NCBI GenBank assembly: GCA_963737065.1
Contig: CAVTRC010000001.1
Span: 1,920,001-1,984,000, forward strand
DNA from: Candidatus Eremiobacteria bacterium
GTDB lineage: Bacteria > Vulcanimicrobiota > Vulcanimicrobiia > Vulcanimicrobiales > Vulcanimicrobiaceae
Reading direction: 5' to 3'
Length of the DNA stretch: 64,000 nt
In this document: positions 1 to 64,000 of the stretch, one piece after another
Numbering within the stretch: the stretch's first letter is position 1
How the letters are laid out: every line of letters begins with the position of its first letter
Notes under the pieces: model-generated
What the model saw: the letters and a program-made list of their open reading frames with translations, nothing else
What the model was told of the DNA's origin: nothing
Databases searched by the model: none
Program-made: the position numbers and the translations under genes

Positions 1-1185
1 ACGCGCGCGTTCATCAGTAACGTAGCCGGCCCGCTTCACCGCGTCCACCGCGTTCTGCGCGCCGGCCAACTCTTCGTGCGCGTTTTGGGCGAAGCTCGCT
101 ACCTGCGATGCGACGTTGAAGCGAACCGCGCCCGCGTCGGCGACAACGTCGCCGGCTAGGATCTTCAGAAGCGTCGATTTGCCCGAGCCGTTCGCGCCGA
201 CGACTGCAATGCGCTCGCCGCGTTCGACATCGATCGTGAGGTTTTCGAATAGCGTGCGATCGTACCGTTTGGTAAGCGCGCGCGCCTCGAAGGCGAAGCC
301 GTTACCATCGCGACGCGATGCCGGCAAGTCAACCGAAATCGCGCGCCGTTGAGGCGCCGGCGGCGGGGGCTGCTGCGATTCGATGCGATCCAGGTGCTTT
401 TCACGGCTTCGCACCTGACTGTAGTTAGACGATGTCAGCGTTGCACGCAGCCCCGCGACCGTCGCTCGCGCTTTGTCGCGCTCCGCGAGATACGCGTCGA
501 ACTCGCGACGCGCGCGTTCGCGCCGGTCTTCGCGCGCCGCGATGAAGGCCGCGTACGCCGGCGTCGCTTCAGGGTAGACATCGAGCGTTCCGCGATCGAG
601 TTCCCAAATGCGTGTCGCGACGCGATCGAGAAAGTAGCGATCGTGCGACACGAGCAGGTATGCGCGTTTATCGTTCGCGATATACGTTTCGAGCCACCGC
701 ACGGTCGAAATGTCGAGATGGTTCGTCGGCTCGTCGAGAATGCAATACTCGGGATCGTCGATGAGCACGTGCGCGAGCGCCGCTTTTGCGCGTTGCCCGC
801 CGGAAAAAGTGCGTAGCGAACGTTCCAGATCGCCGTCGTCGAAGCCGAATGCGGCAAGCAGGATGCGCAGCGTCTTGTTTCGCAGTCCCCGCTCTTCGTG
901 CGGCGCGCGTTCCAGCGCGCCAGCGATCAACTCTGCAAGCGTCGCGGTGGTCTCATCCGCGACGCTCTGGCCGAGATATCCGAAGCGCACGCCGCGCGCA
1001 CGGACGATCGTACCGCCGAAGGGCGATTCAACGCCGGCGAGCAGCCGCAGCAGCGACGATTTTCCCGCGCCGTTGGGGCCGACGAGTCCGACGCGTTCTC
1101 CCTCGGCGAGCCGGCCGCTCACGTTCGCGAAAATTTCGCGCGCGCCGTAGTGGCATTCGAGATCGCAAAAGCGCAGAAGTTCCAA
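1..1185 (-). CDS. ABC-F family ATP-binding protein (runs off the left window edge)
   Basis: Manual translation from TTG at 1185: MELLRFCDLECHYGAREIF..., Walker A GPNGAGKS, FSGGQRAK, ILDEPTNHLD, VSHDRYFLD, second Walker A GANGSGKS. Not in the ORF track because no stop lies inside the window. Confidence 0.92.
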   Translation of the reverse strand, partial: MELLRFCDLECHYGAREIFANVSGRLAEGERVGLVGPNGAGKSSLLRLLAGVESPFGGTIVRARGVRFGYLGQSVADETTATLAELIAGALERAPHEERGLRNKTLRILLAAFGFDDGDLERSLRTFSGGQRAKAALAHVLIDDPEYCILDEPTNHLDISTVRWLETYIANDKRAYLLVSHDRYFLDRVATRIWELDRGTLDVYPEATPAYAAFIAAREDRRERARREFDAYLAERDKARATVAGLRATLTSSNYSQVRSREKHLDRIESQQPPPPAPQRRAISVDLPASRRDGNGFAFEARALTKRYDRTLFENLTIDVERGERIAVVGANGSGKSTLLKILAGDVVADAGAVRFNVASQVASFAQNAHEELAGAQNAVDAVKRAGYVTDERAR

Positions 1186-1225
1186 GGCGCTTCGCGGATT
1201 CGTCGACTGCGGGTACGCTCCTAGA

Positions 1226-1840
1226 ATGGCAACAGAGTACTTGCCCCCGCGGCTTTCGCTGGCCGGCCTTCGCAAAGCAGCCGCGCAGTGCCGCGGATGC
1301 GACCTGTACCGGTACGCAACGCAGACCGTCTTTGGCGAAGGGAAGGCCCGCGCGCGATTCATGCTCGTCGGCGAGCAGCCGGGCGATAAAGAAGATCTCG
1401 CGGGCCATCCGTTCATCGGCCCCGCCGGGCGGCTACTCCACGACGCGCTGACGGAAGCCGGTATCAGTCCATCCGAGACCTATGTCACCAACGCCGTCAA
1501 ACATTTCAAATTCATCGAACGCGGCAAACGCCGCATTCATCAGAAGCCTAAAGTGATCGAAATTCAGGCGTGCCGGCCGTGGCTCGAAGCGGAATTGAAG
1601 GTGGTGAAGCCGCAACTCGTCGTTGCGCTCGGCGCGACCGCTGCGTACACATTGCTTGGGCCGAAGTTCCGCTTGACGCAGCAGCGCGGGCGGCTTGTCG
1701 CGTCACCGCTTGCCGAACGCGTCATTGCGACGGTGCATCCGTCGTCGATTTTGCGCGCGCCCGACTCCGATACGCGTCATCGTGAATTCGCATGGTTCGT
1801 CGAAGACCTCAGACGCGCAGCCGAGTACGGAACCGGATAA
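1226..1840 (+). CDS. udgX: UdgX-type uracil-DNA glycosylase (family 4, Fe-S)
   Basis: CxxC (CRGC), GEQPG, NAVKH, KRRIHQKP loop, HPSS motif. Confidence 0.88.
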   Translation: MATEYLPPRLSLAGLRKAAAQCRGCDLYRYATQTVFGEGKARARFMLVGEQPGDKEDLAGHPFIGPAGRLLHDALTEAGISPSETYVTNAVKHFKFIERGKRRIHQKPKVIEIQACRPWLEAELKVVKPQLVVALGATAAYTLLGPKFRLTQQRGRLVASPLAERVIATVHPSSILRAPDSDTRHREFAWFVEDLRRAAEYGTG

Positions 1841-1944
1841 AACGCGCGTGTAAAGTTTCGTTTCGTCGCGCGTTTCAGACGTAGGGTTTTCACCGCAGCT
1901 GAGAGCATGCTAAGCGGCCTGTTACCCGATTCATGGAGGAATTG

Positions 1945-2223
1945 ATGCGCCGCACCCTGGCAACCGGACTTCTTGCCGTTCTCATCCTAACCCCGGCGTT
2001 CGCATGCGCCGCGACGATCGATGCGTCCCTGATTCCCGACGGCACCTATGTCGTCAAGGTGGAGAAGGTCGACGACGCTGCGCACGTGACCGTACTAATG
2101 AACAACGGCGCGGAGACCACCCTTCCCGCGACGGGATCCGTCGATTTTAGCAAGATCAAGGCGAACGCTACGATCAAAGTCTCCGTTATCAGAGGGAAGG
2201 TCCCGGTTTACGCGATCCAATAG
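1945..2223 (+). CDS. Small secreted hypothetical protein
   Basis: GGAGGA RBS before ATG 1945; signal-peptide-like N-terminus. Confidence 0.7.
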   Translation: MRRTLATGLLAVLILTPAFACAATIDASLIPDGTYVVKVEKVDDAAHVTVLMNNGAETTLPATGSVDFSKIKANATIKVSVIRGKVPVYAIQ

Positions 2224-2310
2224 CAACCCCACCGGTAGACCTCCGCAAAAAGGGGAAAAGGGGTTCGCAGGAGCGAGCCCCTTTCCGTCTACTCGATTGG
2301 AGGAGAAGTA

Positions 2311-2871
2311 ATGTATAGGACACTCGCCGGCACCGCGCTCGCCGGCTTCATGGCAGTAACGATGGCCGTCGCGCAAGCCGCGCTGCAGTCCGGATCGTTG
2401 TTGAACGGGACGCTGAACCAGAATCTGTCCAGCAACCACGCCTACGTGGGCGAGCCCGTCAGTCTTTCGAACGTCACATCGGACGACGGCAGCGGATCGG
2501 TAACCGGCGGAACGCTCTACGGCTATGTTGCGACCGTGCAGAAGGCGGCCCAAGGACGGCCGGGGAGCATTCAATTGCACTTCAACCGTCTGGTAACGGG
2601 CCACGCGACGTACACGGTCAACACCACCGTGACGAAAACGAACGTTTCCACGAAGAACAACACGTTAAAGGAAGCGGGTGGCGCGCTCGCCGGTATGCTG
2701 GTCGGAAATATGATCGGTAAGACGATCTTCCACACGGGTGCAGGCGGCATCGTCGGCGCCGCGGGCGGTTTCCTTTTGGCAAAGAACAACCACCAAGATA
2801 TCAACGTACCTGCCGGAAGCGTCGTGCAGGTTCAAGTGAATTCCGTCGTTCGTCGCCAGTCTCACGGGTAG
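2311..2871 (+). CDS. Secreted protein with glycine-zipper-like motif
   Basis: GGAGGAG RBS; signal peptide; GGALAGMLVGNMIG...GGIVGAAGG. Confidence 0.75.
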   Translation: MYRTLAGTALAGFMAVTMAVAQAALQSGSLLNGTLNQNLSSNHAYVGEPVSLSNVTSDDGSGSVTGGTLYGYVATVQKAAQGRPGSIQLHFNRLVTGHATYTVNTTVTKTNVSTKNNTLKEAGGALAGMLVGNMIGKTIFHTGAGGIVGAAGGFLLAKNNHQDINVPAGSVVQVQVNSVVRRQSHG

Positions 2872-3827
2872 TGCCCGTCGTACCAGCGACGACTGAAACG
2901 ATCGACCGCGCCGCAGCGCTTTTACGCTCCGGCGCGGTCGTTGCATTTCCGACGGAAACGGTGTACGGGTTGGGTGCGTGCGCCTTCGATGCGCGCGCCG
3001 TCGCACGTATCTTCGAAATCAAAAACCGGCCGGCGTTCGACCCGCTTATCGTACACGTAGACGGTGAGCCGATGCTCCAGCGTGTCGTCGCGTCGATTCC
3101 GCAGACGGCGCGCACGCTGATGGAGCGCTTTTGGCCGGGTCCACTTACGCTCGTTCTGAAAAAAACCGAACGCGTGCCGGCAATCGTCACGTCGGGACTC
3201 GACACCGTCGCGGTTCGAATGCCGGCGCATCCGATCGCGCGCGCCTTGCTTCAGCGGCTGGAATTGCCGCTCGCGGCGCCGAGCGCAAATCCGTTCGGCT
3301 ATTTGAGCCCCACGCGCGCGCAACACGTCGAGCGCATGTTAGACGATCGCGTCGACCTGATCGTCGACGCCGGCGCGGCGACGCACGGTGTGGAGTCGAC
3401 GATTCTGCTCCTTCAACCCGAACCAACGCTTTTGCGTCACGGCGCAATTCCCGTCGAGGAAATCGAAGCATGTATCGGTCCGGTCGCGCGCGAGGTTTCG
3501 GATGAAGCCAAGCCGCTTGCGCCCGGCCGTTTGCCGCAGCACTATGCACCGTCGAAGCCGATTCGAATCGTGAGCGACCCCAACGCCGTGCCGAGCCAGG
3601 AGCGGCAAAGTGCGGCGTTACTTGCGTTTTCGTCGCCGGCCGACGGTTATGCCGCGTCGCGAACGTTGTCGCGAACCGGAGATTTACGCGAAGCAGCCGC
3701 ACGGCTTTTCGAATCATTGCACGAACTCGATTGCGAGCAGGTGACGCGCATCGACGCCGAAGCGGTTCCCGACGAGGGAATCGGGGCCGCAATTATGGAT
3801 CGTTTGCGGCGTGCATCTCACCGATAA
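2871..3827 (+). CDS. sua5: L-threonylcarbamoyladenylate synthase (Sua5 type)
   Basis: AFPTETVYGLG, KNRPAFDPLIVH, APSAN, C-terminal SUA5 domain (APG..HYAP, AIMDRLRRA). Confidence 0.95.
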   Translation: MPVVPATTETIDRAAALLRSGAVVAFPTETVYGLGACAFDARAVARIFEIKNRPAFDPLIVHVDGEPMLQRVVASIPQTARTLMERFWPGPLTLVLKKTERVPAIVTSGLDTVAVRMPAHPIARALLQRLELPLAAPSANPFGYLSPTRAQHVERMLDDRVDLIVDAGAATHGVESTILLLQPEPTLLRHGAIPVEEIEACIGPVAREVSDEAKPLAPGRLPQHYAPSKPIRIVSDPNAVPSQERQSAALLAFSSPADGYAASRTLSRTGDLREAAARLFESLHELDCEQVTRIDAEAVPDEGIGAAIMDRLRRASHR

Positions 3828-4839
3828 GAATCGCCATCGTCTCGCGCTGGCTGCGCTCGTTGTTTTGGCGGTGCTGTGGGGCTATAACTGGGTCGTCATG
3901 AAAGTCGCCGTTCACGACGCGCCGCCGTTCGTATTCGCCGCGACGAGAACGCTCGGAGGCGGAGTCGCGCTGCTCGTTGCCGGACTCGTTTTGCGTCGCG
4001 CGATTGCGCCCCAGCGTCCCGGTGCGTTCTTTTGGATCGGATTGTTTCAAACGGGCATCTTCATCGGGTTGGTGACGTGGGCCGTTGTCACGGCCGGTGC
4101 CGGACAGGTGGCGATGCTCGCGTACACGATGCCGCTGTGGGTCAGCTTGATCGCGTGGCGCGTCCTCGGGGAGCGCTTAGGTGTCGTGCACGCGGTCGCG
4201 ATCGTTATTGCGTTTGCCGGAATCGCGTGCATGATCGGTCCGCAGCACCGGCTTGGAGTTCCCGAACTGCTTGCCGTCCTTGCGGGGCTCAGTTGGGCCG
4301 TCGGCATCGTGATCGCAAAAGTCGTGCAGCGCGATCGCTCGATCGACCTCTTCAATCTGACAATGTGGCAGTTGATCTTCGGCGGCGCCGCGTTGGCCGT
4401 CGTTGCATTCGCCGTACCGGGTCGGGCCGTCGTTTGGAATGCATCGTATGCGTTCGCCGTTGCGTATAACGTCGTGCTCGCTACCGCGCTTGCGTATTTT
4501 TTGTGGATTTTCGTGCTCAACGAATTGCCCGCGCGCGATGCCAGCATGGGAACGCTCGCGAATCCGGTTGTCGGCGTCGTTGCCGCGTGGATTCAACTCG
4601 GCGAGAAGCCGACATTGCTTTCCGGAATCGGGATGATCCTCGTGTTGATCGGACTGCTGGTCATTTCGTTGCCGCAACGCAACGTTATACCGCGGCGAAG
4701 CGCGATCAGCGGGAAACGACAGGGCTCCCGATTCTTCGTGGCTAATTCGCCCGGAGGCACGATAGAGTGCCCCTTCGGTCACTTCTATAGGCCGGAGTGC
4801 TTTATCTCAGGTATGATTGAGCTGGGACCGATAGATTAA
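3811..4839 (+). CDS. EamA/DMT family transporter with atypical C-terminal tail
   Basis: LWGYNW, about 10 hydrophobic helices, two EamA halves (LGER, LGEK). Confidence 0.88.
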   Translation: MHLTDKNRHRLALAALVVLAVLWGYNWVVMKVAVHDAPPFVFAATRTLGGGVALLVAGLVLRRAIAPQRPGAFFWIGLFQTGIFIGLVTWAVVTAGAGQVAMLAYTMPLWVSLIAWRVLGERLGVVHAVAIVIAFAGIACMIGPQHRLGVPELLAVLAGLSWAVGIVIAKVVQRDRSIDLFNLTMWQLIFGGAALAVVAFAVPGRAVVWNASYAFAVAYNVVLATALAYFLWIFVLNELPARDASMGTLANPVVGVVAAWIQLGEKPTLLSGIGMILVLIGLLVISLPQRNVIPRRSAISGKRQGSRFFVANSPGGTIECPFGHFYRPECFISGMIELGPID

Positions 4840-4843
4840 CGAT

Positions 4844-6185
4844 ATGAACCCGCCTCGCTTGCGATGCGCGCACATTGCCGCATGCGCCGTAGTTCTTGGT
4901 CTCGGAGCGTCTGTACCGGCATTTGCGCAGACGACGCTTCCGGCTGCGGTTGCCGCCGACGTGAACGAAAGCTATCGTTTGCTGGCGCACACATACTTTA
5001 AGCCGGTCGATCAACAAGGGCTCATCGACGCGGCGCGTAACGCGCTCTCCGACGAGGCCAATAAGCACCACGTCAAAGTCGCGGTTCCCGACATCAAAGC
5101 GGCCGAAGGTGTCGAGCCGGCGCTGGCGTCGCTCGATCAGGAGATCGCCGACGCGGCGCAGAGTGCCCACGCGACGCCGACGCAATTCGCGTACGCGGCG
5201 ATTACCGGAATGGCGAAATCCGTCAACGACCGCTATACGGTCTTCATGACGCCGGATGATTTCAAGGCATTCAATGCTGCGCTCGATCCGGAACGGATCT
5301 CGGGTATCGGCGTAATGGTCGCGCAAGACAGCGCGAGCAATCTTGATCACCGTCAGCTATGTAGTGCCGGGCACGCCGGCGGAGAAGAACGGCTTGTTGG
5401 CCGGCGATTTCATTACTGCGATCGACGGAACGAGCACGAAAGGCCTCGCGGTCGATGCCGCGAGCAAATTGTTGCGTGGCAAAGCCGGCACGCCGGTCCA
5501 CCTCGCGGTCGCACGCTCCAGCGAACCGCAGCACGACTTCACGATCGTACGCAGCGAAATCCAACCGCCGACGGTCGTGGACAAAATGCTGGCCGATGAC
5601 ATCGGCTACATCTACATCATCGCATTCGGCAAAGATACGCCGATGGAGTTCGATGCCGCGCTCGATCGTCTGCGTCAGCAAAACGCGCGCGCGATCGTGC
5701 TCGATTTGCGCAACGACGGCGGCGGCTATGTCGACTCCGCGCTCGACATGAGCTCGCGTTTCATCACGCAGCGGCCGCTGCTCACCGTGCAACAGCGCGG
5801 CGAACCGGATCAAACGATCGACGCATCGCCCGGCACGCCGCTGAACGTGCCCGTCACCGTGCTCGTGAACAAATACACGGCTTCTGCGTCCGAGATCATG
5901 GCCGGCGCGCTGCAGGACGACGGCATTGCGTCGCTCATCGGACAACGGACGTTCGGCAAGGGCGTCATGCAAACGCTGACGCCGCTCGCCGACGGTTCGG
6001 CAATCAAAATCACGACCGCGCATTACCTGACGCCGCGTCGCCGCGACATCAATCTCAAGGGCATCGATCCCGACGTAGCCGTCGACGAACCGAACGGCTC
6101 GCGATTCGGCGATGCGGCAAACGATCCGCAGCTGCGCGCGGCGATTCAATTACTACAGAAGAAGATCGCGTCCGCGAAACCGTAA
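4844..6185 (+). CDS. ctpA: S41 C-terminal processing peptidase with PDZ domain; frameshift near 5340
   Basis: ORFs 4844-5599 and 5343-6185 join: DRYTVF, SGIGV, PDZ, DLRNDGGG, TASASE, TFGKG. Confidence 0.88.
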
Positions 6186-6198
6186 TTCGGCCGGCGAA

Positions 6199-6597
6199 CT
6201 AGGAGACGTGCCGGCGCACGAGCCGGACGCACGTGCCGTTTCGATCGAATTGAACGCCGTCCATCAGGCGGCGCATGAGAAAGATGCCGAAGCCGCGGCT
6301 GCGTTGCTCGATCGGCGTGTCATCACGTCTGCCGTCGACCGAGAAACCTTGGCCGTTGTCGCGGATTTCGATGGTGAGCTCGTCCTGCGCGAACAGGCAT
6401 CGCACGGAAAAGCCGTTGGAGCGCATCGTGCGGCCGTGTTCCACCGCGTTGCTGAGCGCTTCGCCGGCAGCCAGCCGGATATCGCTGACTTCTTCGGTGG
6501 AGAAGCCGCAAACGCGCGCGAAGCTTGCTATAGCGTTTCGCGCCAGCGGAACGTTGCGACGGTCGCCGGTGAATGCGGCGCGGTAAGTCGGACTCAC
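6199..6597 (-). CDS. RsbW-like anti-sigma regulatory factor (HATPase_c)
   Basis: From GTG 6597: IRLAAGEALSNAVEHG, IRDNGQGF, RGFGIFLMRRLMD. Confidence 0.85.
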   Translation of the reverse strand: MSPTYRAAFTGDRRNVPLARNAIASFARVCGFSTEEVSDIRLAAGEALSNAVEHGRTMRSNGFSVRCLFAQDELTIEIRDNGQGFSVDGRRDDTPIEQRSRGFGIFLMRRLMDGVQFDRNGTCVRLVRRHVS

Positions 6598-6608
6598 TTG
6601 CGCTTTGG

Positions 6609-6633
6609 TTACCCGATGGAACGAAGCGTAAAC
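6609..6633 (-). promoter_or_regulatory. Putative SigB/SigF-type promoter GTTTAC-N13-GGGTAA
   Basis: Reverse complement matches the general-stress sigma consensus, 11 nt upstream of the anti-sigma GTG. Confidence 0.55.
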
Positions 6634-6718
6634 GGAACCGGCGGCCCGTTTGGTTAGAATTTCGTGCTGTGTCCGGAAGTGTGCGGCCGCTCGTTTGGTG
6701 GCAGAAGGAGTACCGGGG

Positions 6719-8922
6719 TTGCGCCATCTTTCGATTCTCTTTTCGCTCGCGCTCATTGCGGCGACGCCCGTTGTGCTTCCGAACGACTGGGTCTTGGAGG
6801 GCGCCCCGGGACCGGTGATCGCGACGGGAACGATGCCGCAAGGGATGGCGCTCTCGCGCGACGGCTCGACGATCGCCGTGATTGAGGCCGGATACAATCC
6901 CGCGGCGCTGAGCCTGTATCGGGTGCCGAATCTCGCGCGTATCGCAACGATTCCCTTACCGGGAGCATTTGGCCGGCCGGTGTGGAGCGATGCGCACCAC
7001 GTGCTCGTTGCCGGAGGCAGCGCGGATGCGCTGTTGCGAGTGAACGTGCAGACGCGCGCCGTTGAACGCATCCGGTTTCCGAAGGCATCGTACCCGCTCT
7101 TTATCGCAGCGGCGTCCGATGGGAAAACGTACGCCGTTGCCACCGCGCGCGATCTCTCGCTGCGCGTCGGAACGCTCGAAACGATTGCCACGGCACGTCC
7201 AACGCGATTTGGAGCCCAAGCGGGCGGAATTGCCTTCGGCAACGACGGGGCGACCGTCTTCGTCGCGCTGCGCCCGCGTGATGAGGTCGTCGCGATCGAT
7301 ACTGCGTCAGGCGCAATCGTGCATCGCGCGCACGTCGGCCTTCATCCCTCGGCGCTGCTTGCGTCCGGCGGAAAGCTCTACGTTGCGGAAAACGATGCGG
7401 ATGCCGTAGCAATCCTCGACGTTCGCGATTTGCACGCGATTCGAGACGTTTCGGTGCGCGATCGCGCGCCGTTCGACGTGATCGGCGTTTCGCCGAATTC
7501 GCTCTACGCCGGAGACGGAGCGATTTTCGTTACGCTCGGCGCCGCAAATTCGGTAGCGATCTTGCGCAACGACGAATTGGTTGGACGCATGCAAGCCGGA
7601 TGGTATCCAACCGACGCGATCGCTTCGCGCGGGCGGCTGTACGTCTTGAACGGAAAGGGCGAGGGCGCGCGGCCGAATCCGAACTTTCGTCCGGGAAGCG
7701 ATCGCGACTATATCGGCACGATCGAATTCGGATCGTTGCGCGCATACGAAATGCCGTCGACGTCTGCGATGAACGGCAATCCGCAGGGTGCGCGCGCGTG
7801 GAACGATCCCACTGCCGCGTCCATCCTTCGCCGGGACGGACCGATTCGACACGTGTTTTTCGTGCTCAAAGAAAATCGGTCGTACGATCAAGTTCTGGGA
7901 GATATGGCGCAGGGCAACGGCGATGCGAAGCTCGCGTGGTTCGGCCGCCGCGTGACGCCGAACGAGCACGCCATCGCGGCGCGATTCGGATTGTTCGACA
8001 ACGCGTACACGAGCGGCGAGGTCAGCGCTGTGGGCCACATGTGGGCCGATGCGGCATTTTCGAACGATTACTTGGAACGGTTTTGGCCGCTGATCTATGC
8101 CAATCGCGGTTATGCCGACGACGCCACGCAAGGTGACGGGCCGGTTACGTCATCCGCGGGATATCTGTGGGATGCCGCGCGCCGCGCGCACGTCTCGTTT
8201 CGCGACTATGGTGAACTCGTCGATCCGGGAAAGACGCCCGGGAGCGCATGGGTGCCCGACGTTCCGAGCCTCAAGGGCATCATCGACCCGAACTATCCTG
8301 GCTGGAATCTACGCATCAGCGACCTTGAGCGAGTGAAAGCGTGGCGCGGCGAATTCGACGCGTTCGTTCGCGCGCGCACGCTTGCCGCAGTTCGAATTCA
8401 TTTGGTTGCCCAACGATCACACGTACGGCAGCAAACCCAAGGAGTTGACGCCGGCGTCGTACGTCGCGCAGAACGACTACGCATTAGGCCAAATGATCGA
8501 TACGATCTCGCACTCGCGCCGTGTGGAAGTCGTCGGTGATCTTCGCAATCGAGGACGATGCGCAAGATGGTCCCGACCACGTGAGCGATCAGCGCACGAC
8601 CCTCTTCGTCGTTTCGCCCTACTCGCGTGGCGGCGTCCGTCACGAACACTATGCAACCGTCAGCATTCTGCGCACGTATCGAACTGCTGCTCGGGCTACA
8701 CCCGCTTTCCACGTACGATGCGATGGCGACGCCGATGTACGCGGCGTTTTCGTCGACGCCGATCTGCGGCCGTACACCGTGCATCCGCCGTCGATCGATA
8801 TCTCGAAACGCAATCTGCAAACGGCGTACGGCGCGCTTCAGAGCGCGCGCCTGGATTTCAGCCGTCCGGATGCCATCGCGCCCGCGGTGCTAAACGGCAT
8901 ACTCGCGCACAATCACGACTAA
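6719..8922 (+). CDS. YncE beta-propeller / phosphoesterase (alkaline phosphatase family) fusion; several frameshifts at 8380-8760
   Basis: YVTN-like repeats, GWYPT, KENRSYDQVLGD, LPNDHT, EDDAQDGPDHV in successive frames; AAGGAG RBS before TTG 6719. Confidence 0.85.
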
Positions 8923-8973
8923 TTGTGCAATAGCGGATAGGCGACGGTGTTCGTTGTCGCGTACGATAGCCGG

Positions 8974-10141
8974 GTGATGAAGCTTTTGCGACCTTTCCTT
9001 GCGCTCGTGTTGAGCGCGGGCATTCTTGCCGCGCCCGCTTCCGGTGTGGCGGCAAACGATATTTCGCTTCAGGCGAAGCTGACGCAGATCTTGCAAAACT
9101 ACATAAAGGAGCGTGGCGCTGCCGAGCACATCGATGCGGCGTCGGTGAGCGTTACGACGCTGCACGGTGATGCGCCGACGGTCGCCGCCGTCGGTGCAAC
9201 GCCGTCGACGCTCTTTCAGATCGGCAGCAATACCAAGGCGTTTACGGCCGTGCTTGCGCTTCAGTTGGAAGCCGCCGGCAAGTTGAACATCGATGCGCCG
9301 ATCGGACGATGGCTGCCGCAATATCCAGCGTGGAAAAACATCACCATTCGGCATCTGCTCGACATGACGAGCGGCATCCCGACGTACGATAACGATCCGG
9401 CGTTCCAGCGGCGATATGGAAAGAATCCGTATAAGAACTATTCGGCCGCAGAACTCGTCGCCGCCGTCTATCCGAAGAACGGGCACCCGACGTTCATGCG
9501 CGGTTGGTACTATTCGAACACCGGATACATCCTCACGCAAATGATCCTGGAACGCATTACGGGTCAGTCGTACGGCGACTTACTGCGCACGCGCATTTTC
9601 ACGCCTTACCATCTCGCCAACATGTATTACGATCCGAACGTGCTTCCCGCGAACGTTCAACCGCGCGTCTCGCCGGGATACTTTTTCAATAACGAACCGG
9701 ACAACGCCGGATTGCAGCCGCTCTACAAGCGCGACGTGCGGAACTTGAGCTTGTCGTGGGCGCAGGCGGCGGGCGGAATCGTCGCAACGCCGGCCGCACT
9801 CGAGCGTTGGGTTCAGATCCTTTATGGTCCAACGATGTTGCCGAAAAAACAGCGCGATGAATTGATGTCGACCGTCTCGATGACGACGGGAAAGCCGGTA
9901 GCGCAGGCATCGCAGAGCGCAGCCGCGGACGTTCGGACTAGGCGTCGGCGAAATGTACAAGCCGCCGCTCGGGCGATTCATGTTTTACGAGGGCATGACG
10001 CTCGGATACCGGGTCGTCCATGTGTATGCTCCACAACACAATCTCGTCCTCACCGTTGCGCTGAACAGCCAGCCAAATCCGAATGAGGACCACGTGGGCG
10101 TGCTCATCGATCGCATCGTCAAAGTACTGCCATCGCAATGA
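8974..10141 (+). CDS. Serine hydrolase (beta-lactamase/D,D-peptidase family); frameshift near 9920
   Basis: Signal peptide, SxxK (GSNTK), LLDMTSGI, YSN; C-terminus in ORF 9953-10141. Confidence 0.85.
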
Positions 10142-10172
10142 CCAGACTGCGACACATTAGGACCAACGGGCA

Positions 10173-10201
10173 TTGACGCGTTATCCGGCGCGTGATAGGT
10201 T
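10173..10201 (+). promoter_or_regulatory. Sigma70-type promoter TTGACG-N17-TAGGTT with extended -10 TG
   Basis: TTGACG 10173-10178, TG 10193-10194, TAGGTT 10196-10201. Confidence 0.7.
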
Positions 10202-10210
10202 AACCGCGTA

Positions 10211-10285
10211 ATGTTTGTTGTGTGTTGTAGCGCATGTCTCTGTTGTTCGACGCCGCCGGCGTGGGATAGCTGTCGCATACCGTAA
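10211..10285 (+). CDS. Cysteine-rich leader peptide MFVVCCSACLCCSTPPAWDSCRIP (24 aa)
   Basis: 6 of 24 codons are Cys, all TGT; lies between promoter and terminator upstream of cysH. Confidence 0.8.
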   Translation: MFVVCCSACLCCSTPPAWDSCRIP

Positions 10286-10308
10286 CAACACAGGTCTGTA
10301 TCAGCTAT

Positions 10309-10346
10309 AGCCCCCGCCGTCAAATGACAGCGGGGGCTTTCTTTTT
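10309..10346 (+). terminator. Intrinsic terminator (attenuator) upstream of cysH
   Basis: AGCCCCCGC...GCGGGGGCT stem followed by TTCTTTTT, ending 11 nt before the cysH ATG. Confidence 0.85.
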
Positions 10347-10357
10347 ACGGGAACGAC

Positions 10358-11086
10358 ATGGGAACGACTCTCGGCGAGAAGCGAGACGCGCTCGGCGTGA
10401 TTTCACGCGCCTTTTCCGATGCGGCGCCTCAAGACATTTTACGATATGCGATCGACGCGCATCCGCGCGTTGCGCTCGCGTGCTCGTTCGGTGGACCGTC
10501 GGGGATGGTGCTGCTTCATATGGCGACGCAGCTCGAACGCGTTGTGGACGTGTACTATCTCGATACGGGATTGCTCTTTCCGCAAACCTACGCGCTCATC
10601 GATGCCGTCCGAAAGCGATATGCGATCGAGCCGCTCGCCGTGCGCCCTTCGCGGTCGGTAGAGCAACAAGCGCAATCGCACGGAGCCGCGCTCTGGCAAC
10701 GCAATCCCGACGCCTGCTGTAGCTTACGCAAAGTCGAACCGCAGCAGGCGTTTCTGTCGCGATACGATGCGTGGATTACCGGCATCCGACGCGATCAGGC
10801 GCAAACGCGTGCGGCAACGCAGCCGATCGTCTGGGACGAAAAGTTTGGTCTCGTAAAAGTGAGCCCGCTTGCGAATTGGGACGAGGGCATGGTATGGGCG
10901 TACATCCGCGCGCACGACGTGCCATACAACGACCTCTACGACTACGGCTACACGAGCATCGGATGTGCGCCGTGCACGCGCGCGATCGCTCCGCACGAGG
11001 ATCCGCGCGCGGGCCGTTGGCCGGGCAACGCCAAAGTGGAGTGCGGTCTTCACGCGCCCCTCACTGACGGGAGGCATGTCGGATGA
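10358..11086 (+). CDS. cysH: APS/PAPS reductase, 4Fe-4S (APS-type)
   Basis: SFG, LDTG, CC..RKVEP, SIGCAPCT, RAGRW, ECGLH. Confidence 0.95.
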   Translation: MGTTLGEKRDALGVISRAFSDAAPQDILRYAIDAHPRVALACSFGGPSGMVLLHMATQLERVVDVYYLDTGLLFPQTYALIDAVRKRYAIEPLAVRPSRSVEQQAQSHGAALWQRNPDACCSLRKVEPQQAFLSRYDAWITGIRRDQAQTRAATQPIVWDEKFGLVKVSPLANWDEGMVWAYIRAHDVPYNDLYDYGYTSIGCAPCTRAIAPHEDPRAGRWPGNAKVECGLHAPLTDGRHVG

Positions 11087-12804
11087 ACGAAGACCTCGTG
11101 ACGCTCGGCGCCGGTGAAGGCAGCAAAAACGAAGCGATCAAAATCGAAAGCGCGCATTTGCGCGGGACTATCGCGCAAACGATTGCTTCCGATGCGACGC
11201 ATTTCGAAGAAGTCGACGTGCAACTGCTGAAATTCCACGGAAGCTATCAACAAGAAGATCGCGACCGCCGGCGCGAGCGCAAAGAAGCCGGTGCAGAGAA
11301 GGCCTACCAATTCATGGTTCGCTCGCGCATCCCGGGCGGCGCCCTCAACGCCGAGCAATACCTCGCGCACGACGCAATTGCGCACGCGTACGCAAACGGG
11401 TCGATTCGACTGACGACCCGGCAGGGTATCCAGCTCCACGGCGTGCTGATGCACGAGCTGCGTCCGGCGATCAAGGCGATCAACGACTCGTTACTCTCAA
11501 CGCTCGCCGCGTGCGGCGATGTCAATCGAAACGTGATGGCGTGCGCAGCTCCCGCTCGCGACGCCGCGCACGTCGCCGTCTTGGAGTACGCGCGCCGCAT
11601 CGCGATGCATCTCGCTCCGCGCACGCGCGCATATCATGAAATCTGGCTCGAGGGCGAGAAGCTCGAGCTGCAGCACGGTGCCGTCGCAGAGGAGCCGATT
11701 TACGGCGATACGTACTTGCCGCGGAAATTCAAGATCGGCGTCACGATGCCGGACGATAACTGTATCGACGTGTATACGCAAGATATCGGGCTCGTCGCTG
11801 AATTCGACGCACGGGACGGCGTGGCGGGATTCACGGTTCTGATCGGCGGCGGCATGGGTTCCACGCACGGAAAGAGCGAGACATTTCCCCGGCTCGCGAC
11901 GCCGCTCTGCTTTATTCCCGCGGAAGACGCCATAGAAGTCGCCGAAACGATCGTGACGATTCACCGGGACTACGGCGATCGCAAGAATCGACGGCACGCG
12001 CGCATGAAATACGTCGTCGAAGAACGCGGCATCGAATGGTTCCGCGAGCAACTCGAACAGCGCTTGGGGCGGCGCGTTGCCGATCCGCACGATGTGCGCT
12101 TTAGCGCGGCACACGATCATCTCGGATGGCAGCGCCAGCTCGATGCTTCGTGGTCGCTCGGGCTCTTCATCGAAAACGGGCGCATCGTCGACAGCGCCCG
12201 GAGCATGCTGCGCACCGCACTGCGGGAGGTCGTTACCATGCTGCGCCCCGGGTTGCGCATTACGCCCCAGCAGAACCTTATCCTGACCGGCATCCCGGCC
12301 AAGGCGCGCAGACACGTCGAGGCCATGCTCAGACATTACGGCGTTGTTGCCGATGCCGAGGACGTGGGATTGCGACGCGGAGCCATGGCGTGTCCGGCAC
12401 TTCCGACGTGCGGGCTCGCCGTCGCGGAGGCCGAACGCGCGTTGCCGGCGCTCGTGGACCGCGTGGAACGCGACTTGACCGCGCTCGGGCTCGCGGAGGA
12501 ACCGGTCAGCATTCGGATGACCGGTTGCCCGAACGGTTGCGCGCGCCCGCGCATGGGCGACATCGGCATCGTCGGGCGCTCTCTCGGGCTCTACGACATC
12601 TTCCTCGGCGGCGATGCGCCGAACACGCGACTGAATGAACTCTACGCGCAGGGCGTCGCATCCGATGCTATCGTCTCCGTGCTACATGACGCGTTTGAGT
12701 TGTGGAAGCACGAACGCCTACCCGGAGAACGATTCGGCGATTTCGCGCACCGTTTTGGCGTGGGGCGGCTGCGCGAAGCGGCGAAGGCATTACGATCTGC
12801 GTGA
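11083..12804 (+). CDS. cysI: Siroheme sulfite reductase hemoprotein (CysI/Sir)
   Basis: KFHGSYQQ, LTTRQ, ACGDVNRN, YLPRKFK, CPALPTC, TGCPNGC. Confidence 0.93.
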   Translation: MNEDLVTLGAGEGSKNEAIKIESAHLRGTIAQTIASDATHFEEVDVQLLKFHGSYQQEDRDRRRERKEAGAEKAYQFMVRSRIPGGALNAEQYLAHDAIAHAYANGSIRLTTRQGIQLHGVLMHELRPAIKAINDSLLSTLAACGDVNRNVMACAAPARDAAHVAVLEYARRIAMHLAPRTRAYHEIWLEGEKLELQHGAVAEEPIYGDTYLPRKFKIGVTMPDDNCIDVYTQDIGLVAEFDARDGVAGFTVLIGGGMGSTHGKSETFPRLATPLCFIPAEDAIEVAETIVTIHRDYGDRKNRRHARMKYVVEERGIEWFREQLEQRLGRRVADPHDVRFSAAHDHLGWQRQLDASWSLGLFIENGRIVDSARSMLRTALREVVTMLRPGLRITPQQNLILTGIPAKARRHVEAMLRHYGVVADAEDVGLRRGAMACPALPTCGLAVAEAERALPALVDRVERDLTALGLAEEPVSIRMTGCPNGCARPRMGDIGIVGRSLGLYDIFLGGDAPNTRLNELYAQGVASDAIVSVLHDAFELWKHERLPGERFGDFAHRFGVGRLREAAKALRSA

Positions 12805-13562
12805 CTGCCGAACTCGTCGTCATCGGCTTTTTTGTCGGAGTGCTCGTCGGGCTAACCGGCGTGGGCGGCGGCAGCATCATGACGCCCGTTCTCGTCGTGC
12901 TAGGAGTCAATCCACTCGTGGCGGTCGGAACCGACTTGCTCTATAGCGTTCCGACGAAACTCTACGGCGCGTACCTTCATGGACGCCAAGGCACGATCGA
13001 CCGGCGGATCGTTTTGCTGCTGCTCTGCGGCGGCGTCCCGGCTGCCATCGCCGGCACCGCGTTCGTTTTGTGGTCGCGCCAGCATGTCGACATCGCAATG
13101 ATCGAATCATGGACGCGACGCGCGATCGGCGCGTCTCTGATGCTTGCGGCAGCGCTAATGCTTGCGCGTCCGCTGATCGCACGCGGTTTGCCGCCGCCAC
13201 CGCCGGCCGCGATACCGGGGTGGCGGATCGCAGCGATCGGCGCTGCCGTCGGTTTTATCGTCACGCTGACGTCGATCGGCAGCGGATCGCTGACGCTCCC
13301 GCTGCTCTCGATGGCCCTGCCGTCGATCGGACTCGCGCGCCTCGTCGGTTCGGACATTGCGTTCGCGGCTCTGCTTATTCCGACGGCGGCCGTCGGACGC
13401 TGGTCGATGGGCGACGTGAACCTCGGCATCGCGATCGCGCTGCTTACCGGATCGCTGCCCGGCATTTTCGTCGGAACGAAATTGTGCGCACGCTTGCAGA
13501 CCCGCTGGCTGCGTCCCGCCGTTGCGCTCACCCTTGTTTTCGTCGGCTCACGTCTAATCTAG
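12801..13562 (+). CDS. TauE/SafE sulfite exporter family membrane protein
   Basis: GLTGVGGGSIMTP, AVGTDL, TSIGSGS; GTG overlaps the upstream stop (GTGA). Confidence 0.9.
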   Translation: MTAELVVIGFFVGVLVGLTGVGGGSIMTPVLVVLGVNPLVAVGTDLLYSVPTKLYGAYLHGRQGTIDRRIVLLLLCGGVPAAIAGTAFVLWSRQHVDIAMIESWTRRAIGASLMLAAALMLARPLIARGLPPPPPAAIPGWRIAAIGAAVGFIVTLTSIGSGSLTLPLLSMALPSIGLARLVGSDIAFAALLIPTAAVGRWSMGDVNLGIAIALLTGSLPGIFVGTKLCARLQTRWLRPAVALTLVFVGSRLI

Positions 13563-13678
13563 GGTCAGTTCACGACGGCGTCGCTGTCATTACTGCAGCG
13601 TGGTTTGGTCACACCTCCGACGTGCTCGCTGGCATCGCAGTCATGGCTCACGGGAGAAGAATATGGGCCGTTCTCGTT

Positions 13679-13737
13679 ACTTACATGTACAGGCACGTAC
13701 GTACACTGTATTGACATGTAAGTCACTGTAGTACAAT
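13679..13737 (+). promoter_or_regulatory. Palindromic operator and promoter of the TA module
   Basis: ACTTACATGT (13679-13688) / ACATGTAAGT (13714-13723) inverted repeat overlapping TTGACA (13711-13716); TACAAT at 13732-13737, spacer only 15 nt. Confidence 0.55.
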
Positions 13738-13776
13738 AGGCGTCGAAGCCGAACGACCCGGAGACTGCGAGTCGCT

Positions 13777-14060
13777 ATGGTGCTCGGACCCCAGCGTAAA
13801 ACAGGAGAGATTTAATGCTCGCCTGTCTGAAGAACAGAAAGCAGATACTTCAACGAGCGGCTGACCTTCAGGGCATGTCTTTGTCGGATTTTGTCCTAAG
13901 CTCGGCGCATGATGAAGCACTTCGGATTATCGAAGCGCATGAAATTATACGCCTTTCTAAGCGCGACAGCGAGGCGTTTTTGCAGGCTCTTGAATCCCCG
14001 CCTGCTGCAAGTAGACATGTGATCGAGCGATTTGCTAAGGCGGGGAAGCAACGCGCGTAA
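13777..14060 (+). CDS. DUF1778 (TacA/AtaR-like) RHH antitoxin; N-terminus frameshifted in A-runs
   Basis: KQERFNARLSEEQK in one frame continues as QILQRAADLQGMSLSDFVLSSA...IRLSKRDSEAFLQALESPP. Confidence 0.82.
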
Positions 14061-14554
14061 GTGATCGAAGGCATAGCCTTTCAGCCGCTCGCGAAGTATC
14101 ACGACCGAGCGGCTTTTACTCGTTCCGGACAAGAGTGCGCGATTCTTCAGGAATATTTGAGGAACGATGCGCGCGGGCCCCGGGAACACCGAAAACACGT
14201 AACCGCTCTGCATGTGATGGTGCAAGAATCGGCACCATCGCTTATTTGTGCCTACTTTACGCTCTCTAGCGCGAGTCTAAGAATTGAAGAATTGCGCAAA
14301 AATATTGTGAAGGGGTTGCCGACGTATCGCATGATGCCGGCTTTAAAACTCGGGCGCATGGCTGTTGACGATCGTTTTCGTGCGCACGACCTTGGCACCG
14401 TACTTATACAGGAGGCGTTCAAGATCGCGGTTCGATTAAAGGATGCCGTTGGCTTTGTTGCTATGCTCGCGGACGCGAAGACTGACAACCTAGTCAACTA
14501 CTATCGCTTTTCATCATGCAGCCCACGATGGAGCAGATACTAAGCGCGTCGTAA
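14061..14554 (+). pseudogene. GNAT acetyltransferase toxin (TacT/AtaT-like), C-terminus disrupted
   Basis: HDRAAF, PALKLGRMAVDDRF..DLG, ADAK..YY; the expected GF motif is missing and a plausible terminus LFIMQPTMEQILSAS* is in another frame. Confidence 0.7.
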
Positions 14555-14783
14555 AAACCGTTGCTGCTAAACCGCGGCAGGGCAAGATCGGCCTAAACGT
14601 TGAGCTGTTGCATCGTATGCAACCGCTTCGGACGCACGAGATTCGTGCGGACAAGGGTACAAATGACGCCGAAGTTGCTGGATGCTTGAAAAATCTATAT
14701 GGGACAAGCTGAGGGCGATTAGCCGGCGTCCGGAAGCAGAGTTTCAACGCAAACGTTGCAGTTTACCGCGAAATTCAAAGCGG

Positions 14784-16220
14784 CTATTGCGCCGTATTTT
14801 CTGCGACCCGTACAATACGCGTTGCCATCTGCGAGAAAATCCACTCGTGGAAGATCGCGACGCTATACCAATACAAGTAGCCGTAGAGTCCCCGCGGCTC
14901 AAAAAACGCAGTCTGCTTTAATTCAGTGCCGCCGTTGCCATCGGGGCTTGCTTCAAATTCCAGCCATGCGCTGCCGGGTAGTCGCATTTCGGCGCGCAAT
15001 CGCAGAATATGACCCGGCTCGTATGCGTCGACGCGCCAGAAATCGACCGCATCTCCCACACGCAGCTCGGTAGGTGAGCGGCGACCGCGGCGCAATCCGA
15101 CACCGCCGCTCCAGCGGTCGAGCAATCCGCGCAATTCCCATAGCGCTCGCCCCGCAAGCCACCCGCGCTTACCGCCGAGCGCGCTAAACACTGCAGCCAC
15201 CCGTTCGGGCGGAGCTGCAGTTTTGCGGGTACGCCGGTCGATCAGCATACCTTCCTTGACGCCCATGAATTCGCCTGACATCTTTCGCACGTCGAACGCG
15301 TCGAACCACGTCGTCTCCGGGCCCGCGGCCGAATAACGGCTCAATGCAAGGCGAATCGCCTCTTCGAGAGGCATCGGAACGATCTCCGGAAAATCGCGTG
15401 CGGCGTTGTGATCGTGCACGACCACTTCGTTATGCAAGCCGAGAATCAACGGTTGCGCGATCTTCGCGGGAATCGGCGTGACCAGATGAATCCAATACGA
15501 GGACAGGCGTGCGGTCAACACGGGTACGACGACGATGCGCCGTTTCAATGCGCGTATTCGGGCATACATCATCATCATATCGCGGTACGATAACACGTCG
15601 CTGCCGCCGATTTCGTAGGTTTGCCCGCTGCTCTGGGGCCGATCCAGGGCGTTGGTCAGATACGCGAGCACGTCGTCGATACCGATCGGCTGACATTTCG
15701 TCATCACCCATTTTGGCGCGACCATCACGGGCAAACGTTCGGTGAGATAACGGACCATTTCAAAACTGACGGAACCGCTGCCGACAATTTGCGCCGCACG
15801 AAATTCTGTTACGGCTACGCCGCTCTCGCGTAACACATCGCCGACCTCGTGACGGCTTTGCAAATGTTTGGAAAGCGACGCGGTGTCTTCGCCGAGTCCG
15901 CCGAGATAAATAATACGGCGAGGGCCGGCGGCGGCACATGCCTTTCCGAACGTTCGCGCGGCATCTCGATCGGCATCCACGAATTTGCGCGTCTCGCTCA
16001 TGGAATGGACCAGGTAATACGCGCATTCCACCCCGCCGAGCGCAGGCGCGAGCGTCGACGCATCGTTGACATCGCCTTCGAAGAGTTGCGCGCCGTTGAA
16101 GCGTCCCGCAAGCCGCCGCGCATCGCGCGCCAGGCAACGAACGTCATATCCGCGTTCGATGAGTCGCGGCACGAGCCGTCCGCCGATATACCCCGTAGCT
16201 CCGGTTACAAGCACGCGCAT
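14784..16220 (-). CDS. SDR/NAD(P)-binding oxidoreductase with DUF2867 (YbjT-like)
   Basis: VTGATGYIG, YYLVHSM, HLQSRHEVG, C-terminal DFWRV..LRAEMRLPG. Confidence 0.9.
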   Translation of the reverse strand: MRVLVTGATGYIGGRLVPRLIERGYDVRCLARDARRLAGRFNGAQLFEGDVNDASTLAPALGGVECAYYLVHSMSETRKFVDADRDAARTFGKACAAAGPRRIIYLGGLGEDTASLSKHLQSRHEVGDVLRESGVAVTEFRAAQIVGSGSVSFEMVRYLTERLPVMVAPKWVMTKCQPIGIDDVLAYLTNALDRPQSSGQTYEIGGSDVLSYRDMMMMYARIRALKRRIVVVPVLTARLSSYWIHLVTPIPAKIAQPLILGLHNEVVVHDHNAARDFPEIVPMPLEEAIRLALSRYSAAGPETTWFDAFDVRKMSGEFMGVKEGMLIDRRTRKTAAPPERVAAVFSALGGKRGWLAGRALWELRGLLDRWSGGVGLRRGRRSPTELRVGDAVDFWRVDAYEPGHILRLRAEMRLPGSAWLEFEASPDGNGGTELKQTAFFEPRGLYGYLYWYSVAIFHEWIFSQMATRIVRVAENTAQ

Positions 16221-16299
16221 ACGTGCCTCGTACCCGCGGTGCGCAAAAACGCGCGCTACGCGGCGAACCTTGAAGACCTGACGAAGCTAAGGCCGTGCT

Positions 16300-16901
16300 T
16301 CAGCTACGTTGCGAGCAGGACCGATGAATTAGGAAAGAGCTCTTCCGCGAAGCATCCGCGCTTAGCAGCACCGCGGATCATTTTTTCCCGAACTATCTCA
16401 CGTAGCGTCAGCTCTACGCCTTTCAGCGCTCTCCAAATCCGGTAGATCGTCGTCGCCATTTTCAGCCTGCCAGGCTCCGAACGTAGTCACGAACCAAAGA
16501 GCTCGTTATGCCCCCATCATCTACGAGTCCAAGTCCTCCCAATATACCAAGATGCGAATTAAACGCATCCGTTGCAGGAAAACCATTTATTGCTACTTGG
16601 TGAAGCGCGTGGGGTCTAAGTGGCGACTTGTTGCGTCGGTAGATTATGCATCGGTTGATGATTTCTGTAATCAGTTTGCAGAACTGGGCGCGACGCTCGT
16701 CAAGTGTGTGCCGCAATAGCATTGCAATGGCCGAGCTTTTCGATCCGCCAGTCCAGAACTGGCTAACGCTGACTGCGGCAGCAGCGCCGGGGAATGAGAT
16801 ACGCTGATCAGCATGTGGGTGCGGTGTTCCGGGTAGGAGATCGTAGATTCGTCCGCTAGCGACGCGATTGCTTGAACCTCCCTTGCCGTAAGCGCCATCA
16901 T
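16300..16901 (-). pseudogene. Low-GC degraded gene fragments, possibly a defence/restriction-endonuclease N-terminus fused to an unrelated remnant
   Basis: With one frameshift reads MALTAREVQAIASLADE-YDLLPGTPHPHADQRISFPG...FWTGGSK...FCKLITEIINRCIIYRRNK, then breaks; family call is from recollection only. Confidence 0.35.
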
Positions 16902-16915
16902 GTCAACTTTCGTGA

Positions 16916-17152
16916 TTACGCGCGAGATAGCTCCCGAACTTCAATCACGATTTCGCCCTCTTTGCCATGGCGCTGCACGATTTCGACGTCGATCCCAAGG
17001 CGTGCAAGGATGTTCAGCAGCCTGTCGGTGGAGTAGCGCGAACCGCGGCCGTGCTGAATCCTCGAAATGTCGGATTGGTCGAGACCAGTGACTTCCACCG
17101 CGTCCTTTTGCGTAAATCCTCTTCGCTTCATCGCAGCGTTGATGACGTTCAT
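16916..17152 (-). CDS. XRE-family HTH antitoxin (HigA-like), probably N-terminally truncated
   Basis: GFTQKDAVEVTGLDQSDISRI...YSTDRLLNILARLGIDVEI. Confidence 0.75.
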   Translation of the reverse strand: MNVINAAMKRRGFTQKDAVEVTGLDQSDISRIQHGRGSRYSTDRLLNILARLGIDVEIVQRHGKEGEIVIEVRELSRA

Positions 17153-17398
17153 CAGCCGTGCTTCTGAAAAGCGTGCAGCGCGTAAACCGTATCGTCGAGC
17201 TCGATGGTGTACGCACAGCGAAACGGTGCTGTCTCTTCGGTCGTTGTGCGCTCGTATCTCAACCAGGTCGCGCAGGTCGCCGTGCAGCGCGAGATCGAGG
17301 GCGTAGCCGATGTCATCTTGGACCTCCTCCGGCATTGCCTTCAGGTTTCTCTTCGAGGATCCGATCCATGCGATTGGTTTCTGACGCTGCCTTGTCAC
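17152..17398 (-). pseudogene. RelE/ParE (HigB/Gp49-like) toxin remnant
   Basis: KPIAWIGSSKRNLKAMPEEVQDDIGYALD, then after a frameshift FRCAYTIELDDTVYALHAFQK; internal segment and C-terminus appear deleted. Confidence 0.75.
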
Positions 17399-17557
17399 CC
17401 ATGGCAATTTGCCATGGAGTCAGCTCGTTCAACCGCCTGCCGCAGCGCGGGTGGTCGGTCAGGCTGCTCCGCCGACGGCGCACTTCGGCTCCGGACAACG
17501 GTCAAGGTCCGCTGAAGGTGTAGTGCTAAGGGGATCAGTTATATAAAATAAGCTCAC

Positions 17558-17630
17558 GGGCGATTAGCTCAGCTGGGAGAGCGCCTCCCTTACAAGGAGG
17601 ATGTCGGCGGTTCGAGCCCGTCATCGCCCA
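17558..17630 (+). tRNA. tRNA-Val(TAC), CCA not encoded
   Basis: GGGCGAT/ATCGCCC acceptor stem, D-arm AGCTCAG, anticodon stem CCTCC-CTTACAA-GGAGG, GGTTCGAGCCC T-arm. Confidence 0.97.
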
Positions 17631-17734
17631 TTTGCCCCGAGCTTCCGCCTGTGGACTTCGTTGACCGCATGCTTCGTGGACCGTAGTCCACTTCGCAGGC
17701 GGTCGCCTCGCCACAGGCGGAAGCTCGGGGCAAA
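17631..17734. repeat. 104-nt nested palindrome with 24-bp perfect terminal inverted repeat
   Basis: TTTGCCCCGAGCTTCCGCCTGTGG / CCACAGGCGGAAGCTCGGGGCAAA enclosing GACCGC..GTGGAC-CGTA-GTCCAC..GCGGTC. Confidence 0.85.
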
Positions 17735-17769
17735 ATCGACTTTGGGTGGCGACGTGTGCGAGGTGAGTT

Positions 17770-18543
17770 GTGAAGTTGATGAATGTGTCGGTTGAGCGGG
17801 TTGGGGCGACGGCGATTGTTACGATGCGGCGGCCCGAGAAGCGGAACGCGCTTTCCTTAGAGATGATGCGCGAACTGGAGGAAACGCTTGCGCAGCTCGA
17901 CCGCGATAGAGATGCGCGCGTCGTTATCATTGCGGGTGATGGGCCGGCGTTTTCGGCCGGTCACGACTTGCGCGAGTTGTGCGGCGCTGAACCGACTGAA
18001 TATGAAGATATTTTTGAGCAGTGCGTGCGGTTGATGACGCGCGTGCAGGCGATCCGGCAGCCGGTGATCGCGGAAATCAATGCGGTCGCTACGGCGGCGG
18101 GATGTCAGTTGGTCGCGACATGCGATTTGGCGATTGCGTCGACCGATGCGCGGTTTGCAACGCCCGGCGTGCGGATTGGGCTCTTTTGTAGTACGCCGAT
18201 GGTCGCGCTCTCGCGGTCGATCGGGCAAAAGCGCGCGATGGAGATGCTCTTGACCGGTGCGATGATCGACGCGAGAACGGCGCTGGAGTGGGGGCTCGTG
18301 AATCGCGTCGTGCCGCCCGAGGATCTGCGCGAAGCCACCCTGACGCTCGCTGAAAAAATCGCTGAGGCGAGCGGCGAGATCGTCGGCATTGGGAAGAGCG
18401 CGTTCTATCGCCAGATCGACCTGGATCAGGCGGCGGCGTACGCGTATACGAAAGGCGTAATGGTCCAAAATGCCCAGTTGGCGAACGCGCAAGAAGGCAT
18501 CAGCGCGTTCCTCGAAAAGCGCGCTCCGACGTGGATTGGTTAA
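17770..18543 (+). CDS. Enoyl-CoA hydratase/isomerase family protein
   Basis: KRNALS, FSAGHDL, AAGCQLVATCDL, FATPGVRIGLFC. Confidence 0.93.
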   Translation: MKLMNVSVERVGATAIVTMRRPEKRNALSLEMMRELEETLAQLDRDRDARVVIIAGDGPAFSAGHDLRELCGAEPTEYEDIFEQCVRLMTRVQAIRQPVIAEINAVATAAGCQLVATCDLAIASTDARFATPGVRIGLFCSTPMVALSRSIGQKRAMEMLLTGAMIDARTALEWGLVNRVVPPEDLREATLTLAEKIAEASGEIVGIGKSAFYRQIDLDQAAAYAYTKGVMVQNAQLANAQEGISAFLEKRAPTWIG

Positions 18544-18604
18544 CGGCCGTGTAAAAAATCCGCTTGCTTGCTGTCGCGGAAGGTGGCACTCTGCTAGGCT
18601 AGAA

Positions 18605-18747
18605 CCATCGAGTGACACCGGCGCAGCATGAGAACGTGGGCGCTTCGCTGCGGAAGATACGGTAACACAGACGTCGCCCACACCCGGTATGCGGGAAACC
18701 GCATACGCGACGGCATACAGGCTCGCTACGCGAGCCTGTATGTTTTT
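18605..18747 (+). ncRNA. Unassigned structured leader RNA or sRNA ending in an intrinsic terminator
   Basis: Extended -10 TGCTAGGCT at 18592-18600; several helices; GNRA hairpin; 13-bp terminator stem plus T5. Confidence 0.55.
18714..18747 (+). terminator. Intrinsic terminator 5 nt upstream of the DUF5693 start codon
   Basis: CATACAGGCTCGC-TAC-GCGAGCCTGTATG-TTTTT. Confidence 0.85.
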
Positions 18748-18752
18748 CTGGA

Positions 18753-20786
18753 GTGTACTTGATCCGTCTTGATAGCCGGACGCGCTATGCTGCGTTCATC
18801 CTCGTCCTTGCACTCCTCGCTAGTCTCGTGGTCGGTGTCTTTAGAATCAAAACGGAGAGTGACGCCAATCGGGTGGAGCTCGCCATGGACTTCGCCGACT
18901 TTGTCTCCACCGCACGATCGTACAACTATACGCCGGCAGCGTTTTTGATCGCGTTGCGCCGCGCCGGTCTCACGTCGCTTGCGCTCAGCGAAGAGCTCGG
19001 CGGCAACATCGGCGCCAACGGACTTGCGTACGCGACGACGGGTGCGTCGCTACTGAATCAGTCGCGACTTTCTCCGCTTTCCGATCCGTTGCTGCAAACG
19101 CTCGCGCGTACCAACAGACTCTCCCGTGATGCGGTGTACATCATCGTGTACGACCGCGCGACCTACGATCGCTATCGGCGACAGTTGCCGTTGCATTTCG
19201 AACCGAAGACGATCCGCGTACTGCGTGCGAGTAAGCCATGGATCATCGAAGTGCGAACGCAGATCGATTATTTCAATAACATCGGTTTAGGCATCCCCGC
19301 CGATCAGCTCGAGCTTGCGAAGCGGTTGAACTTGCTCGTTGTGGCGCGTTTTCAAAATGACGAACGATTCATGAAACCGGAGATGGAGGCGGAATTCAGC
19401 GACGCGGTCGCATCGGGCGCGCGAATTTCCGACGTCGTGTTCTTTGGACTCGGCAACGAAGTCTTTGGCTATCCGGATCACTTGACCGACGCGGCGGACG
19501 CGTTCCGCGAGCACTTCACGAACTCGGCGCACCCGTTTAACTTCGGCTCCATCGAGACGTACGACGTGTCGCAGGTGCAGAAAGGGAACGATACGCTCGC
19601 GCGGCTGATCCCCGGGCAAACGGTGCGCGTGCAGGCCGTGATTAGAAGCGATTACGACAAGATCAAACTCGACGAGCTGATCGGCCGATTCGTGCTCGGC
19701 GTGCGCGAACGAAACGTTCGCCTCGTCTACCTGCGCCCGTGGACGCACCGGGAAGGCAATTTGTCGATCGAAGCGACGAACATCAAGATGGTGAAGGACC
19801 TTGCGGATGAGTTGAAGTCCCACGGCATTCTTCTTGGCCGCGCCACGCCGATTCCGGGATATCGCGGAAACAATGCGATTCTCGTCGGTATCGCGACGCT
19901 CGCCGTTCCGTCGATTTTTGTCTTGCTGCTCGCGTGGTTCGGCGCGTACCGTCCCGCGTGGGCGATTGCGGCGTACGCGGCAACGATAGTGCTCTATCTT
20001 GCCGGATATATTTCGCATCACGAGATGTTCGCGCGCTCGGTCATTGCGCTTGTCGGTGCGTTGCTCTTCGCCGCCGCCGCCTTTGCGGTGATTGCGCCGT
20101 CGTTCTCCGAAGAGCCGGCTCGCCGGTTCGGCGATCAGCTCGTGCGCAGTGTCGGATGGACGGTGCTCGCGACAGTCGTCGCGCTGCTCGGTGCGCTGAT
20201 CGTCGTCGGCATCATGAGTTCACCGCTGACGATGGAAGAGATCGAGCGCTTCCGCGGCGTTCGCGTCCTGTACGTGCTGACGCCGCTGATCGCGCTTTGC
20301 ATGTATCTCTTCACCAACCGGTATAATGCCGCAGCCAGCGCGCGTCAGGTGTTCGGTGCGCCGATCGCGCTCTACCAATTGCTCGTCGGCATCATCGTCA
20401 TCGCGGCCGGTGCGTTGCTCGTCATGCGGAGCGGAAACACGAGCGACGTGCAGCCGTCCAACATCGAACTCGCCATGCGCCACGTGCTCGCGCACGTGCT
20501 GAGCGTCCGTCCGCGCACGAAAGAGTTTCTCGTCGGTGCGCCGCTACTGATGTTGACGCCCGCGCTCTTCATACCGCATCGTCGTTGGGTAGGCTGGCTG
20601 CTCGCGCTCGGAATCGGCGTCGGCATCGGCGACGTGATCGACACGTTCTCGCATCTGCATACTCCGCTCGTCATCTCACTGCAGCGAATCGGAAACGGTG
20701 TCGTGATCGGCGCGCTCGTCGGAATTCTCGCGATTTGGATCTATCGCCGTGCGTGTATTGCTCTCGGGCTACTACGGGTTCGGTAA
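18753..20786 (+). CDS. DUF5693-like membrane protein
   Basis: Large extracytoplasmic domain with RERNVRLVYLRP, then multiple TM helices with FRGV, RPRTKEFLVG, DTFSHLHTP; adjacent to csaB. Confidence 0.75.
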   Translation: MYLIRLDSRTRYAAFILVLALLASLVVGVFRIKTESDANRVELAMDFADFVSTARSYNYTPAAFLIALRRAGLTSLALSEELGGNIGANGLAYATTGASLLNQSRLSPLSDPLLQTLARTNRLSRDAVYIIVYDRATYDRYRRQLPLHFEPKTIRVLRASKPWIIEVRTQIDYFNNIGLGIPADQLELAKRLNLLVVARFQNDERFMKPEMEAEFSDAVASGARISDVVFFGLGNEVFGYPDHLTDAADAFREHFTNSAHPFNFGSIETYDVSQVQKGNDTLARLIPGQTVRVQAVIRSDYDKIKLDELIGRFVLGVRERNVRLVYLRPWTHREGNLSIEATNIKMVKDLADELKSHGILLGRATPIPGYRGNNAILVGIATLAVPSIFVLLLAWFGAYRPAWAIAAYAATIVLYLAGYISHHEMFARSVIALVGALLFAAAAFAVIAPSFSEEPARRFGDQLVRSVGWTVLATVVALLGALIVVGIMSSPLTMEEIERFRGVRVLYVLTPLIALCMYLFTNRYNAAASARQVFGAPIALYQLLVGIIVIAAGALLVMRSGNTSDVQPSNIELAMRHVLAHVLSVRPRTKEFLVGAPLLMLTPALFIPHRRWVGWLLALGIGVGIGDVIDTFSHLHTPLVISLQRIGNGVVIGALVGILAIWIYRRACIALGLLRVR

Positions 20787-21831
20787 TCTCGGGGACGAGG
20801 CACTCCTCGAAGTGATCGTCAAAGAGCTGCGCGCGCGCTTTCCGTCGTGGGATGTTGAAGTGCTTCGCGCGTCACCCGAGCAAACGAGCACGCACCTCGG
20901 CGTTGCTGCAACGCCGCGCTGGAACATGAGCGACGTGCACGAGGCAATCCGCCGGGCCGACGTGGTGCTTTCGGGCGGAGGCGGACTGCTGCAGAGTTCG
21001 ACGAGCTTGCGAAGCGTGGTGTATTATGCGGGCATCCTTCGGCAAGCAATTCGTCTGAAACGAAAGACGATGATCTTCGCACAATCGGTTGGACCGCTCG
21101 ACTCGCTCGGACAATTCGTCGTGCGTTCGCTCTGTAAGGGCGTCACGTGCGCGACCGTGCGCGACGGACGTTCGAAGGAGTTGTTGAGTCGATTGCTTCC
21201 GGGGACGCCGGTCGAGCAAACGGCGGATCCGGTATTTCTCTACGATCTCGACGTTGAAGAAGTCGATCTCGCGCGCGAGGGACTCAACCGCACGCCGTAT
21301 GCCATCTTTAGCGTCCGGAAGGTCAGCACGCTAAAGGAAGGCGTTGCAATGTTGGCGCGCGTTGCCGATCGGCTTGCCGACAAACACGGCGTCCGCGTCG
21401 CGTTTCTGCCGCTCGGCGGCGCATCGGACGCCGAAGTTTCGACAACGGTCATTCGCGCATGCAAGAGCGCGCCGATGTTGTTGCCGGAGTGCCCGCTGGA
21501 GCGTGCAGCGGCGATTATTCGCGGCGCGCGGGTCGTCGTAGGAATGCGCTTGCATGCGTTGATCCTCGCCGCGCGATTCGGTGTGCCGTTTCTTGCGATC
21601 CCCTACGACCCGAAAGTCGCCGCGCTCCTAGCCGATCTTGCGTATCCGCTGTCGCCGCTGTGGGTTCCGGGCAAGGGCGCGCCCGATACGGCAACTGCCG
21701 ATGGCCTCGTGGACCGTCTGATGTCGCAGCGCGATCAGTTGTCCGCGTTGCTCGGCGCGAAGGCCGCCGACGTTCGTGCATCGGCGGCACGAAATTTCGA
21801 CGTCCTCGACGAACTCATGCGCGAGCCATGA
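20749..21831 (+). CDS. csaB: Polysaccharide pyruvyl transferase
   Basis: SGYYGFGNLGDEA, SGGGGLLQ, GMRLHALI, YDPKV. Confidence 0.92.
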   Translation: MRVLLSGYYGFGNLGDEALLEVIVKELRARFPSWDVEVLRASPEQTSTHLGVAATPRWNMSDVHEAIRRADVVLSGGGGLLQSSTSLRSVVYYAGILRQAIRLKRKTMIFAQSVGPLDSLGQFVVRSLCKGVTCATVRDGRSKELLSRLLPGTPVEQTADPVFLYDLDVEEVDLAREGLNRTPYAIFSVRKVSTLKEGVAMLARVADRLADKHGVRVAFLPLGGASDAEVSTTVIRACKSAPMLLPECPLERAAAIIRGARVVVGMRLHALILAARFGVPFLAIPYDPKVAALLADLAYPLSPLWVPGKGAPDTATADGLVDRLMSQRDQLSALLGAKAADVRASAARNFDVLDELMREP

Positions 21832-24617
21832 GCGAAACCGTCGAACGCGATTACCGCGAGACCCTTCTTCTGGGTAACACCGCCTTTCCGATGCGTGCAG
21901 AGCTGCCGAAGCGTGAGCCGGCCCGCGTCGAGTGGTGGAACGAGCATGACACGTATCGGCGGCGTTTGGAAGGCAACCGTAAGAACGGTCCGTGGATCCT
22001 GCACGACGGTCCGCCGTATGCAAACGGCGAGCTCCACATGGGCCACTTCCTGAACATGGTGTTGAAGGACATGTTCGTAAAGATCGCGTTGCTGGAAGGC
22101 AAATGGGCCGAGTTCGTTCCGGGTTGGGACATGCATGGACTTCCGATCGAACTCGAGACGCTCAAGCATTTAGGGATCAAAGATTTCCACGAAATCGATC
22201 CGCTGGAACTGCGCGAGAAATGCAAAGAGCGCGCGCTCTATTGGCTCGACCGGCAGCGCGCGACGCGCGTGCGCATGGGGAACTTCGGCGAATGGGAGCA
22301 TCCGTACCGTACGATCGATCCGAGCTTCGAAGCAACGATCGTCGAAGCGCTTGGTGATCTCGCGGAATCGAATCAAATCTATAAGGGACTTCGTTCCACG
22401 TTATGGTGCGTGCACGATGAAACGGCGCTCGCCGAAGCGGAGATCGAGTACGAACCAAAAATGTCGCCGTCGATCTACGTACGGTTTAGCGCGAACGGCG
22501 AGCAACGCGAACAAATTCTGGAAAAGTTCCATGTCACGCGCAGCTCGTCGAAAAGCGAGCGCCTCTCGGTTCTGATCTGGACCACGACGCCGTGGACGCT
22601 GCCGGCGAACGTTGCGATCGCGTTGCGCGCCGATGCGACGTATGGATTGTATCGCGTCGGCGGTGAACTGCTCGTCGTGGCAACCGCGCTCGCCGAATCG
22701 GCACTCGGCGATGCGTACTCGGGCGCGGAATTGATTGCAACGACGGCCGGTGGCGAACTCGACAATCTCGCCGTGCGGCACCCGTTCCTCGATCGCGATT
22801 CGATCGTCGTGCTCGCGGATTACGTCGAGATGGAGACGGGAACGGGTGCGGTGCATACCGCGCCGGGACACGGCGCGGACGACTTCGACACCGGCATCAA
22901 ATATGGGCTGCCGATTCTCAATCCGGTCGATGCGCGCGGCGTTTTCACGAGCGAAGCTGGACCCTACGCCGGGCAGTTCATCTTCAAAGCGAATAAAAAC
23001 ATCATCGCGGACCTCGAAGCGAGCGCGCAGCTCTGGCGCGCGGAAGAATACGAACATTCGTATCCGCACTGCTGGCGCTGTCACAATCCGGTGATTTTCC
23101 GTGCGACCGCGCAATGGTTCATCGCGATGGATCAAAACCGTTTGCGAGCGCGCACGATCGAAGCGGCGGAAGGGGTCAATTACACGCCGGATTGGGGCGA
23201 GCATCGCATGGTGCAAATGCTGGAGAATCACCCGGAGTGGTGTATCTCGCGCCAGCGCACCTGGGGAACGCCGATTCCCGCGGTCGCGTGTGTCGCGTGT
23301 CTTCAGTCGATCGTCGATCCGCGCGTCGCGCGTATCGCGGCAGATCGCTTTCGTGAAGCGGGCGCAAGCGTCTGGTGGAGCGACCCCGTCGACCTCTATT
23401 TGCCGTTGGGATTCACGTGTCCGAACTGCGGCGGCACCGCGTTCGAAAAAGAGAACAACATCGTCGATATTTGGTTCGAATCGGGCGTTACACACCTCGC
23501 CGTGTTGCACGATGACATTCCTTGGCCGAGCGACGTCGTGCTCGAAGGCGGCGATCAATACCGCGGATGGTTTCGCAGTTCCATTCTGACGGCGGTTGCC
23601 GTCAACGGTGAAGCGCCGTATAAACACGTCGTGAAGAACGGCTGGGTCAACGACGAACAAGGGCGCCCCATGTCGAAGTCGCGCGGTACCGGGATCGACG
23701 CGAACGATGCAATGGGCAGGTGGGGCGCCGACGTCCTGCGGCTCTGGGCTGCTTCCGTCGAGTTCGTCGACGACGTGCGGTTTGGGCCGAACGTGATCGA
23801 ACAAGTCGGACGCGTCTACCGCAATATTCGCAACCGCATTCGCTTCTTTCTGTTGAACGTCGACGGGTTGAGTGCCGCGGCAATCGTGCCGCGTGAACGC
23901 ATGCAACCGATCGATGCGATGGCGTGCAATATCGTCGACGCCTTCGTCGCCGATGTGAAAAAATTCTACGATGCGTTCGGCATCCACGATGCGTATTTGC
24001 GCATCATCGAGTTCGAAAGTGTGATGTCGAGCCTCTACTTCGACGCGTTGAAGGACCCGCTCTATACGCTTGCCGAGGACGATCCGCGTCGCCGCAGCGC
24101 GCAGTCTGCGTTGCTCTATGCGCTCAAGCATTTCCTCACCGCGATTGCGCCGGTGCTTTCGTTCACCGCAGAAGAAGCGTGGCAAGAAATCCCGTCCGCG
24201 TTGCGCGGCTCGGAAACAAGCGTTTTCGAGAGCGTCTTGCCGGCGCAGGACGCGAGCGGCAAGGCGTTCGAGCATGACGTCGAGACGTGGGACTTGCTGC
24301 GCGAGCTTCGCGCGAAGGTTGCCGAAGGCGTCAAAACGGCGGACGGCGATATTCGCAACTACGAAACGTCCGCCACGGTCGACGTGCCGGCGCGTTTCGT
24401 TCCGGCGCTTACGAAATTGGGTGATAATCTGCGCGAAGCACTCGGCGTCTCGCAGGTCAACGGGATCGAAAGCATCACCGGCAACGATGCCGGCGTTCGC
24501 TTACAGCCGGCGCACGGCGAGCGATGCAAGCGTTGCTGGAAATATCGCGAGCTGGGTCTCGATCCGCAACACCCGTCCATCTGCGAGCAGTGCGCAACGG
24601 TCGTGCGTTCGCTCTAA
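21828..24617 (+). CDS. ileS: Isoleucyl-tRNA synthetase (type 1)
   Basis: LHDGPPYANG, HMGH, WTTTPWTLP, GTGAVH, WCISRQR, PMSKS, C-terminal CKRCW..C..C; ATGA overlap with csaB. Confidence 0.97.
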   Translation: MSETVERDYRETLLLGNTAFPMRAELPKREPARVEWWNEHDTYRRRLEGNRKNGPWILHDGPPYANGELHMGHFLNMVLKDMFVKIALLEGKWAEFVPGWDMHGLPIELETLKHLGIKDFHEIDPLELREKCKERALYWLDRQRATRVRMGNFGEWEHPYRTIDPSFEATIVEALGDLAESNQIYKGLRSTLWCVHDETALAEAEIEYEPKMSPSIYVRFSANGEQREQILEKFHVTRSSSKSERLSVLIWTTTPWTLPANVAIALRADATYGLYRVGGELLVVATALAESALGDAYSGAELIATTAGGELDNLAVRHPFLDRDSIVVLADYVEMETGTGAVHTAPGHGADDFDTGIKYGLPILNPVDARGVFTSEAGPYAGQFIFKANKNIIADLEASAQLWRAEEYEHSYPHCWRCHNPVIFRATAQWFIAMDQNRLRARTIEAAEGVNYTPDWGEHRMVQMLENHPEWCISRQRTWGTPIPAVACVACLQSIVDPRVARIAADRFREAGASVWWSDPVDLYLPLGFTCPNCGGTAFEKENNIVDIWFESGVTHLAVLHDDIPWPSDVVLEGGDQYRGWFRSSILTAVAVNGEAPYKHVVKNGWVNDEQGRPMSKSRGTGIDANDAMGRWGADVLRLWAASVEFVDDVRFGPNVIEQVGRVYRNIRNRIRFFLLNVDGLSAAAIVPRERMQPIDAMACNIVDAFVADVKKFYDAFGIHDAYLRIIEFESVMSSLYFDALKDPLYTLAEDDPRRRSAQSALLYALKHFLTAIAPVLSFTAEEAWQEIPSALRGSETSVFESVLPAQDASGKAFEHDVETWDLLRELRAKVAEGVKTADGDIRNYETSATVDVPARFVPALTKLGDNLREALGVSQVNGIESITGNDAGVRLQPAHGERCKRCWKYRELGLDPQHPSICEQCATVVRSL

Positions 24618-24624
24618 AGCTCTC

Positions 24625-25512
24625 ATGAAGATCGGGATCATCGGCTTAGGAGAGATGGGCGGTGCAATGATGGACCGCTTGTTGCTCGCGGGTTCGCACG
24701 CATACGGCTACAATCGGACGAAGAAAAAAGCGGCGCCGTACGTCGAGAAGGGGATGAAGCTGCTCGACTCGCCGTGTGAGGTCGCGCGCGCGTGCGACAT
24801 CGTCCTGACGATCGTAACGAACGCGCAGGCGCTGCACGCGGTCGCCGATGGCGAGAACGGCATAGTTGCGGGGCTCTCGCGCGGCAAGTACTGGATCGAG
24901 ATGAGCACGATCTCGCCCGGTTCCATTCGCGAACTTGCGAAGCGCGTTGAACCGACGGGAGCAATACTGCTCGACTCCGCCGTGCTGGGAAGCCGCTTGA
25001 CGGTCGAACAAGGCCATCTCCTCATCATGCTGGGCGGCCCACAAGATGCGTGCGAACGCGTCGAGGATTCGCTCAAGGCCATCGGGCCGAACGTCCGTCG
25101 TATCGGCGAGATCGGGCACGCGAAGGTGATGAAGCTTGCGCTCAATCTCGCAATGCCGGTTCAAATCCTCGCGCTGAGCGAAGGCGTCATTCTCGCTGAG
25201 AAAAACGGGATCGACCGCAAGGCGGCGCTCGAGATAATGCTCGGCGGCGCGGTTGCATCGCCGATGCTGAAGTACCGTGCGCCGTTCATCCTGAACATGC
25301 CGGAGAAAGCCTGGTTCGACGTTGGCATGATGCAAAAAGACGTTATGCTCGCGCTCGAACTGGCACGCGAATCAGCCGTGCCGCTACCAACAACGTCCGT
25401 TGCGAACGAGTTCTTGACGAGCACCAAAGCGATCGGGCTTGGAGACCGCGATTTCGCCGCCTTGTTCTATGCGCTTGCAACAATGGCCGGCGTCGACGCG
25501 ACGGTTCGCTAA
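24625..25512 (+). CDS. NAD(P)-dependent oxidoreductase (3-hydroxyisobutyrate dehydrogenase family)
   Basis: IGIIGLGEMG, YNRT, EMSTISP, KLALN. Confidence 0.9.
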   Translation: MKIGIIGLGEMGGAMMDRLLLAGSHAYGYNRTKKKAAPYVEKGMKLLDSPCEVARACDIVLTIVTNAQALHAVADGENGIVAGLSRGKYWIEMSTISPGSIRELAKRVEPTGAILLDSAVLGSRLTVEQGHLLIMLGGPQDACERVEDSLKAIGPNVRRIGEIGHAKVMKLALNLAMPVQILALSEGVILAEKNGIDRKAALEIMLGGAVASPMLKYRAPFILNMPEKAWFDVGMMQKDVMLALELARESAVPLPTTSVANEFLTSTKAIGLGDRDFAALFYALATMAGVDATVR

Positions 25513-25558
25513 AAACCAAACAACGTCAATCGAGCAAAAGCGTCGGTCCGCGGAGTGC

Positions 25559-28346
<2,788 letters not shown>

Positions 28347-28372
<26 letters not shown>

Positions 28373-28798
28373 GGCTCGAGAGCAGCAGGAGAATGACGCC
28401 GCACGTGATGCACGAATCCCCGACGTTGAAAATGTTCGGCCAGATTCGGTAAAAGTCGATGAAGTCGACGACGTACCCGAGATGCACGCGATCGACGATA
28501 TTCCCGATCGCGCCGCCGACGATCATGCCGAACGCAACGCATACGAGGCGCGAGCGCGCTGCTTGTTCGCGAAAGCTGACCCAAAAGATTAGCAGCACGA
28601 CGATCGCCATGATAATCAGCAGCACGCCGTTGTTCCCGAAGAGCCCGAACGCGCCGTGCGTGTTGCGCTCGTACGTCCACTTCAACAGATTCGGAACGAC
28701 GATGACGCTGTCGGGATACTGCATATGCGTCGTGACGAAATGCTTCGTGTACTGATCGGCCGCAAACGCAAGAACGGCGGCAATCAGAATCCACGCAT
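28347..28798 (-). CDS. lspA: Lipoprotein signal peptidase II (start uncertain, probable frameshift just after ATG)
   Basis: DQYTK, NTHGAFG, GGAIGNIVDR, VVDFID, FNVGD. Confidence 0.92.
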
Positions 28799-28803
28799 TC
28801 GCG

Positions 28804-29538
28804 TTAAAGGTTCGGTGTCGGGACAAATTGGTAGAACCATCCTGCGACGGTAAGAAATGCATTGTTGACGAGGACGAGCCCCACCGCCACCAAGAAAACT
28901 CCGGCCGCGAATTCAATCGCCGGCAAGAACCGCTTGATGCGGTTGAGGACCGGCAGCACCACTCCGATCGCAACTGCGGTCAGGAAGAACGGCACGGCCA
29001 ATCCCAGGGAATAGACGAGCAGCAAAAATGCCGCCTGGGCGTTGTGCTGCTGCGACGCAATTGCCAGAATTCCCGCCAAAATCGGGCCGATACAGGGCGA
29101 CCACCCGGCGGCGAATGCTATGCCGACGAGTGCGGACGTCCAATACGTGCGCTGCTCGCGCTGCAGATGCACGCGGGTGTCCATCATCAGAAACGGGATT
29201 CGAAGCACACCCATCATCTGCAGACCGAGGATGACGACGATGCACCCGCCGATCTCCGCGATGAACAGACGGTTTGCGTTGAGGATACCGCCGATCGCGC
29301 TCGCGGTGAGTCCGAGTGCCACGAAAACGACGGTAAAGCCGATGATGAATGCAATCGCGTGCGCCATCGCAACCGTACGCATCTGCGCGCGCGTCTCTTG
29401 CGCCTGCAAGTCTTCCAGGCTGGACCCGGTAAGCAGCGAGAGATACGCGGGAACCAACGGGAGGACGCATGGAGAGACGAAGGAAACGAGGCCCGCTAGG
29501 AAGGCAATGCCCACGGTAACGTGCGTGGTCGTGTTCAT
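28804..29538 (-). CDS. ccdA: Cytochrome c biogenesis protein CcdA
   Basis: SPCVLPLVPAY, WSPCIGPIL, YSLGLAVPF. Confidence 0.93.
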   Translation of the reverse strand: MNTTTHVTVGIAFLAGLVSFVSPCVLPLVPAYLSLLTGSSLEDLQAQETRAQMRTVAMAHAIAFIIGFTVVFVALGLTASAIGGILNANRLFIAEIGGCIVVILGLQMMGVLRIPFLMMDTRVHLQREQRTYWTSALVGIAFAAGWSPCIGPILAGILAIASQQHNAQAAFLLLVYSLGLAVPFFLTAVAIGVVLPVLNRIKRFLPAIEFAAGVFLVAVGLVLVNNAFLTVAGWFYQFVPTPNL

Positions 29539-29576
29539 CGTGTCAGGCTACTTCTCAACCATTAAAGAAACTCTCG

Positions 29577-30458
29577 ATGCAGCATTGGTTTAACTATCCG
29601 ACAAATGTCGACCCCGTAGCGATCCACATCGGCCGATGGGGCATCCACTGGTACGGCATTGCGTATCTGCTCGGATTTGTTGCCGTGTATCTGTGGATGA
29701 GCCGCCCCGCGGGCCGCCGCCGGCTCGGATTGACCAAAGAGCAGATCCAAGATTTCCTTTTCTACGCGCTCGTCGGCGTGCTGATCGGTGGCCGGACGTT
29801 CTTCGTCATCAACGACATCATCTCCAAGCACGACGTTTCGACATACACGAGCAATCCGATCAATTTCATCGCCGTGTGGAACGGCGGCATGGCCTTCCAC
29901 GGCGGCATGATCGGCGTACTCGTCGCAATCTGGCTCTTCGTGCGCAAGCATCCCGGCCTCGCGTACACCGTGCTTGGCGATGAAGTCGTCGTGCTCTTAC
30001 CCGTCGGCATCACGCTTACCCGCATCGTCAACTTCATCAATGACGAATTGTGGGGCGATATCTGCAATCCCGACCGCCCCTGGTGCATCGTGCCAAACCG
30101 GCCGGGCGACGGCGAGCTATGGGGAACGGCATATCGCCACCCCGCGCAACTGTACGAAGCGATCCTCGACATCCTCACGCTGCCGATTCTCTTGCTGATC
30201 TACCGGCGTAGGCCGCCCGACGGGGTCGTCGGATGGAGCTGGTTTACGATGTACGGCATCACGCGCAGCGTCGCGGAGATCTGGCGTCACGCAGACTTCA
30301 CGTGGCATGGGATCACGGGCGGTCAGCTCTACGCGCTGCCTATGATCCCGGTCGGCATCGCCGGCATCGTGTACTGTACGCGCCGCGCGAGGCGCACGGA
30401 GGTCACGCAGACGACTGCCGCTCGAGGGCCCGTTCACACATCGTCGCGCGGCACGTAA
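29577..30458 (+). CDS. lgt: Prolipoprotein diacylglyceryl transferase
   Basis: WYGIAY, GGMAFHGG, RIVNFINDELWG, HPAQLYE. Confidence 0.95.
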   Translation: MQHWFNYPTNVDPVAIHIGRWGIHWYGIAYLLGFVAVYLWMSRPAGRRRLGLTKEQIQDFLFYALVGVLIGGRTFFVINDIISKHDVSTYTSNPINFIAVWNGGMAFHGGMIGVLVAIWLFVRKHPGLAYTVLGDEVVVLLPVGITLTRIVNFINDELWGDICNPDRPWCIVPNRPGDGELWGTAYRHPAQLYEAILDILTLPILLLIYRRRPPDGVVGWSWFTMYGITRSVAEIWRHADFTWHGITGGQLYALPMIPVGIAGIVYCTRRARRTEVTQTTAARGPVHTSSRGT

Positions 30459-30462
30459 AAGC

Positions 30463-31173
30463 GTGATCTCGACGATTGCGACTCGGCTGGGGGCGTTGCG
30501 GTGTGAGATCGACGAGGAGCTTGGTGCATGCGGGCGCGCGCCGGAGAGCGTAACGATTCTCGGCGTGAGCAAAAAACAGCCGGCTGAAGCGATCGTCGAA
30601 GCGGCGCGCGCGGGCCTCCACGCGATCGGCGAAAACTACGTACAAGAAGCGCGAGCAAAGTTTGCGTTCCTTCGACAAGCGCAGGATGGCGGTGCTGCCG
30701 CAGACGAGGGTGCGGGATTGCAGAAGCATTTCATCGGACACGTGCAGACCAATAAGGCGAAAGCGATTGCGGAGCTCTTCGATGTCGTGCAAAGCGTGGA
30801 TCGTGCCGATGCGGCACGCGCACTCGGCTCGGCGGCCGAAAAACTCGGCAAACGGCTCAGCGTGCTCGTTCAGCTCAACGTCTCGCCTGCGGAGCGCTTC
30901 GGCGCCCTTCCCGAGGACGCGCCGCGCGTGGCAGAGGCGATTTCTGCCGAACCCGCCTTAGCGCTCGACGGTGTGATGGCGATCGGTCCGATTACGAGCG
31001 ACCATGACGAAATCTCGCGCGCATTTGCGCTTGCTGCAAAGACGTTTGCGTTGATAGGTGGAAGAACGCTATCAATCGGCATGTCGGGAGACTGGCGCGA
31101 GGCCGTGCGGGCCGGCTCCACGATGGTGCGCATCGGTACGGCGCTCTTCGGTGAACGCCGCTACGACACGTAA
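30463..31173 (+). CDS. yggS: YggS/PROSC PLP-homeostasis protein
   Basis: VSKKQ, GENYVQE, HFIGHVQTNK, SIGMSGD, GSTMVRIGTALFG. Confidence 0.95.
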   Translation: MISTIATRLGALRCEIDEELGACGRAPESVTILGVSKKQPAEAIVEAARAGLHAIGENYVQEARAKFAFLRQAQDGGAAADEGAGLQKHFIGHVQTNKAKAIAELFDVVQSVDRADAARALGSAAEKLGKRLSVLVQLNVSPAERFGALPEDAPRVAEAISAEPALALDGVMAIGPITSDHDEISRAFALAAKTFALIGGRTLSIGMSGDWREAVRAGSTMVRIGTALFGERRYDT

Positions 31174-31195
31174 AGTAGGGAGGGCGCGAACGCCC

Positions 31196-31612
31196 ATGAG
31201 TATGCTTAACAAGATTGGATCGTTCTTCTCGATCCGTGATGAGGAGGACGAACTCTACGATGACGAACCGGTCGCACCGGGTCGCGTGGTTCCACTGAGC
31301 AACGCGGGACGCCGTGCCGGCACGGAAGTCAGCGTCTATTCGCCGCGCAACTTTCAAGACGTCGTCGAGATCGCCGACGCATTGCGCAATCGCCAGGTCT
31401 GTATCGTCAATCTGCAAAACGCCGATCGAACCTTGCTCCAACGCGTCGTCGATTTTACGTCCGGCGTCGCATACACGATCGACGGCAAGATTCAAAAGCT
31501 TGCCGAAGCAATTTATCTCGTCGTCCCCGCGGGTGTGGTCGTGAACGCGGCAGGGCTGCGCGACACGATGTCGGCGGACGGCACGCTCGATTTCATGGCA
31601 AACCGCGGGTAA
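31196..31612 (+). CDS. sepF: Cell division protein SepF
   Basis: PRNFQD..EIADAL, IVNL, RVVDFTSG..Y.IDG. Confidence 0.93.
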   Translation: MSMLNKIGSFFSIRDEEDELYDDEPVAPGRVVPLSNAGRRAGTEVSVYSPRNFQDVVEIADALRNRQVCIVNLQNADRTLLQRVVDFTSGVAYTIDGKIQKLAEAIYLVVPAGVVVNAAGLRDTMSADGTLDFMANRG

Positions 31613-31630
31613 TGCCCGGTAGGGGTCTAC

Positions 31631-32191
31631 GTGCAAAAAATCACACCGATCGATATTCAGCATAAGACGTTCAAAAAAGCGTTGCAGGGCTACGATCGTA
31701 CGGAAGTCGATCAGTTTCTCGACGAAGTCATCGAGACGCTCGAAGATGATGCAACGCATCATGCGGCGTTGGAAGCGGAAATCGCCGATCTTCGCGAGCG
31801 CATCAGCCACTTCAAAGCGATGGAGGAATCGCTGCAGAACACGCTGCTGCTCGCGCAACGCACGGCCGACGAAGTGAAAGCGTCGGCGCACAAGGAAGCG
31901 GACCTCATCAAGGAGCAGGCGCGCTTGAAGTCCGAGCGTGAGATCGCCTCGTATAACGATGCGATCCTCGACGTGCGACGCGAGCATCAGCGTGCAATTG
32001 AGGCGGCCGAAAAGGCGAAAAGCGAGTTGCGCAGCGTCTTGATGACGCATCTCTCGTTGCTGGAAAACTCGCATGCGCCGCCGCATGCCGCGCAGGAAAC
32101 AACTTCGCCGCCGGCTGCGGCGCCCGCGCCGCATCGTAAGCCCGAGCCGATCGAACCGACTCCGGATAAGACGCGTATCACGGTTACCTGA
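31631..32191 (+). CDS. divIVA: DivIVA domain protein
   Basis: ITPIDIQHKTF..ALQGYDRTEVDQFLD plus coiled coil. Confidence 0.93.
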   Translation: MQKITPIDIQHKTFKKALQGYDRTEVDQFLDEVIETLEDDATHHAALEAEIADLRERISHFKAMEESLQNTLLLAQRTADEVKASAHKEADLIKEQARLKSEREIASYNDAILDVRREHQRAIEAAEKAKSELRSVLMTHLSLLENSHAPPHAAQETTSPPAAAPAPHRKPEPIEPTPDKTRITVT

Positions 32192-32196
32192 CCTTC

Positions 32197-33291
32197 GTGT
32201 CGCAAACGATTGCCGTTCTTCCCGGCGACGGCGTCGGGCCTGAGGTCACGCACGCCGCCGTACGCGTTTTGCGGCATGTCCGCAGCGACGTACACTGCGT
32301 GGAACGTCTCGTCGGCGGTGCCGCGCTCGAACGCGGATTGCCCCCATTGCCCGACGAGGCGCGCGCGCTCGTCGATTCGAGCGCCGCAATTCTGTTCGGC
32401 AGCGTCGGCTTGCCTCAGTACGACGGAAAACCGCTTCCCGAACGGCCGGAGTACGCGCTCTTCGTGCTGCGCCGTGATTACGAACTGTACGCGAACATTC
32501 GCCCGGTCCGCGTCTTTCCCGGGCTCGAAGACGCGTCGTCGCTCAAACCGGAGCTCGTGCGCGGTTTGGACCTGATCGTCGTGCGCGAACTTACCGGCGG
32601 CATCTATTTCGGTACACCGAAAGAACAGCGGGTAGAGGACGGCGTCGAGATCGCGGTCGACACGATGATCTATCGAGCGCCCGAAATCGAACGGATCGCG
32701 CGCACGGCGTTTGAACTTGCGCGCGGGCGCCGCAAACGCGTCACGTCGGTCGATAAGCAAAACATTCTAGAGACATCGCGGTTGTGGCGGCGCGTCGTGA
32801 ATAGCCTCGCAAACGAGTATCCCGACGTACAGCTCGATCATCTGCTCGTCGACAACGCCGCGATGCAGCTGGTGCGCCGCCCCGGCGATTTCGACGTGCT
32901 CGTGACGGAGAATATGTTCGGCGACATTCTCTCCGATGAGGCGGCGATTCTGACCGGATCGATCGGCACGTTGCCGAGCGCGAGCTTAGGAACGCGCCCT
33001 TCGACGGGGCCGAGGACAGGCTCAACGCCGGGGCGGCAGTTCGGACTCTACGAACCGATCGCCGGCACGGCGCCCGATATCGCGGGTAAAGGCATCGCAA
33101 ATCCGACGGCTGCCATTCTTTCGGCGGCGATGTTGCTTCGTTACAGTTTCGACGACGAGGAGAACGCGCGCCGCATCGAACGGGCGGTCGAGGAGACGTA
33201 TGCCGGCGGTGCACGCACGGCAGAAATTGCCGGTGGCACGACACCGCTTGGTACGGACGCGTTCACGGATCGCGTCATGGACAAGTTATAG
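32197..33291 (+). CDS. leuB: 3-isopropylmalate dehydrogenase
   Basis: PGDGVGPEV, RELTGGIYFG, NMFGDILSDEA, EP..GTAPDIAGKGIANP. Confidence 0.95.
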   Translation: MSQTIAVLPGDGVGPEVTHAAVRVLRHVRSDVHCVERLVGGAALERGLPPLPDEARALVDSSAAILFGSVGLPQYDGKPLPERPEYALFVLRRDYELYANIRPVRVFPGLEDASSLKPELVRGLDLIVVRELTGGIYFGTPKEQRVEDGVEIAVDTMIYRAPEIERIARTAFELARGRRKRVTSVDKQNILETSRLWRRVVNSLANEYPDVQLDHLLVDNAAMQLVRRPGDFDVLVTENMFGDILSDEAAILTGSIGTLPSASLGTRPSTGPRTGSTPGRQFGLYEPIAGTAPDIAGKGIANPTAAILSAAMLLRYSFDDEENARRIERAVEETYAGGARTAEIAGGTTPLGTDAFTDRVMDKL

Positions 33292-33297
33292 CGCCCG

Positions 33298-34908
33298 CTA
33301 CGGTGCGTAACGCCATGCCGCGACGGAATTGAACGGGGAGAGCAGCGGAGGCGCAAAGCCGCGCAAGTTGTTCGGTATCACGTCCACTTCGCTGATCTGA
33401 CAGAGAAATGCGTACGGAAGAGCGTCGACGAGGCGGCGCTGAATTTCGCGATACGCGGCGGTACGGGTCGACCGGTCGTACGATGATGCTCCGCGCGCGA
33501 GCAGCGTATCGACCTGCGGGTCGCAGAACCGTGTGTCGTTGAACCCGTTCGGCCCGCGCTGATTGCATGCCAATAGCCAAGAAACGTCGGGATCGTACGT
33601 CGCCTGATAGTCGTAAAGCGTTATTTGGTATCGCCCTTGCATCATCGGCCCTTGAATCGAGAGGAACTGCGTTCGATCGTACTGATGCAGCGAGACGTCG
33701 ATGCCGATCGCGTGCTCGGCTGCGGCGATCGCCGTGGCGAACCGCGTCGTGATTCCTTCGCCGGCCGCAAACGCGATTTCGAGATGGAGCGGATGGCCTT
33801 GCTTCATGCGTATTCCGCCCGGCCCCGCAATCCATCCGTCTCTCGTTAGCAACGCCGCCGCTTGTGCCGGATCGAACGGCGGCAACTTCACGTTGCGATC
33901 GAAAGCCCACGTGAACAGTCCGCGCATCGCGGTATCCGGATCGTAAACGCCATGTGTGATCTTTTCGGTGAGGCCGCGACGGTCGATCGCGAGCGTGAAC
34001 GCTCGCCGGACGGTGAGGTCACGCAAGATCGGATCGGTCAAGTTGAATCCGAGTGCGTAGAAGTATGGCACGGGCGTTAGCACGACGCGGTGCCGCGGAA
34101 TTGCGCGAAGCTGATCGATGCGCGACGCATCGAGCATGAACGCGGCATCGATTTCTCCGGATTGCAACTGGTCGATCGTCGTCGAGTCGTTTGCGATCAC
34201 CGGAAGCACGAGACGGCCGATGTGCGGCGGACCGGAATAATACGCCTCGTTCGCGGTGAAGGTGAGACGATCGCCGCGATCCCAGCGATTGAGCCGGTAC
34301 GGCCCCGAGCCGACCGGTGATGCGTTGAAGGGAGCGTTGTTGAGACTCGGTTTTGACGCAAGCAGATGCGCGGGGAGAATCGGATAGTTGCTGTCGCCTC
34401 CGAAGAAGAGCGCGACGATCGGTGAATACGGCCGCTTGAGCGTAATAACGACCGTATACGGACCGCGAGCGGCAATCGAAGCGATTTCCTCGTATCCGAT
34501 TCGTTCGGGCACGTTATTCGCCGGGCTCATGATCGCGTGGTACGTGAAGAGGACGTCGGCGGCGGTGAGCGGTGTCCCATCTTGCCAGCGAACGCCACGG
34601 CGCAGATGGAACGTCAAACGCTTTCCGTCCGCGGAAACGTCGCCGTTTTGCGGCGTCGGAACCTCTCGCGCGAGATCGGGCACGGTACGGCCGGTCGAAT
34701 CGTAGTTCGTGAGATACGAATAGAGAAGTTCGCTAAACGTATACGCGCTGATGCCTTCCAACAACAACGGATCGAGCGAGATCGGCTCCTTCTGAATCGC
34801 GACCGTTATCGTGTTGCTGCCGCTTTGCGTGCCATGCGTAACATGCGTGCATCCAGCAAGCGCCCAGAGTGCGGCGCACGCGGCTACAATCGAGAGACAT
34901 CGTTGCAT
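33298..34908 (-). CDS. Peptide ABC transporter substrate-binding lipoprotein (family 5)
   Basis: Lipobox LAGC, PDLA, LRRGVRWQDG, VGSGPY. Confidence 0.9.
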   Translation of the reverse strand: MQRCLSIVAACAALWALAGCTHVTHGTQSGSNTITVAIQKEPISLDPLLLEGISAYTFSELLYSYLTNYDSTGRTVPDLAREVPTPQNGDVSADGKRLTFHLRRGVRWQDGTPLTAADVLFTYHAIMSPANNVPERIGYEEIASIAARGPYTVVITLKRPYSPIVALFFGGDSNYPILPAHLLASKPSLNNAPFNASPVGSGPYRLNRWDRGDRLTFTANEAYYSGPPHIGRLVLPVIANDSTTIDQLQSGEIDAAFMLDASRIDQLRAIPRHRVVLTPVPYFYALGFNLTDPILRDLTVRRAFTLAIDRRGLTEKITHGVYDPDTAMRGLFTWAFDRNVKLPPFDPAQAAALLTRDGWIAGPGGIRMKQGHPLHLEIAFAAGEGITTRFATAIAAAEHAIGIDVSLHQYDRTQFLSIQGPMMQGRYQITLYDYQATYDPDVSWLLACNQRGPNGFNDTRFCDPQVDTLLARGASSYDRSTRTAAYREIQRRLVDALPYAFLCQISEVDVIPNNLRGFAPPLLSPFNSVAAWRYAP

Positions 34909-35005
34909 GTGCGCCGTTTACGGCCGCGCGGCGTGCGGCCCTCCCGCGTGAAGCGAAATTTTGGCGCGCGTGCCAATTTATTGCAGTAGCCGGTATACTG
35001 TGGAC

Positions 35006-35986
35006 GTGAATCCGAACGATGTGATGAAACACGCTTCCCGGGCGCTCACGACCGGTTTCGCGATCGCCTTGATGGCGATGTCTACGGCGCCGGCGCCCGA
35101 AATGAAGCCCTATCTTCACGCACAACGGCTTGTGGACATCGGCTCGCGCCGCCTGAACATCTACTGCACCGGGAGCGGATCGCCGGCGGTCGTGTTGGAC
35201 GCGGGTGCGGGCGACGCGACCGACGTTTGGTATAAGGTTCAGCCGGCGATCGCAAGGCGTACTCGCGTGTGCTCGTACGATCGTGCCGGAATGGGTTTCA
35301 GCGACGGTACGATGTCGACGCGCGACGCGTGGTCGGTAGTAAGCGACCTTCACACGCTCTTGCACCGCGCCGGTATCGCTCCGCCCTACGTTCTGGTCGC
35401 GCACTCGATCGCAGGATTGTACGCGCCGCTCTATGCCGATCGTTTTCGAAACGAAGTCGCCGGCATGGTGCTGGTCGATCCGACGCCGCCCTACGTCTAT
35501 CGTCGTGAAGCGACCGTTGCGCCCGCCGTAGTGAAACTCGCAAAAGTAGCGCAAGAATTCGCTCGCAAGTGCTACGACGCCGCTGCTTCCGGCGTTCTGA
35601 AGCCGGGCAACAAAGCGTATCGGGAGTGCGTCGGTACCTCGGCGCGGCCGCGCAGTCCGGCGTACTGGTACGACTTCGTGTCGGAAGCGAATTCGGTGGA
35701 GGGCAGCGATTCCGCGCAAGCGCGGCAATTCCAACGGAACTACGGCGCGCTGCCGCTCATTGTGTTGACGGCGGCCGACGGGTTCAAGCTCGCCGGAATT
35801 CCGCACGCGCAACAAATTTCGGCATGGAAAATGTGGAAGGCAATGCACGACGATATTGCCGCACGTTCATCGGTCGGCGTGAACGTGGTCGTTGCGAATT
35901 CCGGCCACTACATTCAGCTGGACCGACCCGCAGCCGTACTAACCGCTGTGTATGAGGTGATCGATCGGACTCGTGCCCGGCGCTAA
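35006..35986 (+). CDS. Secreted alpha/beta hydrolase
   Basis: CTGSGSPAVV, YDRAGMGFSD, AHSIAG nucleophile elbow, SGHYIQ. Confidence 0.88.
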   Translation: MNPNDVMKHASRALTTGFAIALMAMSTAPAPEMKPYLHAQRLVDIGSRRLNIYCTGSGSPAVVLDAGAGDATDVWYKVQPAIARRTRVCSYDRAGMGFSDGTMSTRDAWSVVSDLHTLLHRAGIAPPYVLVAHSIAGLYAPLYADRFRNEVAGMVLVDPTPPYVYRREATVAPAVVKLAKVAQEFARKCYDAAASGVLKPGNKAYRECVGTSARPRSPAYWYDFVSEANSVEGSDSAQARQFQRNYGALPLIVLTAADGFKLAGIPHAQQISAWKMWKAMHDDIAARSSVGVNVVVANSGHYIQLDRPAAVLTAVYEVIDRTRARR

Positions 35987-36088
35987 TATTTTGCTCCCGA
36001 AAACAATTTTTTGAAGGACCGCGCAGCAAAGCGAATAAGAGAGCGTCGATTAACGTGCGACCTCTGTCGAAGTGGAGGCTTTGGCATT

Positions 36089-39000
36089 ATGCGGAAACTT
36101 AGCGGACGAGCGGTCCTCCTGGTTGCGGCAGTGATGTATGCATTGCTAAACGGCGGACCGATCGTGGCCTTAGCTGCGCCGAATACGAGCAGCGTCGTAG
36201 GAACGGTTCACGGTTCGGACGGTGCCCCGATCGCCGGAGCGCGTGTCGCCCTCATCGGAGCGCAGCGCCTGACGCAAAGCACGGATCCGACCGGAGCGTT
36301 CAAGTTTGCGGACGTACCAACCGGCCTCTATACGATGCTCGTCACCAAGGCAGGCTACGAGACGTATCGGGACGACAACGTCGCCGCGTTCATCGGTGAG
36401 ACGGTGACGCTCAATGTGACGCTTGCCGCATCCTCGTTTTCGTCGCTGCGCACGATCGCGAGCGTGTCGACGAATGCACCGGGCGTCGCATCGATCAACA
36501 CGTCGAGCGCGTCGATCAACGCGATATCGGCGGCAACCTTCGAGAATCAGGGAAGTCAGCAGGTCACGAAGGTGCTCAATGAAACGCCGGGCATCTTCGT
36601 TACGCCGTACAATTCGAATAACGGTAATCCGAGCAACGGCGCTTCGCCGGCCTCGGAGCAGACGCCGCAGATTCGCGGCGCCTTGCCGTACGAGACGGAA
36701 TCGCTCATCGACGGCCATCCCGTCTCCGTCGGTTCGCTCGGAACGTTCTCACCAACCCTCATCAACCCGTTCCTGCTGGACAACGCCGAACTCGTGAAGG
36801 GTCCAGGCTCGATGCCTGCGGAGATCAACTACGCGATAAACGGCACGGTCAATTACCGCACGCTGGAACCAAGCGCCGTGAGCCACTCTTCGGGATACGC
36901 CGGTGTCGATGGTTGGGGAGGCGTTTCGACCGGCTTCAAGACGACCGGCTCCACGAGAAATCATCGAATCGGCTATGCGCTCGGCTACACTACGAACGGT
37001 GCGCCCGGGCCATTACAAGATTTCTACTTCCAAGGCTCGCAGCTGCCGCTCGATATTGGACCGGCCGGCGGCCCGTATTTCCTCAACGGTCAGCAAGTCG
37101 CAATGCTGGCGCCGGTCGGTGAAGGCCTCGCGCCTTCGGCTTTCAACAAGTACGCCGGCTTAGGAATCGTTTTCAACGAACCGCTCGTTGGGTGCTGCTA
37201 TTCCATGGACACCGGCTACCACTCCAACTCCGAGCTCGCGAAGATCATTTACAACTTCTCGAACAGCACGTCGCTGAAGCTCTCGTATCTTGGCGGACAG
37301 TCGATCAACGGGAACGGCGATGTCGGGGCGTATGACACAACCCTCGTTGGGAACACCGGCCTGCCCGCGTTCTCGTTTGCTCCGTGCGGCAGCGCCAACC
37401 AACCGTTGACGTGCAATCCGTTCGCAACCGGCGGCTCCTACAATTGCGCGAGCGCCGGTCGCTCACCAAATTGCGGCGCATCGATTCCGTTCGATCTGAG
37501 TTCATTCAACGGCGTCGGCTACACTTGGCTGCAGCAAAATCTCTTCCAAGGCGAGTTCCGCACGGCGCTCGGACAGACGGGAACGGTGCTCGCGCGTTAC
37601 TATACCGGCGCATTGAACAACTACGCGGTTGCGGGGCCATCGGCGCCGCTCAACGTAACGCTGCGAAACACGTATGGTACGATTCCGCTCTGCCCGACCG
37701 GGACTGCGTATGACCCGAACGCCCCGCCCGCCGCCGGCGGCAAGGATCCCGCGGGATGGCAGTGTCTCGGTCCGGGTCTCGGGGTAACGCCACCGACGAA
37801 CACGACGTTCAACGGCCAAAGCGCCACGTTCACCACCGCAAGCCAAGCAAACACGTTTAATACGCGCGACAAAATGAGCGGTGAGACGCTCGAGCTTCAA
37901 GAGCAACTCGGCGACAATTCGTTAACGCTTTCTTACGATCGCAACGAGCAGTTATCGTCTGAAACAGCGGATGAGCCGTCCGTAGGCATCATCGTTTTCA
38001 GTCCGGTTGCCGGATCGAAACAGACATTCCAAACCCTTTCGCTGCGCGGCAACTTCATGCTGAAACCGAAGCTCAATTTGGCCGTCGCGGACTACTTCAT
38101 CAATTATCTCAGCCACTATTCGATCGATGGCGGAAACACGTTTAACGATTCGTCGCACTCGTACTACGAACCGCGCGCCGCACTGACGTGGCATCCGAAC
38201 GGCGATACCGTCTACCGGTTCTCGGCGGGTGGCTCCGTTGCTCCGCCGTATATATCGCTCGTTTCCTCGGGTGGTCCCACGTGGAGCGCGATCATCGGCG
38301 GTGTGCCGGCGGCCGGATACATACAAAATGCAAATAACGGAAACATCAATGCGGAAACGGCGTTTAGCTACGACCTCGGCTTCGATCATCGCATCGCGCG
38401 CTCGACGTCCGTCGCGCTTGATGTGTACTTTACGCAATTGCACAATTTGTTTCTGACGCAGACGACGACCGTGCCGTTCGGAACCCCGCCAGCGGCAGGC
38501 TGTCCAAATGCGCCGTGCGAGATTTCGGAAACTGCGAACCTCGGCCAGGCGCGCTACGAAGGCATTGAGCTCGCGGTGAATCACGTCGTACCGCGTGGCT
38601 TCGGCTGGAGACTACAGGGCTCGCTGCAGCGTGCGTTCACGTATAATCTCCCGCCGTATTTCTACTGCTCCGGCTCGACAAACCCGGCCACCGGCGTCAC
38701 GACGCCTCCGGGACCCGGATGCGTGCACAATACAAACCTGGCGGTGCTGCCCGAGTCAAACTTCGGCGGTCAGCCCACGGGGTTGTCCGGCGCTCCGAAC
38801 GGTATCACCAGCGGGCGTGTTCCGTACGCGACCGGTTATGGTGAACTCAACTTTACCGGGGGCGGCGGTCAGTATTACAATCTCGGCCTCACCTACTTCG
38901 GCAATAACAACAGCTACAACGAACCGCCGTTCGCGGTGCTTTCAGCGAATGTGCGGCTAAAGCTAAACGACCGCGGCACGAGGTTCCAGGTCTCCGCCGA

Positions 39001-39187
39001 CAATCTTACCGGCGCATACGCAAATCCGTACGTCGGCTTCTTCAACGGCATCCCGCTGCCGCTCGTGAACGGCGCAACGCAGACGAGTCTTACGACCGGG
39101 CAGCCCGTGCCCGTCGGTCTCGCCCTGACGGCGGCCGGCAATTACGGTCCCTGTACGGTCCGTTTCCTCTTCACGCAAGACTTCTGA
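36089..39187 (+). CDS. TonB-dependent receptor with carboxypeptidase-regulatory-like N-domain
   Basis: Signal peptide, plug (LNETPG, IRG, LIDGHP, ELVKGPG, GTVNYRT), AETAFSYDLG, C-terminal Phe. Confidence 0.88.
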   Translation: MRKLSGRAVLLVAAVMYALLNGGPIVALAAPNTSSVVGTVHGSDGAPIAGARVALIGAQRLTQSTDPTGAFKFADVPTGLYTMLVTKAGYETYRDDNVAAFIGETVTLNVTLAASSFSSLRTIASVSTNAPGVASINTSSASINAISAATFENQGSQQVTKVLNETPGIFVTPYNSNNGNPSNGASPASEQTPQIRGALPYETESLIDGHPVSVGSLGTFSPTLINPFLLDNAELVKGPGSMPAEINYAINGTVNYRTLEPSAVSHSSGYAGVDGWGGVSTGFKTTGSTRNHRIGYALGYTTNGAPGPLQDFYFQGSQLPLDIGPAGGPYFLNGQQVAMLAPVGEGLAPSAFNKYAGLGIVFNEPLVGCCYSMDTGYHSNSELAKIIYNFSNSTSLKLSYLGGQSINGNGDVGAYDTTLVGNTGLPAFSFAPCGSANQPLTCNPFATGGSYNCASAGRSPNCGASIPFDLSSFNGVGYTWLQQNLFQGEFRTALGQTGTVLARYYTGALNNYAVAGPSAPLNVTLRNTYGTIPLCPTGTAYDPNAPPAAGGKDPAGWQCLGPGLGVTPPTNTTFNGQSATFTTASQANTFNTRDKMSGETLELQEQLGDNSLTLSYDRNEQLSSETADEPSVGIIVFSPVAGSKQTFQTLSLRGNFMLKPKLNLAVADYFINYLSHYSIDGGNTFNDSSHSYYEPRAALTWHPNGDTVYRFSAGGSVAPPYISLVSSGGPTWSAIIGGVPAAGYIQNANNGNINAETAFSYDLGFDHRIARSTSVALDVYFTQLHNLFLTQTTTVPFGTPPAAGCPNAPCEISETANLGQARYEGIELAVNHVVPRGFGWRLQGSLQRAFTYNLPPYFYCSGSTNPATGVTTPPGPGCVHNTNLAVLPESNFGGQPTGLSGAPNGITSGRVPYATGYGELNFTGGGGQYYNLGLTYFGNNNSYNEPPFAVLSANVRLKLNDRGTRFQVSADNLTGAYANPYVGFFNGIPLPLVNGATQTSLTTGQPVPVGLALTAAGNYGPCTVRFLFTQDF

Positions 39188-39192
39188 TATGG

Positions 39193-39237
39193 GGTGATCG
39201 TTTGCATCCGCGCTGTTTGCAGCGCGGATGCGTCACC
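39193..39237. other. Intercistronic stem-loop after the TonB receptor gene
   Basis: GCATCCGCGCTG-TTTG-CAGCGCGGATGC (12 bp) extended by GGTGA/TCACC; no U-tract. Confidence 0.7.
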
Positions 39238-39308
39238 ACGCCAGCGTTGACTCGTGAAGCGACAAAATTTTAGCCGATGGAACGATTTTTTGGGAGGAAC
39301 GGTTTTTG

Positions 39309-41240
39309 ATGCGGAAGTGGTTTGGCGCCACGTTGCCGGTGATCGTGAGCATTCTTGCAAGCCCCGTTACGGCCGCTCCGGCACAACCGCAGCAGTCACA
39401 TCAACTTGTTGCGAGCGATCTGACGCCGTTTCTCGACGGACTCGTTCCGTACGCGATACGCCGCGCGGACATTGCGGGCGCTGTCGTGACCGTCGTCAAG
39501 GACGGAAAGATTATCTTCGCAAAGGGCTACGGTTTCTCCGATCTCGCGACGCGTACGCCCGTCGATCCCGCAAATACGCTGTTCCGTCCCGGGTCGACAT
39601 CGAAGCTTTTCACATGGACGGCGGTCATGCAGCAGGTGCAGGCCGGTAAACTGAACCTCGATGCGGACGTCAATCAGTATCTCGATTTCAAGATTCCGGA
39701 TAAGTTCGGAAAGCCGATCACGCTGCGCAACTTGATGACCCACTCGGCGGGATTCGAGGAAGTCATCCAAGACTTGATCGTCGACAAGCCGACTCAGATG
39801 ATGCCGCTCGGTGAATACCTCAAGAGACACATTCCCGATCGCATCTTTCCGCCGGGTCAAGTCATTGCATACTCGAATTACGGCGCGGCACTCGCGGGAT
39901 ACATCGTTCAGCGCGTCTCGGGCGAACCGTACGATGAATACATCCAAAAACATATCTTCGACGCGCTGCGGATGACGCACTCGACGGTCCAGCAACCGTT
40001 ACCCGCCGCTCTCGCTCCGCTGATGGCGAAGGGCTACACGAACGCCGGCGCGGACGAGGCCCATCCGTTTGAATACGTCGTGCCGGCGCCGGCAGGCGCA
40101 GGAACATCGTCGGGAATCGACATGGCGTACTTCATGCTCGCGTATCTCGGCGGCGGGCATTACAACGGCGGTACGATCCTCGATCCCGCGACGATCCGCG
40201 AAATGTGGACGCTGCAACTCGCTCCCGCGCCGGGCATGAACGGTTTCGATCTCGGGTTCTATCAAGAAAATCGTAACGGCCAAGAGATCGTCGGCCATGC
40301 GGGCGATACCAACGTGTTTCATACGGACCTGCATTTGCTTCCGGCGCAACATGTCGGCTTCTTTATGTCGCTCAACAGCGCCGGCAAAGCAGGCGCAGCG
40401 GAAGGCGTGCGCACGCAAATTTTCCGGCACTTCCTCGATCGCTATTACCCGTACGCGGCTGCGCAGCCGCCGACGGTTGCGAATCCGAAACCCGACGCGG
40501 CTCGCGTATCAGGCTGGTACGAATCGAGTCGCCGCACCGAACATGCATTGCGGCTCGTGTATGCGCTCTCGCAAACGAGCGTTAGCGCGCGTCCCGACGG
40601 GACCGTCGAAGTGTCGATGCTTCAAACTCCCGGCGAGGATCCGATTCGCTGGCGCGAAGTCGGACCGCTCTACTACCAGCAAGTCAACGGTCAGGCGCAT
40701 CTAAAGTTCACCGCGGATTCCAACGGAAAGATTCTGTCGTGGACGACGGACGATTTCATTCCTGTCTTCATCTTTCAGCGTGTTGACGGACTCGGAACGA
40801 TGGGCTTGCTGAAAATCCTCATTCCGGCGTTCATCCTCGTGTTACTGATTTCGCTCGGTGTCCGGCTCGGTGCGTGGATTCTGCGCCGCCGTTTGAACTG
40901 GACGCTCAACGTTCCGCGTCGCGAACAATGGCTTCACCTTGCTGCGCGCATTGGCGCGCTGGCCTTCATCGTCGCGCTTCTCGGATGGACGGCGGCGCTC
41001 TCGAGCCAAAACGCGATTTTAGAGCCGGGCTTCCTCACGACCATGGTCGTCCTGTACATTGCCGGTTTGATTGCGATCGTCGGCGGCATTGCGATCGTGA
41101 TTGAAAGCGCGCTGCGGCTCGTGCGCGGGCCCGGCGGGTGGCTCGTGCGCGCGGGCGAGGGAGTCGTCGGCCTCGCGGCGTTGTACGGTATTTGGTTGTT
41201 TCTCGCGTTTGGCTTGGCGAACTTCGTTACGAAGTTTTAG
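39309..41240 (+). CDS. Serine hydrolase (beta-lactamase family) with C-terminal TM helices
   Basis: PGSTSK, LMTHSAG, YSNYG, GHAGD; about four C-terminal hydrophobic helices. Confidence 0.9.
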   Translation: MRKWFGATLPVIVSILASPVTAAPAQPQQSHQLVASDLTPFLDGLVPYAIRRADIAGAVVTVVKDGKIIFAKGYGFSDLATRTPVDPANTLFRPGSTSKLFTWTAVMQQVQAGKLNLDADVNQYLDFKIPDKFGKPITLRNLMTHSAGFEEVIQDLIVDKPTQMMPLGEYLKRHIPDRIFPPGQVIAYSNYGAALAGYIVQRVSGEPYDEYIQKHIFDALRMTHSTVQQPLPAALAPLMAKGYTNAGADEAHPFEYVVPAPAGAGTSSGIDMAYFMLAYLGGGHYNGGTILDPATIREMWTLQLAPAPGMNGFDLGFYQENRNGQEIVGHAGDTNVFHTDLHLLPAQHVGFFMSLNSAGKAGAAEGVRTQIFRHFLDRYYPYAAAQPPTVANPKPDAARVSGWYESSRRTEHALRLVYALSQTSVSARPDGTVEVSMLQTPGEDPIRWREVGPLYYQQVNGQAHLKFTADSNGKILSWTTDDFIPVFIFQRVDGLGTMGLLKILIPAFILVLLISLGVRLGAWILRRRLNWTLNVPRREQWLHLAARIGALAFIVALLGWTAALSSQNAILEPGFLTTMVVLYIAGLIAIVGGIAIVIESALRLVRGPGGWLVRAGEGVVGLAALYGIWLFLAFGLANFVTKF

Positions 41241-41250
41241 GCGAACGTGC

Positions 41251-42516
41251 ATGGGAGCCCACCTCGACGCGGACGTCGCGATCGTCGGCAGCGGAATTAT
41301 CGGCACGACGGCGGCTATCGAGCTTCGGGAAGCGGGTCTGACGGTGCTCGTGATCGATCCCAATAAACCGGGCGCCGGGACCGCGGGCGGAAGCGGCGGC
41401 TACATCCACGACGGCGAGATTTTTCCCGTTGCACAGCCGTCACTCTTCGCCGATCTTCCGCGGTTGTTGCTCGATCCGACCGGACCGCTCGTGATCCGTG
41501 CGTCGTATCTTCCGCGCTTGGTGCCGTGGGGAATCCGTTTCCTTACGACGATGCGCCGGTCGGTGACGGAACGCTCGATCGAGGGCGCCGCGCGGCTCAA
41601 CCGCGTTGCCGTCGATTCATTATTCGCGATGGCGGAAACCGCGAACGCGGAACGGTTTCTCGTGCGGCGCGGCGGTTTGAAAGTCGTTGCGGATTCGCGC
41701 ACGCTCGATACGCTGAGCGAATTGCTTCCGGTGTTGCACCGTCACGGCATTGCAGCGGAACCGCTCGATTCAGCGGAAGTTCAAGCGCGTGAACCGGCGC
41801 TTGCAACGCGCGTGGCCGGAGCGATCTACTATCCCGATTCCGCGCACTGCATCGATCCCGACGCTTTTGGAGAGAAGCTTGCCGAGCGCGTGCGATCTTC
41901 CAGCGGGGTATTGTCGGGCAGCGTTCGCGATCTGGTGCCGCAGGAGAACGGCAGTTGGAGGCTCAGCGTCGCCGAAAACACTTCGTCGGCGGATGTTCGC
42001 GTTGCACGCGTGCTGGTGAGCGCCGGGTACGCGTCCGGGGAACTGCTGCGTCCGCTGGGATATCGTGTGCCGGTGGCTGCTGCGCGCGGGTACCATCTGA
42101 TGATCGGAAAGCCGAGTGTATCGCTCGGCCGTCCGATGATTTTCTACGAATCGCATATCGGCGCGACGCCGATGGCGGATGGCATTCGCCTTGCCGGCAC
42201 GATGGAGTTTGCATCTCCCGAGTCGGCGCCCGATTTTCGCCGCGCGAAGATGCTATACGGAATCGCCAGGCAATACATTCCGGATTTGACCGCGCTCGAT
42301 ACGACGCCGTGGGTCGGAACACGCCCGCTCATGCCCGACTCGTTGCCGGCGATTGGGCGTGCATTCCGGCATGGCAATCTCTACTACGCATTCGGCCACG
42401 GCCATCTCGGATTCACGCAGGCGGCAGTTTCAGCGCGCGTCATTCGGGAGCTTATGACGGATGCCACTCCGACCATCGACGTTACTCCGTTTGATCTCGC
42501 GCGATTTCATGCGTGA
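41251..42516 (+). CDS. FAD-dependent D-amino acid dehydrogenase/oxidase (DadA-like)
   Basis: IVGSGIIG, RGYH, GTME, RPLMPDSLPAIG, GHGHLG. Confidence 0.88.
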   Translation: MGAHLDADVAIVGSGIIGTTAAIELREAGLTVLVIDPNKPGAGTAGGSGGYIHDGEIFPVAQPSLFADLPRLLLDPTGPLVIRASYLPRLVPWGIRFLTTMRRSVTERSIEGAARLNRVAVDSLFAMAETANAERFLVRRGGLKVVADSRTLDTLSELLPVLHRHGIAAEPLDSAEVQAREPALATRVAGAIYYPDSAHCIDPDAFGEKLAERVRSSSGVLSGSVRDLVPQENGSWRLSVAENTSSADVRVARVLVSAGYASGELLRPLGYRVPVAAARGYHLMIGKPSVSLGRPMIFYESHIGATPMADGIRLAGTMEFASPESAPDFRRAKMLYGIARQYIPDLTALDTTPWVGTRPLMPDSLPAIGRAFRHGNLYYAFGHGHLGFTQAAVSARVIRELMTDATPTIDVTPFDLARFHA

Positions 42517-42546
42517 ACCGTTCGCCGCTATGGAGGCTGTCTCAAA

Positions 42547-43989
42547 ATGAACCGATTCGCTCGCGTTTCCTATACCGCGGCGTTTGCTGCGTCGATCGTT
42601 CTGTGTACCGCGGCTTTGACGCCGCAGCAATCGTCGAAGATCGATGAAGTCGGGCATCGTTCCGTGGCCGGCGCAGCCGCGCCGGGCGTAACGATTGCCG
42701 TTGCGCGAGGGACACAGATCGTCTACCTCAAGGGCTTCGGCAGGAGCAATGTCGAGGACAGTGTTCCGGCGACGGCGGAAACGCGGTATCCGATCGGTTC
42801 GAATACCAAGCAGTTCACCGCTGCCGCAATCCTGATGCTGCAAGATCGCGGCCTGCTGAACATCAACGATCCGCTCGCGAAGTATCTCCCCGAGATCCCG
42901 CATGCGCAGCAAGTGACGATTCGCGAGCTGCTCACGCATGCCGGCGGGTATGCGGAGTACACCGAACGTGAAGACTTCGATGAAGTCGGTAACCGGCCAG
43001 CGACGCTGGCGCAGATCGTCGGCACGGTCGATTCGCGGCCCCTTTCCTTCAAACCCGGGACGAAACGCGAGTATTCGAATACCGGCTATGCGCTCTTGAC
43101 GATGGTCGTCGAGCGGCTTTCGAAGATGACGTACGCGCAATTCATGCAGCGCAATATCTTCGCGCCGCTCGGGATGTCGTCGACATACGTCCGAACCTAT
43201 GCCGATACGTTCCCTAACGTTGCAACCGAGTACGACGCGTTTGCCTTCGGTCCATGGGAACACGCGCTCTCGCTCGACTACAGTTGGTTTGCCGGCGCGG
43301 GATCGATCATTAGCAATGCACGCGATCTCGTGAAGTGGAACGCCGGCTTGCCGCGGTTGCTCTCAAAGCGTTCCCTCGGCGAGATGCTTACGCCGATCAA
43401 CCTCGGAAACGCATATCCGGGGTACGCCTTCGGCATTACGGTGAACAAACTGCCGAACGGCCATCGAATCATCGACCACGGTGGAAATACAACGGGCGCC
43501 GCGACGCAAGACGCGCGGTTTCCCGACGACGATCTCTCGATCATCGTTTTGGCGAACAGCGGAACGTTTTCATACGATGCCGCCACGATGGCGATCTACG
43601 GCGTGCTCGTGCCGTCGATCGCAACGGCAAAAACGCCGCCGCATCGTTCGCCAAACCGCAAAGCCTCCGCTATAGGGAACACGCAACTGGTCATCGAGGG
43701 CGAGCACTGGCTCGACGCTGCTATTGCGGGTCACATGGATATGGGGCAACTGCGGCCGGACTTTCGGGCCAAAATGACGGCGCTGCATCGCAACGAGTTG
43801 ACGGCGCTCGCCGGGCTCGGTGCACGCCAGTACACGCCGATCATGATCGATCGCCGTCCGCCGACCGAATCCGTCGGCTACATGGTGAAGACGCCGAAAA
43901 AGTCGTTCGTGTACTACTTCGGCCGCGACGATAACGGAGAGGTATCGGGAGCAGCTGTCGTCGCTATCGTAGACTATTCGAAACTGTAA
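42547..43989 (+). CDS. Serine hydrolase (beta-lactamase/D-aminopeptidase family)
   Basis: IGSNTKQF, LLTHAGG, YSNTG, HGG. Confidence 0.9.
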   Translation: MNRFARVSYTAAFAASIVLCTAALTPQQSSKIDEVGHRSVAGAAAPGVTIAVARGTQIVYLKGFGRSNVEDSVPATAETRYPIGSNTKQFTAAAILMLQDRGLLNINDPLAKYLPEIPHAQQVTIRELLTHAGGYAEYTEREDFDEVGNRPATLAQIVGTVDSRPLSFKPGTKREYSNTGYALLTMVVERLSKMTYAQFMQRNIFAPLGMSSTYVRTYADTFPNVATEYDAFAFGPWEHALSLDYSWFAGAGSIISNARDLVKWNAGLPRLLSKRSLGEMLTPINLGNAYPGYAFGITVNKLPNGHRIIDHGGNTTGAATQDARFPDDDLSIIVLANSGTFSYDAATMAIYGVLVPSIATAKTPPHRSPNRKASAIGNTQLVIEGEHWLDAAIAGHMDMGQLRPDFRAKMTALHRNELTALAGLGARQYTPIMIDRRPPTESVGYMVKTPKKSFVYYFGRDDNGEVSGAAVVAIVDYSKL

Positions 43990-43997
43990 CGCCCGTG

Positions 43998-45512
43998 CTA
44001 GCGGTCGAACGTGAGCGTGATACGTGTGCGCTCGTGCGTTGAGCTAATTTCGAGACGCTTCGCGTACGAGCGCATGATCGGGATGCCGCGTCCGCGTTCG
44101 TCACGCGGCGTGAACATTCGCCAATGGCCGTAGCTGTCAATGTGCGCGACCAGTTCATCGGCGCGCGCTTCGAGATCGATGATGAACGTGTGCTGCGAAC
44201 CCTGCGTTCCATGTTCGATAGCATTTGCCACCGCTTCGCCGATCGCCATCAGCACGTCGTACTGATGTTCGCCGAAAATCCCGTTACGTTCGCAGAAGTG
44301 GCGCAGCGATTCGCGCGTAAGGCTCGCGCAAATCGGAATGCCGCTGAACTCCAAACGCTCGTGCGCGCCGTCGAGCGATTCCGAATGGTGAAGCGCGAGT
44401 GTCGCAGAGTCGTCGGTATTGACGATGTCGGAAAAAATTTCGGCATGCAGCGCGTCGGCGGTCGGCGTGCCGGCATTCGCGATGCGCTCGAGCGCCGCGA
44501 GTAACGCACGTTCGCCGGCGATAACGTCGCGACCGTATTCGAGCAGCCCGTCCGTATAAAAGAAGCAACTCGTACCCGGTGAAAGCGTGACCGTATAATC
44601 GTCCGATGCGGGGTTGCCGCCGAGCCCGAGCAGCAAACCACCCGCGGGCAGAAAGTGCGCGCGCTTACTCGCGCTCAGAAGCGCGGGCGGCGGATGGCCG
44701 GCCGATGCATAGCGAAGCACGTTGGTCGACACGTCGTAGATGCCGACGATCGCCGTTGCCATGCCGATGCCTTCGGCGCTCACGATGCCGTCGACGTAAT
44801 TCAGTAATGCTTTTGGCGAATCAGTCGTCGCGGCGGCCGCGCGCAACGCGCGGCGAATTTCGCTCATCGCGACCGCCGCCTCGAGTCCGTGTCCCGTAAC
44901 GTCGCCGACCGAGATGCCGATCGTTCCTTCACCAAGCTCGAAGGCGTCGTACCAATCGCCGCCAACATCGGCTTCGTCACTCGCGGGCCGGTACGCGGCG
45001 TCAAACGAGTGTCCCTCGGCCTGCACCAGGCGCGCGGGCAGCATTGCTTTCTGCAAGCGCTTCGAGACCGTGTAATGGTGTTCGAGCGCTTCGGCTTGAT
45101 CGATCGATGTTGCGAGGATCGTTGCAATGAGCGGAATCGCCGCACCGCCCACCTTCACGAGCGTCTCGGGAGGAGAGATACCGATCACGAGCATGCCGAT
45201 TTGCCGACCACCGACGATCAGCGGCTCTTCGATCAGCGTTCCGGTTCCGGCAACGCGGGCGCGCTGCACGACCAAATTGTCATATGACAGTAAAGAAAGG
45301 TCACCGAATTCGGCACGATCGCGGCAGGCAAATGCAGCTGCGACCGGACCTGCGCTCCGCAAATAAATCGCGCAGAAGTCTGCGAATGCGGCCACGCACA
45401 ACTCAGATGCCTGAGCTGCTGTACGCAGACCATGTCCCAGCCCAGTGGATATGGACTGGCCGCTAATCCTTGCGAGACCAGCGTACAACTGTTCCGATAG
45501 ATCCGTAATCAA
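43998..45512 (-). CDS. SpoIIE/PP2C phosphatase fused to a C-terminal RsbW-like HATPase domain
   Basis: LQKAMLP, VGGDWYD, GDVTGHG, YTDGL, DD; then GEAVANAIEHG, RGRGI. Confidence 0.9.
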   Translation of the reverse strand: MITDLSEQLYAGLARISGQSISTGLGHGLRTAAQASELCVAAFADFCAIYLRSAGPVAAAFACRDRAEFGDLSLLSYDNLVVQRARVAGTGTLIEEPLIVGGRQIGMLVIGISPPETLVKVGGAAIPLIATILATSIDQAEALEHHYTVSKRLQKAMLPARLVQAEGHSFDAAYRPASDEADVGGDWYDAFELGEGTIGISVGDVTGHGLEAAVAMSEIRRALRAAAATTDSPKALLNYVDGIVSAEGIGMATAIVGIYDVSTNVLRYASAGHPPPALLSASKRAHFLPAGGLLLGLGGNPASDDYTVTLSPGTSCFFYTDGLLEYGRDVIAGERALLAALERIANAGTPTADALHAEIFSDIVNTDDSATLALHHSESLDGAHERLEFSGIPICASLTRESLRHFCERNGIFGEHQYDVLMAIGEAVANAIEHGTQGSQHTFIIDLEARADELVAHIDSYGHWRMFTPRDERGRGIPIMRSYAKRLEISSTHERTRITLTFDR

Positions 45513-45591
45513 GCGATCCTCGTTCGGTTTCCCGGTCGATTTATGCCCGCTTGCCGGCTGTAATCAAACCGAAGCTTTTTCTCCCTCGCTT

Positions 45592-45615
45592 GTTTGGCCG
45601 GAATCGATCGGGTAA
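45592..45615 (+). promoter_or_regulatory. Putative SigB-type promoter GTTTGG-N12-GGGTAA
   Basis: Matches the general-stress sigma consensus, upstream of the poly-HAMP kinase. Confidence 0.5.
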
Positions 45616-45708
45616 AGTTGAGATACCGGCACTCGGACGCGATTTGTCGCGCCCTCGACACGTTATCTCACAAAATCGACGACGCCTTAAGGAGGCACCG
45701 TCTGAACG

Positions 45709-48700
45709 ATGTCATCGACCGTACCAGTTCCAACTTCAAATAGCAACAACGCACAAGACGGTGAGCCGGGGCGATTACAACAAACAGCCCTCTTGGCCGC
45801 GCTCCGGGCCTTTCGAGACGGACGGTTCGATACGCGCCTTCCCGACACGTTCACGGGCATCGACGCCGACATCGCGCAGGCGTTCAACGACTGCATCGAA
45901 CGCAACGTGCGCATGAACGCCGAACTCGAGCGCATCAGTAAGGTGGTCGGACGCGAAGGATCGATCAATAAGCGCGCGACGTACGAGGACACGAAGGGTG
46001 CATGGCGCAGCGGCATCGATTCGGTCAATCAACTGATCGACGATCTCGTGTTCCCGATGTCCGAAGCGGGACGCGTACTCGGTGCGGTCGCGAACGGCGA
46101 CTTGTCGCAGCGGATGCCGCTCGAGACGGAAAACCATCCGCTAAAGGGTGAGTTCTTGCGCTCTAGCCGCACGATCAATACGATGGTCGACCGGCTCAAC
46201 GCGTTCGCGTCGGAGGTGACGCGCGTCGCGCGCGAAGTCGGATCGGAAGGGAAACTCGGCGGTCAAGCGCTCGTGAAGGGCGTGGCCGGCACATGGAAAG
46301 ATCTGACCGACTCGGTGAACACGATGGCGGGTAACCTCACGGCGCAGGTTCGTAACATCGCCGAAGTCACCACCGCCGTTGCAAACGGCGACCTCTCAAA
46401 GAAGATTACCGTCGAAGCGCGCGGCGAGATTCTCGAACTGAAGAACACGATCAATACGATGGTCGATCAGCTCAACGCGTTCGCGTCCGAAGTGACCCGC
46501 GTTGCGCGCGAAGTCGGCTCGGAAGGCAAGCTCGGCGGCCAGGCCGACGTCAAAGGCGTTTCGGGTACGTGGAAGGACCTCACCGACTCGGTGAACTTCA
46601 TGGCGTCCAACCTCACGTCGCAGGTGCGGAACATCGCGGAAGTCACGACCGCGGTCGCGCGCGGCGACCTTTCGAAGAAGATCACCGTCGACGTTCGCGG
46701 CGAAATCGCGGAGCTCAAAGACACGATCAACACGATGGTCGATCAGCTAAACGCGTTTGCGTCGGAAGTTACGCGTGTTGCTCGCGAAGTCGGTTCCGAA
46801 GGCAAGCTCGGCGGACAAGCCGAGGTCAAAGGCGTGGCCGGTACGTGGAAAGACCTCACCGACTCGGTGAACACGATGGCCGGCAACCTGACGTCGCAGG
46901 TGCGGAACATCGCCGAAGTCACGACGGCCGTCGCGCGCGGCGACCTTTCGAAGAAAATCACCGTCGACGTCCGCGGAGAAATTCTCGAACTGAAGGTCAC
47001 CGTCAATACGATGGTCGACCAGTTGAACGCATTCGCATCCGAAGTTACCCGTGTTGCTCGCGAAGTGGGCTCCGAAGGAAAGCTTGGCGGACAAGCCGCG
47101 GTCTCCGGCGTTGCGGGCACGTGGAAAGATCTCACCGACTCGGTCAACACGATGGCGTCGAACCTCACGGCGCAAGTTCGTAACATCGCCGACGTCACGA
47201 CGGCGGTCGCGAACGGCGATCTTTCGCGCAAGATCACGGTCGACGTCAAAGGCGAAATTCTCGACCTCAAACGTACGATCAACACGATGGTCGATCAACT
47301 CAACGCCTTCGCGTCGGAGGTGACGCGTGTTGCACGCGAAGTCGGATCCGAAGGCATGCTGGGCGGCCAGGCCGACGTTCGCGGCGTCTCCGGTACGTGG
47401 AAAGATTTGACGGACTCCGTCAACGTCATGGCTTCGAACCTCACGTCGCAGGTCCGGAACATCGCAGAAGTCACCACCGCCGTTGCTAACGGCGACCTCT
47501 CCAAAAAGATTACCGTCGATGTCCGCGGCGAGATTCTCGAGCTGAAGAACACGATCAACACGATGGTCGACCAGCTCAACGGTTTCGCGTCCGAAGTCAC
47601 GCGTGTCGCGCGTGAAGTCGGTTCGGAAGGTATTCTCGGCGGTCAAGCGCAGGTGGCCGGCGTTTCCGGTACGTGGAAAGACTTGACCGACTCGGTGAAT
47701 TTCATGGCGTCGAACCTGACGTCGCAAGTCCGCAATATCGCCGAAGTGACGACGGCCGTTGCAAACGGCGACCTCTCGAAGAAGATCACGGTTCCGGTTC
47801 GCGGCGAGATCCTCGAACTGAAGAACACGATCAACACGATGGTCGACCAGCTCAACGCGTTCGCGTCGGAAGTCACGCGTGTCGCGCGCGAAGTCGGTTC
47901 CGAAGGCAAGCTCGGCGGTCAGGCGGACGTCAAAGGCGTTTCCGGTACGTGGAAAGATCTCACCGATTCGGTCAACTTCATGGCGTCGAATCTCACGTCG
48001 CAGGTGCGCAACATCGCCGACGTCACGACCGCCGTCGCAAACGGTGATCTCTCGAAGAAGATTACGGTCGACGTTCGCGGCGAGATTCTCGAACTCAAGA
48101 ACACGATCAACACGATGGTCGACCAGCTCAACGCGTTCGCGTCGGAAGTCACGCGTGTCGCGCGTGAAGTCGGTTCCGAAGGCAAGCTCGGCGGTCAAGC
48201 CGAGGTCAAAGGCGTTTCGGGTACGTGGAAAGACCTCACCGACTCCGTGAACGTGATGGCGTCGAACCTGACGTCGCAGGTTCGTAACATCGCCGACGTT
48301 ACGACCGCCGTTGCGAACGGCGATCTCTCGAAGAAGATCACCGTCGACGTTCGCGGCGAGATCGCCGAACTGAAGAACACGATCAACACGATGGTCGATC
48401 AGCTGAACGCCTTCGCGTCGGAAGTGACGCGCGTTGCGCGCGAAGTCGGTTCAGAAGGCATTCTCGGTGGTCAAGCACAGGTTGCCGGCGTCTCCGGTAC
48501 GTGGAAAGACTTGACCGACTCCGTGAACTTCATGGCCTCGAACCTCACGTCGCAGGTGCGTAACATCGCGAAGGTCACGACGGCGGTCGCGAACGGCGAT
48601 CTTTCGAAGAAGATCACCGTGAACGTGCGCGGCGAAATCGCCGAGCTCAAAGATACGATCAACGTCATGGTCGATCAGCTGAACGCATTCGCGTCCGAGG

Positions 48701-51700
48701 TTACGCGTGTCGCGCGTGAAGTCGGCTCCGACGGCGTTCTCGGCGGTCAGGCGCACGTGCAAGGCGTCAGCGGCGTGTGGAAAGACTTGACCGACAACGT
48801 GAACTCGATGGCGGCGAACCTGACGAATCAGGTGCGCGGTATCGCGGAAGTCGTCACCGGCGTCGCAAACGGGGATCTCAAACGTAAGCTCACGCTGCAA
48901 GCTCGCGGCGAAATCGCGCAACTCGCCGAGACGATCAACGGGATGATCGATACGCTCGCAATCTTCGCCGACCAAGTCACGACGGTTGCGCGCGAAGTCG
49001 GTTTCGAAGGGAAGCTCGGCGGTCAGGCGGCGGTCCCCGGTGCGGCCGGTCTCTGGCGCGACTTAACGGACAACGTCAACCAGCTCGCCGCTCAGCTCAC
49101 AAACCAGATTCGCGCGATCTCGGAAGTTGCGACCGCGGTTACGAAGGGCGATCTGTCGCGTACGATTGAAATTGAAGCACGCGGCGAGGTCGGCGAACTT
49201 ACACGCAACGTCAACGAGATGATTCAAAATCTCCGCGACACGACGAATAAGAACACCGAACAAGACTGGTTCAAGACGAACCTTGCGCGATTCACGTCGA
49301 TGCTGCAAGGCCAGCGCGATATCACCGCGGTCACGCAGTTGATCATGTCCGAGCTCGCACCGCTCGTAAACGCGCAAGCCGGCGGATTCTACATGGCCGA
49401 CGCTACGGAAGGCGATGCGGTTCTGCGTCTGATCGCAAGCTACGCACTTCCCCGGCATCGCCGTCAAATGAAGGCCATTCCGTTCGGCGAGGGGCTCGTC
49501 GGACAAGTCGCGATCGAGAAACAGCGCGTGTTGCTCACGGAAGTGCCCGTCGACTATCTGCGGATCGGTTCGGGAATCGGCGCGGTCGACTCGGTGAGCC
49601 TTGTCGTGTTGCCGGTCACGTTCGAAGGTGAAATCAAGGCCGTCATCGAGCTTGGATCGCTCGACTGCTTCAGTGAAATCCATTTGCTCTTCCTCGATCA
49701 GCTGATGCAGTCGATCGGCGTCATGTTGAACACGATCACCGCGTCGATGCGGACGGAAGAACTGCTCAAGCAGTCGCAATCGCTGACCGCGGAACTGCAA
49801 AGCCAGCAGCTCGAACTCAAACAGACCAACGACGAACTCGAGGAAAAGGCGCGTCTGTTGCAAGAGCGTAACGCCGAAGTGGAACGCCGCACGCGTGAAA
49901 TCGAAGAAGCGCGCACGGAACTCGAGAAGAAGGCCGAGCAGCTCTCGCTTACGTCGAAGTACAAGTCGCAGTTCCTTGCGAACATGTCGCACGAGTTGCG
50001 CACGCCGCTGAACTCGCTGCTAATCCTTTCGAAACAGCTTTCCGAGAATCCGGAAGGCAATATGACGCCGAAGCAGATCGAGTTCGCGCAGACGATTCGC
50101 GCTGCCGGTACGGACTTGCTGACGCTCATCAACGACATCCTCGATCTTTCGAAGATCGAATCGGGAACGACGGCGATCGACCTTCAGGAAGTATCGGTGG
50201 ACTCGATCGAAGGCGAAGTCAAACGCACGTTCAGTCAAATCGCCGCCGACAAGAACCTGCGCTTCATCGTGGCGCGTGACGATGACGTGCCGAAGTCGAT
50301 CGTTACCGACCCGACGCGTTTGCAGCAAGTTCTGAAAAACTTGCTTTCGAACGCGTTCAAGTTTACGAGCGAAGGCGCCGTGACGCTGCACCTCAGCATG
50401 GTTCACGATCGCCGTTTACCGGTTCCCGGGCCGGCGGTGGCGTTCGCCGTCACGGATACCGGCATCGGCATCCCGCAAGATAAGTTCAACGTGATCTTCG
50501 AAGCGTTCCAGCAAGCCGACATGGGAACGTCGCGGAAATTCGGCGGTACCGGGCTCGGTCTTGCGATCAGCCGCGAGATTGCCGGATTGCTCGGCGGCGA
50601 AATCGGTGTGGAAAGCGCGGTCGGCGTAGGCAGTACGTTCACGCTCTTCCATCCGGCGCAGCGCGCGGCTACGCAACGCACCGAGGCGACGACGATTCAC
50701 ACCACGCGATTCGAATCCGGAACACATCTACACGAATCAGCAGAGCAACTTCAGCGCCGTATCGCTTCCGCGAAGCCTGCTGCGATCGCCGACGATCGCG
50801 ATGCGATCACCGCCGACGATCGAACGCTCCTCGTTATCGAGGACGATCCCACGTTCGCGAAGCTGCTATCCGCATTCGCTCACGAACGCGGATTCAAGAC
50901 GATCGCCGCGCATAGCGGACGCGAAGCCCTCGAACTCGCGAACCGTTACGTTCCCGACGCGATCACGCTCGATGTCGGCTTACCGGACATGGATGGCTGG
51001 CAGGTGCTCGATACGATCAAACGCGGCAACGCGACATCGCACATTCCCGTTCACGTCATCTCCGGCGACGAACATCAGCAGCGCGCGCTGCAGGCGGGTG
51101 CGGTCGCGCACCTGCAAAAACCGGTGTCGGAAGAAGCCCTGATGGAAACCTTCGACCGGCTTCTCGGCTTTGCGGAGAATCGCGGGAAGAACGTGCTCGT
51201 CGTCGAGGACGACATCACGCAGCTCAATGCGATGGTCGGCCTCATCGGTACGGGCGAAATGCAAGTGACGGCGGTGTCTTCGGGCGATGCGGCGCTCGGG
51301 GCGGTCACGCACGAGAAATTCGACTGTATCGTCATCGATCTCGGCTTGCCCGATATGGACGGTGACCGCCTGATCGAACAGTTGCGCGCGCGTCCCGGCA
51401 GCGACACGACGCCGATCATCGTCTACACCGGACGCGAACTCTCGCGTGACGATGAAGCGCGTCTACGCCGGCTCTCCTCGACGATCATCGTCAAGGACGG
51501 TCATGCGCCGGAACGTTTGCTCGACGAGCTCAATTTCTTCTTGCATCGCGTCGAAGCCGATCTCGGGCCCGCGAAGAAACCGATCGGCGGAGATCTGAAC
51601 GGAACTTCGCTTCTTGGCAAACGGGTGCTCGTGGTCGACGACGACGCGCGCAATATCTTTGCGCTCGAAGCGGCACTTCGCTCGTACGGCATGGAAGTGC

Positions 51701-51984
51701 TGAGCGCCGAGAGCGGCATGCAGGGCATCGAGATGTTGCGTTCACGTAACAACATCGACATCGTGTTGATGGACATTATGATGCCGGAGATGGACGGCTA
51801 TGAAACGATTCGCCGAATCCGTGCGGAGAACCGCATCGCGGACGTCCCGATCATCGCGCTCACGGCAAAAGCGATGAAGGGCGACCGGGACGCATGCATC
51901 GCTGCAGGCGCCTCGGAGTACGTGAGTAAACCCGTCGATATCGACCAACTCACGTCGTTGCTCAAAATATGGTTGAACAAGTAG
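45709..51984 (+). CDS. Cytoplasmic poly-HAMP hybrid histidine kinase (HAMP array-GAF-HisKA-HATPase-3 REC)
   Basis: 92-aa repeats, [33 protein letters not shown], three receiver domains; no TM helix. Confidence 0.95.
46180..49230 (+). repeat. 276-bp coding tandem repeat (HAMP units)
   Basis: W(K/R)DLTD Trp codons at 46294, 46570 ... 49054: 11 copies at exact 276-nt period, synonymous sites diverged; outer bounds approximate. Confidence 0.95.
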
Positions 51985-52841
51985 AAGCGATCGACGCCGC
52001 GGTACCGGCGTTGAATCTACGCCGGGAAGAGCTTGCAGATATCGAACTGCAGCTCTTCTTGGACGCGCTTCTGCGCTATGGCGGCTACGACTTTCGCAAC
52101 TACAACCAGTCCGCGCTTCGCCGCCGCATTGCCGATGCTATGCGTTCGGAGAACATTGCGACGATTTCCGGACTGCAAGACCGCCTGTTGCACGATGAGC
52201 GCGCGCTCGCTACGTTTCTCGTCTCGATGAGCGGGGGCACGTCGCAGCTCTTTCACGATCCATTGTTCCTGCAAAGCTTTGCGACCAATGTCGCGCCGCT
52301 GCTGCAAACGTACTCGTTCATCCGCATCTGGGTGCCGGGCAGTGGAACCGGCGGTGACGCCTACAGTCTCGCCGCACTTTTGAAAGAAAACGGGCTGCTT
52401 GAGAAGACGATCGTCTACGCGACGTGCGTCAACGACGTGACGACCGCCGTCGCAAAGGCCGGGTTCTACGAGCACCGTTCGGAGGCCGACTTCATTGCGC
52501 TCGCACGGCGCGCGGGAATCGTTGGGCCGCTTTCGCGCTATTTCGAAGTACATGAAACGTACGCGACGCCCCTTGAAGAGTTGCGCGCGAGCGTCATGTT
52601 TGCGCGCCACAACCCGGTCGAAGACGGCTCGATCAACGAATTCCACGCGATCATCGCTCGCGGAGTATTTCCGCTCTTCAACGGTGCGGTGCAGTATCGT
52701 CTGCACAAGTTGTTCTTCGATAGCCTCATGCACCTCGGGTTCCTGGGCCTCGGCCAACATGAGTCGCTTTCGAATACGGTGCACGAACGGGCGTTCCGGC
52801 AAGTCGTGACCGATCAGCCGATTTTCCGGCGCATGCGCTAG
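51969..52841 (+). CDS. cheR: CheR-like methyltransferase (divergent)
   Basis: [48 protein letters not shown]. Confidence 0.8.
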
Positions 52842-52909
52842 CGTTCTCGAACATACACGCGCAATTCGTTTGCAATACCGCGGTCATACGGCGAGCGCAG
52901 CATCGCGCC

Positions 52910-53512
52910 ATGGATGGAATCGATTGGGCGGGCAGCGCGATGATTGCGGCGCGCGCGCGCCTCGATATTGCGACCGCAAATCTCGCGAACGTCTCGACCA
53001 ACGGCTTCGAGAAGGTCGTTGCGCACGGCGTGCTGAGCACGAGCGGAGTTCGGATCGAGCGCGAAACGCCGGTGGAACACGGCATGCTCCGTCGCACGGG
53101 ACGGGCCTTCGATCTTGCGATCGTCGGCGGAGGGATGTTCCGGGTACGCGATGACCGCGGACATATCATCGGAACACGAAACGGTGCGTTTGTGCGCGAC
53201 CGCGACGGAACCGTACGCGACGACTCGGGACGGGCGCTCCTCGGCCTGCGTGGCGCGCTTCGCGTCCCCGAGGCCGCCACGATCGACGACCGCGGGCGCG
53301 TGATGCTTGCGGGACGCGAGGTCGATCGCATCCCAGTGGGTCCCGGTGCGTCGATTCGCAGCGGGTATCTCGAAATAGCGAACGTCGATGCGATCGGCGA
53401 AATGGTCGACATTCTCACCGCGCAACGATCGTTCGAGAGCGCCGAAAAAGTCGTCGCAGCAATTGATGCGACGCGTCAAAAGGCGAGTAACGACGTCGCC
53501 CGGCTCAAGTAA
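52910..53512 (+). CDS. Short flagellar basal-body rod/hook family protein (FlgF/FlgG-like)
   Basis: ANLANVSTNGF, TGRAFDLAI, TRNGAF, GYLEIANVD..EMV. Confidence 0.85.
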   Translation: MDGIDWAGSAMIAARARLDIATANLANVSTNGFEKVVAHGVLSTSGVRIERETPVEHGMLRRTGRAFDLAIVGGGMFRVRDDRGHIIGTRNGAFVRDRDGTVRDDSGRALLGLRGALRVPEAATIDDRGRVMLAGREVDRIPVGPGASIRSGYLEIANVDAIGEMVDILTAQRSFESAEKVVAAIDATRQKASNDVARLK

Positions 53513-53515
53513 TCG

Positions 53516-53869
53516 CTACGCGCGCACGGTCCCTTTCCACGAAACCTCGCCGCGAAAGTCGATAATCCTTACGGTAAGCGTCGAGTTCTCTCCCGGGTGC
53601 GTACGGAGCCACGCGGTACGCCAACGCCGTAGCGCTTCCGCTTTGAGCGCTTCATCTTTGTCGTCGTCGAGATCGATCTCTTTATTCAAGTCGACGGAAA
53701 CGTCGACCGTGTTGCCGTGGAAATCGAACCCCATCACAACGTCGGGATAGTGCTCTTTCAGCGGCGCCATCGCCGAACGTTCCGTCGTATCCCGTTGTTC
53801 GTCCGGTGACGGCTGCGCATTGCAGGCGATGAGCGTCAGGAGCAATAGGGCAGCCGGAATGGAACGCAT
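53516..53869 (-). CDS. Hypothetical lipoprotein
   Basis: GGAGAGG RBS, lipobox LIAC. Confidence 0.7.
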   Translation of the reverse strand: MRSIPAALLLLTLIACNAQPSPDEQRDTTERSAMAPLKEHYPDVVMGFDFHGNTVDVSVDLNKEIDLDDDKDEALKAEALRRWRTAWLRTHPGENSTLTVRIIDFRGEVSWKGTVRA

Positions 53870-53925
53870 AAACCTCTCCATACGACGGACACAGCGCGTT
53901 CACTTTCGGCTGCTAGAATCGCACC

Positions 53926-54654
53926 ATGGATCGTGCACTTTTCGCTGCGGCGAGCGGAATGGCCGCGCAGCAACGCAATCTCGATACGATTTCGGACAAT
54001 CTCGCCAACTCCGAAGTCGCGGGCTTTAAAGGATCGGCGGACGAGTTCGCCGCGCTCGCAGCGCCCGGCGAACGCTCCATGGGGACGATCGCGCTCGGCC
54101 AACATGTCGTTTTCACGCAGGGCAAACTCGAACGCAGCAACGGGCCATGCGATCTCGCGATCGACGGCAACGGGTTCTTCATCGTACGCGACCGAAAGCG
54201 CGTCGCCTACACGCGCGACGGGCAGTTTTCGCGCGCTGCGGACGGCACGCTGCGTAACGCTGCGGGCTGGCGCCTGGATGGCGTTCGTATTCCGGCCGAT
54301 GCGGTATCGATCAAGGTCGGCGAGGACGGTGCGGTGACCGCGACAATGTCCGGCGGCGCAACGAAACGCGTCGCGACGATTCCACTCGCATCGTTTGCGG
54401 CGCCGGAACGTCTCGAGAGCATCGGCGGGATGCTTTTCATCGCGAACCCGAATTCGGGCTCCCCGCGTCTCTTCCGCCCGAGTGCAGCCGGCGCTTCGCA
54501 GATTCGTTTCGGCATGCTCGAGCAGTCGAACGTATCGATCGTCGAATCGATGATGCAAATTCTCGCGGCGCAACGCGCGTACGAAGCGAATGCTAAAGGC
54601 GTCCAAGCCGCAGACGAAATGCTGCGCATCGCGAACAACTTGCAGAGAACGTAA
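53926..54654 (+). CDS. flgG: Flagellar basal-body rod protein FlgG-like
   Basis: AASGMAAQQ..D.ISDNLAN, DLAIDGNGFF, YTRDG, LEQSNV, AQRAYEAN. Confidence 0.88.
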   Translation: MDRALFAAASGMAAQQRNLDTISDNLANSEVAGFKGSADEFAALAAPGERSMGTIALGQHVVFTQGKLERSNGPCDLAIDGNGFFIVRDRKRVAYTRDGQFSRAADGTLRNAAGWRLDGVRIPADAVSIKVGEDGAVTATMSGGATKRVATIPLASFAAPERLESIGGMLFIANPNSGSPRLFRPSAAGASQIRFGMLEQSNVSIVESMMQILAAQRAYEANAKGVQAADEMLRIANNLQRT

Positions 54655-54748
54655 CGCGCCCTACCATACTTGCGCAGCGAGCGGCGCAAATGTGTGCACG
54701 TCCGGACGCGGGTCACGTCATTGAGACATTAGCGAATGCCCAGGACTA

Positions 54749-55708
54749 TCACCCCGGCGGTTCGAGGCTCTCAAAGAACGTAGCCGGCGGAACGAAGAAC
54801 AAGTTACCTGTCACGGCGCGACTGAAATCCAGCAGCCGATCGTAGTTCCCTGCCGGACGACCGACAAACATGTTCGTCAGCATTTGTTCGGTGATATGAG
54901 GCGACCGGCTGTAACCGATAAAATATGTTCCAAGCTCGCCGAAACCCGGTTTGCCAAAAGGCATGTTGTCTCGAAGGATCTTTATCTGTTTTCCGTTTTC
55001 GATAACCGTCGTTAACGCGTTATGCGCATTTGAGGGTTTTACGTTGTCCGTTAGCTCGATATCGGACAACTTCTTGCGGCCAATGATCCGCTCTTGTTCC
55101 TCCGTTGGAAGCGCGTTCCACTTGTTCATGTCGTGTACGTATTTTTGCACGACTACGTAACTTCCGCCAGCAAAGTGCTTGTCTTCTTCGCCGATTATTG
55201 CAGCCTCAAATGCTTCACCGTTGCGTGGATTTTCGGTCCCGTCAACAAACCCGATCAAGTCGCGATCGTCGAAGTACCGGAAGCCGTGTGTTTCGTCGAA
55301 AGCAGAAACCGCGTCTCCAAGGCGCTCCATGATGTGCGTCGCTAGCTCGAAACACATATCCATGCGCTTCGCCCTAATGTGAAACAACATATCGCCCGGC
55401 GTAGAAACCGCGTGCCGATCGCCCGCAAGAATCTCGCGAAACGGATGCAGTTCCGCTGGGCGCGGCTTTCCGAATAAGTCGTCCCAGACATCCGAGCCAA
55501 TCCCTGTAACGCAAGTGAGCCCTGCCTCCAGCTCGCGAGATTCCACTGCACGAAAAATCCCCTCGAGCGCCCCGCACAGCGAACGTACTGCTGCGTAGCT
55601 CTTTTCATCGCGCTTAATACAGAGCACCAGAAATATTGCAGCGCGCGTGAGCGGAGCGAGAACCGGCTGCTGTATAGATTTCTGATCTTCTCCACTAGAT
55701 ACGCCCAT
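54749..55708 (-). CDS. Dyp-type peroxidase
   Basis: GFVDGTENP, GGSYVVVQKY.H, ILRDNMPFG, YDRLLDFS. Confidence 0.93.
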   Translation of the reverse strand: MGVSSGEDQKSIQQPVLAPLTRAAIFLVLCIKRDEKSYAAVRSLCGALEGIFRAVESRELEAGLTCVTGIGSDVWDDLFGKPRPAELHPFREILAGDRHAVSTPGDMLFHIRAKRMDMCFELATHIMERLGDAVSAFDETHGFRYFDDRDLIGFVDGTENPRNGEAFEAAIIGEEDKHFAGGSYVVVQKYVHDMNKWNALPTEEQERIIGRKKLSDIELTDNVKPSNAHNALTTVIENGKQIKILRDNMPFGKPGFGELGTYFIGYSRSPHITEQMLTNMFVGRPAGNYDRLLDFSRAVTGNLFFVPPATFFESLEPPG

Positions 55709-56321
55709 GCCGATACTCGATCTCCTTCTTGCCTGAAATGGATTTGCGGTCGCGACCGATAGTTCGTTTTTATTACCAACTGTACGTCAGTTGCTAATAA
55801 GCATCCCGCTCTGGGTGCGTGCCGGTTGAACGAGGCGCTCCAGATATGCGCCGAACCGAAAGTCGCCGAGCAAAGAGGGCCGCATAGGGCATCGCTCCAG
55901 CGTTCGGTCCGCACGACGCGGATACGGCATAGTGGTATGTGGCGCATATAGTGGGCTACCGACTGCGTTTGTCGACGTCTTGTTGGATTGACGCTGGTAG
56001 CGCCAACTGTCAAAGACTTTCGCGTGTATAAGCGCTACGCAGACATGGCCGCAGGGCTTACCGATGATAGCCCTCAAAGCCGCAAGTGTTCCATGTCCGT
56101 GGCGCGGTTCACGTTTCGCGTTACAAAATCGTGCTGCCGAAGGAGCAGTCGCGTATTTCGAGCGGTTTTTTGATCGCATGCTTTCCGCGAGGCGCGTTTG
56201 CGGTGTCTGAACGGTTAAAGCGGGTACACTCAACGTAGCGCCTCCGTGATCCGAAAATGCAGGCGCTTGCGCGATGGGCAAACAAGGCAGCTCCAAGTCC
56301 TTGCAAAACCACAGGAGAACG

Positions 56322-56468
56322 ATGATGGCGACGCCGTGTACACAGTGTGATTGTCCGAATTTCTCCCAGTCTGACCCTAACCTTGGCGACTTCGGGGCGC
56401 AGGATGTCTGCGCTCGGAAAACCTGTCAACACCCGAGCGAAGCACATATCGAACGCAATGGTGATTAG
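56322..56468 (+). CDS. 48-aa Cys/His-rich microprotein
   Basis: AGGAG RBS; CTQCDC...C...TCQH...H. Confidence 0.6.
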   Translation: MMATPCTQCDCPNFSQSDPNLGDFGAQDVCARKTCQHPSEAHIERNGD

Positions 56469-56525
56469 CGCGCCGCAACTGACAGACGATGTGTATGACG
56501 GTATGGCGAGATCCAAGAGGGATAG

Positions 56526-56741
56526 ATGACTTCACCACGATTCGCGGTCGGCGACCACGTCAGTTGGAACTCCGAGGCGGGACGCGTAACCGGCCATGTC
56601 ACGAAAGTGATAACGTCGGAGATTCAGTTCAAGGGCTATACCGTCCACGCGAGCGAAGCGGATCCGCAATACGAAATCAAGAGCGATAAGACGGATCACG
56701 TTGCGATGCATAAAGGATCGGCACTCAGCAAGGTGCGCTGA
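56526..56741 (+). CDS. DUF2945 (Hva1/Tudor-like) small protein
   Basis: GDHVSWNSEAG, PQYEIKSDKTDHVAMHK. Confidence 0.85.
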   Translation: MTSPRFAVGDHVSWNSEAGRVTGHVTKVITSEIQFKGYTVHASEADPQYEIKSDKTDHVAMHKGSALSKVR

Positions 56742-56829
56742 TCGAGGCGGCTGGGTCAGCAGAGCTGGCCTCGGACAATGAACGCCGCGCCGGCGATCGG
56801 TGCGACGTGAAGGAGCGCTACCGATCGAA

Positions 56830-56879
56830 GCGCGTCGCACCGACTTGACGCCGCGCAGCAAGGCAACCAATGAGCGCAT
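56830..56879 (-). pseudogene. DUF1697-like N-terminal remnant
   Basis: MRSLVALLRGV then VG after a 1-nt shift (family start ALLRG.NVG); no continuation. Confidence 0.35.
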
Positions 56880-56944
56880 CCACCGGTCATGCACTGCGTA
56901 CCGGGCTGTAGTGAGCATGCCGTCTTTTCGTTGGTTGGAGGATT

Positions 56945-58012
56945 ATGCAAGAGCTTGCCATGTCGAATGTGCATATGTGGTCGCGCTGGCAGCCCGATCG
57001 GAAGATGCATTTCAACAGCTACCTCTTTGTGCTGCCGGACGGCAACGTCGCGATCGATCCGGTCCCGCTCGACGCTGACGACGGCGAACGTATTTCGGCG
57101 CTTGGTGGCATTTCGGAGGTCGTCCTGACCAATCGCGACCACGTTCGCGATGCCGCTGCGCTTCGCGAACGATTCGGTGCGCGTGTCGTGTCGTCCGCAA
57201 ATGAAGCGCCGCTCTTCGACATTCCGGTGGACCGGGTGCTCCGCGACGGTGAAACGGTGTTCGCCGGAGCAACGCTCGTCGCGCTCGAGCACCAGAAGAC
57301 GCCGGGTGAGTTTGCGATTCACCTTTCGGCGCAGCGTACGGTGATCGTCGGCGACGCGATCGTCGGCGCACCGGCTGGTTCGTTGTCGTTACTACCCGAT
57401 GAGAAATACAGTAACGTGCAAGATGCCGTGCTGGGCCTGCGGCGCGTGTGGGCACTTCAGCCCGACGTGCTGCTCGTCGGCGACGGCACGCCGCTTTGGA
57501 GCGGCGCGACGCGGGCAATCGGAAAACTGCTCTTCCAACGCGGTGGAATCGCGGTGAACCGTATAAATCTCGACGAGTTGCGCTATGACTATTGGGAAGG
57601 GAAGAACGGAAAATACCGTTCGCACGATGGAGAGGTTGGGTTTTTCATCGGCGCCGAGCGTCTTGGCTACCAAGTCGTGAAACTTACGCCCGGTGCGCGA
57701 TTCTGTCCGGTGCACGCGGAATTCAGTGAGGAAGAACTGTTCGTCGTGCTGGAGGGGACACCGAGCATCCGCACTACGCGCGAAACGCTGCAGTGCAGGA
57801 AAGGCGATTTTATCGCCTTTCCCGTTGGACCCGATCACGCGCATCAAGTTCTCAACGAAAGCTCGCGCGAAGCGGTCATTCTGCTTCTAGGTCAGTGTGT
57901 GCCCGATGCGGTGTGCTACTATCCCGAATCGAACAAAGTACTGATCGGGACTCCGGACGTGCGTTGGATGGTCCGTAACGCGCCGCAACTCGATTACTAC
58001 GACGGCGAATAG
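56945..58012 (+). CDS. Metallo-beta-lactamase-like domain fused to cupin domain
   Basis: LTNRDHVRD, KTPGE, VGDA, LLVGDG; then CPVHAE..EEELFVVLEG, AHQVLN, YYPES. Confidence 0.8.
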   Translation: MQELAMSNVHMWSRWQPDRKMHFNSYLFVLPDGNVAIDPVPLDADDGERISALGGISEVVLTNRDHVRDAAALRERFGARVVSSANEAPLFDIPVDRVLRDGETVFAGATLVALEHQKTPGEFAIHLSAQRTVIVGDAIVGAPAGSLSLLPDEKYSNVQDAVLGLRRVWALQPDVLLVGDGTPLWSGATRAIGKLLFQRGGIAVNRINLDELRYDYWEGKNGKYRSHDGEVGFFIGAERLGYQVVKLTPGARFCPVHAEFSEEELFVVLEGTPSIRTTRETLQCRKGDFIAFPVGPDHAHQVLNESSREAVILLLGQCVPDAVCYYPESNKVLIGTPDVRWMVRNAPQLDYYDGE

Positions 58013-58067
58013 AGCGGCGTAACGGCCATGTGACAAGCCGGCAACAGTCAGTTGCTAGTTTCGTCGT

Positions 58068-58226
58068 GTGAATAATGCGTTGCACGTCGCGCAAGCGACA
58101 CTCGAGGCGATGCTGTTTGCGCAAACATTGCGTCCGCTCGCCGAAGCGGCCGGTCCCGCCGGCGATTATTGCGTCGAAACGTTCGCTCAAACGCTGATCG
58201 CGTCGATCGAGCGTCACCATGGATGA
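58068..58226 (+). CDS. 52-aa ORF, possibly a minimal FlgJ rod-binding-like protein
   Basis: MNNALHVAQATLEAMLFAQTLRPLAEAAGPAGDYCVETFAQTLIASIERHHG; follows an extended -10 and overlaps the sigma factor start. Confidence 0.5.
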   Translation: MNNALHVAQATLEAMLFAQTLRPLAEAAGPAGDYCVETFAQTLIASIERHHG

Positions 58227-58896
58227 ATCCCTTGACCGCGAAGCCCTAATTCGTCGCTATTTTCCGCTCGTCAAACGTATCGCGCGGCGCATTCATCGAC
58301 TGGTTCCCAGCGTCGACGTCGACGATTTGGTCGGCGACGGCAGCGTCGGATTGATTCGCGCCGTCGATAACTTCGACCCACAGCGCGGTCCGACGCTCGA
58401 ACAGTACGCGCGTCAACTCATCGTCGGAGCGATGCTCAATGGAATCCGGCGCATGGACCCGGTATCCGAGCGCGCGCGACGGGCCTTGCGCGATGGGGAG
58501 AGCGATCGGTATCGTCTCGCACTCGAGCGAGGCAGCGTGCCGAGCAGCGTCGAGATGGAAGCGATTCGGCCGGGGTTCGCGCGCGCACGCCTCGCCGCGC
58601 ATCGCGGCGTTCCACTCTCGATCGATGCACCGCTGCCTGACGGCGAACGCGTGCCGAAGGACTGGAGTGGCGATCCGGCTTGCATCATCGCCGCGCGCGA
58701 AGATGCGTTGGAAGTGCGCGCGTTGCTCGACCGGCTCGCACCGCGGCAGCGCGCGTTGATCCGCGCGTATTATTTTGGAGAGCGCTCGTTGCGCGATATC
58801 GGCAAGCGGATGCGCATCTCGCCTCAACGAGCGTCGCAGTTGCATATAGCCGCGCTCGAGAAACTGCGAAGGGCTGTTTCCGTTGCAGCGCGTTGA
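58219..58896 (+). CDS. fliA: FliA/WhiG (sigma-28) family sigma factor
   Basis: PLVKRIA, DDLVGDGSVGLI.AVDNFDP, GAMLNGIRRMD, region 4 SLRDIG...SQLH. Confidence 0.85.
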   Translation: MDESLDREALIRRYFPLVKRIARRIHRLVPSVDVDDLVGDGSVGLIRAVDNFDPQRGPTLEQYARQLIVGAMLNGIRRMDPVSERARRALRDGESDRYRLALERGSVPSSVEMEAIRPGFARARLAAHRGVPLSIDAPLPDGERVPKDWSGDPACIIAAREDALEVRALLDRLAPRQRALIRAYYFGERSLRDIGKRMRISPQRASQLHIAALEKLRRAVSVAAR

Positions 58897-59192
58897 ATCG
58901 AGCGTGCGGCGCGAGCCGAACTCCGCGCCGCGTGAACCTGAGGCGGCGCAGACGCAAGCGATCGTTCCTGCCGTCCCCGATGTCGACTTGGATATGGCGC
59001 TGTTGCCGCGCGATCACCCGCAGTGGGTCAGAGACACGCTGTCGGTTTCGAGCAGGGCGCGCGAGTTGCTCGCAGGGTCTCAAACCGCTCATCATCAGCA
59101 TTTTCACGTTCTGGGATCACCACGTGCGAAGCGTGATCGTCGGTGACTCCCGCGTATCGATAGACCCGAGCGGAAGTTACCGTATCGAGTAG
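58883..59192 (+). CDS. Hypothetical protein, possibly frameshifted
   Basis: ORF overlaps the sigma stop and fills the gap to the PMT gene; possible C-terminus in a second frame. Confidence 0.35.
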
Positions 59193-59211
59193 CCGCGAAT
59201 ACGCGAACGCA

Positions 59212-60712
59212 ATGGCGCTTCTCGTACGATCTCGCGACGCGGTCGTTGCAGCGGCATTGGGCGTCGGCTCATTCGTGCTGCTCTTCGTCAACTATTGGTT
59301 TCCGCCGGAAAAGATCTTCGACGAGGTCTACTTTGCGCGAGCGGCCGAGGAGTATTTGCAGCGGCGCTATATCTACGAGAGCACGCATCCGCCGGTCACG
59401 AAGCTGCTCATCACGCTATCGGTGATGCTCTTCGGCGGCTTGCCGGCCGGAGACAATTCTCACGGATGGCGGTTTTTGGGCGTTGTCGCCGGAGCGCTCG
59501 CCGTCGTGCTGACGTTTGTGCTGGCGCGGCGCGTTCTCGCGCTCGACGCTCTTCGCGACGTACGCCGCGCTGCTCTTCGGCTTCGACGGGATGCATTTCG
59601 TGCAGTCGCGCATCGCAACCCCGGAAACCTACGTCGTCTGTTTCTCGCTTGCGACGCTTTATGGATTCATCCGTTACTGGGATGCGATTCTTGCAGCGTC
59701 TGCGCGTCGCGTTGCACGGAACGAAGCGTTACTGAACCTCGGCGCAGCGTTCGCGGCGTTGTTCATCGCAGCGGCGTTCGTTGCAATTCGCTTTGCGCAT
59801 GAGGCAATCTACGCACGAGCCGTTGTGGCGGTCGCGATCGCGGCCGCCCTCTACGGCGTGTATCGCTTGATCCGCGCGAGGCCCGCGGGCAGCGGATGGC
59901 TGATGTTCTTTGCGTTTTCCGGTGCTCTCCTCGTCGCGAGCAAGTGGTACGGCGTCATGGCGTATGGCGTTGCGGCCGCCGTCATCGCGTATGCGACCGT
60001 ACGGGCATGGGCCGATCGTCGCCCGTCGCCCTTTCCGGTCGATACGGTCGTCGCCGTATCGACGGCCGCCGTTGCGGTCGTGTATGCGCTCGCGTACATT
60101 CCGCATTTCATCGGCCTGCGCGATTTGGTGACGCTGCCGCCGCGTCCGTACACGCTCACAAACGTGATCGACATGCAGGTCGGCGCGTATATGTATCACG
60201 CGCACCTCGTGGCCACGCATCCGTATGCGTCGCTCTGGTGGACCTGGCCGCTCGACCTGCGCCCGGTGCTCTACTATGCGAACTACGGATCGAGCCACGG
60301 CGTCGGTACGGCGCAGATGATTTATTCGCTGCCGAATCCACTGTTGTTGTGGCCCGGATTGGCGGCCGTTCCGTTCGTAGGATATTTGGCATGGCGCGAG
60401 CGCAATCGCGGCTATGCACTGGTCGTCCTCGCGTATCTCTTGCAATGGCTGCCGTGGTCTCGCTCGCCGCGGATCGCCTGGATTTATCATTTCTACGTCG
60501 ATGTTCCGCTCGTCGCATTGTGTAATGCGATCGCGGTGATGTGGATCTGGAACAAATGGAAAGATTCGCGCCGCGCAACCGCGATGGCGATCGCAATCGG
60601 CTACCTTACCGTCGTCGCGTTCGCGTTCGTCTACTTCTATCCGATCTATGCCGGTGTGACGATTACAAGCGATCAACGGATGGCGCGTATGTGGCTTCCT
60701 TCCTGGATCTAG
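59212..60712 (+). CDS. Protein O-mannosyltransferase (PMT/GT39); frameshift near 59535
   Basis: FDEVYF, HPPVTK, GWR, VQSRIA, SKW, HPYASLWWTWP, NP, WLPW, WI end. Confidence 0.88.
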
Positions 60713-60899
60713 TGTTCGTAGAGCGACCCTTCGCCGAACGATTCGCGAACCATGAAGCGAAGCGTAAACGGCACCAGGCCTGCCAGCGGCGAGGGGACGG
60801 TGGATCCGTTTGCGAGCGCAATCGGGGTTCCGGCGCCGAGAAGCGGAACGGTGCCCGCGATCGCATTGAAGAGATTCTCGGCGGAAATTTGCAGTTTCC

Positions 60900-61884
60900 C
60901 GCGCGAGCCGAGCGAGAGGCCGGTGAGGCGCTATTTACGTTCACGTACGATCGTAACACGTCGCTCACAAACTCCTACCGCCTGACCGGCGGAGCAACGC
61001 CGGGTATCGTCGTATCGATCGCTCCGGGAACGCGTCAAGATTTTACGACATATCTTTTGCGCGCGGTTCTGCCGGTTACCGAGCGCGGGCAGCTCACGGT
61101 TGCGGATTACCAAAATCTCTACCAAAATTACTACACGCCCTCCAGCTCCGCAGGAACGTTTCACTTCGCCATGAGTACGCTCACGCACAACGACCCGCGT
61201 TTAGGGTTCACCTACCGTCTGAATCCCGACGCGAATCTGCGTTTCTGGAATCAGTTCGTCGCGTATACGTATGACTCCGGAACGACGTTTAACGGCAATC
61301 CGGCTTCATCACGACGAACGCGAACCTCGCACAGAGCCGGTACGCGGGGCTCGAATTCACGTTGCGCCGCGACCCGCTGCGGGGATGGGGCTACACGTTT
61401 TCGGGTTCGCTGGAACGCGCATATCCGTACGACATTCCGCCGAGTGCGTATGCTACCGCAACGAATCCGTATGGGACGAACCTTGGCGTGGTGCCCGGTG
61501 TAAATTTCTACAGCAACGGCCTCGGGTACAACGGAATCTCGAACAAGAGCGAAGCCTACTGCAATGGGATATGCGGGGATTCATCGGCGCGGCAGCTTCG
61601 GTCAATACGCCGAGTTCGGGCTCACGTATTACGGCTCGAACAATACGTATAATATTCCGGCGTTCTTCGTCGGCACCGCGAGCTATCGTCAGCCGGTCGC
61701 GCGCAGCACCAGCGTACAGATGTCGGTCGATAACCTTTTCGGTACGGACGCATTGAAGTACAACTACTACGGAGCCGGAAGCCTCGCCATCCGGGCGCCG
61801 CTCGTGAACGGCGAAACGGGATGGCGCGGGCAAGTGCCGTACGGACCCGCCACATTCCGCTTCATGGTGATCCAAACGCTCTGA
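60900..61884 (+). pseudogene. TonB-dependent receptor C-terminal remnant
   Basis: HNDPRLGFTYRLNPD, GWGYTFSGSLERAYPY, LTYYGSNNTYN.PAF, VDNLF, YGPATFRF resemble the receptor at 36089; no plug or signal peptide; several frames. Confidence 0.75.
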
Positions 61885-61889
61885 CGGGG

Positions 61890-62700
61890 CTAGAGCTTTG
61901 CTAAGAAATCGCCGATGAGATCGGCCATGGCGCTGCCGCGTTCGTGGCCGATCGCCGTAACGTCGGCGTGGTTGGTGTTTTTTGCTCCGGCAAGGTTCGT
62001 GATGAGACTGATGCCAAGCACGCCCATGCCGATGAAGCGCGCGAAAATCGTTTCGAGCACGGTCGACATGCCGACCGCGTCGGCGCCGATGCGTCGCAGA
62101 TACTCGACTTCCGCAGGCGTTTCGTAATTCGGCCCTTGCAGGCCGGCATACACGCCTTCGCGCAAATGCGCTTGCGGTTTCCGACGCTCTTCGCGATCGC
62201 GCGCAAACGTTCGGAATAGGCGTCCGACATATCGACGAACGGATTTTCATGCGGCCAGCCGACGAGCGGATTTCGTCCGGTGAGATTGAGATGATCGGAG
62301 ATCAGCATCAGATCGCCCGGCTCGAACGATTGATTGAGGCCGCCCGCGGCGTTCGTGAGGATCGCGATCTTCGCGCCTGCTTGTGCGCGAGGCGAACATT
62401 GACCGTCACTTGTGTCGGCGAGAAACCCTGATACAGATGCACGCGGCCCGCGAAAGCGACGACGCGCTTTCCTTGCCACGTTCCAACGAGCGCTTCACCC
62501 GCGTGGCCGCGCAGTGATGCGACCGGAAAGCCGAGCAGCGTATCGTAGGGCATCGAGGTGTGTTGAAGCGGTCGCGCAGCGCGGAAGAGAGACCGCTGCC
62601 TAAAACAATCCGCGACGTCGACGGGTCCGCCGGCTGCCTCTTCGATGCGGGAGGCATCGTGCGCGAGAAGTTTGTCGTTTGGTGAGCGGCGATCGATCAT
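61890..62700 (-). CDS. punA: Purine-nucleoside phosphorylase (PunA/XapA type); multiple frameshifts
   Basis: [45 protein letters not shown]. Confidence 0.9.
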
Positions 62701-64000
62701 CTTGCGCGAAGCGGCGCCGTTTCCGGCGTGAAACAGATTCGTTGCCCGTCATCGCTTTCGGAACCGGAAAGTCCCATGATCGAAAGCAGCGTCGGTGCAA
62801 CATCGCCGAGTTTTCCGCCCGATGCGAGCGTTCCGTGGATTTCGTTGCTCGACGAGAATGAATGGCACGGGATTCGTCGTGTGCGCGGTAAGCGGATTGC
62901 CGTCTTTGTCGAGCTTTTCTTCGGCGTTTCCGTGATCGGCAGTGATTGCAAGCAGACCGCCCGCGCGCAAAACCGCGTCGGCAAGACGTTGCAAGCACTG
63001 GTCGAGCATTTCTACGCTTTCGATCGTCGGCTGCCATATGCCGGTATGTCCGACCATGTCGGCATTCGCATAGTTCATGATGATGACGTCGTTGCGCGCG
63101 GTGTTCACGTCGTTCACGGCAAAGTCGGTGATTTCGTTCGCGCGCATCGCCGGCGCGAGATCGTACGTCGGCACGCTGCGATCCGAGGGAATAAACTTAC
63201 GGTCTTCGCCCTCGAAGATGCTCTTCGCGTCCGCCATTGAAGAAGTACGTAACGTGCGCGTACTTTTCGGTTTCGGCCAGACGCAATTGCTTCAAGCCCG
63301 CGCGGGAGACGATCTCGCCGAAGGTATCGAACTGCGGACGGGGGCCGAATAGCACTGGATTCGGATATGTTTCGTCGTACTTCGTCATCGTCGCAAAGAA
63401 GCAGATCCTATAGGCAACCGTTTCGAACGGCACCGCGGGATCGTGGTTGAACGCGAGCGTCAATTGGCGCGCGCGGTCGGGGCGGAAATTGAAGAAGATG
63501 CACGCGTCGCCGTCGCACGACCGGGCGCGTCTCGCCGACGATCGTCGGCACGACGAATTCGTCGTTTTCATCGCGTTCGTAGGCCATGCGCACGCGCCGC
63601 CGGTGCATCGGGCGCATGGTATCGCGCGTTCGCCGTGTGCGAGCATGTCGTAGGCTTGCTGCGTGCGCTCCCAGCGCTTGTCGCGATCCATCGCGTAGAA
63701 ACGTCCGCAGACCGATGCAATCGCGCCTTGGCGTCCGACGCGCGGCGAGCTTTTCTTCGAGCTGCTCGACGTAGGTCTGCGCAGAACGCGGCGGCGTGTC
63801 GCGGCCGTCCAGGAACGCGTGAACCGCGAACGGAACGCTTGCGTTGACCGCCGCATCGATCAGCGCGAAGAGATGCTCGATCGAACTGTGGACTTGCCCG
63901 TCGGAGAGCAATCCCAACAGGTGAAGCGTTCCGCCGGTGTCTTTCACGTGCTCGAGGCACCGCACGAGCGTCGCGTTCGTTTGCGAATTCGCCCGGACGC
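62697..64000 (-). CDS. gpmI: 2,3-BPG-independent phosphoglycerate mutase (partial; multiple frameshifts)
   Basis: LLSDGQVHS, DGRDTPP, GRFYAMDRDKRW, NFRPDRARQ, AETEKYAHVT, NADMVGHTG, TADHGNAE. Confidence 0.95.

Follow-up and report, generated by a model that had tools for sequence, protein, structure and literature searches.

A probable cysteine-sensing transcription attenuator ahead of the sulfate-reduction operon in a family of Candidatus Eremiobacteria

The window, by which we mean the whole 64,000-nt stretch of DNA analyzed here (positions 1,920,001 to 1,984,000 of contig CAVTRC010000001.1 in assembly GCA_963737065.1, from a Candidatus Eremiobacteria bacterium of the family Vulcanimicrobiaceae), carries a cysH-sir-tauE operon preceded by a promoter, a short Cys-rich open reading frame (ORF), and an intrinsic terminator, the RNA between promoter and operon being able to adopt several alternative structures. 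The features, in window coordinates, are as follows.

10173..10178, + strand: -35 box TTGACG, read from the sequence
10193..10201, + strand: extended -10 box TGaTAGGTT (TG at 10193-10194, TAGGTT at 10196-10201)
10211..10285, + strand: leader ORF of 24 codons plus stop, MFVVCCSACLCCSTPPAWDSCRIP, with counterparts at 42 of 69 family loci
10221..10292, + strand: protector (anti-antiterminator, 1:2) domain, -33.9 kcal/mol, present in the MFE fold
10223..10246, + strand: putative sensor, a cluster of five UGU Cys codons (codons 5, 6, 9, 11, and 12), read from the sequence
10257..10272, + strand: antiterminator 5′ strand (segment 2), sequence CGGCG.GGGAUAGCUG
10302..10319, + strand: antiterminator 3′ strand (segment 3), CAGCUAU..CCC.CGCCG, of which 10309-10319 is also the terminator 5′ arm
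10309..10338, + strand: intrinsic terminator hairpin (3:4), -22.6 to -24 kcal/mol
10338..10346, + strand: U-tract UUUCUUUUU, read from the sequence
10358..11086, + strand: cysH (PAPS/APS reductase family), the first gene of the putatively regulated operon (Pfam PF01507 PAPS_reduct, 7.2e-51)
11083..12804, + strand: sulfite reductase gene, sir (Pfam NIR_SIR, 4.6e-55, also NIR_SIR_ferr)
12702..13562, + strand: gene for a TauE/SafE-type membrane protein (Pfam PF01925, 1.4e-42)

A first-pass annotation of this DNA had described several of these elements from the letters alone, and its coordinates and sequences are exact for the promoter (TTGACG and TAGGTT, separated by 17 nt), for the ORF at 10211-10285 with its six Cys codons, all TGT (codons 5, 6, 9, 11, 12, and 21, of which five fall within codons 5 to 12 and form CC pairs at 5-6 and 11-12), and for the terminator (hairpin 10309-10338, U-tract to 10346) that ends 11 nt ahead of the cysH ATG at 10358; the Pfam matches likewise uphold its naming of the downstream genes. 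The real start of tauE is probably downstream of 12702, since the Pfam match begins only at residue 38. The leader ATG lies 9 nt past the -10 box and has no Shine-Dalgarno sequence. Because a Shine-Dalgarno sequence is lacking and start codons of this kind of leader fall 5 to 10 nt past an extended -10 box, the mRNA made from the leader promoter is predicted to be leaderless or nearly so; for the window, where the distance is 9 nt, a leader of 2 to 3 nt and a true 5′ AUG are equally likely.

A simple consensus scan of the window missed both the promoter and the terminator (TAGGTT matches TATAAT at 3 of 6 positions, and the terminator stem contains an internal mismatch). A search of Rfam over positions 9000-11500 returned, as its best matches, unrelated families at E values of 0.11 or worse, far under the gathering score. 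The gene upstream of the leader belongs to the beta-lactamase family (Pfam). We rejected the reading of the hairpin as the terminator of that gene, since a promoter intervenes and the element recurs beside other upstream neighbors. Just past the sulfate-reduction operon, at 13815-14543, lie two adjacent ORFs, one of 81 aa that matches a TacA1-like antitoxin family (Pfam, 6.7e-20) and, immediately after it, one of 160 aa for which Pfam gave no match; the two could be a toxin-antitoxin pair.

The codon composition of the leader is far from background, given that in the 1453 long ORFs of the source genome (3.08 Mb, 60.5% GC) 20% of Cys codons are TGT and 1.15% of all codons are Cys, whereas the leader has six TGT among 24 codons. 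The genome has one tRNA-Cys only, with anticodon GCA. The preference for UGU, remarked on in the first-pass annotation for the window, extends over the family: among the 39 distinct leader peptides from published family genomes, Cys accounts for 172 of 899 residues (19.1%), and 127 of these 172 codons (74%) are UGU. The dipeptide CC occurs in 38 of the 39 peptides and CCC in 16, and there is little common sequence outside the Cys cluster, the 3′ parts of the peptides tracking RNA helices. In-frame Cys codons are kept among leaders while UGU and UGC interchange and the flanking codons vary. One relative (G081, locus L073:225-370) has a leader with seven Cys codons in a row, MTIRLSCLLCCCCCCCPRAGWLGRALG. 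The choice of the rarer, wobble-read UGU would, we infer, sharpen a Cys sensor; the CUA codons of leuL are a parallel case of preference for a rare synonymous codon in an attenuator. A loose scan of the genome for any ORF with at least four Cys in 10 codons returned 129 matches, mostly intragenic, and was useless without context filters.

The whole leader RNA of the window folds at -64 kcal/mol (z = -4.67; none of 200 shuffles as low), and three alternative elements can be discerned within it: a protector, an antiterminator, and the terminator. The protector pairs the Cys-codon region with the distal leader through an outer helix (10221-10228 with 10285-10292) and an inner hairpin (10242-10254 with 10258-10270, including ACGCC at 10250-10254 with GGCGU at 10258-10262). 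The antiterminator hairpin, spanning 10257-10319, has an energy of -30.1 kcal/mol. Over the stretches named in the first-pass annotation, its duplex amounts to -19.8 kcal/mol; lengthened by three pairs, it reaches -26.8 kcal/mol, a value equaled by none of 200 dinucleotide shuffles (z = -4.18). The lower half of the antiterminator occupies 10311-10319, within the terminator 5′ arm, and its upper half (AUAGCUG with CAGCUAU) lies outside the terminator. The pairing that had been claimed is thus present in the window and, by its overlap with the terminator 5′ arm, mutually exclusive with the terminator. The two-structure model proposed with it stands as far as this switch goes but omits the anti-antiterminator at 10221-10292, which, on the present reading, is the element that a stalled ribosome would actually disrupt.

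Folding with simulated ribosome masking, the check proposed with the original claim, bears this model out in part. For RNA ending before the terminator 3′ arm, a ribosome placed on any of codons 5 to 12 makes the antiterminator the MFE structure. A ribosome placed at the stop codon leaves the ACGCC/GGCGU hairpin and the terminator to form. If a ribosome stalls on codon 12 and its 3′ edge is assumed to lie 12 nt past the A site, segment 2 begins just beyond that edge. Two other measures give no such separation: at equilibrium the terminator wins under every mask in the window (with a probability of at least 0.9 for most leaders and masks), and in the window itself the masked state preceding the 3′ arm scores 0.61 at the Cys codons against 0.67 at the stop codon. 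Because the terminator always wins at full equilibrium, the switch must be kinetic, as in trp; for refolding of the antiterminator into the terminator, findpath gives an estimated barrier of 9.5 kcal/mol.

The family comparison covered 69 cysH loci, with extra upstream DNA fetched for 18 of them; leaving out the unpublished genomes G073 and G181 gives 67 loci. The gene cysH is itself patchy, being present in 72 of 301 family genomes and, within the genus of the window, in only 2 of the 6 genomes sampled, so that many members are probably unable to reduce sulfate by the cysH route. A Cys-rich ORF of 19 to 28 codons followed by an intrinsic terminator is found at 42 of the 69 loci (40 of the 67 published, in 21 genera). 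In the 40 leaders from published genomes, the start codon lies 5 to 10 nt past the -10 box (mostly 7 or 8), the -10 box has the TG extension in 37, and the gap from stop codon to terminator is 21 to 40 nt; related leaders have TTGACn 17 to 18 nt upstream of the -10 box. Loci without a firm leader number 25 of the 69: two are partial (L083, with no terminator by the rule applied, and L093, with an ORF of 12 codons), eight were negative after upstream extension, three are cut by contig ends, and 12 were not extended. A relaxed detector identified such elements in 31 of 65 upstream regions on the sense strand, against 2 of 65 on the antisense strand.

The position of the leader is tied to the start of the operon and not to cysH itself: the leader heads cysH-sir-tauE, sir-cysH (the order in one genus), tauE-cysH (the order in another), and, in another family of the same phylum, sir-cobA-cysH, where one further leader was found. 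At cysH loci of other phyla, no such element was detected within 1.5 kb (0 of 17). The cysH matches among named genomes are distant (a Bacillota MAG at 50%, Poribacteria at 39%, and others), and of the 400 other genomes of the phylum that were sampled, 296 belong to the family (f1). The source genome (completeness 95%) contains LpxC and gave no match to the WhiB family, which marks the host as an LPS-type diderm and not an actinobacterium.

The first-pass annotation had staked its reading on the conservation of Cys codons and helices in orthologous leaders, and most of what it predicted holds: peptide and RNA sequences diverge over 21 genera, while the Cys clusters, promoter-to-ATG spacing, terminator, and protector hairpin persist. 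In an RNAalifold consensus of 11 leaders from one subgroup, two helices emerge, the protector hairpin and the terminator, with compensatory double changes at 8 of 20 pairs. The consensus protector hairpin, which begins immediately 3′ of the last Cys codon, ties up a CGGCG segment. In leaders of this subgroup, CGGCG is present in each of segments 1, 2, and 4, and the sole CGCCG, in segment 3, is able to pair with any of the three; the stop codon comes directly after the second CGGCG, which is complementary to the CGCCG of the terminator 5′ arm.

For the antiterminator, the alignments gave no sign of covariation. RNAalifold on a truncated alignment of the subgroup returned an invariant CGGCG/CGCCG core, a second truncated subgroup alignment was conserved with at most single changes in a pair and no double changes, and a comparison of own with foreign pairings of the antiterminator strand and terminator arm in 25 representative leaders was not significant (permutation p of 0.2). 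An antiterminator duplex is found in every leader family-wide, but, against shuffles, the best duplex of the 40 leaders has a mean z of only -1.07 (below -2 in 8 of 40, above 0 in 5 of 40). Its 5′ strand starts a median of 18 nt past the last Cys codon of the cluster. The geometry agrees with the model in most leaders, although these are related to each other and the geometry and masking counts therefore lack independence. In 27 of the 40, the best 5′ strand stays exposed when the ribosome sits on the last Cys codon of the cluster; in 35, no less than 60% of that strand is hidden by a ribosome at the stop codon; all 40 show greater coverage at the stop codon than at the Cys codon; and in 36, simulated masking sequesters the terminator 5′ arm more at Cys codons than at the stop.

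The same design recurs elsewhere in the source genome. A composite scan of its 3.08 Mb (promoter, start codon 5 to 9 nt past the -10 box, ORF of at most 45 codons, terminator, then a long ORF) yielded four matches, the window leader included, and five in a looser variant; three of the matches are leaders with codon runs that fit the downstream pathway, namely, Cys, Met/Cys, and Trp. The Met/Cys leader, outside the window at G000:C1:438181-438264 (locus L050:282-365), is MFTDVAMMCPMCCMQMRAARAVVERTV, with six Met including the start and four Cys (it contains MMCPMCCMQM) and with a promoter of the window's type and a terminator. It precedes an 816-aa fusion of homoserine dehydrogenase with a Cys-Met-metabolism PLP enzyme and then a metX-like alpha/beta hydrolase, an arrangement of the hom-metY-metX type, and Met/Cys leaders with terminators lie ahead of hom at 23 of 30 family loci (22 of 29 once the unpublished G050 is set aside), making it a candidate methionine/cysteine-sensing attenuator. 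The third leader, also predicted to be leaderless and also outside the window, at G000:C2:217345-217437 (locus L051:246-338), is MTTMKFVAWWWPLTERISGEACVPLSSSRK, with three consecutive Trp codons; it has a promoter TTGACA-N17-TGnTACGCT and a terminator, and downstream of it is a gene for DAHP synthase (Pfam, 3e-69), which makes the leader a candidate for Trp-sensing attenuation of the common aromatic pathway. Given that the sister leaders match their operons and that the Met/Cys leader recurs, leaderless leader-peptide attenuation appears to be a general device of the lineage.

We read the sequence elements, energies, mutual exclusivity, and conservation described above, with good confidence, as a ribosome-mediated, cysteine-sensing transcription attenuator of the cysH-sir-tauE operon, an interpretation first offered from the window alone and now supported mainly by the family comparison. 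The transcription start, translation of the leader, stalling, and regulatory outcome are deduced from the sequence; in favor of translation are the constant distance between promoter and ATG and the retention of Cys codons in frame. The cycle would run as follows. Transcription would begin at or just before ATG 10211, yielding an mRNA with no leader or one of 1 to 3 nt, and a 70S ribosome would translate the 24 codons. With Cys-tRNA plentiful, the ribosome would reach the stop codon and cover part of segment 2 (10257-10272), the ACGCC/GGCGU hairpin would re-form behind it, and the free segment 3 would pair with segment 4, producing the terminator and a stop at the U-tract 11 nt before cysH. 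With no ribosome at all, the protector at 10221-10292 would sequester segment 2, leading to termination as well. With Cys-tRNA scarce, a ribosome stalled on the UGU cluster (codons 5 to 12) would cover the 5′ half of the protector and leave segment 2 free to pair with segment 3 once the latter is made, ahead of the terminator 3′ arm, whereupon RNA polymerase would read through into cysH. The sulfate-reduction genes would, most likely, be switched on under cysteine shortage. A variant in which the ribosome at the stop codon directly occludes the terminator was rejected because of the 21- to 40-nt gap between stop codon and terminator.

Leaderless Cys ORFs need not act on transcription. The combination of promoter, leaderless Cys ORF, and Cys-pathway operon is common to the window and to mycobacteria, whose polycysteine leaderless sORFs, as the available text of one study has it, act by translational attenuation (bioRxiv 10.1101/834739), and by analogy a stalled ribosome could unmask the cysH ribosome-binding site, the hairpin then being a stabilizing or processing element and not a regulated terminator. 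Against it, all 42 leaders have, between ORF and operon, a GC-rich hairpin (median, -23 kcal/mol among the 40 published) and a U-tract directly after it. Moreover, the MFE fold of the window has no pairing within the 11 nt from the U-tract to the cysH ATG, such that nothing sequesters the cysH start region, and we regard translational control of this type as unlikely.

It is also conceivable that the ORF, which is conserved as an ORF, makes a peptide with a role of its own, be it metal or redox binding or action in trans in the manner of peTrpL (leader peptides with trans functions are known, according to the accessible portion of PMC7298713), with the terminator serving as a constitutive partial stop. 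The 39 distinct peptides share little but the Cys cluster, their 3′ parts follow RNA helices, what the leader accompanies is the operon's 5′ end, and the Met/Cys or Trp runs of the sister leaders fit their own operons; we hold a peptide function of this sort to be very improbable. The ORF could, alternatively, be incidental to a riboswitch or to a terminator controlled by a protein or sRNA, given that terminator/antiterminator pairs also serve as the expression platform of riboswitches and that translation of the leader is only predicted. No Rfam family matches the leader, in-frame Cys codons are kept despite UGU/UGC swaps and variable flanks, the start codon stands at a fixed distance from the -10 box, and the antisense control gave only 2 of 65, leaving an incidental ORF with hardly any probability.

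Control of cysteine biosynthesis is usually credited to CysB, CymR, or T-boxes or, in mycobacteria, to translational attenuation, and the phylum to which the window belongs, one of little-studied soil bacteria, is largely uncultured and known almost only from metagenomes. We are evenly divided over a broader reading of the attenuator and its sister leaders, by which the phylum would rely on a small "ribulon" of leaderless attenuators and not on dedicated transcription factors: a Cys sensor for sulfate reduction, a Met/Cys sensor for hom-metY-metX, and a Trp sensor for DAHP synthase, with the Cys sensor tuned by selection for the UGU that is wobble-read by the single tRNA-Cys(GCA) and built from one CGCCG and three CGGCG. 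If this reading is true, it would imply efficient leaderless initiation in the phylum. With the attenuator of the window by itself, cysteine would join the short list of amino acids sensed by classical terminator/antiterminator attenuators, and the mechanism would be seen to work from leaderless mRNAs in a phylum of the Gram-negative type. The signature is searchable (extended -10 box, ATG within 10 nt, Cys run, CGGCG/CGCCG switch, and terminator) and could aid the annotation of operon starts and sulfur regulons in such genomes, and the family-wide preference for UGU could serve to test whether codon choice tunes a sensor.

Among described systems, the mycobacterial "Cys ribulon" resembles the present leaders in that leaderless Cys-rich sORFs head cysteine operons at several loci and ribosome pausing reads Cys-tRNA; as far as the available text goes, the locus tested there unmasks a Shine-Dalgarno sequence, acts on translation, and has no intrinsic terminator (bioRxiv 10.1101/834739). 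The window, too, has an sORF with at least two consecutive Cys codons at the head of a cysteine operon, the leaderless status of which is predicted, but it adds a strong terminator and a competing helix, and its host is an LPS-type diderm without WhiB. The device in the window thus most likely differs from the mycobacterial Cys sORFs in acting via an intrinsic terminator. In the sections available, Canestrari et al. (2020) leave open a transcriptional action at other loci (bioRxiv 10.1101/834739), and a 2026 paper, likewise available in part, still treats the mycobacterial Cys sORFs as a case of translation attenuation (PMC13236596). By comparative genomics, Seliverstov et al. (2005) found, in the part of their account at hand, that cys operons in Mycobacterium, P. 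acnes, and B. longum are headed by Cys leader peptides (PMC1262725). These share with the present family runs of Cys codons in short ORFs upstream of cys operons but are described there, within the same part, as without conserved terminator hairpins and as possibly employing Rho, whereas the terminator is the most conserved element of the leaders studied here.

The closest precedent for the leaderless design comes from Deinococcus deserti, for which de Groot et al. (2014) predicted transcription attenuation by 14 leaderless leader peptides, among them a Trp leader (WWW) and a Cys leader (MTALCCPSTR) before cysS (PMC4007540, Table S9; portions available). That Cys leader has 10 aa and two Cys codons, precedes a tRNA synthetase gene, and belongs to another phylum; in the portions available, none of the leaders stands ahead of sulfate assimilation, and no structures or conservation are given for the Cys leader (PMC4007540). 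A literature search for a Cys leader with an intrinsic terminator, to which most subscription journals were out of reach, found none, in agreement with the view expressed in the first-pass annotation and qualified by the predicted D. deserti cysS leader, as its partly available source presents it (PMC4007540).

The enteric attenuators (trpL, hisL, leuL, thrL, pheL, and the ilv leaders) are the systems with which the window shares its logic: a short ORF with clustered codons for the end product, 1:2 protector, 2:3 antiterminator, and 3:4 terminator pairings with the regulatory codons in segment 1, a stop codon set so that the terminating ribosome covers segment 2, and a favored rare synonymous codon, here UGU. 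The window differs from them in sensing, as we propose, cysteine and controlling sulfate reduction in a different, largely uncultured phylum, in having no Shine-Dalgarno sequence and a start codon 5 to 10 nt past an extended -10 box, and in belonging to no Rfam family. Most likely, then, the device works like trpL and hisL and sets itself apart by its amino acid, its leaderless start, and its lineage.
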